DNA from: Squalus acanthias
Lineage: Eukaryota
NCBI GenBank assembly: GCA_030390025.1
Contig: CM059431.1
Location: 153,638,001-153,702,000, forward strand
Direction: 5' to 3'
Length of the DNA: 64,000 nucleotides
In this document: positions 1 through 64,000 of the stretch, one piece after another
Layout: each line of letters begins with the position of its first letter
Position numbering within the stretch: position 1 is the stretch's first letter
Translations under genes and position numbers: made by a program
The notes under the pieces: generated by a model
Told to the model about the DNA's origin: nothing
Database searches by the model: none
Seen by the model: the letters and a program-made list of their open reading frames with translations, nothing else

Positions 1-1930
1 GCAAGGGAGAAGATGAAGAGAATAGGAGAGAAGTCAAAAAAACAATAGGAAGGCAAAGGGTAACTATGAGATTAAATTAGCAAGGAACATAAAACAACTT
101 AATAAAATATTCCACAGACACATAAATAAAAAAGGAAAATCCGGATGGGAATACGGCCATTAAGGAACGGTCAGGATAAATTCACAGGCAGCCATAGCGA
201 AATGACAGAAATATTATATAATTATTTACTTCAGTATTTACCAGGGAGACGGTCAGGTAGACGTGACATCGGAAAATGAGATTAGAAATGATATAACCGT
301 GTTAAAAATTAATAATGAGAAATATTAAATAAACGAATCAAACTAAAACAGGATAAATCCCCTGCTGCAGACGAATTACATCCGCGCATTTTAAAGGAAT
401 CTAGGGAAGCAATAGAAGAGGCACTATGACACATATTTAATAATTCGGTTGAAAAAGGTATTGTGCAAAAGGACTGGCGGATAGCTAAAGTAATACCTGT
501 ATTTAAGAAGGGAGATGGAACATATCCATGGGACTATAGACCAGTCAGCTTAACATCGGTGTTAGGATAAATAATGGAATCCCTACAAAAGGAAAAAATA
601 GAAGAACATCTAGAAGTCAAAAATATAATAATGAATAGTCAGCATGCATTTCAAAGGAGAAAGTCTTGTTTGACCACACTCATTGAATTATTTGAAGAGG
701 TAACAGAGAGCGTTGACAAGGGTAAAGTAGTAGACGTAATTTATCGAGATTTCAAAAAAGCCTTCGATAGAGAACTACATAACAGGCTAATGAAAAAGGT
801 CAGAGAATGTGGAGTGAGGCAACAAGTAGCAGAATGGATAGCTAGCTGGCTTCAAGAGAGAAAGCAGAGAGTAGGGGTAAGGTTAGCTATACAGAGCGGC
901 AGAATATGAAAAGTGGGGTCCCACAATGATCAGTGCTGGGGACATGTTTGTTCACAATTTATGTTATCAATTTAGACTTTGGAATCAAAAACACTATTTC
1001 TAAATTGGCGGATATCACCAAATTGGGGGAAGGGTGCGGCTTTGATAGTCAGTACTGAGGAGGGCTGCAACAAATTACAAGAAGACATTAATAAATTTAC
1101 AGAATGGGCAAATGCACTTCAACACAGATACATGGGAGGTATTACATTTTGGTAAGAAAAATAAGGAGGTCACATATTATTTGGAAAATAAGAATCTAAA
1201 TTGGACAGAAAAGCAAAGCGATATTGGATTACAAATACACAAATCACTAAAACTTGCGACGCAGGTTTATAAATGCAAGCGACAAATAAAATAAGCAAAC
1301 CAAGCACTCGGGTTTATTTCAAGAGGGATAGAATTGAAAAGTTGTGAATTATGCGAAACTTGTATCGAACCTTAGTAATAGCACACTTGGAGAACTGCGG
1401 ACAGTTCTGGTCGCCATGTTATAAAAAAGATATAGAGGCACTGGAGAAGGTAGAAAAAATATTTACATGGATGATACAAGAACTGCGAGGATAAACCTAT
1501 CAGGAAAATATGAACAGGCTGGGTCTCTTTTCTATTGAAAAGAGAAGGCTGAGGGGTGACCTAATAGAGGTCTTTAAAATATGAAAAGGTTTTGATAGAG
1601 TAGACAGAGAAAGAATGTTTCCACTGGTGGGGAAGAGCAAAACTAAAGGCCATCAATGTAAGATAGTCACCAAGAAATCAAATACGGAATTCATAAGAAA
1701 GTTCTTACCAATAGAATGTGAGGATGTGAACCTCGCTACAACAGGGAGTGGTTCCAGCAAACAGTATAGACACATTTGAAGGGAGGCTAGATAAGAATAG
1801 GAGGGAGAAGGGAATATAGGATTGTGCTGATAGAGTTAGATGAGGAAAGATGAAAGGAGGCTCGAGTGGAGCTTAAACGCCGACATGGAGTGGTTGGTCC
1901 GAATGGTCTGTTTCTGTGCTGCATATCCTA
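1..1930 (+). mobile_element. CR1 LINE fragment (degenerate ORF2 RT region + 3' UTR)
   Basis: ORF 574-909 reads KSCLTTLIELFEEVT...VDVIYRDFKKAFD (CR1 RT). Many frameshifts. Ends in a CR1-type 3' UTR (ccgaatggtctgtttctgtgctg). Confidence 0.9.
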
Positions 1931-2975
1931 TGTAAACCGCGTCCATCTCCAAGAGAAAGCAATCAATTAACTATCTTAACTGCACTTACCTGACTTGTAA
2001 TAGTTTGTGAATTGATACCAGGATGAGATGTTTTGACGAGTTGTGCCCAGGTGCTTTAGTTTAAGAAGGTACGGTAGAGAATAGAAAGAAGCAGACTGCT
2101 GCCATTATTTGAAGGATCTGGAACTAACGGCTATAGATTAAAGAATGGATTGAAGAGATTTACAACGGGTGGTCAGAGAGGCCTCTTTACATTGAGAATG
2201 GTGAAGCTGTGCAATTAACAGAGGCAGAAATTATGTCAAAATTGGAGACTAAATTGTGTGAACAAAAATAGTTTGAATTGATGTTGAGATCGGGCGGATA
2301 AAGTGATTGGAACTATTTAATCGGCTGGAGGTTAAATGCTGAGAAGGACTAATTGGGTTAAACAGTCTTTTCCCCTCTTATTACATTCCAACAAACTGAT
2401 GAACATTTGAGATTTTCAGTAAACATCTGTGAACAAAGATGTCTAATGTCACATTGACGAGTCAAGTTCCTACTGTCTCCATCATTAGACACTGATCAGG
2501 AGACAGGGCCCCGTTCTATTGGTCCAGGTGACAATGGGGGGCGGAGTCTGATGGGGAGTCCAGCGCCTGCAACATTCACATCAAGATTACAGAATTGCAA
2601 ATAACCACCATTGTAACACGTTGTTTCTACACTAAAGGAATGTCTATCTGCTAATTAAACTGAGCGTCTCATTCCAGTAGCTGCTGTGTGAGGTAGTTAA
2701 CGCTGACGCACACATGTTCTACTCCACTGCTGAAGCTCAGTCATGAATGTTCTCCTGGAATCTTGACCGGGAAGGGCGCTGTTTTAGCGGGAATCGATTA
2801 TGTTCACCCGGGGAAAGCAGCAGACATCAAACACACGGCACAAAGTGGGAATAATATTTCATGATACCTGTTCATTTTCACAAGAACAATCGGCTTTTGT
2901 CCCAAGGGAAAGATTGCCATTCTAAAACGGAACACGGGCTGTAATTGAGCTCTAGTTAGGACAGGAAGCTATGGT

Positions 2976-3855
2976 TTAATTCTGCATTTTATTAACCAAT
3001 ATCAGAATCAATGTCCAGGGAGATTTCACCACCTTCACCAAATCTTGCCTGAATTTGGTTTGTGTCGCTGCATAAATGCAGGTGTCTGTACAGGAACTCA
3101 AATACATGAGCATAAATCCGCTTTCAGACAGGATGTATGCAGGGGTTTCATACTCACCTTTGTAATAAACGGCCAGGCTGTTCTTCAAGTTACTAACGAC
3201 AGATGTACAGTGAACAGTAAAATGATGGACTTCCTCCGGCTCTCCATCTCTGGATCGCTCTGATTCTCACTGCAGTGACCCCGGAGTCCCCTGCGGGCCC
3301 TACTGCTTATTACAATTCGTCTGACTGTAAAACAATTAAACAGTAATATCAAAGCAACAGCAGACCATGGAACTAAAATATTTTGAATGCGGAAATAGGC
3401 TATGCCTGCAGGCGATGAATAAAAGGCTTCACTGGTGCGGCATCCCCAGGAAACATTGTTAATGATTCGTTGAGATTCATAGGAGAAAGCAAAGGGGATA
3501 TTCTCAATACAGACCAGCACAAGGACAGTTATTAAAACTGCGGCCGCAGTTCTCACTGTGCAATACTTTGTTTTAAACTTCTGACAACATATAGTTACAA
3601 ATCGATCAAAAGTGAACAAGGCTGTAAACCACACCGACATATCCAGGGTGACGGTATTGATGTAATGAATGGACTTACACACGGCAGTGTAGGACAGGAA
3701 TGAATGCGGAAAATGTGAACAGAAAATCTGAAACACCAGTATATGGAAGATGATGACCAGTAGATCTGCTGTCGCCATGGCCACCATGTAGACCGAGATA
3801 CATTTGGAAAGGCCGCAATTTCCTCTGGAGAGAATCAGGATTGTCAGTAGGTTCG
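2976..3855 (-). pseudogene. GPR139/GPR142-like class A GPCR copy 1, exon 2 (frameshifted in TM6)
   Basis: Acceptor cttacag| then ANLLTILILSRGNCGLSKCISVYMVAMATADLL...FTFDRFVTIC...RRKSIILLF. About 27-31 nt are missing at 3206/3207 relative to copy 2. TM7 and the C-terminus (SCTDTCIYAATQTKFRQDL) lie in another frame, ending at 2976. Confidence 0.85.
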
Positions 3856-3996
3856 CTGTAAGGAAGAGGGAGAAGAATTTAGTAACAGGGACACCCGGAT
3901 AAACCTCACAGCTTATTGTGGGGAATGCTCAGATATGTCCCTACTTAGTGTTACTACATTGATTTGTTGCCATATAGTCGAGCGTTGAGGAGCAGA

Positions 3997-4930
3997 AGAG
4001 CCATACAGACATTACGGCAGAGAGGGAGGGCATTCGGCCCATCGAGACCGTGACGGCTCTCTGTAGAGCACTCCAGTCAGACCCATCCACCCCCCGCATG
4101 CCCGTAGCCCTACGAGATTATTTCCCTCAAGTGCCTATCCAGTGAGCCCTTGAAAACATTGAGTGTCTCCGCTTCCACCACTTCCGTCGGCAGTGAATTC
4201 CAGGTGCTCACCACTCACTGAGTCAAAAACTCTTTCTTTAAATCCCCACAGAATCTCTTACCCAAAACCTTAAATCTGTGTCCCCTAGTCTTTTTACCAT
4301 CAACTAGTGGGAACAGCCTTTCCCCGTCTAGCCTATCCAAACCCGCCAAATCTTTTACACTTCTATCAAATCACCCCTCAACCTCCTTTGCTCGATTGAA
4401 ACAAAATCCAGCTTCTCCAACCTGTCCTTGTAGCCAAGAACACCCATCCATGGAAACATTCTGGTAATTCTCCTCTGCACCCTCTCAAGGGCCTTCACAT
4501 CCTTCCTAAAGTGTGGTGATCAGAACTGGACGCAATAGTCCAGTTGTGTCCTAACTAGCGTTTTATAAAGGTTCAGCATCACTTCTCTACTTTTGTACTC
4601 AATACCTGTATTTATGAAGCCCAAGATCTCATATGCTTTGTTAACCACTCTCTCAATATGTCCCGCCACTATCAGGGACCTATGCACATTAACTCCCAGC
4701 TCCCTCTGTCCCTGCACAATCTTTAAAACTGTGCCATTGAGTGTATATTGCCTCTCCCTGTTCCTTCTGCCAAAATTCATCACCTCACACTTCTCTGTAT
4801 TGAATTCCTAATGCCACTTGTCTGCCCATTCTGCTAGCCTTTCTATGTCCTGTTGCAGCTACTGTTTGTCATCGGCAAATTTAGAAATTACACTCCGTCT
4901 ACCAATATCCAGGCGATTTATATATCTAAA
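3997..4930 (-). mobile_element. CR1 LINE 3' fragment in the GPCR copy 1 intron
   Basis: ORF 4520-4783 reads LGFINTGIEYKSREVMLNLYKTLVRTQLDYCVQF. CR1 3' UTR near 4000-4070. Confidence 0.9.
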
Positions 4931-5122
4931 AAAAATTGATTTAAAAGGAATGAAACGTTGAATATTCAATATAGAGGGACTCAAATTACGACTCCCTTCC
5001 ACCATACTTCAGGCACTGGTTAAATATAATTTCGCAGCAATTACTGGAAATATATGGATTCAATAAAACATTCAGCTGTTGAGTGGAGGTAGCTGCAGTC
5101 CGAGCAATTATCAAATTAAAAT

Positions 5123-5262
5123 ATGATGTGGAGATGCCGGCGTTGGACTGGGGTGATAGATTCTCTCACAGTAACTTTGCCTGACGAAGGGGCGACAGCT
5201 CCGAAAGCTTGTAATTTTAAATAAATCTGTTGGACTATAACCTGGTGTTGTGCGACTTCTCA
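5123..5262 (+). mobile_element. Penelope-like element terminal-repeat remnant with inverted tail
   Basis: 5160-5262 matches 49928-50020. 5123-5155 is the inverted 3' end of the same repeat (tgatgtggagatgccggcgttggactggggtg). Confidence 0.8.
5177..5214 (+). ncRNA. Minimal type I hammerhead ribozyme
   Basis: TTGC-CTGACGA-A-GGGGC gaca GCTCC-GAAA-GCTT-GTAA: catalytic core, stem II, palindromic AAGCTT stem III, stem I TTGC/GTAA. Confidence 0.75.
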
Positions 5263-5582
5263 ACTTAAAATAGACAGAGAACCACGGGACAAATGAAATA
5301 AATACTATGGACACTAAGCAACACATTCTTTACTGGACTATGTACTGTTGGAGGGGCCGGGGAATCAGCCTCGCCCTCCCTCAGTGCAGAGAGGGAAGTT
5401 GAGTGCCCCGTGCCCAAGATCTGCCCGACAGAATGGCGCCGAACCGGCCGGGCGGGCTGATAGGATTCCCGCTGATAATCACCAAATTATCCGGTGGATA
5501 AATGATTTTCACGGAATCTGTTTCATAATCATTAACAGTGAGATCGTTAACAACTATTAAACAACAGGATGCATTGACTTAC

Positions 5583-5652
5583 CGAGAATACCAAAGACTG
5601 CGAGAAAATGACAGTATATGTCCTTTATCTGTAGAATTATTGGCCGTGCCAT
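5583..5652 (-). pseudogene. GPCR copy 1, coding exon 1
   Basis: ATG at 5652 gives MARPIILQIKDIYCHFLAVFGIL + G|gtaagt. The phase-1 donor joins in frame to the acceptor at 3855. Homologous to 18383-18452. Confidence 0.85.
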
Positions 5653-5729
5653 TTTCAGAAGACTGTGTGAATTCTGTCCTACATTACAGTTCCGACTGGC
5701 GTTTATCTGAGATCCGTAAATGCTCCCCC

Positions 5730-5880
5730 TTTATAGAATAATCCGTGCCCTGGTGAGAAAATCAGGTAACACAATAATTGTACTTAGTTACAGCCATTTA
5801 ACAAACAAGTGGCGATTTTCCGCTTCAGTGCGCCCAATGGGGAAATTGTACAGCTGAGTCCATGAAACTCCGTCCATTAA
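5730..5880 (-). promoter_or_regulatory. Putative promoter of GPCR copy 1 (TATAAA at 5730-5735)
   Basis: TATAAA and the block cactgaagcggaaaatc are conserved with the upstream region of copy 2 (18140-18302). Confidence 0.55.
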
Positions 5881-6029
5881 AAACAATGAAAGGGAGTTAA
5901 TTCCAGAGGGAATGTGCTCTGCGCCCGTCATGTGATCCCTGAAGGGAACATCTCTCCAAGTCCCTGTGTTAGCTTCTCAGGGCCTCACATAATTTGGTGA
6001 AATATTCTCTCATCCATTACATAAGTAAC

Positions 6030-6537
6030 GCTTTAACGTTACTGTTGACGACTCTGCCCTAGCATTACTGGTCGTCACCCTTCTCTAATATTACTGGTAG
6101 TGAACCTAAACTAATATTACTGGTAGTGGCCAACACCTAACATTAATGGTGATGATTCTACTCTAATATTACTGGCGGTGATCCTACAGTAATATTATTG
6201 GTGATGACCCTTATCTAACATTACTGGTGGTGACTCTACTCGACAATTATTGGTGGTGAACCTACTCTAACATTATTGGTCATGACTGAACCGAAGATTA
6301 TTGATGGAGACCCTGCACTAACATTAATTGTGAACCCCCTCCTCTAACATTACTGGAAGTGACGCTATTCTAACATTACTGGTGGTGACTCTAACCTAAC
6401 ATTACTGCTGGTGACCGCACTCTAACATTACTGGTGGTGATTCTAATCTAACATTACTGATAGTGAATCTACTCGAACATTAATGCTGGTGACTCTACAG
6501 TAACATTACTGCTGGTGACCGCACTCTAACATTACTG
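6030..6537 (-). repeat. 26-bp satellite, left arm (reverse orientation, ~19 units)
   Basis: Tandem actctaacattactggtggtgact, the reverse complement of the 8030-18087 unit. Confidence 0.9.
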
Positions 6538-8025
6538 TGATGTGGAGATGCCGGTGTTGGACTGGGGTGGACAAATGTGAGAAGTCCCACAACACCAGGT
6601 TATAGTGCAACAGGTTTATTTGAAATCACAAGCTTTCGGAGCGCTGCTCCTTCATCAGGTGAAGTGAAGAGATGCATATAGGCACAGCATATATAGTCAG
6701 AGAACACTGCCAGATGATTACAGTTAATCTTTCTAACTGCCCTTTATCGCACCTCGGCAGAGAGATAATCACGGCAATCAAAGGTGTGGATGGTGTCCAA
6801 ACAGGTCAGTCAGGAAAACATTACATCAAAGACAATGAGGTGGGGTCACAAGGGGTCAAATGTGGCAGATGCTGGGGTCAGTATGGAAAACAAAAAACTT
6901 TTTTTGCTGGAAATCACAGCAGGTCCGGCCGCATCTGTGTGGAGAGAACAAGCCAACGACGACTCGAGTCTGGATGACTCTACGTCAGGTGGGGTTACAT
7001 GTAGCGTCACATGAACCCAAGATCCCGGTTGAGGCCGCCCTCATGGGAGCGTAACTTGGCTATCAGTTTCTGCTCGACGATTTTGCGTGGTCGTGTGTCT
7101 CGAAGGCCGACTTGGAGAATGCTTACCAGAAGATCGGAGGCTGAATGTCCTTGACTGCTGAAGTGTTCCCCGACTGGGAGGGAACATTCCTGCCTGGCGA
7201 TTGTTGCGTGATGTCCATTCATGCGTTGTCGCAGTGTCTGCATGGTCTCGCCGATGTACCATGCTCCGGGGCATCCTTTCCTGCAACGTATGAGGTAAAA
7301 CGTTGGCTGAGTCACATGAGTATGTACCATGTACCTGGTGGGTGGTGTCCTCAAGTGTGATGATGGTATCTGTGTTGATAATCTGGCATGTCTTGCAGAG
7401 GTTGCCGTGGCAGGGTTGTGTGGTGTCGTGGTCGCATTCTCCTGAAAGCTGGGTAATTTGCCATGAACGATGGTCTGTTTGAGGTTAGGCGGCTGTTTGA
7501 AGGTGAGTAGTGGAGGCGTGGAGATGGCCTTAGCAAGGTGTTCGTCGTCATCGATGACATGTTGAAGGCTGCGAAGAACATGGCGCAGTTTCTCCGCTCC
7601 AGGGAAGTACTGGACGACGTAGGGTACTCTGTTGGTTGTGTCCCGTGTTTGTCTTCTGAGGAGGTCTATGCGATTTTTCGCTATGGCCCCTCGGAACTGT
7701 CGATCGACGAGTCGAGCGTCATATCACGTTCTTACGAGGGCGTCTTTCAGCGTCTGTAGGTGTCCATCGCGTTCCTCCTCGTCTGAGCAGATCCTGTGTA
7801 TTCGCAGGCTTTGTCCATAGGGGATGGCTTCTTTAACGTGGTTAGGGTGGAAGCTGGAGAAGTGGAGCATCCTGAGGTTGTCCGTGGGCTTGCGGTAGAG
7901 TGAAGTGCTGAGGTGTCCGTCTTTGATGGCGAGTAGTGGAGGCCATCCCCACGCCTCCACTACTCGCCTTCAAACAGCCGCCTAACCACAAACAGACCAT
8001 CGTTCGCAGCAAATTACCAAATAAA
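6538..8025 (-). mobile_element. Penelope-like retroelement (5'-truncated; RT C-terminus, GIY-YIG endonuclease, terminal repeat)
   Basis: ORFs LSTSLYRKPTDNLRMLHFSSFHPNHVKEAIPYGQSLRIHRICSD (PLE RT) and YLIRCRKGCPGAWYIGETMQTLRQRMNGH...VGEHF...GLNRD (GIY-YIG). Inverted fragment at the 5' junction. Confidence 0.92.
6626..6662 (-). ncRNA. Minimal type I hammerhead ribozyme in Penelope terminal repeat
   Basis: Reverse complement TCAC-CTGATGA-A-GGAGC agc GCTCC-GAAA-GCTT-GTGA. Stems I and II pair perfectly. Confidence 0.85.
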
Positions 8026-8029
8026 TGCA

Positions 8030-11000
8030 AGTAATGTTAGAGTAAGTAAGCCACCGGTGATGTCAGAGTAGGATCACCACCAGTATTGTTACACAGGAGT
8101 CATGAACAGCAATGTTATAGCAGGATCACCTCTAATAATATTAGATTCGAGTATTGATCAGAACTTGTTGTGTTTTGTTCCAAACAGTAATGTTGCAGTA
8201 GGGTGACTACCAGTGACGTTAGATTAGGCTAAAGCCCCAGTAGTGTTTGTGCTGAGTCATGATAAGAAATGTTTGAGTCCGGTCACCACCAGCATTGTTG
8301 AAGTAGGTTCACCATCAGTAATGTTGGAGTAGAGTCACCACCAGTAATGTTAGAGTAGAGTCAACACCATTAATGTTAGAGTAGAGTCAACACCATTAAT
8401 GTTAGAGAAGGGTCACCACCAGTAATGTTAGAGTACAGTCACCACCAGTAACTTTAGAGTAGGGTCACCACCAGTAATGTTAGAGTGGGGTCAACACCAG
8501 TAATGTTAGAGTAGAGTCAGCACCAGTAATCTTAGAGTAGGGCTAACACCAGTAATGTTAGAGTAGAGTCACCACCAGTAATGTTAAAGTGGGGTCAACA
8601 CCAGTAATGTTAGAGTACGGTCACCACCAGTAATGTTAAAGTGGGGTCAACAACAGTAATGTTAGAGTACGGTCACCACCAGTAATGTTAGAGTAGGGCT
8701 AACACCAGTAATGTTAGAGTAGAGTCACCACCAGTAATGTTAGAGTGGGGTCACCACCAGTAATGTTAGAATACGGTCACCACCAGTAATGTTAGAGTAG
8801 AGTCACCACCAGTAATGTTAGAGTAGGGTCACCACCAGTAATGTTAGAATAAGGTTACCACCATTAATGTTAGAGTAGAGTCAACACCAGTAATGATAGA
8901 GTACGGTCACCACCAGTAATGTTAGAGTAGGGACACGGCCAGTAATGTTAGAGCAGGGTCAACACCATTAATGTTAGAATAAGGCCACCACCATTAATGT
9001 TAGAGTTGGGTCAACACCATTAATGTTCGAGTAAGGTCACCACCAGTAATGTTAGTGTAGGTCAACACCAGTAATGTTAGAATAGGATCACCACAACTAA
9101 TGTTAGAGTAGGGTCCCCACCAGTAATGTTAGAGTAGGGGCACTACCAGTAATGGTAAAGTAGGGACACGGCCCGTAATGTTAGAGTAGGGTCATCACAA
9201 GGAATGTTAGATTCCAGTCATCACCAGTAATCTTCATGTAGACACACCGCCAGTAATGTTAGAGTATGGTCAGCCACATTAAAATTATAGTAGGTTCTAT
9301 GATAAATTGACCCTTAGTTTTAGGGGGTTTAAATACGTGGGGTTGCGGGGATAGGGTGGGATATGTGTCGGTGCAGGCTCGATGGGCCGAAATGGCCTCT
9401 ATCTGCATTGTGGGGATTCTGTGATTCTGTGTGATTCTGTGAACACGAGTAATTTTACATTAGAGTCACCACCAGTAAGGTTAGATTAGGGTCATCTCAA
9501 GTAATGCCATTGTAGATTAACAACCAGTAAATTAGATTAAGGTCACCAACAGTAATGATATAGTTTGGTCACCAACAATAACGTTATTGCAGATTCATTA
9601 CCAGTAACGTTAAAGTGGGGTCACCACCGGTAATATTATAGCATGGGCATTAACAATAATCATGGAGTTTGGCCAACACCAGTAATGTTAGGGTGGAATC
9701 AACTCCAGGAATGTTAGAGTAAAGTCAGAAACAACAATCTTAATGCAGAGTCACAATCATTAATGCTAGAGTACAGTCGCAATCATTAATGTTATAGTAG
9801 GGGCAACACCAGTGATTTTAGGGTAGTATCACCACCTTTTAGGTTAGAGTAGGTTCATCACCAGTAATGGTAGTTAGACTCCTCACTCGTAATGTTAGAT
9901 TAGGCTCACGAGCAGAATTGTTAGATTAGTGTCATATCCAATAATTAAACATTAGTGTCACAACCTTTAACTTTAGAGTTTGGTCGTCACCAGTAGTGTT
10001 CCAGTACAGTCACCACCAGTACTGTTAGACTAGGGTGACCATCAGTAATGTTAGAATCGGGTCACCAGCTCTAACGTTAGAGCAGAGTCACAACCAGAAA
10101 TATTAGTGAATGCTCACCACCAGTAATATTTGTGTGTAGTTAACATCAGTAATGTAAGAGTGGAGTCACAACTTGTAATCATTGCGTGGGGTCACCAATA
10201 ATAATGTTAGGGTAGAATGACCATCAGTAATGTTAGAGAAGGCTCATTATAAGTCACGTTACTGTAGATTCACGACCAGTAATGTTATAGTGGTGTCACG
10301 ACCAGTAATATTAGAGTTCAGTTATCACTAGTAATGTTAGAGTAGAGTCAACACCGGCAATTTTAGTGTATAGTCACCACCAGTTTGGTAAAAGTATTGT
10401 TGGAGTAGGGTCACCATCAGTTATTTTAGTGTGCGGTCACATACAGTAATTTTAGAGTAGAGTCACAATCATTAATGTTCGAGTAATGTCACATCAGTAA
10501 TGTTAGAATAGAGTCACCAACTATAATGTTAGAGTAGGTTGAGCACCAGTATAGTTAGAGAATGGTAAACACCAGTAATGACAGAGCAGAGTAACCACAA
10601 GTAATGTTAAAGCAGAGTCATCATCAGTAAGGTTAGAATATGCTCACCACCGTTAATGTTAGAGTAGGTTCACCATCAGTAATGTTCGATGAGATACACA
10701 ACAGTTAATGTTAGAGTAGAGTCACCGCCAGTAATCATAGAGTAGGGTCACCACCAGTAATGTTAGAGTAGAGTCACCGCCAGTAATATTAGAGTAGGAT
10801 CACCACCAGCAAAGTTAGAGTAGAGTCACCACAAGTAATTTTAGTCCAGGATCATCAGCAGTAATGTTAGAGTCGAGTCACCATCAGTAATGTTCATGCA
10901 GAGGCACCACCAGTAATGTTAGAATGTGGTCACCCGCATTAAAATTATAGTAGGATCAACACGAGTAATTTTGGAGTAGAGTCACCCACAGTAAGGTTAG

Positions 11001-14000
11001 AGTAGGGTCATCTCATGTAATGCCATTGTAGATTGACAACCAGTAAATTAGTTTACGGTCAGCAACAGTAATGATATAGTTTGTTGACCAAAATTAATGA
11101 TATAGCAGGTTCATCACCAGTAATGTTAGAGTGGAGTCACCACCAGTAATGTTAATGTATGGGCATTACCAATAATCTTAGAGTGTGGTCAAAACCAGCA
11201 CTGTTAGAGTGGAATCAACTCAAGGCTTATTAGAGTACAGTCAGAAACAACAATCTTAGTGCAGAGTCACAATCATTAATGCTGGAGAACAGTCACAATC
11301 ATTAATGTTATAGTAGGGCAACACCAGTAATGTTAGCGAAGAGACACCACCAGTAAGGTTAGAGTAGGTTCATCACCAGTAATGGTAGAGTAGTCTCCAC
11401 ACTAGTAATGTTAGAGTAGGCACACCAGCAGAATTGTTAGATTAGTGTCATCTCCAATAATTATAAATTAGGTACACAACCATTAACTTTACAGAGTACT
11501 CGTCACCAGTAATGTTCAGTCGAGTCACCAGCAGTAATTTTAGGGTAGGGTGATCACAAGTCATGCTAGAGTAGAGTCACGAACAGATGTTTAGGGTGTG
11601 GTCAACACCAGTAATGTTAGACTAGCGTCACCATCAGTAATGATAGAATCTGGTCACCAGCATTAATGTTAGAGCAGAGTAACAACCAGCAATATTAGTG
11701 AATGGTCAAGTCTAGAAATAGTAGCGTGGAGTCAACACCAGTAAAGTAAGAGTAGAGGCACAACATTTAATGATAGAGTGGGGTCACCAATAGTAATGTT
11801 AGAGTAGGGCAAACACCAATAATGTTAGAGAAGGGTCAATATACGTCACGTTGCAGTAGATTCACGACCACTAATGTTATATTGTGTCACCCCCAGTAAT
11901 ATTAGAGTTCAGTCATCACCAGTAATGTTAGAGTAGAATCAACAACAGTAATGTTGGGGTATTTTCACCACCAGTAATGAGGCAGTAGAGTCAAAACCGG
12001 TAATGTTAATGTAGAGTCATCATCAGTATTGGTAAAAGTAATGCTGGAGTAGGGTCACCACCAGTTAATTCAGAGTGCGGTCACATACAGTAATGTTAGA
12101 GTAGAGTCATAATCAGTAATGTTAGAGTAATGAAACCTCAGTAATGTTAGAGTAGAGTCACCACATATAATGTTAGAGTAGGTTGAGCACCAGTATAGTT
12201 AGAGTATGGTAACCACCAGTGAGGCAAAGCAGAGTAACCAAAATTAATGTTAAAGCAGAGTCGTCAACAGTAACGCTAGAATAGGCTCACCACCATTAAT
12301 GTTAGAGTAGGGGCACCACCAATAATGTTACAGTAGGGTTACCAACAGTAATGATAGTGTATACTCACCAACAGTAATGTAAGTGTTTATTCATTCAACA
12401 CTAATGTAAGAGTAGGGTCATCACCAGTAATGTCAGATTAGATTTACAAAAATTCATGTTAAAGTATGGTCCCCATCAGTAATGTTAGGATAGTGTCACC
12501 ACCAGTAACGGTAGATTCGATTCAACACCAGTAATGTTTGAGTAGATACAACTCCAGTAATGTTAGAGTAGATTCACTACCAGTAATGTCAGAGTAGGGT
12601 CAACATCAGTAATGTTACAGTAGGGACATCACCAGTAATGTTAGAGCTGGGTCACAACCAGTAATGTTAGAGAAGTTTCACCACCCGTAATGTAAGAGAA
12701 CGGTCACCAGCAGTAATGTTAGCGTACGGACAAGGACAATAATGTTACAATAAAGTCACCACCATTAATGTTAGACTGGAGTCACCACTAGTAATGTTGA
12801 GTAGGGTCAACACCAGTCAAGTTAGAACAGGGTCACACCAGTAATGTTAGAGTAGGGTCACCACCTGTAATGTTAGAGTAGTGCACCACCTATAATGTTA
12901 CAGTAGGTTAGCACCAGTATATTTAGAGAATGGTATCCACCAGTACTGGTACAGCAGATTAACCAACAGAAATGTAAAAGCAGAGTAATCAACAGAAAGG
13001 TTCGAATAGGCTCAACACCAGTAATGTTAGAGCAGAGTCAACACCAGTAATGTTAGAGAAAGTTCACCGCCAGTAATGTTAGAGCAGAGTCAACACCAGT
13101 AATGTTAGAGTAGTGTCACCACCAATAATGTTACAGAATGGTTACCACTAAAAAAGTTATATTAGGGTCACCACCAGTAATGGTAGATTTGATTCAACAG
13201 CTGTAATGTTAGAATAGAGTCACCAGCTGTAATGATAGAGTAGGGTCATCACTATTAATTTTCGAGATATTTCACCACCAATAATGTTAGATTAGATTCA
13301 CCACCAGTAATGTTAGAGTGGAGTCACCACCAGTAATGTTATAGTAGAGTCACCACCAGTAATGTTAGAGTAGTGTCACCACCAGTAATGTTATATTAGT
13401 GTCACCACCAGTAACGTTAGAGCAGAGTCACCACCAGTAATGTTAGAGTAGCGTCACCACCAGTAATGTTATATTAGTGTCACCACCAGTAATGTTAGAG
13501 CAGAGTCACCACCAGTAATGTTAGATTAGATTCACCACCAGTAAAGTTAGAGTAAATTCGCCACCAGTAATGGAAGAGTAGGTCACCACCAGTAATGTTG
13601 GATTAGGGTCAAAACCACTAATGTTAGAGTAAGATAACCAGCAGTAATGTTACAGAAGGGTCACCAACAGTAATGGTAGAGTAGATCGAACACCAGTAAT
13701 GTTAGAGCAGAGTCACCAGCATTAATGTTAGAGCAGAGTCACCACCAGTAATGTTAGAGTAGAGTCACCACCAGTAATGTTATAGTAGTGTTATCAACAG
13801 TAATGTTAGAGTAGATTCACCATAAGTAATGTTAGAGTAGAATCACAATCCAGTAATGTTAAAGTATAGACACCATATGTAATGTTAGATTAGGGTCTCC
13901 AACATTAATGTTAAAGAAGGGTCAACGCCAGTAATGTTAGAGTAGAATCACAATCCAGTAATGTTGAAGTATAGTCACCATACGTAATGTTAGATTAGGG

Positions 14001-17000
14001 TCTCCACCATTAATGTTAAAGAAGGGTCACCACCAGTAATGTTAGAGTACGGTCAACGCCAGTAATGTTAGAGTAGAGTCACCACCATTAATGTTAGAGG
14101 GGAGTCAACACTACTAATGTTGGAATAGGGTCACCACCAGTAATCTCAGTTTAGATTCACCACCAGTAATGTTTGATTAGAGTCACCACCAGTAATGTTA
14201 GATTAGATTCACCACCAATAATGTTAGAGTAGTTCCAACACCAGTAATTTTAGAGTAGGGTCACCACCAGAAATGTTAGAGCCGTGTCACCCCCAGTATT
14301 GTTAGCGAAAAGACACCACCAGTAATGTTAGTGTAGGGTCGCCACCATTAATGTTAGAGTAGGGGCACCACCAATAATGTTATAGTAGGGTCACCACCAG
14401 TAATGTTAGTTTAGATTCAACGCCTGTAATGTTAGAGTCATTCAACAGCAGTAATGTTAGAGTAGAGTCACCAACTTAAATGTTCGAGCAGATTCACCAC
14501 CAGTAATGTTAGAGTAGAGTCACCACCAGCAGTGTTAGATTAAATTCACGATCAGTAATGTTAGAGTAGTTTCACCACCAGTAATGTTATAGTAGAGTCA
14601 CCAGCAGTAATGTTAGAGTAGAATCACCACCAGTTCTGTTAGAGTAGAGTCACCACCGGTAATGTTAGAGAAGAGTCACTACCAGTAATGTTATAGTAGA
14701 GTCACCACCAGTAATGTTATAGTAGAGTCAACACCAGTAGTGTTAGAGTAGAGTCACCACCAGTAATGTTAGATTAAATTCACCACCAGTAATGTTAGAG
14801 TAGAGTCACCACCAGTAATGTTAGATTAAATTCACCACCAGTAATGTTAGAGTAGAGTCACCACCAGTAATGTTATAGTAGATTCACCACCAGTAATGTT
14901 AGAGTAGCGTCACCACCAGTAATGTTATAGTAGTGTCTCCACCAGTAATGTTAGAGCAGAGTCACCACCAGTAATGTTAGATTAGATTCACCACCAGTAA
15001 TGTTAGAGTAAATTCGCCACCAGTAATGGAAGAGTAGGGTCACCACCAGTAATGTTAGATTAGGGTCAAAACCACTAATGTTAGAGTAAGATAACCAGCA
15101 GTAATGTTACTGAAGGGTCACCAACAGTAATGGTAGAGTAGATCAAACACCAGTAACGTTAGAGCAGCGTCACCAGCATTAATGTCAGAGTAGAGTCACC
15201 ACCAGTAATGTTAGAGTAGATTCAACACCAGTAATGTTATAGTAGTGTTATCAACAGTAATGTTAGAGTAGATTCACCATAAGTAATGTTAGAGTACAAT
15301 CACAATCCAGTAATGTTAAAGTATAGTCACCATACGTAATGTTGGATTAGGGTCTCCACCATTAATGTTAAAGAAGGGTCACCACCAGTAATGTTAGAGT
15401 ACGGTCAACGCCAGTAATGTTAGAGTAGAGTCACCACCATTAATGTTAGAGGGGAGTCAACACTACTAATGTTGGAATAGGGTCACCACCAGTAATCTCA
15501 GTTTAGATTCACCACCAGTAATGTTAGATTAGAGTCACCACCAGTAATGTTAGATTAGATTCACCACCAATAATGTTAGAGTAGATCCAACACCAGTAAT
15601 TTTAGAGTAGAGTCACCACCAGAAAAGTTAGAGCAGTGTCACCCCCAGTATTGTTAGAGAAAAGACACCACCAGTAATGTTATTGTAGGGTCGCCACCAT
15701 TAATGTTAGAGTAGTGTTATCTCCAGTAATGTGAGAGTAGCGATACCAGCAGTAATGTTAGTGTAGGGTCACCACCAGTAATGTTAGAGTAGAGTCACCA
15801 CCAGTAATGTTAGAGTAGAGTCACCACCAGTAATGTTAGAGTAGAGTCACCACCAGTAATGTTAGAGTAGAGTCATCACCAGTAATGTTAGAGTAGGGTC
15901 ACCAACAGAAATGTTAGAGTACAGTCACCACCAGTAATTTTAGCATAGGGTCAACACCAGTAATGTCTGTGTAGGATCATCACCAGAAATGTTAGAGTAG
16001 GGTCACCACCTGTGAAGTTAGAGTAGGGACACCACCAATAATGTAAGAGTAGACTCACCACCATGAATGTTAGAATATGTCCACAACCCGTAACGTTCGA
16101 GTAGGGTCAACAACAGTAATGTTACAATATTTTCTCCACCAGTAATGAGGGGGTAGAGTCAACACCGGCAATGTTTTTGTCGAGTCATCACCAGTATTGG
16201 TAAAAGTAATGCTGGAGTAGGGTCACCACCACTTAATTTGGAAATCGGTCACATACAGTAATGTTAGAGTATTTTCACCATAAGTAATGAGGGAGTAGAG
16301 TCAACACAGGTAATGTTAGTGTAGAGTCATCACAAGTATTGGTAAAGGTAATGCTGGAGTAGGTTCACCACCAGTTAAATTAGAGTGCGGTCGCATACAG
16401 TAATGTTGGAGTAGAGTCATAATCAATAATGTTAGAGTAATGAAACCCCAGTAAATTTGGAGTAGAGTCACCACATATAATGTTAGTGTAGGTTGAGCAC
16501 CAGTATAGATAGAGAATGGTAACCACCAGGAAGGCAGAGCAGCTTAACCACCAGTAATGTGAAAGCAGAGTCATCAACAGTAACGCTACAATAGGCTCAT
16601 CACCATTAAAGTCAGAATAGGGGCACCACCAATAATGTTATAGTAAGGGTCACCACCAGTAATGTTAGTTTAGATTCAACACCTGTAATGTTAGAGTCAT
16701 TCAACAGCAGTAATGTTAGAGTAGAGTCACCAACTTAAATGTTCGAGCAGATTCACCACCAGTAATGTTATAGTAGAGTCACCAGCAGTAATGTTAGAGT
16801 AGAGTAACCACCAGTTCTGTAGAGTAAAGTCACCACCGGTAATGTTAGAGTAGTCTCACCACCAGTAATGTTAGAGTCGGATCAACACCAGTAATGCTAG
16901 AGTAGGGTCACAACCAGTAATCTTAGAGTGAAGTCACCACCAGTAATGTGAGAGTAGAGTCACCTCCAGTAATGTTAGAGTCGGATCAACACCAGTAATG

Positions 17001-18087
17001 TTAGAGTAGGGTCACCACCAGTAATGTTAGAGTAGAGTCACCACCAGTAATGTTAGAGTAGACTCACCACCAGTAATGTTAGAGTAGACTCACCGCCAGT
17101 AATGTTAGAGTAGAGTCACCACCAGTAATTTTAGAATAGGGTCAACACCAGTAATGTTTGTGTAGGATCATCACCAGAAATGTTAGAGTAGAGTCACCAC
17201 CTGTAAAGTTAGAGTAGGGAAACCACCGGTAATGTAAGAGTAGGTTCACCACGTTAGAATAGACTCACCAGCAATAAGGTTAGAGTAGAGGCACCACCAG
17301 TAATGATACAGTAGGGTCACAACCAGTAATGTTATAGTAGAGTCACCACCAGTAATGTTAGAGTTGAGTCACCACCAGTAATGTTAGAGTAGGGTCACCA
17401 CCAGTAATGTTAGAGTAGAGTCACCACCAGTAATGTTAGAGTAGAGTCACCACCAGTAATGTTAGAGTTGAGTCACCACCAGTAATGTTAGAGTAGAGTC
17501 ACCACCAGTAATGTTAGAGTAGAGTCAACACCAGTAATGTTAGAGTAGAGTCACCAACACTAATGTTATAGTAAAGTCACCACCAGTAATGTTGGAGTAG
17601 ACTCACCACCAGTTATATTAGAGTAGAGTCACCACCAGGAATGTTAGTGTAGAGTCACCACCAGTATTATTGGAGTAGAGTCACCACCAGTAATGTTAGA
17701 GTCGGGTCACCACCAGTAATGTTAGAATAGAGTCACCACCAGTAATGTTAGAGTAGAGTCACCAGCAGTAATGTTAGAGTAGGGTCACCACCAGTAATGA
17801 TGCAGTAGGGTCACCACCAGTAATGTTATAGTAGGGCCACCAGCAGTAACGTGAAATTAGATTCACCACCAGTAACGTTAGACTAGATTCAACACCAGTA
17901 ATGAGAGAGTAGGGTTACAACCAGTAATGTTAGTGTATACTCATCACCAGTAATGTAAGTGTTTATTCATCCAACACTAATGTAAGGGTAGGGTCATCAA
18001 CAGTAATGTCAGATTAGATTCACCAAATGTCATGTTAAAGTATGGTCCCCATCAGTAATGTTAAGATAGGGTCACCACCAGTAACGG
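8030..18087 (+). repeat. 26-bp satellite array (~380 units) with higher-order duplications
   Basis: Consensus caccaccagtaatgttagagtagagt. Period of 26 checked at 15781/15807. Confidence 0.97.
9296..9441 (+). mobile_element. Short SINE/LINE 3'-tail insertion (HE1-like) within the satellite
   Basis: ggctcgatgggccgaaatggcct motif and (gattctgt)n tail. Related sequence at ~56935-57075 on the minus strand. Confidence 0.7.
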
Positions 18088-18139
18088 GGATCACGGTACT
18101 TGTGCCCAGTACACTCCATCTGTATGTGTCCCCGTTCAT

Positions 18140-18302
18140 TAATTTGAATTGATGGAGTTTCATGAATTGAGTTGTAAAATGTAACCTTTGGTGGCCCAGG
18201 CACACTGAAGCGGAAAATCTTGCCTTGTTGGTTAAGTGACTGTAACTAACGCCAATTGACGTGTGACTAATATTCTCACCGGGGCACCGAGTTTTCTATA
18301 AA
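18140..18302 (+). promoter_or_regulatory. Putative promoter of GPCR copy 2 (TATAAA at 18297-18302)
   Basis: Homologous to the reverse complement of 5730-5880. Confidence 0.55.
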
Positions 18303-18382
18303 TGGAGAGTGTTTATGGATCGCATGTACACTCTGACGCTAACCATACGGCCGGACAGAAGTCACATATTCTTCTAAAAAAA

Positions 18383-18452
18383 ATGTTGCTGCCAACAATT
18401 CAAATGGTCAGCATCGTTTACTATCCTGCTCTCGCAGCCTTTGACATTCCCG
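18383..18452 (+). pseudogene. GPCR copy 2, coding exon 1
   Basis: MLLPTIQMVSIVYYPALAAFDIP + G|gtaagt, 70 nt, identical structure to copy 1 exon 1. Confidence 0.85.
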
Positions 18453-19287
18453 GTAAGTCAGTGAATCCTGTTGTCTGATGGCTGTTGACTATCTCAGTGT
18501 TAATGATTATGTAATGATTCTCAGAATGTCCTCATTGCAGAGTCACTGATCCATCGGGATAAGTTGGTGAATTTCAGTGGGAATCCAACTAGTCCACGCG
18601 GCTGGTGAGGCTGGTTGGTAGATCGTGGGTGCTGGGCGCTCGCCTTTCCTCCCTGTACTGAGGGAGGGCGAAGCTGACATTCCCCGGCCCCTCCAACAGT
18701 ATAGAGATCACTACAGGATGTGTTGCTTCCTGTGGATAGTAATCACATCAGTTGTACACTTGTACCCTGTTTATTTTACGTTGATAATTGCTCGGACTGC
18801 AGACACCTCCACCCAACAGGGGACTTTGAAAGATACTTTCAGCAATAGTTGCCGCTCCGGAGCTGCTCCACTCCCCTCGGCTGCAAAGAACATTCGCGTC
18901 TCCACCAGCTCCAGCTCTGTTACTGAGCAGCTCCCCCACCCTCCCGGGGCGATTGTGCATAGAAAAAGCGCGGAGTTTCGACCTAAATTCAATGATGTTC
19001 TCGCAACTGAATGCTTCGTTTGAATTTATATCTTTGCAGTAATTGCTGTGAAAATATACTTGATATTTGGCGATGTCTGTCTGAAGTCTGCAGGGATGGG
19101 CGGCGGATTTTCAGTCCCTCTATATTGGTTGTTCAATTTTTTTTTTTTTAAAAAGCTCTTCGTTAACGCTCGGCTATATAATTAAAAATCCGCCTGCATA
19201 GGGACACATCTGCACATTTCCCCACAACATGGTGTGAGATTTATTCGACTGTGCCCGTTACTGACCGCTTGTCCCTCTTTCTTACAC

Positions 19288-20189
19288 CGAACCTACTGAC
19301 AATCGTGATTCTCTCCGGAGGAAAATGTGGTCTATCCAAATGTATCTCTGTCTACATGGTGGCCATGGCAACAGCAGATCTACTGGTCATGATCGTCAAT
19401 GTGCTGCTGTACCGCGTTTTTACATATCACTTTCCAAAGTCATTCCTCAGTTACACTGCCGCCTGTAGGTTGCTTATATACTTGAATGCTGTTGCCCTCG
19501 ATATGTCCGTGTGGTTTACCGTCACCTTCACATTCGACCGCTATGTCGCGATAAGTTGTGAGAAGTTTAAAACGAAATATTGCACAGTCAGAACTGCGGC
19601 CGTCGTCATAACAACGGTCTCTGTTCTGCTCTGGTTGGACAATATCCCCTATTCGTTTGCATATGAAGCTGACCGAATAATTAACAATATTCACTGGGGT
19701 TTGCCGCTTGAAAATTGGCTTTTTTACCACGTCTGCTGGTACAGCATTCATCTGGTTAGAAAGTGTTTTAAGTGTAGGGCTTCCTTTCGCTTTGGTATTA
19801 CTGTTTAATTGTTTGACAGTCAGACGTATTTTAGTGGCCAGTAGAGCCCGCAGGAGTCTCCGGGGTCACAGCACTGAGATTCAGAGCGATCCAGAGATGG
19901 CGAACCGGAGGAAATCCATCATTTTACTGTTCAGTGTAACAGGTAGTTTTTTGGTTTTTGGCTGACATGTATCGTTAGTTATGCAATTAACACCCTGGTA
20001 ATTTTTGATCGTAGCGATTATACATCTCCTGCATACATCGCCTCTGCAAGCGGATTTATGCTCATGTATTTGAGCTCCTGTACAAACACGTGCATTTATG
20101 CAGCGACCCAAACCAGATTCAGGGAAGAGCTGGTGAGATTAGTGAAATCTCCTTGGACATTGATTCTGAACTTGGTTAACAAAATATGA
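19288..20189 (+). pseudogene. GPR139/GPR142-like GPCR copy 2, exon 2 (acceptor AG>AC, two frameshifts)
   Basis: NLLTIVILSGGKCGLSKCISVYMVAMATADLL...FTFDRYVAISC...SCTNTCIYAATQTRFREEL, stop TGA at 20187-20189. Frameshifts at ~19700 and ~19950-19959. Acceptor reads cttacac instead of cttacag. Confidence 0.85.
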
Positions 20190-20377
20190 AGATCAAACCA
20201 GAGCTTCCTATCCTAACTAGAGCTTAATTGCAGATCGTGTTCCGTTTTAGAATGACCTTTTTTTAATTGGGACGAAAACCAGATTATTGTTGCGAAAATG
20301 AACAGGTATCAGGAAACATTTCTTCCATTTTGTGCCGGGTGTTTGATGTCTGCTGCTTTCCCCGGGTGTACATAATC

Positions 20378-22150
20378 GTTTCTAGCTTATCCAAACCCGT
20401 CATAATCTCCTCCACCTCTATCAGATCAGGCCTCAACCTCCTTTGCACTAATGAAAACAAGTCCTGCTTCTCCAACCTGTCCTTGTAGATAAGATCCCCC
20501 ATTCCCGGAACCATTCTGGTACTTTGTCAAACGCCTTCCTAAAACCGATGTCGACAACTTCCATTGCATTCAATCATCAATCCTCTCTGTTACTTCATTT
20601 AAAAATTCAGTTAGATTAATAAAACACCTTCAGCATTTCACAAATCCATGTTGGCTCTCCTTAATAAGCTTAAAACACTCTTAAAGTGCCTGTTAATTTT
20701 TTCCTTGATTATTGTTTCTAAAACTTTCCCCACCACTGATGTTCAGCTGACTGACATGTTGTAACTAGGATTGTCCTTACACCCTTTCTTGAACAATGGT
20801 GTCACATTTGCCACTTTCCAATCCTCGGGCACCTCTCCGCATCTAGGGAAGACTGGAAATTATGGCAAGCCCTTCCGCTATCTCCTCCACCAATTCCCTT
20901 AGCAACCTGGGATGCAAGCCATCTGGACCAGGCGACTTGTCCACTCTAAGTATACCCAGCCCTTTTAGTACATTCTGTCTATTAATTCGCACTCCTTCCA
21001 TTGCTTATAACGTTTCCAAATCTACCGATATTGTGTCAGCATCCACCTCCTGAGTAAACACCTATAAAAGTACTCATTCAATATTCTAGCCTTGCCCTGC
21101 GCCTCTAAGCACATATCGCCTTCTTTGTCTCTGATAGGCCCTACCCCGCCTCTTACTCTTTACATGCCAGTAGAAGATTTTTGTGTTCCCTTTTATGGAA
21201 ACTGCCATTCTACTCTCATATTCTCTCTTTGCCAATCTTACTTTCATCTTCACTTCCCCTCTCAACTTATTGTATTTGGTCTCGTTCTCCCTTGAAGAAT
21301 TCACCTGACATACATCATGAATCCTCTTTTTTTCTTTCATCATCTTCTCTATCTCCCTCGTCATCCAAGGAGCACTTGCTTTGTTTTCCTTACTCTTCCC
21401 TCTTGTTGGAATGTACCTAGCCTGTACTTGTAACATCTCCTCCTTAAAGATAACCCATTGTTCCCTTATATTTTTTCCTGTCAGTCTTACCCTGGCTAGA
21501 ACTTATCGCATCTCATTGAAGTTAGCACTATTCCAGTTTAGAAGTTCTGCTCTAGATTGTTCTTTGCTCCTTTCCATTTTTAATCTAAATCTTATGATAT
21601 GATAATTCCTCGGACCATAGTCTTCTCCTACAGACACTTGGTCGACCTGGCCCATCTCATTCCCCAGCAACAGATCCAGCAATGCCTCCTCCCTAGTTCG
21701 GCCAAAGACATACTGGTCAAGTAAAATCTCCTGAACACATTTCAGAAATTCCTCCCCCACCTTTCCCTTTACCCTATCATTATCCCAATCGATATTTGGG
21801 TGATTAAAGTCGCTCAGTATCACCACTCTATTGCTCTTGCATATCTCTGCGATTTCCCTGCAGATTTGCTCGTCTACCTTCCTCTGACTATTTGGAGGCC
21901 TGCAGAATACTCCCAATAGCGTGATCCTCAACTCTAACCAACTGGTTTCTGTCCTTGTCGCCCGAAGAACATCCTCCCTTTCCACCACTATAATGACTTC
22001 CTTAATCAGCACTGCCACTCCGCCTCCCTTTTTTCCTTCCCTATCTTTTCTGAACAACGTGTACCCTTGAATATTAAGTGGCCTGTCCTCGCCGTTGTTA
22101 AACCACGTTTCCATTATTGCCACAACATCATATTGCCACACAACTATTTG
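20378..22150 (-). mobile_element. CR1 LINE, internally deleted (APE endonuclease to RT)
   Basis: YDVVAIMETW...RKDREGKKGGGVAVLIKE...SDFNHPNIDW...LDLLLGNE in ORF 21503-22273. RT pieces downstream. Confidence 0.9.
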
Positions 22151-22216
22151 AGCCCATCTCTCTGCCAAGCAAGTTGAAACCCACTGAAAGTCGCTGTGAT
22201 ATAAGAAAAGGCGCGA

Positions 22217-22288
22217 GCCCAGATTGCTCAGTCGATGAAACATCAGGCTTTTAATCTGAGGTTCAGGGTTCAAGTTCCTGTACGAACG
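22217..22288 (+). pseudogene. tRNA-Lys(TTT) pseudogene
   Basis: gcccagattgctcagtcgatgaaacatcaggcttttaatctgaggttcagggttcaagttcctgtacgaacg aligns to vertebrate tRNA-Lys(UUU), with stem-breaking substitutions. Confidence 0.85.
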
Positions 22289-22688
22289 CTGCTTTTAAAT
22301 CAAAATTCTCAATTCCACCTTTCAGGCAACCCCCTGAAGCACAATCCGTTCATGCTGATCTCGTTAACGTAATTGAAAGATTTGTCACAGTGCCGCTGCT
22401 TTAAGATACATTGAGCGGTAGTTTCGAGATGATAAATTCCTATTTTCATGCAGCTCCATGAAACACGAGCGTTTCAAGCTGCTCTTCCCTGTTGTCTCAA
22501 TAAAACGTCTTAATATGTGTTGCATATTTGTCACAACCCCTGAATTTTGAAATATATTACATTTTCAAGTATTTACTTACTCTATGTTGAACCGTTGCAA
22601 GTAAACGTATGATTCTTTTGATGGGGTATTTTCTAATGTCACTGCTTTCAAGTGTAAACTTAGATGTTGTCTTCACTGTAAAAATCAG

Positions 22689-22760
22689 CGCCCGACCAGG
22701 GACTTGAAAGCTTAACCCTCAGATTAAAAGTCGGGTACTCGACCGACTGAACTACCCGGT
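22689..22760 (-). pseudogene. tRNA-Lys(TTT) pseudogene
   Basis: Reverse complement accgggtagttcagtcggtcgagtacccgacttttaatctgagggttaagctttcaagtccctggtcgggcg. Confidence 0.8.
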
Positions 22761-23445
22761 ATCATGCCTGTAAGCTATACAGCGACCTTCACTGACTGAC
22801 ATTCAACATTACATCGTTCACATCCTTCTGCACAGATCCCGTCTGTACAGCGCATTTCTCTCACACCCACACTTCACCAATGCCCTGCCCCACCACCACT
22901 GTCTACACACTCTTTAATGTTTTATGTTTTCTGGGGCTGCGTGAGTGAAAGTAAAAATGATAATCGTGAGCGAACTGCTGCTTTAAGGTGAGGGCAAAGA
23001 TGGGAAAAACATGTCAGTAGCAGACCCATTAGGAAATCTTTGCAAATGAACGCAAAGGGAACTGGTGAGCAAGACAGAACACGGACAGGGGGGGAATGCA
23101 AGCAAAGCTTCAAAAGCAACTATGTGCGAAAATGGGAAAAGAGCCGATGAGATCGTTGTCTTTCTTAGAAGAGGCCTCTTGTAGTAATGCTAGACCTTTA
23201 TAAAATACTGCTTAGGCCCCAACTGGAGTATTGTGTCCCAATCTGGGCACCGCACTTTAGGAAGGATGTCGGATAAAGAGGAGATTTACTGGAATGGTTC
23301 CAGGGATGAGGGACTTCAGTTACGTGGGGAGAGGAGAGAAATTGGGTTTGCTCTCCTTCGAGCAGAGAAGGTTAAAAGATTGAGTCCAGGTGTTTAAAAC
23401 GATGAAGAGATTTGATAGACTAAAGAAGGAGAAACTCTTTCCAGT

Positions 23446-26173
23446 ATAGATACATAGATACATAGAACAGTACAGCACAGTACAGGCCCTTCGGCCCTCG
23501 ATGTTGTGCCGAGCATTGTCCGAGACCAAGATCAAGCTATTACACTCCCTATCACTCTGGTGTGCTCCATGTGCTTATCCAATAACCGCTTGAAAGTTCC
23601 TAAAGTGTCCGACTCCACTATCACAGCAGGCAGTCCATTCCACACCCCAACCACTCTCTGAGTAAAGAATCTACCTCGGACATCCCTTCTATATCTCCCC
23701 CCATGCACCTTATAGTTATGCCCCCTTGTAACAGCTGCCTCTACCCGAGGAAATAGTCTCTGAACATCCACTCTATCTATCCCCCTCATCATCTTATAAA
23801 CCTCTATTAAGTCGCCTCTCATCCTCCTCCGCTCTAAAGAGAAAAGCCCCAACTCCCTCAATCTTTCCTCATAAGACCTCCCCCCCAAACCAGGCAGCAT
23901 CCTGGTAAATCTCCGTTGCACTCTTTCCAATGCTTCCACGTCCTTCCTATAGTGAGGTGACCAGAACTGCACACAATATTCCAAATGTGGTCTCACCAAG
24001 GTCCTGTACAGTTGCAGCATAACCTCACGGTTCTTAAACTCAAACCCTCTGTTAATAAACGCCAACACACCATAGGCCTTCTTTACTGCTCTATCCACTT
24101 GAGTGGCAACCTTCAGAGATCTGTGGATATGAACCCCCAGATCCCTCTGCTCCTCCACGTTCCTCAGAACCCTGCCGTTGACCCTGTAATCCTTATTCAA
24201 ATTTGCCCTACCAAAATGAATCACCTCGCACTTATCAGGGTTAAATTCCATCTGCCATTTTTCGGCCCAGCTCTGCATCCTATCAATGTCTCTTTGCAGC
24301 CTACAACTGCCCTCCACCTCATCCACTACTCCACCAATCTTGGTGTCATCAGCAAATTTACTGATCCACCCTTCAGTCCCCTCCTCCAAGTCATTGATAA
24401 AAATCACAAACAGCAGAGGACCCAGCACCGACCCCTGTGGCACACCGCTGGTAACTGGTCTCCAGTCCGAAAATGTTCCATCCACCACCACCCTCTGCCT
24501 TCTATGAGATAGCCAGTTACTTATCCAATCGGCCAAATTTCCCTCTATCCCACAACTCCTTACTTTCTTCATGAGACGACCATGGGGAACCTTATCAAAC
24601 GCCTTACTAAAATCCATGTATACGACATCAACTGCTCTACCTTCATCTACACACTTAGTTACCTCCTCAAAGAATTCAATCAAATTTGTTAGGCAAGACT
24701 TACCCTTCACGAATCCGTGTTGACTATCCCTGATTAAGTTGCCCCTTTCCAAATGGTCATAAATCCTATCCCTCAGGACCTTTTCCATTATCTTACCAAC
24801 CACCGAAGTAAGACTAACCGGCCTATAATTACCAGGGTAATTCCTATTTCCTTTCTTGAAGAGAGGAACAACATTCGCCACTCTCCAGTCCTCTGGCACC
24901 ATCCCCGTGGACAGTGAGGACCCATAGATCAAAGCCAAAGGCTCTGCAATCTCCTCCCTTGCCTCCCAAAGAATCCTAGGATATATCCCATCTGGCCCAG
25001 GGGACTTATCGACCCTCAGGTTCTTCAAAATTGCTAAAACATCTTCCCTCAGAACATCTACCACCTCCAGCCTATCCACCTTTATCACACTCTCATCCTC
25101 AAGAACATGGCCCCTCTCCTCGGTGAACACTGACCAAAAGTATTCATTCATCACCTCTCCTATCTCTTCTGACTCCATGCACAAGTTCCCACTACTGTCC
25201 TTGACCGGCCCTACCCTCACCCTGGTCATTCTTTTATTTCTCACATAAGAGTAAAAAGCCTTGGGGTTTTTCTTGATCCGACCCGCCAAGGACTTCTCAT
25301 GCCCCCTCCTAGCTCTCCTAAGCTCTTTTTTTAACTCATTCCTTGCTACCTTGTACCCCTCAATCGACCCAACTGAACCTTGTTTTCTCATCCTTACATA
25401 CGCTTCCTTTTTCCTCTTGACTAGACATTCAACCTCTTTTGTGAACCATGGTTCTCTCACTCGGCCATTTCCTCCCTGCCTGACAGGGACATACCTATCA
25501 AGGACACGCAGTAATTGCTCCATGAAAAAGCTCCACTTTTCGTTTGTGCCTTTCCCTGATAGTTTCTGTTCCCATCTTATACTCCCTAATTCTTGCCTAA
25601 TCGCATCATAATTACCCCTCCCCCAATTAGAAACCCTGCCCTGCCGTATGGCCCTATCCCTCTCAATTGCAATAGTGAAAGTTACCGAATTGTGGTCACT
25701 ATCTCCAAAGTGCTCTCCCACATACAAATCAAACACTTGGCCCGGTTCATTACCCAGTACCAAATCCAATGTGGCCCCACCTCTTGTCGGCCTATCCACA
25801 TATTGTGTCAGGAAACCCTCCTGCACACACTGTGCAAAAACTATCCCATCCGAACTGTTTGACCTATAAAGGTTCCAATCAATATTTGGAAAGTTGAAGT
25901 CACCCATGACAACTACTCTGTGACCTCCACACCTATTCATAATCTGCTTTGCAATTTCTTCCTCCACATCTTTATTACTATTTGGGGGCCTGTAGAAAAC
26001 TCCTAACAACGTGACCGCTCCTTTCCTATTTCTAACTTCAGCCCATATTACCTCAGACGGCAGATCCCCCTCGATCTGCCTTTCTGCCGCTGTTAAACTA
26101 TCCTTGATTAACAATGCTACTCCTCCACCTTTCTTACCAACTTCCCTACTCTTACTGAAACATCTATACCCCG
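23446..26173 (-). mobile_element. Young 5'-truncated CR1 LINE with uninterrupted ORF2
   Basis: 860-aa ORF plus 3' UTR and (gtatctat)n tail at ~23446-23465. Confidence 0.97.
23532..26114 (-). CDS. CR1 ORF2 (partial APE endonuclease + reverse transcriptase)
   Basis: MGDFNFPNIDW, LDLVL, SDH, KSPGPDG, NYRPVSLTS, GVPQGSVLGPLLF, KFADDTK. The frame stays open to the truncation at ~26173. Confidence 0.93.
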   Translation of the reverse strand: MLIKDSLTAAERQIEGDLPSEVIWAEVRNRKGAVTLLGVFYRPPNSNKDVEEEIAKQIMNRCGGHRVVVMGDFNFPNIDWNLYRSNSSDGIVFAQCVQEGFLTQYVDRPTRGGATLDLVLGNEPGQVFDLYVGEHFGDSDHNSVTFTIAIERDRAIRQGRVSNWGRGNYDAIRQELGSIRWEQKLSGKGTNEKWSFFMEQLLRVLDRYVPVRQGGNGRVREPWFTKEVECLVKRKKEAYVRMRKQGSVGSIEGYKVARNELKKELRRARRGHEKSLAGRIKKNPKAFYSYVRNKRMTRVRVGPVKDSSGNLCMESEEIGEVMNEYFWSVFTEERGHVLEDESVIKVDRLEVVDVLREDVLAILKNLRVDKSPGPDGIYPRILWEAREEIAEPLALIYGSSLSTGMVPEDWRVANVVPLFKKGNRNYPGNYRPVSLTSVVGKIMEKVLRDRIYDHLERGNLIRDSQHGFVKGKSCLTNLIEFFEEVTKCVDEGRAVDVVYMDFSKAFDKVPHGRLMKKVRSCGIEGNLADWISNWLSHRRQRVVVDGTFSDWRPVTSGVPQGSVLGPLLFVIFINDLEEGTEGWISKFADDTKIGGVVDEVEGSCRLQRDIDRMQSWAEKWQMEFNPDKCEVIHFGRANLNKDYRVNGRVLRNVEEQRDLGVHIHRSLKVATQVDRAVKKAYGVLAFINRGFEFKNREVMLQLYRTLVRPHLEYCVQFWSPHYRKDVEALERVQRRFTRMLPGLGGRSYEERLRELGLFSLERRRMRGDLIEVYKMMRGIDRVDVQRLFPRVEAAVTRGHNYKVHGGRYRRDVRGRFFTQRVVGVWNGLPAVIVESDTLGTFKRLLDKHMEHTRVIGSVIA

Positions 26174-26470
26174 GAGCAGGAGGGTCGGTAACCAGAGGAC
26201 ACAGACTGAAGGTGATTGGCTAAAGAACCAGCAGCGAGATGAGGAGAACTTTTTGTGTGCAGTGAGTTGTAATGATCGGGAATGCACTGCCTGAAAGGGT
26301 GGTGGAAACAGAATCAATGGTTACTTTCAAAATGGGATTGGATAAAGACTTGAAGGGGAACATTTTACAGGGCTACGGGGAAAGGGCAGGGGAGTGGGAC
26401 TAATGGGATAGCGCTTTTAAAGAGCTGGCACAGGCACAATGGGACGAAAGGCCTTGTAAAAGCTTAAAAG

Positions 26471-27107
26471 ATAAACCAAATTTTAAAGGAGAATCTGAAT
26501 GCCTCCAGTGAGGCCGCACGAAATGATGTTTGTGTCATGTATGGATCTTGGTTCGTGGTAGAAGCCCGTGAAAACCTGCAGAGCACTGCTGAGGGGAACT
26601 CCTCTTGTGGGTGACTGATCGACAGCTGAGGGCAATGTCCACTTCTCAATTTACCATGAATATGTGTAAAGTCAAGGGGTTGGTACAGGTGTACCATGAA
26701 ACATTACCGCCATTTGCATGAACAGAAGGACATCACCTACTTAGGGACGGTATTGCATTATCCCATTCTGCATGAAAAGGCAAACCCTAAATCCTCTATT
26801 CCGTGTGGAGAATATAGCAGTACGACAGGGAGACGACTTAATAAGGTATGAAGAACCCCCGCAGTAGGTGACCCGAGTGGATGTGACCACATGGGTGGCC
26901 TCAGATCTTACCGAGTGCGCTCAAGCTCGGGGTACATTCATCTGCCCTTATGACGTGGTAGAACACGCAGCACATGCGTGCGGATTTGATTGGGATGGGA
27001 TACAATGGAACCGCACCATGAAAATAGTTGTAGGAAAGCTCTTCCCCGTACAGTGTGCGTACCGAGGAAAAGGTGAGTATTGTGTCAACAACATACACCG
27101 GGAATAC
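26471..27107 (+). pseudogene. Degraded viral class I fusion (paramyxovirus-F-like / lokiretrovirus-type env) fragment
   Basis: Stitched translation across several frameshifts and two stops: INQILKENLNASSEAARNDVCVMYGSW...LGTVLHYPILHEKANPK/PLFRVENIAVRQG/..LIRYEEPPQ*VTRVDVTTWVASDLTECAQARGTFICPYD...CGF...AYRGKGEYCV. Similarity judged by eye only. Confidence 0.5.
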
Positions 27108-29670
27108 CATAAGAACATAAGGAATAAGAGCAGGAGTAGGCCATACGGCCCCTCGAGCCTGCTCCACCATTCAATAAGGTCATCGCTCATCATCGAACTC
27201 AACTCCACTTTCCCGCCCGATCGCCATATCCCTTGATTCCCCGAGAGTCCACAAATCAAACTATCTCAGCCCTGAATATACTCAAAAACTCAGCATCCAA
27301 AGCCTTCTGGGGCAGAGAATTCCAAAGATTCACAACCTTCTGAGTGAAGAAATTCCTCCCCATCTCAGTCTTAAATGGCCTACCCCTTATCCTGAGACTA
27401 TAGCCCCTAGTTCTAGATACTCCAGCAAGGGGAAACAACCTGTCAGCATCTACCCTCTCAATCCCCGTCCGAATCGTGTACGTTTCAATGAGATCACCTC
27501 TCATTCTTCTAAACTCCATGGAGTATAGGCCCATTCTACACAATCTCTCATCTTAGGACACACCTCTCATCCCAGGAATCAATCCAGTGAAACTTGGTTG
27601 CACCGTCTCCAAGGCAAGTATATCCTTCCTTAGATAAGGAGACCAAAACTGTGCACAGTACTCCAGGTGTGGTCTCCCCAAGGCTCTGTACAATTGTAGC
27701 AAGCCTTCCTTACTCTTACACACCAACCCCCTTGCAATAAAGGCCAACATGCCATTTGACGTCCTTATTGCTTGCTGTCCCTGCATGCTAGCTTTCTGTG
27801 TTTCATGCACGAAGACACCCAAATCTCTATGAACACCAACATTTGAAAATTTCTCACCAGTTAAAAAATATTCTGTTTTTCTATTCTTCCTACCGAAGTG
27901 AATAACCTCACATTTCCCTACATTATACGCCATCTGCCACCTTATTCCCCACTCACTTAGTCTATCTATATCCCTTTGCAGACTCTTTGTGTTCTCCTCA
28001 CAGCTTACTGTCCCACCTAGCTTTGTATCACCAGCAAACTTGGATACATTACACTCGGTCCCTTCATCTAGGTCATTAATATAGATTGTAAATAACTTAG
28101 GCCCCAACACTGCTCATGGTGGCACCCCACTAGTTACAGCCTGCCAACCTGAAAAACACCCATTTATCCCTACACTCTGCTTTCTCTCCATTAATAAATC
28201 CTCTATCCATACTATTATATTATCCCCAACCCCATGAGTCCTAATCTTGTGTAATAACCTTTTATGTGGCACCTTATCGAATGCCTTTTGGAAATCCAAA
28301 TATACTACATCCACTGGTTCCCCTTTATCTACCATGTTAGTTACATCCTCAAAAAACTCTAATAAATTTGTCAAACACGATTTCCCTTTCACAAAACCAA
28401 GTTGACTCTGCCTAATCATGTTATGATTTTCTAAGTGCCCTGATACCACTTCCTTAACAATGGATTCCAGCATTTTCCAGACGACTGACGTCAGGCTAAC
28501 TGGCCTGTAGTTCCCTTTTTTCTCTCTCACTCCTCTCTTGAATAGCGGTGTTACACTTGCGACCTTCCAATCTGCTGGGACCATTCTAGAATCTAGGGAA
28601 TTTTGGAAAATCAAAACCAATGCCTCCACTATCTCTTCAGCCACCTTTTTAAGAACCCTAGGATGTCGGCCGTCAGATCCATGGGATTTATTGGCTTTTA
28701 GTATCATTAGTTTCTCTCGTAATTATTCTCTACTGTTATTAATTACGTTAAGTTCCTCTCCCTCATTAGACCCTTGATTCCCCACCATTTTTGGTACGCT
28801 TTTTGTGTCTTCTACTGTGAAGACAGATACAAAATATTTGTTTAACGTTTCCGCCATTTCCTTATTCCCCATAATAATTTCTCCTTTCTAAGCCTCTAAG
28901 GGACCAACGTTTACTTTTGCCACTCTATTCCTTTTTATATACTTGTAGAAGCTCTTACAATCTGCTTTTATATTTCTTGCTAGTTTCTCTCATATTCTAT
29001 TGTTTTACCTTTTTATCAATGTTTTGGTCATTCTTTGCTGGTTTCTGAAACTTTCCCAATCTTTAGATTTAACATTATTCTTCGCAACATTATAATCTTC
29101 TTCTTTCAATCTAATACTATCCTTAACTTCTTTAGTTAGCCACGGTTCGATCACTTTTCCTGTGGAGTTTTTTTTCTCTCAATGGAATGTATTTTTGTTC
29201 AGATTTATGAAATATTTCTTTCAGTGCTAGTCACTGCTTATCTACTGCCATACATTTTGATCTATTTTTCAAATTTACCTTCGCCAAATCGCCCATCATA
29301 TCTATGTAATTGTCTGCATTTAAGTTTAATACTCTAATCGGACTTTGGCAAATCACTCTCAAACTTAATGTGAAATTATATCATATTATGATCACTCTGC
29401 CCCAGAGGGTCTTTACTATGAGATTGATAATTAACCCTGTCTCATTACACAATACGAGATCTAAAATAGCTTAAAATAACGTTTCAAGTCTGACGAAGGA
29501 TCATCGACCTGAAACATTAACTCTGTTTCACTCTCCACTGATGCTGCCTGACCTGCTGAGTGTTTCCAGCATTTTCTGTTTTTATCTAAAATAACCTATT
29601 CCCTTGTTGGTGCATGACGTATTGTTCTAGGATACTGTCCCGGATGCATTCCATGAATTCGTCCTCCAGA
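27108..29670 (-). mobile_element. CR1 LINE (frameshifted ORF2 + 3' UTR)
   Basis: ORFs 27256-27543, 27553-28110 and 28114-28707 are consecutive RT segments. Tail cataagaacataag at 27108. Confidence 0.95.
29471..29585 (+). mobile_element. Short Penelope-derived repeat with degenerate hammerhead motif, inserted in CR1
   Basis: ctgacgaaggatcatcgacctgaaacattaactctg...gctgcctgacctgctgag...ccagcattttctgttttt, flanked by a duplicated atctaaaata(g/a)c. Confidence 0.65.
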
Positions 29671-30097
29671 GGGTGAGGTGCTGGTGAGGTAGAGCTGGGT
29701 GTCATCTGCCAATATGTGGACCCTGATGCTGTTTCTGTGGATGAGGTCACCTAGGGGAAGCATGTAGATGAGAAATAGGTGCGGGCCAAGGATAGATCTC
29801 TGAGGGACTCCAGTGGTAACGGTGCGGAAGCGGGAAGAGAATTCATTGCAGTTAATTATCTGTCTACGAGTGGACAGAAAAGAATGGAACCAGGCGAGTG
29901 CAGCCCCACCCAGCTGGACAACAGAGGAGAAGCGCTGGAGGAGGATGGTGTGGTCAACCGTGTCAAAGGCTGCAGATCGGTCGAGAAGGACGAGGAGGGA
30001 TAGCTTACCACGGTCACAGTCACATAGGATGGCATTTATGCCTGTGATAAGGGCCGTTTCGGTACTGAGGCCGGGGCGGAAACCTGATTGGAGAGAC
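29670..30097 (-). mobile_element. L2-like LINE RT fragment
   Basis: Reverse complement encodes ..ADDTQLY.. and ..LLDRSAAFDTVDH.. Confidence 0.75.
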
Positions 30098-30405
30098 AGA
30101 TATTATTTGGAAGGATTCCTTTAATATAAATATATATCAGGTAATATGGATAACGTCAGGTAACTGCTAAGGTGTGCGTAACTTGTAAGCACAGGCCCAT
30201 TAGGAAATCATTCGGCCTCAGCTCTTTAATTCACGCTTTAAAGCACCGACATTATCTTATAACCGATCACAAAAATTGTTATAATTCGCAAAAAATGAAT
30301 AATATTCATTTATTTTATTGAGGCTGCAGGAAACATCAGCTTGAATTGCTCGTGTTTTAAGGTGCCATATGAAAGTAAGATTTGAAAATCTTAACTGGAG
30401 GATTA

Positions 30406-30474
30406 ACCACTGCACGGACTTGAACCCCGGACCCTCATATTTAAAATCTGGCGCTCCACCTGAAAGAGCCAGGC
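30406..30474 (-). pseudogene. Highly degenerate tRNA-Lys pseudogene
   Basis: Reverse complement ...gagcgccagattttaaatatgagggtccggggttcaagtcc. Flanks are homologous to those of the 22217 and 22689 copies. Confidence 0.6.
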
Positions 30475-30914
30475 TCACACTTTCACTTTCACACAGCGCC
30501 CTCCACTGGCTGACATGGAACATTACATCTTTCACATTCCATATTTCCCACTACATTCATCCCGCGTGTACAAGGCATTTCTCTCACACACCCACACTCA
30601 CTGCCTGCCACAGACATCACTTCACAAATACTGTCCAACCCACCCACTGCTCGCTCTTTAACCGCGCTACAATCCAGTACACAGCGCACCGTAATGGCTC
30701 CAGTTTGCATTTCGAAACAGTTCTATCTGCTTCGATAAAGTGTGCTTCCGGGGAGGGAGAGAAATGTTAAGAAAAGCACAATCTTTAACAGGCTCAAATG
30801 CTAAAAGCTGTACAAGGCCAATGAACGAAGCTGAATTTATTGATGATTATTCATACTCTAACAGCATAACCTATGAAAATTGTGAAGTGAAGATGTGGGG
30901 CAGAGGCTAATGGA

Positions 30915-31610
30915 ATTACAGAATGATACAGCACAAAAGGAGGCTGCTCGGCCCATCCTGCTTCTGGCGACTCTTTGGTAGAGCAATCCAATTAATCCCA
31001 ATCCCTGCGTTTTTTCCATTGCCCGGTAATTTATTTCGCTTCAAGTATTTATCCAATACACTTTTGAATGTTATTATTGAATCTGCTCTCACCACCCTGT
31101 CAGGCCGTGCATTCCACATCACAGCCATTCACTGTGTAAAAAAATGTTTCTTCAATCGCCTCTGGTTCATTTGCCAATCACCATCAGTCTGTGTCCTCTG
31201 GTTACCGTCCCTTCTGCCACTGAAAACAGTCTCTCCTTATTTACTCTATCAAAACCATTGGTGATTTTGAACACCTGAATCAAATCTCCTCTTAACCTGC
31301 TCTGCTCTAAGGAGAACAACCCCAGCTTTTCCAGTCTAGTCGCATGAGTGAAGTCCCTCATCCAGAGAACCATTCCAGTCAGCCTCTTCTGCACCCTCTC
31401 CAATGCCTTGATATCCTTCCTAAAGTGCGGTGCCCAGATTTGGACAGAATAGTCCAGTTGAGGCCGAACCAGTGTTTTATAAAAGTTTAGCATAACGTCC
31501 TTGCTTTTGTACTTTATTCCTCTATTAATAAAGCCAAAGATACCACAGGCTGTTTTAAATCCTTCGCGACTTGTCCTGCCAATTTCAACGATTTGTGCAC
31601 ATAAACCCCA
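30915..31610 (-). mobile_element. CR1 3' fragment
   Basis: ORF 31167-31493 reads LVRPQLDYSVQIWAPHFRKDIKALERVQ. Confidence 0.9.
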
Positions 31611-32235
31611 TGTTGCCCGTTATCTCAAGGGGGCTGAAATATAAAGGGGTGGATGTTATGTTACCGTATTGCAAAGATCTGGTTAGACCCCATTTAGATT
31701 ACTGCATTCAGTTCTGGGTAACGCGCCTCAGGAAGGACAAATTGGCCTTGGAAAGGGTGCAGCGCACAGTTACCAGAATTATACCGGCGCTAAAAGGGTT
31801 ACATTGTGAAGACAGGCTGTATAGACTAGGCTTGTATTCCTTTGAGTATATAAAATGAAGGAGTGATCGAATTGGCCTATTTAAGATGATGAAATGAGTT
31901 GATATTGTAGATAGAAAGAAAGATTTGCTCTGGTGGGGGAATACAGAACAAGGGGGCTTAACCTTAAAATCATAGCTAGGCCGTTCAGGGCTGATGTCAA
32001 TAAGCGCTCCTTCATAGACTGGGAAGTGGAAATCTGGAACACTCCGTCGCAAGAACCTGATTAGCCTGCGGCTCAATTAAACATTTCAAAACTGAAATTG
32101 GCAGATTTTTCTCACGCAAGGGTACAAAGGGTTAGGGAACTGTGACGGGTACATGGAGGTAAGATGCAGATCAATCATGATATGGCTGAATGGTGGAACA
32201 GGCTTGAGGGGCTGACTGGCCTACTCCTGTTCCTA
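31611..32235 (+). mobile_element. CR1 3' fragment
   Basis: LVRPHLDYCIQFW...LERVQR, followed by a 3' UTR motif at ~32200. Confidence 0.85.
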
Positions 32236-32552
32236 AAATCGGAGAATAAGATGAGGTGGTGAGATTAAGGAGAAGGGAGTCAGATTATGGAGAACCATGA
32301 GATTGAGGAGTAGGGATCAGATTGAAGAGAAGAGTTCAGATTCAGGAGAAAGGGTCATTTTAGTTCGGAGGAGACTCGGGGCAGGTTGATGGCTGTTAGT
32401 GTATTTGAGATAGAATGTGCTGAGAAGAGGTGTCGAGCTGAAGCCATGGGGTGACGGTGCGTGTACTCAGAGGGCGGCTGTGGGCAGGAAGTGAAGGGTC
32501 TGTAATTCCCTAACACAGCCACTCAGTGTCGCTGTTTCATTGGCACTTTAGA

Positions 32553-33039
32553 GCCCGGAAAGTTCAGTCGGGAGAGCATCAGACTTTTAGAAACATAGAA
32601 CAATAGGAGCAGCAGTAGGCCATTCGGCCCTTCGAGCCTGCTCCGCCATTTAATATGATCATGGCTGATCCTCTATCTCAATACCATATTCCCGATCTCT
32701 CCCCATACCCCTTGATGCCTTTTGTGTCTAGAAAACTGTCTATCTCCTTCTTAAATATATTCAGTGACTTGGCCTCCACAGCCTTCTGTGGTAGAGAATT
32801 CCACAGGTTCACCACCCTCTGAGTGGAGAAATTTCTCCTCATCTCAGTCCTAAATGTCCTACCCCGTATTCTGAGACTGTGACCCCTCGTTCTAGACCCC
32901 CCAGCCAGGGGAAACATCCTCCCTGCATCCAGTCTGTCTAGCCCTGTCAGAATTTTATACGTTACAATGAGATCCCCTCTCATTCTTCTAAACTCTCGTG
33001 AATAATTTGAGGGTGCGGGTTTCAAGTCCCTATTCACCC
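32553..33039 (+). pseudogene. tRNA-Lys(TTT) pseudogene split in the anticodon loop by CR1 (halves 32553-32589 and ~33003-33039)
   Basis: gcccggaaagttcagtcgggagagcatcagactttta [insert] atttgagggtgcgggtttcaagtccctattc. Confidence 0.8.
32590..33000 (-). mobile_element. CR1 3' fragment
   Basis: EFRRMRGDLIVTYKILTGLDRLD, 3' UTR and gaaacata tail. Confidence 0.92.
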
Positions 33040-33539
33040 TCTGCTTTAATCAATGGATACCGCAATTGAAAGCATTGATGTTAGATTATAACTCTATCAC
33101 AAAATCGTTTTGAATTGAAAAATATTCATGCATTTTATTGAGACAGCACGAAAGATCAGCTTGAACTGCTCGTGATTTATGGTTCTCTTGAAAAGTAAGA
33201 TTTGAATGAAAGAAAGATAAGATCACGGCTGATCTGTATCCGAACTCCATCCCCCGCCTTGGCTCCATATCCTTTTATAACCTTGTCTAGCAAAACTCAA
33301 TCGATCTCCGATTTAAAAAGATTAATTGAACTGTTTTCTGTGCGAGAGAATTCCACACTTCTGCCACCCTTTGCAGGAAGAAGTGTTTACTAACTTCCCT
33401 CCTGAATGGCCTGGCTTTGTCTATCTGGTGCTGACACTGTTCTGGGAATGGAAAATAAACAAACTTCCCTTACTCCGATGTGCAGCAGTCCTCAGACAGA
33501 GAGAGACAATGAAATGTAAGAATAATTTAAAAGTGTAAG

Positions 33540-34280
33540 CAGGAGTTGCATTTATACTGCGTCTATCACGCTCACAGGAAGTCCCAAAGCGTTTTACAGC
33601 GAATTAAATACTTTTACAATTATATGCATTGTTGGAATGTAAGAAACGCGGCAGTCCATTTGCACAAAGCAAGATCCTACAAAAACCAATGAGAAAATTA
33701 CCAGATCATCTGGGCTGCTTTGTGATGTTTATTAAGGGGTAAATATTTGCCCAGGAAACCGAGGAGAACTCCCCTGCTTTTATCTAAAGATGAGTAACTT
33801 TACAGCGCCTGCCTAGGCTCAGTTGGTAGCACACTGACATCTGAAGTCGTGAACTAGTCCTGGGTTCATGTCTCACTCCAGGGACTTAAGCACCTAATCT
33901 AGGCTGACAATCCAGTGCAGTACCAAGAGAGCGCTGCACTGTCGGCAATTATTTTGGTCGAGGCCCCTTCTGCCCTCTCAGGTGGACATAAACGATCTCA
34001 TGGCCCCTCTTGGAAGAAGAGCAGGGAAGTTCTCCCCGGTGTCCTGGCTCAATATTTACCCCACTAAAGAAGAGATTGTCAGATCATTATCGCATTGCTG
34101 TTTGTGGGATCTTGCTGTTCGAAAATAGGCGGCTGCGTTTCCTACAGTACAACAGTACAAAAGTACTTCATTGGTTGTAAGGCGCTTTGGGACGTCCTGA
34201 GGTTGTAAAGGGCGCTATATCAATGCAAATTCTTTCTTTCTTCGAGTAGTGCCATGGGATCTACCACATCCACCTGAGGC
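33540..34280. mobile_element. Two nested Deu-domain (SacSINE1-like) SINEs: plus-strand copy ~33810-34240 inside a minus-strand copy
   Basis: tRNA-like head (ggctcagttggtagc...gggttcatgtc), central ctcaggtggacataaacgatctcatggc...gaagaagagcagggaagttctcccc, tail ggcgctatatcaatgcaaattctttctttc. Confidence 0.75.
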
Positions 34281-34571
34281 AGACTTTCATGGAAGGAAAA
34301 ATCGGCAGGGTTTCGCTATCGCCCGTTTCCCACTATCGCACGAAGTCAATATTACCGGATTATCACTGCATTTAGTCTGGAACCAGTCCCCGGGCTGGGA
34401 AATGCACCGGTGTGAATGCTGGGCTCACTGACTAGACTCACACGGCAATAGTGTCTTGGTGACACGCTGGAGAGTTCCTGGCACCCGCGCTCTGTTAACT
34501 AAGATAACACACAGTGAGGGGGAAGGAGAGAACAAAACAGGCCTTTTTCAATATATTCGCAGAATGCTTCA

Positions 34572-34577
34572 TTTATT
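34572..34577 (-). terminator. Candidate polyadenylation signal (AATAAA) downstream of ART
   Basis: tttatt on the plus strand, in unique sequence 3' of the ART gene. Confidence 0.3.
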
Positions 34578-35329
34578 GTAATGCAAAGTCAATCATCTTA
34601 CAGTATATCAGGACACAGAACGTCAGGAGACGATTGCCCAGTTGCTCAATCAAGATCAACTAAAGGAGTCGCTTCTGGTTATGTTTTTAAAGCTTTACAG
34701 CATCATAAAGCGTCTGAAACACATATTAAAAGCTTATTGCCCGCAAGGTACAGAATTAGGACACATTTTCTGAATCATGATTCAGGGCCAATAAATGAGA
34801 GGCATAGAACTGGACGCCTCCAGGTCCTCCGTGCCCAATGAGTGCCCCGACAGGGCACGATGTGATAAGTCCAGTGGATAACTTCCGGCACCGCAGATCA
34901 AAGCACCTGCAGTCCCAAGGTCAGGAATGCGTGATTTATACAGTAGGAGGAAGAAATGTTCATCTAATCCAGGTATTCGAAATCCAGGCACTAACCCCGA
35001 AATCAAATAATTATATGTGTAAGGGGGAATGATTTATTTTTCATTAGATACATCATTTGATCAGCAATATTTCTAAGATAAGGAGATATCAGAAATTTGA
35101 GAGCCGAGAGTGAATTCCTGATGCAGTTTGGCAATGCTCTATCTGTGGGCCGAGGGCGTGAAATTATCAAATCCTGGACAGTCCTCGCGGTCTGTCTCTC
35201 TGTACTCTGCCCTCTAGCAACTCATCTGCCCATCTTTCTCTCTCTCCTGTCTCTTTCACTTTATCCTTAATCCACTCATCCCTCTGCCTTTTCTCTGTAT
35301 CAGCAACTATCTGTGCTCACATAAACAGG

Positions 35330-36080
35330 GGAAGGTATTCACACACACAGGAACAGGTTCTGACATACACAGAGACAGATAGGGACAGGTACTGACATAC
35401 ACAGGGACAGGTACTGACATACACAAGGACAGGTACTGACATACACAGGGACAGGTACTGACATACACAGGGACAGGGAGGGACAGGTACTGATATAAGC
35501 AGGGACAGATAGGGACAGGTATTGACATACACAGGGACAGATAGGGACAGGTACTGACAGACACAGAGACAGGTAGGGACAGGTACTGACATGCACAGGG
35601 ACAGAGAGGGACAGTTACTGATATAAGCAGGGACAGATAGGGACAGGTATTGCCAGACACAGAGACAGGTAGCGACAGGTACTGACATGCACAGGGACAG
35701 GTAGGGACAGATACTGACATACACTGGGACAGCTAGGTACAAGTACTGATATCAGCAGTGACAGGTAGGTACAGATACTGAAATAGATAGTGACAGGTAA
35801 GGACAGGTACTTAAATAGACAGGTACAAGTGGGGACAAGTACTGATATACACAGACACAGGTAGGGATAGGTACTCACGCAAGGACAGTTAGGAACAAGT
35901 ATTGGCACATACAGAGACAGGTCCTGACATATATGGGGACAGCTATGGACAGGTACTAGCACATACACAGAAAGGTACTGACATACACGGGGACAGGTGT
36001 AGAAGTTACAGACATGCAGACGGTCAGGACGGACAGGAAATGACATGCACATTTAGGGACAGGTTCTGACATGCACAGGG
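35330..36080. repeat. Minisatellite, ~22/32-bp units (acagggacaggtactgacatac)
   Basis: Direct tandem repeats with 10-bp subunits. Confidence 0.9.
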
Positions 36081-37998
36081 ACAATTATCAAGCATGTCCC
36101 ATCAATTATCAAGCATGTATTTTCAATTATCAAGCGTGTATTATCAATTTTAAAGCGTGTATTATCAATTATCAAGCATGTCCTTTCACTTATCAAGCAT
36201 GTATTTTCAATTATCAAGCGTGTATTATCAATTTTCAAGCGGGTCCTATCAATTATCAAGCGTGTATTATCAATTATCAGGCGTGTATTATCAATTATCA
36301 AGCATGTCCTATCAATTATCAAGCATGTATTATCAATTATTAAGCGTGTATTATCAATTCTCAAGCGTGTATTATCAATTCTCAAGCATGTCCTATCAAT
36401 TTTCAAGCGGCTCCTTTCAATTATCAAGCGTGTATTATCAATTTTCAAGCAGGTCCTATCAATTATCAAGCGTGTATTATCAAATCTCAAGCATGTCCTA
36501 TCAATTTTCAAGCGGCTCCTATCAATTTTCAAGCGTGTATTATCAATTATCAATCATGTATTATCAATTTTCAAACGTGTATTATCAATTATCATCCGTG
36601 TATTATCAATTATCAAGCGTGTATTTTCAATTATCAAGCGTCTTTTATCAATTCCCAAGCATGTATTATCAATTATCAATTGTGTATTATCAATTATCAA
36701 GCGTGTATTATCAATTATCAAGCATGTATTATCAATTTTCAAACGTGTATTATCAATTATCAAGCGTGTATTATCAATTATCAAGTGTGTATTATCAATT
36801 ATCAAGCGTGTATTATCAATTATCAAGCGTGTATTATCAACTGTCAAGCATGTATTATCAATTATCAAGCATGTCCTATCAATTATCAAGCATGTCCTAT
36901 CAATTCTCAAGCGGGTCCTATCAATTATCAGGCGTGTATTATCAATTATCAAGCATGTATTATCAATTATCAAGCGTGTATTATCAATTATCAAGCATGT
37001 ATTTTCAATTATCAAGCGTGTCCTATCAATTATCAAGCGTGTATTATCAATTATCAGGCGTGTATTATCAATTATCAGGCGTGTATTATCAATTATCAAG
37101 CATGTATTATCAATTATCAGGCGTGTATTATCAATTATCAAGCATGTATTTTCAATTATCAAGCGTGTCCGATCAATTATCAAGCGTGTATTATCAATTA
37201 TCAAGCGTGTCCTATCAATTATCAAGCGTGTATTATCAATTATGAAGCGTGTATTATCAATTATCAAGCGTGTATTATCAATTATCAAGCGTGTATTATC
37301 AATTACCAAGCGTGTATTATCAATTACCAAGCATGTATTATCAATTATCAAGCAAGTATTATCAATTACCAAGCGTGTATTATCAATTATCAAGCGTGTA
37401 TTATCAATTATCAAGCGTGTATGATCAATTATCAAGCAAGTATTATCAATTACCAAGCGTGTATTATCAATTATCAAGCGTGTATTATCAATTACCAAGC
37501 ATGTATTATCAATTATCAAGCATGTATTATCAATTATCAAGCGTGTATTATCAATTATCAAGCGTGTATTATCAATTATCAAGCAAGTATTATCAATTAC
37601 CAAGCGTGTATTATCAATTATCAAGCATGTATTATCAATTATCAAGCGTGTATTATCAATTATCAAGCGTGTATTATCAATTATCAAGCTTGTATTATCA
37701 ATTATCAAGCGTGTATTATCAATTATCAACCATGTATTATCAATTATCAAGCGTGTATTATCAATTATCAAGCGTGTCCTATCAATTATCAAGCATGTAT
37801 TATCAATTATCAAGCATGTATTATCAATTATCAAGCGTGTATTATCAATTATCAACCATGTATTATCAATTATCAAGCGTGTATTATCAATTATCAAGCG
37901 TGTCCTATCAATTACCAAGCATGTATTATCAATTATCAAGCGTGTCCTATCAATGACCAAGCGTGTCCTATCAATTACCAAGCGTGTATTATCAATTA
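36081..37998. repeat. 21-bp minisatellite (~90 units, tatcaattatcaagcgtgtat)
   Basis: Highly homogeneous tandem array. Produces the 7-aa-period ORFs in the track. Confidence 0.97.
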
Positions 37999-38861
37999 CA
38001 AGCTGCCATTGCGGGTTAGCGAGGAGATGTCGGTGTTGTTAAGCTGAAGAAACTCCCAGCTCTTAAAACACTTGCAAAATTTGGGACACCACCCGTTTCC
38101 CCTTTTGACTTCCAGTTTACCGTTGCGGCCTTTTTTAACGGTCACTGCGATGCCCTTGCACCCATTCGTTGCCAGAGTGATTTTGCGCCAGCTCCACTTA
38201 TTCCCCTTTACCCACAATAACGTGCTTTTGACCTTAAAAACCTCAATGGGCGGAATGAGGACCTCTTCTTGTTTCGGGAAGGACGAGAATGCACTGATTG
38301 GAACCCCCAACTTGGTCTCTATTTCAAAAAGCGTGTTTTCCGCTGTAGAATGGCTCATGAATTGTTTCGCTACCTCCAGCTCCAAAGAGGACGAAGCGAA
38401 TTGTCCCAGTCTGACGTTACCTCCCGTCTTGGCATTGAATGGAATGCTAGTTCCCCTATAGGTCTTACGCTTATTGCTCTTTAACTTATCCAGGGCGACG
38501 GAGAGGAGGTAATGGAAGCTTTTGAAGTGGAAACTCCTCTTATAGATGGCGTCACTTACGCCGCACTCCCTGACTGCGGTGTTAAACTCACTGTACAATG
38601 GGGACTGTTGAGTGTAAGCGTGAATTGCCATCAGGTGCTCCCTTTTCAAACCGCGCGGGATTTCATAATTTGGCCCAATAGATTTGCTTGCATTATTCCA
38701 CACATCAAGCAAGTGTTTTCTCTCAGCCCATTCCTTTCTGATGTAACCAATCGCCGCCTCGTCGGCTGCCGGGGTCTGAGTGAAGATGTAAGCGGCAGAG
38801 TTCATCGCCATGTCCAGTTCGATGGTTTGGTCTCCAGCTGTAAAAGCTAGAGTGCTCCGAT
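37996..38861 (-). CDS. Ecto-ADP-ribosyltransferase (ARTC family), catalytic exon
   Basis: Acceptor ctttgtttcacag| at 38861. Motifs LDMAMNS, AIHAYT, LYSEFNTAVR, FHFKSFHYLLSVAL, TYRG, RLGQFASSS, TLFEI, FSSFPKQEEVLIPPIEVFKV give the R-S-E fold. No disablements. The true 3' end is uncertain. Confidence 0.93.
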
Positions 38862-38942
38862 CTGTGAAACAAAGCGGGTTGTTCTGACAATTCATAATGG
38901 AGGAAATAATGGAACATAAGATAGAAAAAGTTCCAGTAAATG

Positions 38943-39400
38943 TTTTTTATTTATTCGTTCACCAGTTGTGGGCGTTGCCGGCAATGCCAGCATTTATTGC
39001 CCATCCCTAGTTGCCCTTGAGAAGGTGGTGGTGAGCCGCCTTCTTGAACCGCTGCAGTCCTTGTGAAGGTGTTCCCACAGTGCAGACTTTGTCGTAGAGG
39101 TTTGTTACAACTGAGTGGCTTGCTAGGCCATGTTAGAGGGCAGTTAAGAGTCAACCACATTGCTGTGGGTCTGGAGTCACATATAGGCCAGACTGGGTAA
39201 GGGCAGCAGATTTCCTTCCCTAACGGACATGGTTTCATGGTCACCAATTTGTCACCATTACTGAGACCAGCGTTCTTTTTTTTAATTTCAAATTTATTTT
39301 AGTGTATTTAAATTCCACAGCTGCTGTGGTGGGATTTGAACTCACGTCTCTGGATCATTAGCCCAGGCCTCGAGATTACTAGCCCAGGAACATACCATAT
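38943..39400. mobile_element. LINE 3' end / SINE-like fragments in the ART intron
   Basis: 38950-39080 matches 59675-59815 (gccagcatttattgcccatcccta...gagaaggtggtggtg). Confidence 0.7.
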
Positions 39401-39409
39401 CAGCGATTT

Positions 39410-42190
39410 CCAGCCTAGGGTATTTGAAAAAAAGTGTGGAAATTGCAGATGCGCCAGTCGTAATTTTCAAAAGGTCTTTAGCTTCAGGAATTGTACATTT
39501 GGATTAGAAATTTATAAATATCTCTCCATCATTTGAGAAGGGAGTGGGGAGAGAAAACAGGAAACTGTAGACCTGTCAGTTTGACCACAACTTGGTATCT
39601 ATTGAGAGAGACAGAGTGACGGAGCTCTTGCACAGCTCTGAGCTGGTCAAAGAGAGTCCGCGTGGAATGGTGAAGGCTGCGTCATGTCTGAATAATCTAG
39701 CTAATTTTTCTGAGGACGTGACTAACACGGCCGACAGGGGACAGTCTATGGTTGTTGTTTATATGCTGAAGGCATCTGAGAAGCTTCTGCACAAAAAGAT
39801 TATTAGCAAAAACTAAAGGTCATGGAAAAGGAACTAAATCTGTTTAGGCCCCAGCTGGAGTATTGTGTTTGATTTTGGGCAGCACACTTTAGGAAGGATG
39901 TCAAGGCATTGGAGCGGGTGCAGAAGACATTTACTAGAATGGGACAAGTGATGAGGGACTTCGATTATGTTTAGAGATTAGAGAAACTGGGATTGTTCTC
40001 CTTTGAGCAGAGAAGGTTAGGGGAGATTTGATAGAGGTGTTCAAAATCATGAAGGGTTTTGATAGAGTAAATAAGGATAAACTGTTTCCAGTGGCACAAG
40101 GGTCAGTAACCAGAGGACAACAGATTTAAGGTGATTGCCAAAATGACCAGAGGCGACATGAGGAAACATTTATTTTACGCAGGGAGTTATTGGGATCTGG
40201 AACGCACTGACTGCAAGGGTGGTGAAAGCAGATTCAATTGTATCTTTCAAAAGAGAATTGGACATATATTTGAAAAGGGAAGAAATTCACAGGGCTATGG
40301 GGAAAGAGCAGGGGAGTGGGAGTAATTGGATTGTTCTAATAAAGACACAATGCGCTGAATGGTCTTCTTCGGTGCTGTATCATTCTAAGATTCTATGAAC
40401 CTTGAAACGTGTGTTGGTAATTGGTTGGCAGGTCGGAGACCGAGGGTATGGATAAAGGAAATACACTCTGATTGGCGGGATGTGACAATGGCATTCCCCA
40501 GGGATCTGTACTGGAACGTCATCTTTTTTACCATATATATTTATGACTCGGATGAAGCAACAGAGAGTTGTATTGAATATCCAAGTTTGATGCTGACACC
40601 AAGTTAGGAGGGACAGTAAGTAATGCAAATGGGAGCAAGAAGCCACAAAGGGAAGTAGTCAGACGAAATGAGAGGGGGAAAACTGTGGCAGTTGGAGTGT
40701 AATCTGCGGTAGGGTGGTCAATAACTTTGGAGCTGAGACATAAAGGGAATATTTTCTTAATGCCAAGAGATTGAGAGCTGTAGTTGTGGAGGAGCAAAGA
40801 GATTTGGGTGCCCAGGTATACAGATCACAAAGAGCTAGTGCACAGATACAAAAAGAGATTAAACAGGCTGTTGGAAAGTTGGCCTGGCTAACGTTATAGC
40901 TCAGCGTTTCTGGTGTGACATCGGGAAGAACTTTTTGATGCAAAGCAAAGCAGAGATGTGCAATGGGCTGTGAGAAGGAGGAATTAAAAGAAATTAGTAT
41001 TAGTGAAAAAATAGTGCTGGAGAAATTAATGGGACTGAACGCTGATAAATCCCCAGGGCCTGATAATCCACATCCCAGAGTACTAAAAGAGGTAGCCATG
41101 GAAATAGTGCATGCATCAAACAAAATATTTCCAAGTTGGCTGACGACATGAAACTAGGTGGGATTGTGAGTTGTGAGGCGGATGCAAAGAGGCTTCAAGG
41201 CGATTTAGACAAGTTGAGTGAGTGGGCAAATACATGGCAGATGCAGTATAACGTGGATAAATGTGAAGTTATCCACTTCGGTAGGAAAAACTGAAAGGTA
41301 GAATATTATTTAAATGGTGATAGATTGGGAAATGTTGATGTACAAAGGGACCTGGGTGTCCTTGTACACCAGTCACTGAAAGCAAACATGCAGGTGCAGC
41401 AAGCAGTTAAGAAGGGTAATGGTATGTTGGCCTTCATTGCAAGAGGATTTGAGTACAGGAGCAAGGATGTCTTACTAGTTATACAGGGCCTTGGCGAGAC
41501 CACACCTGGAGTACTGTGTGCAGTTTTGGTCTCCTTACCTAAGAAAGGATATACTTGCCATAGAGGGAGTGCAGCGAAGGTTCACCAGACTGATTTCTGG
41601 GATGGCAGGACTGTCGTATGAGAAGAGATTGGTTCGACTAGGCCTGTATTCACTAGAGTTTAGAAGAATGAGAGGGGGATCTCATTGAAATGTATAAAAT
41701 TCTGACAGGACTAGACAGACTGGATGTAGGGAGGATGTTTCCCCTGGCTGGGGGCGTCTAGAACGAGGGGTCACAGTCTCAGGATACGGGGTAGGACATT
41801 TAGGACTGAGATGAGGAGAAATTTCTTCACTCAGAGGGTGGTGAACCTGTGGAATTCTCCAACACAGAAGGCTGTGGTGGCCAAGTCACGGAATATATTT
41901 AAAAAGGAGATAGATAGATTTCTAGACGCAAAAGGCGTCAAGTGGTCTGGGGAGAGAGCGGGAATATGGTATTGAGTTAGAGGATCAGCCATGATCATAT
42001 TGAATGGCGGAGCAGGCTCGAAGGGCCGAATGGCCTACTCCTGCTCCTATTTTGTTTCTATTTCTAAAAGGCTGCTGGTTCTCGTGTTAATTGAAATGAT
42101 CAAGACTGAGATGAACAGATTGTTCTTACATCAGAGGATCAAAGGTGTATGGAGACAAAGTGGGTAAATGAAGGATCGCGTCATCATGTG
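39410..42190 (+). mobile_element. Cluster of several CR1 fragments
   Basis: RT-like pieces ([36 protein letters not shown]) and 3' UTRs ending at ~40395 and ~42065. Confidence 0.9.
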
Positions 42191-42795
42191 CTAACTGAAT
42201 GGCAGAACAGGCTCGAGGGACTGAATGACGTCCTCCTGTTCCAATGTAACAGGCTCGATGGGCTGAATGGGCCTCCTCCTGTTCCTGTGTAACAGGCTCG
42301 AGGGGCTGAATGGCCTCCTCCTGTTCCTGTGTAACAGGCTCGAGGGGCTGAATGGCCACCTCCTGTTCCTGTGTAACAGGCTCGAGGGTTTGAATGGCCT
42401 CCTCCTGTTCCTGTGTAACAGGCTCGAGGGGCTGAATGACTTCCTCCTGTTCCAATGTAACAGGCTCGAGGGGCTGAATGGCCTCCTCTTGTTCTTATGT
42501 GACAGGCTTGAGGGGCTGAATGGCCTCCTCCTTTCCCTAATGTAACAGGCAGAATAGGCTGAATGGCCTCTTCCTGTCCCTAATGTAACAGGCTCTAGGA
42601 GCTGAATTGCCTCCTCCTGTCCCTAATGTAACAGGCTCTAGGAGCTGAATGGCCTCCTCCTGTTCCTATGTAACAGGCTGAATAGGCTGAATGGCCTCCT
42701 CGTGTTCCAATGTAACAGGCCGAATAGGCTGAATGGCCTCCTCCTGTTCCAATGTAACAGGCTCGAGGGGCTGAATGGCCTCCCCCTGTTCCAAT
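42190..42795 (+). repeat. 42-bp minisatellite derived from the CR1 3' UTR (~14 units)
   Basis: Unit gtaacaggctcgaggggctgaatggcctcctcctgttcctgt. Confidence 0.92.
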
Positions 42796-42938
42796 GATCA
42801 CGCTACACACCAACGTGCCAAGTACATCTCTCCATTCTATTTCCTTCTGCAGCTGAAGACGTGAATTACATTTGGAAAAGCGGGTACATTACGAGGCAGC
42901 TTTCCTTTTAGTCCCAAATGCAGAATGAAAATACTTAC

Positions 42939-42984
42939 TGTCCAAACACAAAAAGACAAGCACGATGTAAATCACAAGCTGCAT
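42939..42984 (-). CDS. ART signal-peptide exon (coding part of exon 42939-43117)
   Basis: ATG at 42984 gives MQLVIYIVLVFLCLD + A|gtaagt. The phase-1 join to 38861 yields MQLVIYIVLVFLCLDNRSTLAFTAGDQTIELDMA. Acceptor ttgtttcag| at 43117. Not in the ORF track. Confidence 0.8.
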
Positions 42985-43164
42985 TGTTTCCTTATTCTGG
43001 TATCTCCAGGCGAGATCAATCAGACCGATTGGGTCCTTCGGGTTTCAGTTCTGTTGTTTTTCACTGTGGGATTAATCGGTCGGTCGGAGTCCTGGTGATC
43101 AAAGCGGCTCAACGATCCTGAAACAATATAAGCGGGAAAATGTCACATGCCCGCGGCTTGAGAT

Positions 43165-43990
43165 AGAATCACAGAATGATTCAGCACAGAAGGAGGCTAT
43201 TCGCCCCCATCGTTCCCGAGCCAGCATTTTGAAATCAGCCCAATAGTCCCACTTCCTCCTGCTCTTTCCCCAAAGCCCTGCAAAATTTTCCTTTTCAAGT
43301 ATTTATCCAATTCCCTTTTAAAAGTTATTATTGAATCTGCTTCCAACGCCTTTCAGGCAATGCATTCCAGATCACAACAACTCGCTGTGTAAAGACATGT
43401 TTCCTCACCTCGTGCCTGATTCTTTTGTCAATTACCTTAAATCTGTGTCCTCTGGTTACCGACCCTTCTGCCACTGGAAACAGTTGTTCCACATGCACTC
43501 CCACCGGCCTTTCTAGTTTCTGAACACCTCTATCAAATCTCCCTTAACCTTCTCTGCTCTAAGGAGAACAATCCCAGTTTCTCTATTTTCTGCATGTAAC
43601 TGAAGTCCCTCATCCCTGGTACCATTCTAGTAAATGGACCCTCTGCAAGGCCGTGACATCCTTCCTAAAATGAGGTGCCCAGATTTCGACACAATACTCC
43701 AGCTGGGGCCCAACCAGTGTTTTATAAAGTTTCAGCATAACCTCCTTGCTTTTGTGCTACTATGCCTCTATTTTTCAATGACTTTGTAACAGCCTTAATT
43801 GACTTCACGCTTCTCTGCATTAAATTTCATTGGCCACGTGTCTGCCCATTTCACCAGCCTGTCTATGTCTTCCTGAAATTTGTCACTATTCTCCTCACTC
43901 TTTACTAGATTTTCGAGTTTTGTGTCCTCTGCAAACGTGAAATGATGCCCTATATACCCAAGTCCATGACATTCATGTATATCAATATGT
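43165..43990 (-). mobile_element. CR1 3' fragment
   Basis: Similar to 30915-31610. Confidence 0.85.
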
Positions 43991-44119
43991 GAATTCGATC
44001 ACTGGTCATTCAAGGAAAGCATCTCCACATTACGAAGTTGTTGCTTCGAATAATCAACTGGAATACATCTGACTGACACAAATCCGAATTGAAGCACTCT
44101 GTCAGTTTCGATAGACAAC

Positions 44120-44828
44120 CTTTCATTCAGCCACAGCAGGGAGCCCTGAATTCTGTTTTGTCTGGTAGATGCCAAGGTTAGGGCTGGGCGAGATGGGGGG
44201 CTCATGGAATGGGTAGAAGATAATTTTGGAAAGGAAGGGTGATGGGCCAGAGGCCATGGACCATGTTGTCACCAAGCAGAAACTCTTCTTTCCAGCCATC
44301 CATTTTCCACCCTCCATAAACTTGAGCTCAACCAAAACTCTGCTGCCAGTGTCCCAACTCGCACCAAGTCCCATTCACCCATCACCCTGTGCTCGCTGAC
44401 TTACATTGGCTCCCGGTTAAGCAACACCTCGATTTTAAATTTCTCATCCTTGTTTTCAAATTCCTCCAAGGCCTCGCCACTCCCTATCTCTGTAACCTCC
44501 TCCAGCCCTACAACCCTCCAAGATCTCTGCGCTCCTCCAATTCTGGTCTCTTGCGCTTCCACGATTTTAATTGCACCATCATTGGCGGCCGTGCCTTCAG
44601 CCACCTAGGCCTTAAGCTCCAGCCTTCCCTCTCTAAACCTCTCCGCCTCTCTCTCTTTCTTTAAGACGCTCCTTAAAACCTACATTTTTGACCAAGCTTT
44701 GGGTCACCTGTCCTCATATCTCCTTTTCTGGCTCGGTGTCAAATTTTGGGACTGATTACGCTCCGGTGAATTGCCTTAGGACGTTTTAATATGTTAAAGG
44801 CGCTATATAAATGCAAGGTGTTGTTGAT
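44120..44828 (+). mobile_element. L2-like LINE 3' fragment
   Basis: LADLHWLPVKQHLDFKFLILVFK...PYLCNLLQPYNPPRSLRSS, tail ggcgctatataaatgcaag. Confidence 0.85.
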
Positions 44829-44854
44829 ATTTTACTACATAAAAGGAAAGATTT

Positions 44855-45264
44855 TGGGCGGCTGAATGACCTCCTCCTGTTCCTATGTAACAGCCTCAAG
44901 GAGCAGAATGGCCTACACCTGTTCTTATTTAACAGGCTCGACGGGCTGAATGGCCTATTCCTGTTCCTATTAAACAGGCTCGAGGGGCTGAATGACCTAT
45001 TCCTGTTCCTGTCTACAAGTCTGGAAGGGCTGACTCGCCTACCCCTGTAACTAAGCAAAAGGCTCGAGGGGCTGAATAGACTCCCCCTGCTCCAATATCA
45101 CAGTCTTGATGGAGGGAATGGCTTCCTCGCCTTCCTATGTAGTAGACAGAGGGGCACAATGGCATACACCTGTCCCTATGTAAGAGTTTCGAGCTGCTGA
45201 ATAGCTTCGTGCAGTTCCTCTGTAACAGGCTCAGCGGGCTGAATGGCCTCCTCCTGTTCCTATG
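44855..45264 (+). repeat. Degenerate 42-bp CR1-3'UTR-derived minisatellite
   Basis: Same unit as 42190-42795, more diverged. Confidence 0.8.
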
Positions 45265-46358
45265 CACTGAGGGTGTGTCGCACTGTCGGAGGGGCAGTAC
45301 TGAGGGAGTGCTGCACTGTTGGAGGGGCAGTACTGAGGGAGCTCCGCACTGTCGGAGGGGCATTACTGAGAGAGTGCTGCAATGCCGGAGGGGTAGTACT
45401 GAGGGAGCGCCGCACTGTCGGAGGGGCAGTACTGAGAGAGTGCTGCACTGTCGGAGGGGCAGTAGTGAGGTAGCGCCGCACTGTCGGAGGAGCAGTACTG
45501 AGGGAGCGCTGCACTGTCGAGGGGCAGTACTGAGAGAGTGCTGTACTGACGGAGGGACAGTACTGAGGGAGCGCTTCACTCTTGGAGGGGCAGTACTGAG
45601 GGAGCGCTGTACTGTCAGAGGGGCCGCACTGAGGGAGCGCTGCACTGTCTGAGGTGCCGTCCTTCGGATGAGACCTAAAACCAAGGCCCCAGTGCATCAC
45701 TCCCTCTGTACTGCCCCTTCGACAGGGCAGCGCGCCCTCAGTACTGCCCCTCCGATAGTGTAGCACTCCCTCTGTACTGCCCTCTTCGACAGTGCAGCAC
45801 TCCCTCAGTACTGCCCCTCCGATAGTGTAGCACTCCCTCTGTACTGCCCCTTCGACAGGGCAGCGCTCCCTCAGTACTGCCCCTCCGACAGTGCAGCACT
45901 CCCTCTGTACTGCCCCTTCGACAGTGCAGCACTCCCTCAGTACTGCCCCTCCGAGAGTGCAGTGCTCCCTCTGTACTGCCCCTCCGACAGTGCAGCGCTC
46001 CCTCAGTACTGCCCCTCCGACAGTATAGCACTCCCTCTGTACTACCCCTTCGACAGTCCGACACACTCTCTCAGGTGGATGCGAAAGATCCCTCGGCCGC
46101 TGTTTTAAAGAAGAGCAGGGGAATTATCCCTGGTGTCCTGGGCCCAATATGTATCCCTCAACCAACATCCCTAAAGGAACCGATAAACCGGCCATTATCT
46201 CGTTGCCTTCTGTGGGATCGTGCTGTGCGCAAATTGGCAGCCACTTTTCCTACATTAGTACATTGACGACACTTCAAAAGTACTTCATTGGCTGCAAAGC
46301 ACTTTGAGATGTCCTGAGGTTGTGAAGGCTGCTCTATAAATACAATCCTTTCTTCCTG
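45265..46358 (+). mobile_element. Deu/SacSINE1-like SINE containing two oppositely oriented ~33-bp minisatellite arrays
   Basis: (cagtactgagggagcgctgcactgtcggagggg)n at 45265-45650 and its reverse complement at ~45690-46062. SINE body resumes at ctctcaggtggatgcgaaagatccc. Confidence 0.85.
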
Positions 46359-46783
46359 TTGACAGCACAGACAGAATGGGAGGTGTGATTCAGATCTGAA
46401 GTCATTAATCTAGAAGGCTATGAAGTGCCCAATTACAGACGAGGTGCTGTCCCCAATGACACGCTTCGCAGCAGCGCATTTGATTTCTCACTTGCAAGTT
46501 AATCTTGTTTTTTTTTCAAACAGCGTGTACTCGCTCTATTCCCCTTTGCTCTACTAATGTACGTGTCTGTTGGTGGGTGTTGGTTTCATGTTTAACAGGC
46601 ATGTTTATCGTAAGGATGCTCATTTTCCCCTTGTGGTTCGTCAGAACTGAATTGGGGGTTTCACAGGCCAGCAGTCGCAGCTTTGCTGGTCGGTTGTGGT
46701 TAAGTGTGGTCAGCAGGTGAATGCCAGCGTCCCACGTCACAGCTCGTACTTCCTGAGTCTAAAGCAGAGAAATAAACACTTAC

Positions 46784-46830
46784 CGGATGTCTGTTGACTA
46801 TGGTGAGCTTGGCAAAGAGTTCACTGCTTG
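46784..46830 (-). other. Candidate 5' UTR exon of the ART gene
   Basis: Strong acceptor ttttctctattttag| and donor ccg|gtaagt around 47 nt of unique sequence, same strand as ART. Confidence 0.4.
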
Positions 46831-47109
46831 CTAAAATAGAGAAAATATATAAAAGAATGTTTATTGGAACATCAAACCGTGGGAATATCAAAAGTTTTGT
46901 GTTTTTGCCATGAAACTTGGGGTCATATATCCAGTCCAGCCAGTGCAGTGAAAGCTCTTCTCTCTCTCTCTCTGGTGGGGGAGTGGGTCAGATCCTGTCG
47001 TATTCCACTCTCGAATCAACATTGCAATATAACCAATGCAGAGCAGGGTAATATCTGCTCTCTGGGTAGCGAAAAAATGGGGCAAATCAAGCATAAAGTA
47101 CATTAGTTC

Positions 47110-49008
47110 TTTATATCTCTCTCTCTTTATCTCCCTCTCTCTCTCTCTTCGTCACTCATTCTCCCCCTCTCTCTATCTCAGTTTCTCTCACACCCTCTCG
47201 CTCTTTGTTTCCTTCTCTCTCTGTAGTACTCTTTCTGTTTCTTTCCCTCTCTTTCTTTGGACATGAGTCTAGGTTCGGATCGGTCATGGCCCTATGGGTA
47301 GCGTACCGGGCCCAGGGGCCGTGTAGCCTGATCCTCCTCCTATTTCGTGTGTCCAATTCTGTTAGGTTCAGGAGATGGTTCGGCGATAGTAGATTGGCGG
47401 TTAGGATCATATCAGCCATGATCTTATTGAATGGCGGAGCAGGCTCGAGGGGCCAATTGGCCTACTCCTGCTCCTATTTCTTATGTTCTTATGTTCGTAT
47501 GTTCTCTACCCCTCGCTCTCCCTCGCTCTCTGTTTCCTCTCAACCTCTCTGTTTCTGTATTTTTTCTCTGTTTCTCTTTCTCTACCTCTGTCTTTCTCGC
47601 ACTCCCTCATTCTCTCTTTCTCTCTCCCCCATTCTTTATCTCCTCCATCTCTTTTACTATCCCTCTCCCTCCCTCTTCCACTCTATCCCACTCTTTCCAG
47701 TCTTTCTCCCCCTCTCTCTACTCTTTCTACCCCTCTCTCTCTTCCTCTCTCTCTTTCTCCCCTCGCTCCCTCTTCCTCTTTCTCACTCTCTCCCACTCGC
47801 TCTTTTCCTTTCTCTTTCTTATCTTCTCTCTCCCTCGTACACTTTCTGTTTCTCTCCCTCTCTCTTCCTCTCTCGCTCTTTCTCTGTATCTCCCTCCCGC
47901 TCTTTCTCTTTCTCTCCCTCTCTCTTCCTCTCTCGCTCTTTCTCTGTATCTCCCTCCCGCTCTTTCTCTTTCTCTCCCTCTATTTCTATCTCTCAATCTT
48001 TCTCCCTTTCTCTCTCTCGCTTTTTCTCTCTCCCTCTCTCTCCCTCTTTCTCTTCCTCCCTGTCTCTTTATCTTTCTCTCTCCATCTCACTCACTATCTC
48101 CCTCTATTTCTCTTACTCTCGTTCTCTCTTTTTCTCTCCTGTTATTTCTTTCTCACCACCCCTCTCTTTCTCTCTCTCCATCTCTATCTCTCCCTCTTTC
48201 TCTCCCTCTCTTTCACTATTTGTCGCTCTCTCTCTCTCTTCTCTGCCTCTCTTTCTCCCTCTTCCTCTCTCTCTTTCCCTCTCTTTCTCTGTCTCCCTAT
48301 TTCTCTTTTTCAACCTCTTTCTCTCCCTCTCCCTCTCTCCTGCTCCCTTTCTTTCTCTCTCTCCCTTCCTCTCTTTCCCTCTCTCTTTCTCTCTCTCTCT
48401 TCTTGTTCGTACTTTCTCTCTCCCTCTTCTCTCTCTCCCTCTTCTCTCTCGCTCTTTCTCTCCCCCCTCTCTCTCTCTCTCTCCCTCCTCTCTCGTACTT
48501 TCTCTCCCCCTCTCTCTCTCTGCCTCTTGCTCTGCCTCTGTCTCTCTCCCTCTCTCTCTCTCTCTCTCCCTCTTCACTCTCGTACTTTCTCTCTCCCTCT
48601 CTCTCTCTCCACCCCCTCTCTTTTCCTCTCTCTCTCTCTCTCTCTTCTCTCTCGTACTTTCTCTCTCCCTCTCTCTCTCCACCTCCCTCTCTTTCCCTCT
48701 TCTCTCTCTCCCTCTTCTCTCTCGCACTTTCTCTCCCCCTCTCCCTCTCTGTCTCTCTCTCCCTCTCTGCCTCTCTCTCTCCCTCTCTCTCTCTCCCTCC
48801 CTCTCTCGCTTCCACTCTTTCTCTCTACCTCCCTCTTTCCCTCTCTCTCTTTCTCTCTCTCTCTTCTCTCTCGCAGTTTCTCTCTCCCCCTCTCTCTCTC
48901 CCTCTCTTTCCCTCGCTCTTTCTCTCTCCCTCTTCTCTCTCGCACTTTCTCTCTCCCTCTCTCTCTCTCCCTCCGTCTCTTTCCCTCTCTCTCTTTCTCT
49001 CTCACTTA
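47110..49008. repeat. CT-rich low-complexity tract (with CR1 3' remnants at ~47265-47503)
   Basis: (CT)n-derived sequence. Confidence 0.95.
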
Positions 49009-49416
49009 TAAGCGGATCAGGTAGTGTAGGTGATGGAGCGTTACTTATCACCACATTTCCCCCGCCCATGTGAATCCTTGGGTCAATCCCGCTCTCACAG
49101 TCATTCACCTCTGAGACGTGGCACAGGCCTGCGCTCACACAAAGGGGAGCCAGTGGATCCTGCGACAGACGGACTGAGGTGGGACCCTTGCGAAGGTTAA
49201 CCAGGCCCTCAGTGGGGACGACGTGTAGAAGAAACAGTCTGGTCCTGACACACAGCCAATAGAGGGTATACTTTAGACACAGCTCCATCCAGTCCCTGTG
49301 CATACAGTGAAATAGCAGCACCTTGTACAGCTTCCATTGTGTTAAAGGGGATTTCTGCGGTGACTCAGTTCCTGAAACTGTCATTGCCGCGCAGCTGTAC
49401 TGCCTATTGTTTCAGC

Positions 49417-50070
49417 CAACGTTGTCTACCTTGATACGTTGCAGTAAAGGATGCTCCAGAGCATGGTACATCGGCGAGACCATGCAGACACTGAGACAAC
49501 GTATGAACGGACACCGCACAACAATCGCCAGGCAGGAGGGTTGCCTCCCAGTCGGGGAACACTTCAGCAGTCAGGGGCATTCAGCCTCGGATCTGCGGGT
49601 AAGTATTCTCCAAGGCGGCCTTCGGGATACACGACAGCACAAAATCATAGATCAGAAACTGATAGCCAAGTACCGCACTCATGAGGATGGCCTCAATCGC
49701 GATATCGGGTTCATGTCACGATACAGAACGTGACTTGACATCATGGCCGGTCTTTCCAAGTTTTGTTTTAAAAAGACTAATGGAGAGGATATGCAGCCAG
49801 CAGGTGTTTTGACACGTTGGACCCCCTGGGACACATCTCATTGTCTTGGCTGTGCTCTTAGTGTGTCTTTGATGTAGGGAAAGATTTGAATAGATTTTTT
49901 CTGTGTTTATATTGTGAATTCTGGGAGATTCTCTCACAGCTACCTTACCTGAAGAAGGAGCGAACAGCTCCGAAAGCTTGTAAAATTAAATAAATCTGTT
50001 GGACTATAACCTGGTGTTGTGCAACTTCTGATTTTTGTCCACCCCAGTCCAACGCCGGCATCTCCACATC
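49417..50070 (+). mobile_element. Penelope-like element 3' fragment (GIY-YIG + terminal repeat) with target-site duplication
   Basis: LIRCSKGCSRAWYIGETMQTLRQRMNGH. attgtttcagc is repeated at 49406-49416 and 50071-50081. Confidence 0.92.
49945..49983 (+). ncRNA. Minimal type I hammerhead ribozyme
   Basis: TTAC-CTGAAGA-A-GGAGC gaaca GCTCC-GAAA-GCTT-GTAA. Confidence 0.82.
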
Positions 50071-50475
50071 ATTGTTTCAGCGAGAGAGCTGCAAAATCCT
50101 GCTGGTGTCAAGGAGCCCAGCTGGAATGTGAGGTTCCCAGTCGGTGTACATGTGTAAACCTGCAATGGGGCTTTTTTTACCCTCAGCTGTGGTCACTACA
50201 TTCCCAAATGTGCACAGGCTAAAAGTGTGAAACTTCATAAGCACGGATTCTGCAGGAAGCTCTTCGAACAAAGTGCCGCTGCTCCTGACCCTTCGCTGAC
50301 CTCTGCTCAATCACCCAAGACCCATTTATTCCCGCACGGAGACGAAACAGCGAGTGGTTGAGGATCTTGAATCGCGGGAACTGGTATTCAAGCGAAATCG
50401 GATCCTTCTTCACTGCACAGATTTGACATATATATTGACAGAACAGCAATCAGGAACAAGAACCTTGCTTCATTT

Positions 50476-50616
50476 CCACACATACACACACACACACTCA
50501 GACACACTCAGACAGGCACAGACACAGACACACATACACACACACTCAGACACACACAGGCACAGACAGACGCACACACAGACAAACAGACACACGCACA
50601 CAGGGACACACACACA

Positions 50617-50656
<40 letters not shown>

Positions 50657-51463
50657 GACACACACACAGACACACACACACACACTCAAACAGAGGCACA
50701 CACACAGCCACACACACACGCAGGCACACACACACACAGATACAAACACATACAGACACACACACACAGGCACACACACACACACAGACACACACACACA
50801 GACACACACACACACAGACACACACACACAGACACACACGCAGACACACACAGACACACACAAACACACACACAGACACACACACACAGACACTCACGCA
50901 GACACACACAGACACACACGCACATATACACACACAGCCACACACACAAAGACACATGCACACAGACATATGCACACATATACACACACAGACACACACA
51001 AACACACAAAGACACATGCACACAGACATATGCACACATATACACACACAGACATACTCAAAAAGACACGTGCACACACAGACACATGCACACATATATA
51101 CACACAGACATACACAAAAAGACACATGCACACACAGACACATGCACACATACACACAAAGACACATGCACACATATACACACAGAAACACACACACAAA
51201 AACACACACACTCACAGATACACACACTCAGACACACACAGATACACACAGACACAGACATTAACACACACAGACACACAGACACAGACACACACAGGCA
51301 CACACACACAGAAACACACACACACTATCAGGCACACAGACACAGACACACTCAGACACACAAACACAGACACACACACACACTATCAGGCACACACAGA
51401 CACACACACACACACACACACACAGACACACACAGACACACACACACACACACACATGCACAC
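50476..51463. repeat. (CA)n-derived compound microsatellite
   Basis: Direct observation. Confidence 0.97.
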
Positions 51464-51912
51464 AAATAGGAGTAGAATTAGGCCATTCAGCCTCTCGAGC
51501 CTGTTCCACTATTCAATCCTATCATGGTTGGTCTGCTTCTTAACTCCATTTACCCGCCTTGGTTTCCTGACCCTTAACACCCTAGCCTAACAAAAATCTA
51601 TCCACCCCAGTTTTGAAATTTTCAGTTGATCCCCAGCCACAACAGCTTTTTGAGGGGAGGGCGTTCCAGATTCCCACTACCCTTTGTGTGAAGATCTGCT
51701 TCCGGACATCACCCCCTGAACGGCCTGGCTCTAATTTGATGATTCTGCCCCCTTGTTCTAGACTCTCCCCCGCTCACCCAACCACTGGAAATAGTTTCTC
51801 TCTATTCACTCTCTCAACTCCCTGAATCATCTTCAACACCTGAATTAGATCTCCCCTTAATCTTCCACATGCAAGGCATTTGAATCATTTTAGCCCTGGT
51901 ATCATTCTGGTA
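51464..51912 (-). mobile_element. CR1 3' fragment
   Basis: 3' UTR motif ggccattcagcctctcgagcctgttccac. Confidence 0.8.
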
Positions 51913-52896
51913 TCTTCTTCCATTTTTAGGATTCGGTATCGCATTAGCTTTCATAATCTTTTCAGCATAATCAAAAATCAGACTAAGGATCTAATTTAAA
52001 TGTAAACTTACCCCATTGAGACAATGCTGTAAATCTCCAGAATACTCTTAACCTTCAAATAGTGAACTGATTTATTGTTATCTCAGTCTTGCACTATGAG
52101 ATTAATATTATTCTATATTCTCGGTATTAAAGCACCATCTCAGGTTTCCTGACAGCACGTCTCTCGTTGTCCTCTGGCCAGTCGTCAGATGTCAATATTT
52201 AATCAGCAGAAATGTTGGGGGGTTTTGCTGCTCGACACAGTGTGCAGTTCAGACATGAAAATGACCATCAAACCCCACCGGATATGATGGCTGTGTGCGA
52301 ACAAAAGCTTGTCAGATTTTGGTGATTGTGGTTTGTGGGCTGTGCAGAGAGCGCTCTGTAAAGTAGCAACAAGAATAGGTGTTTTAACATTTGTATAAGC
52401 ACCCAATCTCGAAAGTGGTCAAGTGTTTTTTTTAATTCTGGGACCTGGGCATAATCCTGCTCAGTCACAAGGGGTGAAGAGTGCCTGTCTCTCTGATTGA
52501 GGGGAATGGGTCAGACACTGTCTTTCCAACACTTGATGTGGTTCACCTGACAGAGTGCAATAGCCCTCCACTCCCTGAAGGGACAATTATTCTGAAGGGG
52601 GTCGAATATTGCCATTTCATCTCAACTCCAGCCTAAACGGGAGATAAAGTGCTCCTTTGCCTGGTGGGGACTGTGTAGTAAAGTTCCTCAGCCGCTATCT
52701 TTTTACCAGGAACTGGATTGAAACTCAGCCCAGATACGGGGATTGAATAGACCCACTTTCTGATTGGGGGGCTTGGTGGAGCAACAAGCCACACACCATC
52801 CCGTCACTGGGGTGCCACGGGTTCAGCTCTGAAATGGCGAGGACCCATAATCACACAAATAGACTCAGCGAGTTTACCACACAATCTTTTGTCACG

Positions 52897-53742
52897 GAGA
52901 GGCGGGAGATGGAGAGATAAAGGGAGATAGAGAGATAGCGAAATAGAGAGGTAGAGAAAGATAGGGAGATAGAGAGATAGAGGGAGACAGAGAGATAGAG
53001 AAAGATAGGGAGATAGAGAGATAGAGGGAGACAGAGAGATAGAGGGAGATAGGGAGATAGAGAGATAGAGGGAGATAGAGAGATAGAGGGAGATAGGGAG
53101 GTAGAGAGATAGAGGGAGATAGAGAGATAGATGGAGATAGGGAGATAGAGAGATAGAGGGAGATAGAGAGATAGAGGGAGATAGAGGGAGATAGAGAGAT
53201 AGAGAAAGATAGGGAGATAGTAGTGAGATAGAGGGAGATAGGGAGATAGAGAGATAGAGGGAGATAGGGAGATAGAGAGATAGAGGGAGATAGAGAGATA
53301 GAGGGAGATAGGGAGATAGAGAGATAGAGGGAGATAGGGAGATAGATGGAGAGTGATAGATGGATAGATAGAGAGAGAGAGCGATAGAGACAGATGGAGA
53401 GAAAGGTCGAAAGCAAGAAAAATATGAAGAAAAAAGACAAAAGAAATATAGCACGAATGAAAGAAAGAAAGAACAAGAATTATAAAAAAGATAGATAGAA
53501 AGTAAGGAAGATAAAGGGAAAGACAGCAAGAAAGGTACAAAGAAAGCAAGAAAGAAAGATAAAAGGAAAGATAAAGATCGAAAGAGAGAAAGAAAGAGTA
53601 TTATACAGAAAGAAAAAATATTGAAAGAAATATGGAACGAAAGAAAGAAAAGATGAAAGGCAGATAGGAAGATAAAGGGAAAGAAAGCAAGAAAGAAAGA
53701 ACGATAGAAAGAAAGAAGGAAAATACAAAGGCAGAAAGAAAG
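52897..53742. repeat. GA/GATA/GAAA-rich simple repeat
   Basis: Direct observation. Confidence 0.95.
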
Positions 53743-53749
53743 AACTTTG

Positions 53750-54105
53750 ATCTGTTAAGCGCCGTTGTTTCGAATCGCTTCACAGCCACTGAATCACTTC
53801 ACTTTGTGACGTTCAGTTTCTGTTCCTGTGTAGGAGAGTCGCAGCCAATAAGCACACAGCAAGGTTCCACAATCAGCCAATGGCATGGCTTTCCAATTTA
53901 TTTGTTTTAATGCAAATTATTAACAGAGAAAATATGGACAAATCACCTGGAGAGTTTCCTGGTCTTCTTTGAAGGAATTCCAGGGAATCTGCTGCACTCA
54001 CCCGGATAAAGCTCGGCTTTCACAACTCACTCAGACGCTGCATCCCCGACAGAGCCGCACCCCTTCAGTGCAGTTCTGAAGATTGAACGAGACAGTGTCG
54101 CCCAA
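53750..54105 (-). mobile_element. Degenerate Deu/SacSINE1-like SINE
   Basis: gcagccaataagcacacagcaaggttccac resembles 63305-63340. Confidence 0.6.
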
Positions 54106-54383
54106 AGTAAGTGACATTCTGTCTGTTTCTGCAATGGGCGACCCGGGGGGCAAGTGGAAAATGTACCCCAGCATTATACTGGAGAGAGTCAAATAGTAGA
54201 CTCGAGAGATTTGGTGCAAAGCTGGACTTCTGCACTGCCTCAGTCGGGGAACAGACACAGGTCGGCAAATGGTGTGTTTTCCATAACAGTGTAACTTATA
54301 CAGTGAAACAAAGACAAATATAGGGAACCTTTTCATACGTTATGTTAGCTGCAGGAATTCCCAATGATTGCATTTAATTTTAA

Positions 54384-56392
54384 GAGAGCAACAGAGAGAG
54401 AGAGAGAGAGTGAGAGAGAGAGAGCGAGAGAGAGCGCGACAGAGAGAGAGAGAGAGACAGACAGAGAGAGACAAACAGAAAGAAACAGGCAGAGACAAAT
54501 AGAGCGACAGAGAGAGAGCGAGCAGCAGACGGAGTGAGAGGGACAGACCCAGAGAGAGCGACGGACTAACAGAGACAGACACGCACAGGTTGAGTGGTAG
54601 ACAGACAGAGAGCGCGAAAGACAGCGCAACAGAGAGAGTGAAAGAGACAGCGAGAGCGACAGAGTGACAATCACAGAGAGAGAGACAGACAGATAGACAG
54701 ACAGAGAAAGAGCAGCAGACAGGGAGATAAAGTGAGAGCGTGACAGACCGAGAGAGTGAAACAGACAGCGAGAGCGACAGAGAGTGAGCGACACAGACAG
54801 AGAGAGAGAGAGAGACAGAGAGAGAGCGACAGACAGAGAGAGAGCGGCAGACAGAGAGAGAGAGGCGGGAGAGACAGACAGACAGAAAGGGGCAGAGACA
54901 GAGACAGGCAGAGAGACAGAGAGAGGTAGGGAGAGAGAGAGAGACAGAAAGGGGCAGAGACAGAGACAGGCAGAGAGACAGAGAGAGGCAGGGAGAGAGA
55001 GAGAGACAGAAAGGGGCAGAGACAGAGAGAGAGGCAGAGAGACAGAGAGAGGCAGGGAGAGAGAGAGAGACAGAAAGGGGCAGAGACAGAGAGAGAGGCA
55101 GAGAGACAGAGAGAGGCAGGGAGAGAGAGAGAGACAGAAAGGGGCAGAGACAGAGAGAGAGGCAGAGAGACAGAAAGAGGCAGGGAGAGAGAGACAGACA
55201 GAAAGGGGCAGAGACAGAGACAGACAGAGAGAGAGTGAGTGTGTGTCCTGGGCCAGAGAGAGACACAGAGGGAGAGAGAGAGAGAGAGAGAGACAGAGCG
55301 AGAGAGAGAGAGTCCTGGGCCAGAGAGTGAGTGTGTGTCCTGGGCTGGAGAGACAGTGTGTGTCCTGGGCCAGAGAGAGAGAGAGAGAGCAACAGAGAGC
55401 GAGCGGGCGGGTAAAAGTGATCGATTCACTCCGGTCTGGCACTAAACGGCCCGTGTGACGTTGGACAGTGTTGCATTGATACATCACCCATGGGGAAACC
55501 TGCACTCTGTGCAAACCTTTAACAGGGAACTACATGTCCCGCGTAATCTGAATCCAGCAGACTCGGAAACACACACACCCATCCATGGGAATCTAGAAAG
55601 TCTCCGGGGGACAACAGAGAGAGAGCGGGAAATATATTTACAGCCTGAGATTGGAACACAGAGAGCAGCTGGTGAATCATACCTAGTCACACAGAGATAA
55701 ACAGAGACAATGTGAAACAGAAAGAGAGAGAGACCCACAAACATAGACATAGAGAGAGGGACAGAGTGAAACAGAGGGAGAGAGAGACCCACACACATAG
55801 ACATAGAGAGAAGGACAGAGAGAAACAGAGGGAGAGAGAGACACACACAAATAGACATAGAGAGAGGGACAGAGGGAAACAGAGGGAGAGAGAGACACAC
55901 ACAGATAGACATAGAGAGAGGGACAGAGGGAAACAGAGGGAGAGAGAGACCCACACACATAGACATAGAGAGAGGGATAGAGAGAAACAGAGGAAGAGAG
56001 AGACACACACAGATAAACATAGAGAGAGGGACAGAGAAACAGAGGGAGAGAGAGACCCACACACACATAGACAAAGAGAGAGGGACAGAGAGAAACAGAG
56101 AGAGAGACCCACACACATAGACATAGAGAGAGGGACAGATAAAAACAGAGGGGGAGAGAGACCCACACACACATAGACATAGAGAGAGGGACAGAGAGAA
56201 ACAGAGAGAGAGACAGAGGGAGAGAAAGTGAAACAGAGGGAGAGAGAGAGAGAGACAGAGGGAGAGAGAGTGAAACAGAGGGAGAGAGACACACACATAG
56301 ACATAGAGACAGGGACAGAGAGAAACAGAGGGAGAGAGAGAGAGACAGAGTGAGAGAAAGTGAAACAGAGGAAGAGACACACACAGATAGAC
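54384..56392. repeat. GA-rich micro/minisatellites flanking a unique island (55403-55690)
   Basis: Direct observation. Confidence 0.92.
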
Positions 56393-56631
56393 AGGTTAAC
56401 AAAATTAAGGCTCATGGAATAGGTGGGTCAGTGAAAGCTTGGATAAGGAATTGGCTTAAAGACAGAAAACAGCGAGTTGTGGTGAATGGCTGTTTTGCAG
56501 ACTGGAGGAGGGTAGACAGTGGTGCTCTTAAAGGGTCAGTGCTGGGGCCACTGCTTTTTTCGATATATATAAATGACCTAGATATTGGAATAGAGAGTAG
56601 AATTTCTAAATTTGCCGATGACACCAAATTG

Positions 56632-56673
<42 letters not shown>

Positions 56674-57845
56674 GGGTGGTGGCAAACAGTGATGATGGCA
56701 TCAATCGACTGCAACAGGACATAGAAAGGCTAGCAGAATGGGCAGACAAGTGGCAGATGGAATTTAATACAGAGAAGTGTGAGGTGATGCATTTTGGCAG
56801 AAGGAACAGGGAGAAACATAGAAACATAGAAACATAGAATCTAGGAGCAGGAGTAGGCCATTCGGCCCGTCGAGCCTGCTCCACCATTCAATACGATCAT
56901 GGCTGATCATTCAAATCCAGTACCCTGTCCCTGCTTTAATCCCCACAGTACACATATCCCACCCTAGCCCCGTAACCCCACATATTTAATTCCCCCTAAC
57001 ATATCCCATCCTATCCCCATAACCCCACATATTTAATCCCCCCCCCCTAACACTAAGGGTCAATTTATCATAGCCAAATCAGAGGCAATATAGACTTAAT
57101 GGCACAGTTTTAAAGAGTGTGCAGGGACAGAGGGACCTGGAAGTTAATGTGCATAGGTCCCTGAAAGTGGCAGGATATATTGAGAGAGTGGTTAGCAAAG
57201 CATATTAGATCTAGGGCTTTATAAATAGGGGTATTGAGTGCAAAAGTAGAGAAGTTATGCTGAATCTTTATAAAGCGCTGGTTAGGCCACAGCTGGAGTA
57301 TTGCGTTCAATTCTGGTCACCACACTTTAGGAAGCATGTGAAGGCCCTTGAGAGGGTGCAGAGGAGATTTACCAGAATGGTTCCGGGGATGGGGGATCTT
57401 AGCTACAAGGACAGGTTGGAGAAGCTGGATTTGTTTTCATTAGAGCAAAGGAGGTTGCGGGGTTATTTGATAGAGGTGTACAAGATTATGACGGGTTTGG
57501 ATAGGCTAGACGGGGAAAGGCTGTTCCCACTAGTTGATGGCACAAGGACTAGGGGACACAGATTTAAGGTTTTGGGCAAGAGATACAGGGGGGATGTGAG
57601 GAAAATCTTTTTTACACAGCGAGTGGTGATGACCTGGAACTCGCTGCCGACGGAAGTAGTGGAAGTGGAGACACTCAATGTTTTCAAGGGGAGACTGGAT
57701 AGGCCCTTGAGGGAAATAAACTTGCAGGGCTACGGAGATAGAGCGGGGGAATGGGACTGACTGGATTGCTCTGCAGAGAGCCGGCACGGACTCGATGGGC
57801 GGAATGGCCTCCTTCTGTGCCGTTATGACTCTATGACTCTATGAC
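56393..57845 (+). mobile_element. CR1 fragment with a 40-nt poly-G and nested inserts (56812-57078)
   Basis: GSVLGPLLFSIYINDLD..SKFADDTK; ORF 57257-57760; tail (atgactct)n. Confidence 0.92.
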
Positions 57846-58375
57846 ATAGACATAGAGAGGGACAGAGAGAAACAGAGGGGGAGAGAGAGTGAGACAGAGG
57901 GAGAGAGTGAAACAGAGGAAGAGAGAGAGTGAGACAGAGGGAGAGACAGACACATACACAGAAATAGACAGGGGCAGAGAGAAACAGAGGGAAAGATAAA
58001 AAGAAAAACAGAGGGAGAGAAACAGAGAGAGAGACAGACTCAGAGAAAGTGAACACTCCTCTGAATTCTGAACCCCCTCCTCTGACTTCCCAGCTCTTTA
58101 TGTGACTCCGCTGAATTAACTCCAGCTCAACTTTGAACCAGGTTTGAAAAATATCTGGACTGTGAAGCGACTGCAAAGTAATTGGAACCCTTTGTTTGTC
58201 ATTTCACTTCAATTATGCAGTAATGAGTCTGATCTGATATAGAACATGGTGTGGAAGAGCCGGCGTCCTGGATCATATATTGATAGTGAGTCGCTGGTGA
58301 TCGTGGGGCAGGTCCCGGAGTGGTTTCACATTTTAGATAGTTTCAAAAGTGCTCATTGGTATGAAAAAAAAGAAG

Positions 58376-58988
58376 CGGGGGGAGAGAGGGGGGGAGGGAG
58401 AGAGAGAGGGGGAGGGAGAGAGAGCGGGGGAGGGAGAGAGGGAGAGAGAGAGAGCGGGGTGCGAGAGAGACTGGGAGAGAGAGAGACCGGGAGAGAGAGA
58501 CAGGGAGAGAGTGCGACATGGAGAGAGAGAGACAGGGAGAGAGAGAGGAAGTGGGGAAGAGAGGGAGAGGGGAAGAGAGGGTGAGGGGAAGAGAGTGAGA
58601 GTGGAAGAGGGGAAGAAAGGGAGAGGGGAAGTGAGAGGGGAGGGAGAGAGAGGGGATGGAGAGACAGTGGGGAGAGAGAGCGGGGAGAGAGAGGCGAGAG
58701 AGAGGGTAGGGAGAGAGATGGGAGAGAGAGAGGGGTGGGAGAAAGAAAGGGGGGAGGGGATGGAGAGAGAGTGGAGGGAGAGAGGGGCAGGGAGAGAGGG
58801 GAGATAGCAGGGGAGAGAGGGGAAGAGATAGAGTGGGAGAGGGGAGGGAGAGGGGAGAGAGAGAGCAACAGACAGGTAAGATAGAGTGAGAGAGAGTGAG
58901 AGCGAGAGAGGGAGTGACAGAGAGCGAGAGTGAGAGCGACAGACAGGAGAGAGAGCAACAGACAGAAAGAGCAAGTAAGAAAGAAAGC
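58376..58988. repeat. G/A-rich low-complexity tract
   Basis: Direct observation. Confidence 0.95.
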
Positions 58989-60928
58989 TTCATCTTACTC
59001 TTTATCTCTTTCATCATCCAGGGAGCTCTGACTTTGGTTGCCCTACCTTTCCCCCTCGTGGGAATGTACCTCGACTGTACCAAAACCACCTCCTCTTTAA
59101 AGGCAGCCTATTGTTCTATTACAGTTTTGCCTGCCAATCTTTGATTCCAATTTACCCGGGCCAGATCCATTCTCAATCCACTGAAATTGGCCTTTCCTCC
59201 AATTAAGTATTTTTACTCTAGTTTGCTCCTTGTCCTTTTCCAAAGCTAATCTAAACCGTAGGATATTATGATCACTGTTCCCTAAATGTTCCCCGACTGA
59301 CACTTGCTCCAATTGACCCACCTCATTCCCCAGAACCAGATCCAGCAATGCCTCCTTCCTCGTTGGACCGGAAATGTACTGATTAAACTTCAGAAATTCT
59401 TCCCCTCTCTGCCCTTTACACTATTACTATCCCAGTCTATATTAGGATAGTTGAAGTCCCCCATTATCACTACTCTATAGTTCTTGAACCTCTCTGTAAT
59501 TTCCCTGCAAATTTGCTCCTCTATATACTCCCCACTAGTTGGTGGCCTATAGAATACACCTAGTAATGTAATGGCGCCTCTATTGTTTCTTAACTCTAAG
59601 CAAATACATTCTGTCATTGACCCCTTCAGGACATCTTCTCCAGCACTGTAATATTCTCCGTAATCAATACTTTGTTTTTATTCATTCATGGGATGTGGGC
59701 GTCGCTGGCAAGGCCAGCATTTATTGCCCATCCCTAATTACCCTAGAGAAGGTGGTGGTGTGTTGCCTACTTGAACCGCTGCAGTCCGTGTTGTGAAGGT
59801 ACTCCCACAGTGCTGTTAGGGAGGGAGCTCCAGGATTTTGACCCAGCGATGATGAAGACCGGCGATATACTTCCAAGTCAGGATGGTGTGTGAGTTGGAC
59901 GGGAACTTGATGGTGGTGGAGTTCCAATGTGCCTGTTGCTCTTGTCCTTCTAGGTGCAAGAGGTCACGGGTTTGGGAGGTGCTGCCGAAGAAGCCTTGGC
60001 GAGTTGCTGCAGTGCATCTTGTAGATGTTACAGACTGCAGCCACGGTATGCTGGTGGTGGAGGGAGTGAATGTTTAAGGTGGTGAATGGGGTGCCAAATT
60101 AAGTGGGCTGCCAATTAAGTGGGCTGCTTTGTCCTGGATGGTGTCGAGCTTCTTGAGTGTATTTGGAGCTGCAATCATCCAAGCAAGTGGAGAGTATTCC
60201 ATCACACTACTTATTTGTGCCTTGTAGATGGTAGAGAGGCTTTAGGGAGTCAGGAGGTGAGACACTCGCCGCAGAATACCCAGCCTCTGACCTGCTTTTG
60301 TTGCCACAGTATTTATGTGGCTGGTCCAGTTAAGTTTCTGGACCACACCACCTCCTTTCTTTCCTTCCCTATCTTTACTGAACACTTTATATCCAGGAAT
60401 ATTTTGTCCTTTTTTCAGCCAGGTCTCCGTTATAGCCAAGACATCATAAGGATATAAGAAATAGGAGCAGGAGTAGGGCTCTTGGCCCCTCGAGCTTGCT
60501 CCGCCATTCAATAAGATCATGGCTGATCTTTTACTTCATCTCCACTTTCCTGCACTATCCCCATATCCCTTGATTCCATTAATATTCAAAAATCTATCAA
60601 TCTCTGTCTTGAATATACTCAACGACTGAGCCTCCACAGGCCTCTAGGGTAGAGAATTCCAAAGATTCACCACCCTCAGAGAAGAAATTTCTCCTCATCT
60701 CAGTCCTAAATGGCCAACCTCTTATTCTGAGACTATGACCCCTGGTTCTAGACTCCCCAGCCAGGGGAATCATCCTCCCTGCATTTACCCTGTCAAACCC
60801 TGTAAGAATTTTGTATCTTTCAATGAGATCACCTCTCATTCTTCTCAACTCACCTTCCCATGTGGCTATTTGCGCCTGCAGCTCACCAACCTTATTTACC
60901 ACACTTTGTGCGTTTGCCCCAAAGCACT
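58989..60928 (-). mobile_element. CR1 ORF2 N-terminal (APE) fragment interrupted by a different LINE 3' end (59672-60342) and a CR1 3' end (60450-60848)
   Basis: NAQSVVNKVGELQAQI / YDVLAITETWL..KDREGKKGGGV / GVFYRPP..MGDFNYPNIDW in order, with the inserts in between. Confidence 0.85.
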
Positions 60929-61710
60929 TTACAGCCAATAAAATAATTTATTGAAGTGTAGTCACTGTTGTAATATCGGAAACGCGGCAGCTAATCTGCA
61001 CATAGCAAGATTCCATAAACTGCAATGATCAGAGAACCTTTATTTTTAGTGACATTAGTTGAGGGATAAATATTGGTTCCAGGACAGCGGAGAGAACTCC
61101 CTTGCCATTCTTTGAGATAGTGCCCGTGTGAATCCTTTACATACGTCAAGAGGGCAGATGGGGGCCTTGGTTTAACATCTCATCCCAAAAGACAGCACCT
61201 CCGCCAGTGCAGCGGAGTCCCTCAGTACTGCCCCTCCAACAGTGCACCCTCGGTACTGCCCCTCCGAAAATGCAGCACTTTCTCAATACTGCCCCCTCTG
61301 ACACTGCACCCTCAGTACTGCCCCTCCGACAGTGCACACTCAGTACTGCCCCTCCGACAGTGCACCGTCAGTACTGCCCACTCCGACAATGCAGCTCTCC
61401 CTCAGTACTGCCAGCTCTGACATTGCAGTGCTCCGTCAGTACTGCCCCTCCGACAGTGCACCCTCAGTACTGCCCCTCCAACAATGCAGCACTTGCTCAG
61501 TACTGCACCTCCGACAATGCAGCGCTCCCTCATTACTGCCCCCTCTGACAGTGCACCCTCAGTACTGTCCCTCCGACAATGCAGCACTTGTTCAATACTT
61601 GCACCAGCAGGAGTGTCAGCCTGGGTTATAGGGCTTGAGGTTCTCTGCAGTGGGGTCACGAACCCCCGACCTTCAAACTCAGAGTGCTACTCACTGAGCC
61701 AAGGCTGAAA
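60925..61710 (-). mobile_element. Deu/SacSINE1-like SINE with internal minisatellite (61205-61600)
   Basis: Head near 61620-61710, then a cagtactgcccctccgacagtgc array, then the SINE body. Confidence 0.8.
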
Positions 61711-61904
61711 CCTCCAAATCTAACTGGACACGGGCAGATTACGGGATGTTTAGAGAGGAGAAGGGACACTCCCTGGGCTACGGAAGTGGGGTGGGGAAAT
61801 ATATCTTCACATAACATGCGCAGTCTCTGCCATTCGAGTAAGACTTCTCTGGGAACTTAATGTGGGTCCATTATTGATTCCGAACACTATCTAATGTACT
61901 TTGA

Positions 61905-62285
61905 ACACGGTGGGGCTCTTTTCTCCAGCAAAGATAAGGCTGAGGGGTGACCTGATAGATGTCTTTATGATGAAAGGGGTCCCATAGGGTAGACGTAGAG
62001 AAGATGTTTCCACTTGTTCGGGGAGCCCAAAACACGGTGTCATCAATATAAGATAGCCACTAATAACTCCAACTGATAATTCAGGAGGAACTTCTTCACT
62101 CAGAGTGTAGTGGGAATATGGAACTCACTCCCACAAGGAAAGGTTGAGGCTAAATAAGCACAAGGACGGAAGGAATAAAGGATATGCTGATCGGGCGAGA
62201 TGAAGTAGGGTTGGGAGGAGGTGCATGTGGAGCAGAAACATCAGCAAGGATCCGATTGCCCTCTTTCTGTGCTGTAATTCGATGT
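61905..62285 (+). mobile_element. CR1 3' fragment
   Basis: aggctgaggggtgacctgatag..., similar to 1520-1930. Confidence 0.8.
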
Positions 62286-62289
62286 AGAT

Positions 62290-62645
62290 TGCTGCATCTC
62301 CGCAACTAATCAAATAATCCGCGGAAATGAGCATCATCCGTGGATCGAACTATCTCCAGACTTGAGCAGAACCCAAGGAGCAAGTCTGGGACAGGGCAAG
62401 AGATGCTGCAGACTTGGGGGGAGGGGGGCACCAACCTATACCCATCAAGCAACAGCCCAGACTCCAACACTAACCCTGGGTGTGTCCTGTCCCACCACAA
62501 CAGACCCACCAGAGGTGGCGGCACAGTGATATATAGTCGGGAGGGAGTTGGTCTAGGAGTCCTCTGGACCCAATTAAGTCTCATGGCTTCAGGTCAAACA
62601 TGGGAAGAAACCCCAGCTGATTACCACCTACCGCACTCCCTCAAT
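62290..62645 (+). mobile_element. LINE endonuclease-region remnant
   Basis: PGCVLSHHNRPTRGGGTVIYSREGVGLGVL resembles the APE DR...GGGV motif. Confidence 0.55.
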
Positions 62646-62787
62646 TGCAGTAAATAATCACAACGAGGCAATATCTGCCATCTATGAGTTGTTGACCTCC
62701 ATTCCTTTGGGCTTCACTCACAGGTCGAAACAGACCCCACCTGGACTCGGGCTCCTTTTACAAGGTAGAAAGCACTAATCTCCCAGC

Positions 62788-63030
62788 TCACCTCCCCAGT
62801 GCTCCTCCCTCCCAGTGCAAGGGGACAGCTTCCTCCATCCCCAGTGCACTGCTCCTCCCTCCCAGAGCAAGGGGATAGCTGTCCCCACCCTCAGGATACT
62901 GCCCCTCCCTCACAGAGCAAGGGGACAGCTCTCCCCACCCCCCCAGGACACTGCCCCTCCCTCCCAGAGCAAGGGGACAGCTCCCCCCACCCCCAGGACA
63001 CTGCCCCTCCCTCCCAGAGCAAGGGGGCAA
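62788..63030. repeat. ~50-bp C-rich minisatellite (~5 units)
   Basis: ccccaggacactgcccctccctcccagagcaaggggacagctcccccca. Confidence 0.85.
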
Positions 63031-63189
63031 AAAAATCACCTGTTCCCTGGATCTCACCACCCACATCTTCCAAATGGGGAATCACCGCTGCCCCTCCCCG
63101 CCCCCACTTCAGGAATCCTCCACCATCCCCACATCAAACCCCAACCAATGTTTAACAGCAATGTTAGAGTAAATTCAGGCTCCACAATT

Positions 63190-64000
63190 AGAAAGAACTT
63201 GCATTTATACAGCGCCTTTCACCAACCTCAGGACGTCCCAAAGCGCTTTACATCCAACAAAGTACTTTATTGAAGTGTAGTCAGTATTGTAGTGGAGAAA
63301 ACGCAGTAGCCAATGTAGACGCACAGCAAGATCCCACAAACTGCAATGTGATAAATGACCAGATCATGTGTGGTTTTTAGTGATGTTGGTTGACAGACAA
63401 CAGGGAGAACTGCCCCTGCTCTTCTTCAAAATAGTGGCCATGGGATCTTTTACGTCCACCTGAGGGGGCAGACAGGCCCCTTAGTTCAACTTCTCATCTA
63501 AAAAGACTGCACCACAGACAGTGCAGCACTCCCTCAGTACTGTCCCTCCGATAGCGCAGCCCTCCCTCAGTACTGTCCCTCCGACAGTACAGCGCTCCCC
63601 CAGTACTGTCTCTCCGACAGTGCGGCGATCCCTCAGTACTGCCCCTCCGACAGTGCGGCGCTCACTCAGTACTGTCCCTCCGACAGCGCAGCCCTCCCTC
63701 AGTACTGTCCCTCCGACAGTGCGGCGCTCCCTCAGAACTGTCCCTCCGACAGTACGGCGCTCCCTCAGTACAGTCCCTCCGACACCGCGGCCCTCCCTCA
63801 GTACTGTCCCTCCGACAGTGCGGCGCTCCCTCAGTACTGCCCCTCCGACAGTGCGGCGCTCCCTCAGTACTGCCCCTCCGACAGTGCGGTGCTCCCTCAG
63901 TACTGTCCCTCCGACAGTGCGGCGCTCCCTCAGTACTGCCCCTCCGACAGTGCGGCGCTCCCTCAGTACTGTCTCTCCGACAGTGCTGCGCTGCCTCAGT
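63190..64000 (-). mobile_element. Deu/SacSINE1-like SINE running into a 33-bp minisatellite (63515-64000)
   Basis: SINE body, then (ccctcagtactgtccctccgacagtgcggcgct)n to the window end. Confidence 0.88.

Follow-up and report, generated by a model that had tools for sequence, protein, structure and literature searches.

A truncated env fragment between CR1 elements in the Squalus acanthias genome points to a retrovirus family with a predicted F-like envelope protein

Introduction

Retroviral envelope proteins (Env) that resemble F proteins are known from foamy viruses and lokiretroviruses, and endogenous retroviruses (ERVs) like snakehead retrovirus (SnRV) are known from cartilaginous fish. 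According to the accessible part of Fernandez et al. (PMC11468914), foamy virus Env is built on the same structural core as the F proteins of paramyxo- and pneumoviruses and belongs to subclass Ib. Lokiretroviruses were defined by the position of their reverse transcriptase (RT), and the available sections of Wang and Han (PMC7947760) list no cartilaginous fish for them (zero of six chondrichthyan genomes, figure S1). The same sections weigh four scenarios and leave unsettled if F-like Env is an ancestral trait or one confined to lokiretroviruses. SnRV-related lineage I ERVs occur in the elephant shark (Han 2015; PMC4422223, in part), and clade Huo, the SnRV-related clade, has a wide host range according to the available portions of the sources on SnRV and this clade (PMC6001957, PMC8922424, PMC12193657, PMC2717909, PMC13517186).

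The window analyzed here is a 64-kb (64,000-nucleotide) stretch of contig CM059431.1 of Squalus acanthias (positions 153,638,001 to 153,702,000, forward strand). An initial annotation, made from the letters of the window, proposed that unique sequence between two CR1 elements hides a fragment of an F-type viral fusion protein, a candidate lokiretrovirus-like env. The reading preferred here is that the fragment is a non-coding, truncated env piece of a multi-copy LTR retrovirus family (family A), that the RT of this family belongs with canonical retroviruses (likely clade Huo), and that its Env is predicted to be F-like, class Ib. The probability of this reading is put at roughly 0.85.

Results

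The env fragment and its reading frames

A string of F-type-like motifs was found on the + strand at 26462-27109, read across four successive frame pieces. It included the motifs named in the initial annotation: INQIL..C..YGSW (26471-26596), LHYPIL (near 26764), and LFRVENI..PQ*V..DLTEC..GTFICP..C..EYCV (26790-27109). The annotated location was therefore right; the annotated ends (26471..27107) were not exact, and the true fragment comprised 648 bases. The fragment and its pieces were as follows:

26462..27109, + strand: env fragment of family A, truncated and broken (last part of the long central helix and Cys-rich beta head of a predicted F-like fusion subunit), identified by genome matches, profile, and homology to the modeled sister env
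26462..26596, + strand: first frame piece, helical, INQIL...CVMYGSW...AEG; 45% identity to the sister env, model helix 158-219
26597..26789, + strand: middle pieces, WVTD..LRAM..CKV and ..ITYLGTVLHYPIL; frame changes near 26.60, 26.70, and 26.79 kb
26790..27109, + strand: last frame piece, 107 codons, with an in-frame stop at 26865-26867; beta-rich head VENIA..DL.EC..FICP..CG..EYCV

Another copy has a natural env frame of 409 aa without stops, which the fragment matched at E 9e-33 and 3e-62; the coherent, Cys-patterned stretch of about 200 aa described initially corresponded to its residues 122-335 (about 214 aa). A profile of 33 database proteins, built from other records only (i.e., without the five rows from the own genome), gave two matches in the six frames of the window (52.9 and 19.9 bits). 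Both lay within the fragment, and the best score in the reversed-window control was -27.3 bits. The last frame piece alone matched the env alignment with a probability of 99.3 (E 4e-20). The coding signal in the fragment is real and far above chance. Within 26462-27109 there was no signal peptide, cleavage site, fusion peptide, HRB, or membrane anchor. Because it encodes only the helix end and the head, with three frame changes and one in-frame stop, the fragment is most likely a non-coding scrap without function today.

Family A proviruses

The sequence was not unique. In the own-genome DNA search 40 of 335 first-look candidates were scored, and all 40 matched at 87-100% identity: the fragment itself, four matches at 95-97% on the same contig, and 35 matches at 87-90% elsewhere. 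DNA identity to env genes inside LTR proviruses was 88-90% over the full fragment length. A genome search for copies linked to pol and LTRs, as suggested with the initial annotation, found env copies inside LTR pairs with gag and pol pieces upstream. The proposed endogenous viral env remnant thus has homologous copies that sit in LTR-gag-pol-env elements.

Other copies of family A extended in both directions and contained natural stop-free env frames of up to 409 aa. These frames included a basic cleavage site that varied among copies, a GL(I/V)ND...FNTG fusion-peptide-like segment, a long heptad region, a Cys-rich region, a second helix, and a membrane anchor. Pieces of gag, PR, RT, tether, RNase H, and IN were found upstream of env. 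A TAG directly preceded the protease frame in all four copies checked, the upstream frames of which were broken. The element ended in TG...CA with a 4-bp target duplication (L027), and its primer site matched host tRNA-Lys(TTT) (two of the three loci checked contained the tRNA).

Three LTR pairs of family A had 96.1% (L021), 98.6% (L027), and 93.3% (L033) identity. Literature substitution rates of 2.2e-9 and 2.2e-10 per site per year dated these pairs to 3-15 or 30-150 million years, a range across the two rates too wide for the ages to be reliable. Four copies (L021, L027, L031, L032) were internally deleted to gag-PR-IN-env, with most of RT and RNase H missing and both LTRs kept; L031 and L032 were tandem copies. 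Internal deletion with retention of both LTRs in many family A copies suggests spread in trans.

Family B proviruses

A second family (family B) was represented by an element that adjoins one family A copy by chance. Its env was 37-45% identical to the window pieces. The family B element encoded gag (620 aa), an in-frame TGA, pol (RVP, RVT_1, RT_RNaseH tether, RNase_H, and rve), and an 838-aa env frame. Dual RNase H (tether and RNase H) was present in family B, with matching pieces in family A. The family B Gag contained one CCHC zinc knuckle (PF00098 E 0.33) and, by eye, a coiled-coil-like N-terminus; Env contained an RQRR cleavage site and a signal peptide recognized by eye. The LTRs were 1614 bp long and 99.88% identical, with a 4-bp target duplication (L028/L059, L061-L090). 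The primer site matched host tRNA-Arg(TCG) at all three loci checked. The 3' motifs of tRNA-Arg(TCG) and tRNA-Lys(TTT) had 426 and 271 matches, respectively, and long tandem arrays of both motifs, spaced at 1.6-1.8 kb, were found on contigs C26, C29, and C2208.

Family B env copies were nearly uniform: all 136 matches scored (8467 candidates) were stop-free over 287 aa and about 100% identical. A 26-mer from this env had 370 exact genome matches vs. none for a control, indicating at least 370 copies of this 26-mer. Among 28 gap-free copies of 29, counting changes outside the search query, the N-terminal part of env had 50 synonymous and 28 non-synonymous distinct changes (dN/dS-like ratio 0.17), and the C-terminal part had 41 and 10 (ratio 0.07). 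These ratios are biased low because the copies sampled were the top-scoring ones. They fit purifying selection and a spread that needed Env. Contigs of both families also occurred in three sequencing runs that were guessed to be RNA and in which RNA and DNA were indistinguishable.

Env homologues and predicted Env fold

A match to the fusion glycoprotein family PF00523, a check proposed with the initial annotation, was found in none of five window pieces, six family A frames, one sister env, and 46 homologues. Among the Pfam fusion families there was one weak Baculo_F match, in one of the 46 homologues (E 0.001). A phmmer search of PDB with the 409-aa family A frame returned coiled-coil noise only (best E 0.38). 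In word-index homologue searches none of 4100 candidates was scored for the 409-aa frame and three of 5723 were scored for the sister env, while a full HMMER search recovered 49 env homologues. Eight of ten homologues looked up could be named, and came from sharks (Mustelus, Chiloscyllium, Heterodontus, Pristiophorus) and frogs (Xenopus, Pelodytes, Mantella); a skate homologue (Rhinoraja) came from a separate search with the sister env. The closest named relatives were those of Rhinoraja, Pristiophorus, Mustelus, Chiloscyllium, and Heterodontus.

One cluster (P0167) held 16 near-identical env homologues from the frog Mantella aurantiaca, most of them 677 aa long, a sign that this env type underwent another recent expansion. 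Four further proteins (P0003, P0004, P0129, P0159) were annotated gene models of sharks (cadherin-like, Niban-like, zinc finger, fbxo15) into which env pieces are fused. These are probably annotation artifacts or exonization.

An env profile of 38 rows (33 homologue proteins and five frames of the own genome) had two PDB matches under E 0.001, both to foamy-virus Env (8rm1, 1e-4; 8rm0, 6.5e-4). The last piece of the fragment aligned where the profile matched foamy-virus Env (profile positions 223-385). With PF00523 unmatched, the link to F was visible only by profile search and fold.

The fold was predicted for the sister family B env, which is 37-45% identical to the fragment, rather than for the fragment itself. 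An AlphaFold (AF2) model of family B env residues 281-838 reached pLDDT 73 and pTM 0.54. In Foldseek against PDB all 36 matches listed were paramyxo- or pneumovirus F proteins (best E 1.2e-11, TMq 0.38, 14% identity). In VIA-align ranks 1-14 were F proteins or foamy Env, namely NDV F (Z 11.5, rmsd 19.0, 368 aligned), RSV F (Z 9.0, rmsd 5.4, 283 aligned), and foamy Env (Z 8.4, rmsd 5.8, 270 aligned) among them, and the first unrelated structure had a Z of 6.2. Because the TM-scores were modest and the rmsd large, the match is one of domains and not of the whole conformation. Among predicted viral structures, the model matched lispivirus G, baculovirus F, paramyxovirus F, walleye epsilonretrovirus Env, and feline foamy Env.

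The model contained the elements of the F structural core: pre-cleavage strands, fusion peptide, long helix, beta domains, HRB, and TM. The fragment mapped to model residues ~180-397, which cover the last part of the long helix together with the beta head. The initial assignment of the fragment to the head region that follows HRA in F-type fusion proteins is in this way upheld through relatives, by the foamy Env profile match and by the structure match of the sister env to class I F proteins. The Env of families A and B is accordingly predicted, on the model, to be an F-like class Ib fusion protein. A gamma-type retroviral Env, with CX6CC, an immunosuppressive domain, and a short TM subunit, was considered and rejected. 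CX6CC was absent from both env frames tested, so this Env is not gamma-type, and the post-cleavage subunit was about 450 aa long and beta-rich in the model.

By homology and established F biology, a precursor bearing a signal peptide would be cut at the basic R-x-x-R site, which would expose the fusion peptide GL(I/V)ND...FNTG. The long heptad helix and the Cys-rich beta head would then refold with the membrane-proximal helix into a trimer of hairpins, and this trimer would fuse the viral and cell membranes. Trimer formation and membrane fusion by this Env are inferred by analogy. A weakly Ig-like N-terminal module may be the attachment part: Pfam Ig matches had E 0.51, 0.0085, and 0.045, and the database name of the Chiloscyllium homologue is also Ig-like. 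A single-sequence fold of the N-terminal 238 aa gave no usable model (pLDDT 35). The module (L059:3147-3860, L017, L020, L052) carried a C...W...(D/H)EGIYxC pattern, was divergent between the families, and was built differently in some frog and shark homologues.

RT phylogeny

Families A and B were placed on two RT trees. The quick tree contained 113 rows, with 108 of 120 RT matches long enough to be used; the careful tree contained 29 chosen rows, with two eel RTs from one species as the lokiretrovirus side and SnRV outside the set. The two families were sisters (100/100), near RTs from Xenopus and coelacanth. In the careful tree they fell inside the canonical retroviruses (99/98), the deep nodes of which were poorly settled, apart from the eel rows and gypsy elements. 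They lay outside the gamma/epsilon-like clade that contained other shark ERVs. An RT search of viral contigs found no relative.

The family B RT motifs were APTVA, LPQGF, QYVDD, and GFKVNPKK, and family A frames agreed where intact. The SnRV row shown by Wang and Han (PMC7947760, in part) reads YPTVA, LPQGF, QYVDD, and GVKINPKK. Their lokiretrovirus rows, from the same accessible portion of PMC7947760, read LSRWPM or MSGWPV, CPFGY or MPFGY, xYVDD, and GAKxS; two eel proteins among the 120 RT matches carried these motif states. From motifs compared by eye and from Han (2015), with SnRV outside the tree, both families would likely belong to clade Huo. This placement agrees with the clade's wide host range and with the occurrence of lineage I in the elephant shark.

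It is unlikely that the families are recombinants, in which a clade-Huo-type backbone received its env from a lokiretrovirus or from the F gene of a negative-strand RNA virus, so that the F-like Env would not be ancestral. The best structural matches were Mononegavirales glycoproteins and not retroviral Env, and env/pol swapping is frequent in anamniote retroviruses according to the available part of a preprint (bioRxiv 2021.11.23.469661), both as such an exchange would have it. Set against this, the sole significant sequence-level match among solved structures was foamy Env, epsilonretrovirus and foamy Env also matched the model, and the spread of env homologues over sharks, skate, and frogs, with RT neighbors in Xenopus and coelacanth, would fit long co-inheritance.

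A lokiretrovirus env, which would be the first in cartilaginous fish and which the initial annotation had favored, is very unlikely. The F-like env architecture and the dual RNase H agree with the published lokiretrovirus description. Dual RNase H is, to our knowledge, common to all retroviruses and so is not specific to lokiretroviruses. With only six chondrichthyan genomes screened in the accessible part of Wang and Han, lokiretroviruses of cartilaginous fish could have been missed. The RT evidence opposes this origin: a single clade of families A and B with the two eel loki-type RTs was rejected by the AU test (p-AU 0.0097), the RT motifs differed from the lokiretrovirus rows, and PQGFHNSP had no match in the available supplement text of Wang and Han (PMC7947760). 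In addition, lokiretrovirus Env matches PF00523 at 2.2e-7 in the portion of PMC7947760 at hand, whereas the env frames here did not match it. The quick RT tree had first been read as loki-like, a reading ruled out by the Loki and SnRV alignment rows and by motif counts. A baculovirus-F or errantivirus origin was also rejected, as the RT is retroviral and not gypsy. The available part of one preprint describes invertebrate env-carrying elements without vertebrate homologues.

Genomic context of the fragment

Both flanks of the fragment were CR1 3' ends, as initially described. Three CR1 elements surrounded it:

23447..26175, - strand: younger CR1 with a long open ORF2 frame; window copy only, absent in four of four paralogues
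26176..26457, + strand: older CR1 LINE, 3' tail adjoining the left end of the fragment; common to four paralogous blocks
27110..29175, - strand: CR1 LINE, 3' tail adjoining the right end of the fragment; common to four paralogous blocks

The initial observation that no gag, pol, or LTR lies nearby held for family sequences across the 64-kb window. There, tblastn found no match to sister-family gag or to either of the two pol parts, and two LTR-bearing family copies matched the window at 26462-27109 only.

Including the fragment, there were five paralogous pieces, each truncated and set between CR1 elements. The other four, all on contig C7, were truncated in the same way and carried both CR1 flanks (95-96% identity). 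The block was duplicated at least five times within ~3 Mb of contig C7, and the younger CR1 (23447-26175) entered the copy in the window only. From the shared truncation and flanks, and the lack of the younger CR1 in the paralogues, the likely order of events is provirus, CR1 insertions and loss, block duplication, and new CR1. A family A provirus would have integrated in a GPCR gene cluster; CR1 elements would then have come onto both sides with their 3' ends facing env, and the remainder of the provirus would have been lost, the order of these steps being deduced from the present arrangement.

Two paralogous rhodopsin-family GPCR frames were found in the window, at 3188-3928 (- strand) and 19182-19805 (+ strand), with 7tm_1 matches of E 5e-13 and 3e-10. 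In view of these frames, the fragment and the duplicated block that surrounds it are probably part of a receptor (GPCR) gene cluster. The window also contained, at 37999-38946 (- strand), a frame whose domain matched NAD:arginine ADP-ribosyltransferase (PF01129 E 1e-47) and which is likely an ecto-ART exon of the host, and at 36050-38040 an AT-rich tandem repeat of ~2 kb with stop-free frames on both strands.

Co-option of the fragment by the host, whether as an exon or as a regulatory element of the GPCR cluster, is highly improbable. Its retention in five paralogous blocks and the related env pieces in annotated shark gene models (fbxo15, Niban-like, cadherin-like) would be in keeping with a host role. 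However, its 648 bases are interrupted by three frame changes and one stop, and the whole CR1-flanked block was common to the paralogues at 95-96%, so the fragment travelled passively. If CR1 machinery had copied a paramyxo- or pneumovirus-like RNA virus sequence into the genome as a free-standing element, this would account for CR1 on both sides and for a window without gag, pol, or LTR, but the probability of such an origin is negligible given the 88-90% whole-length DNA identity to env in LTR proviruses and the 9-16% identity to F proteins in structural alignments.

Discussion

The fragment is dead scrap and matters only as a pointer to its family; in itself it adds a small case of CR1 truncation and segmental duplication. 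Read as a truncated env of family A, it leads to a third RT lineage with F-like Env, in frogs as well as in the jawed vertebrates that diverged earliest; this would favor an old and widespread F-type retroviral envelope. A wider reading, held tentatively and at somewhat under even odds, has four parts: the clade Huo (SnRV-related) retroviruses of sharks, rays, and frogs may form a further F-like class Ib Env lineage; they may have their own small Ig-like attachment head, for which the module at the Env N-terminus is weak evidence; the F-type fusogen may be an ancestral retroviral envelope, shared with foamy, loki, and epsilon Env; and one lineage may be spreading very recently in this genome with its env under purifying selection. 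With trees of env and of RT, the question of ancestral vs. special F-like Env becomes testable. Such elements would escape any screen that depends on a canonical TM motif.

No published report of an F-like Env on a clade-Huo backbone was found in a search to which most subscription journals were external, and no paper was found that states whether SnRV Env is F-like. The available parts of PMC12440569, PMC12583693, PMC13709493, PMC10435555, and PMC9040795 do not describe this env or retrovirus family. Preprint supplements and the full Wang and Han supplement were outside the literature comparison, and sequence sets there could contain the lineage.

Comparison with known systems

In predicted fold and order of elements, the Env of families A and B is like paramyxo- and pneumovirus F (PF00523), lispivirus G, and baculovirus F. 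It differs from paramyxo- and pneumovirus F in its low identity (9-16%), in being carried by a retrovirus, and in ~230 extra N-terminal residues.

Foamy Env (8RM0/8RM1) was the only significant PDB profile match, over the region of the fragment, and aligned with the model at Z 8.2-8.4. Foamy Env has a large receptor-binding insert between the subunits, whereas the Env here has a small extra module at the N-terminus. Foamy virus Gag is not known to have a zinc knuckle, nor foamy pol to follow gag in frame; here, Gag has a zinc knuckle and pol is in frame after gag.

Lokiretrovirus Env, as presented in the available sections of PMC7947760, also has a signal peptide, basic cleavage site, fusion peptide, coiled coil, and TM, and is related to paramyxo- and pneumovirus F. 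The same sections give lokiretroviruses a gag-pol-env layout with LTRs and dual RNase H, as here. Lokiretroviruses are further characterized by an RT clade sister to canonical retroviruses and by an integrase closest to CGIN1. The families described here differ in RT lineage, in the absent PF00523 match, and in their host, lokiretroviruses having been found in none of the six chondrichthyan genomes.

SnRV and clade Huo share several features with families A and B. Compared by eye, the RT motifs DISNGFWS, LPQGF, QYVDD, and G.K.NPKK were the same, and gag and pol form one frame with a stop between them. SnRV also has one zinc knuckle and a coiled-coil-like N-terminal Gag, and the hosts of clade Huo include cartilaginous fish (elephant-shark CmiERV lineage I). 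The gag-pol stop is UAG in SnRV vs. TGA in family B, and the Env tail is 136 aa in SnRV vs. ~35 aa in family B. SnRV has accessory ORFs and complex splicing, and it uses a tRNA-Arg primer; the primer site of family B matches tRNA-Arg(TCG), and that of family A matches tRNA-Lys(TTT).
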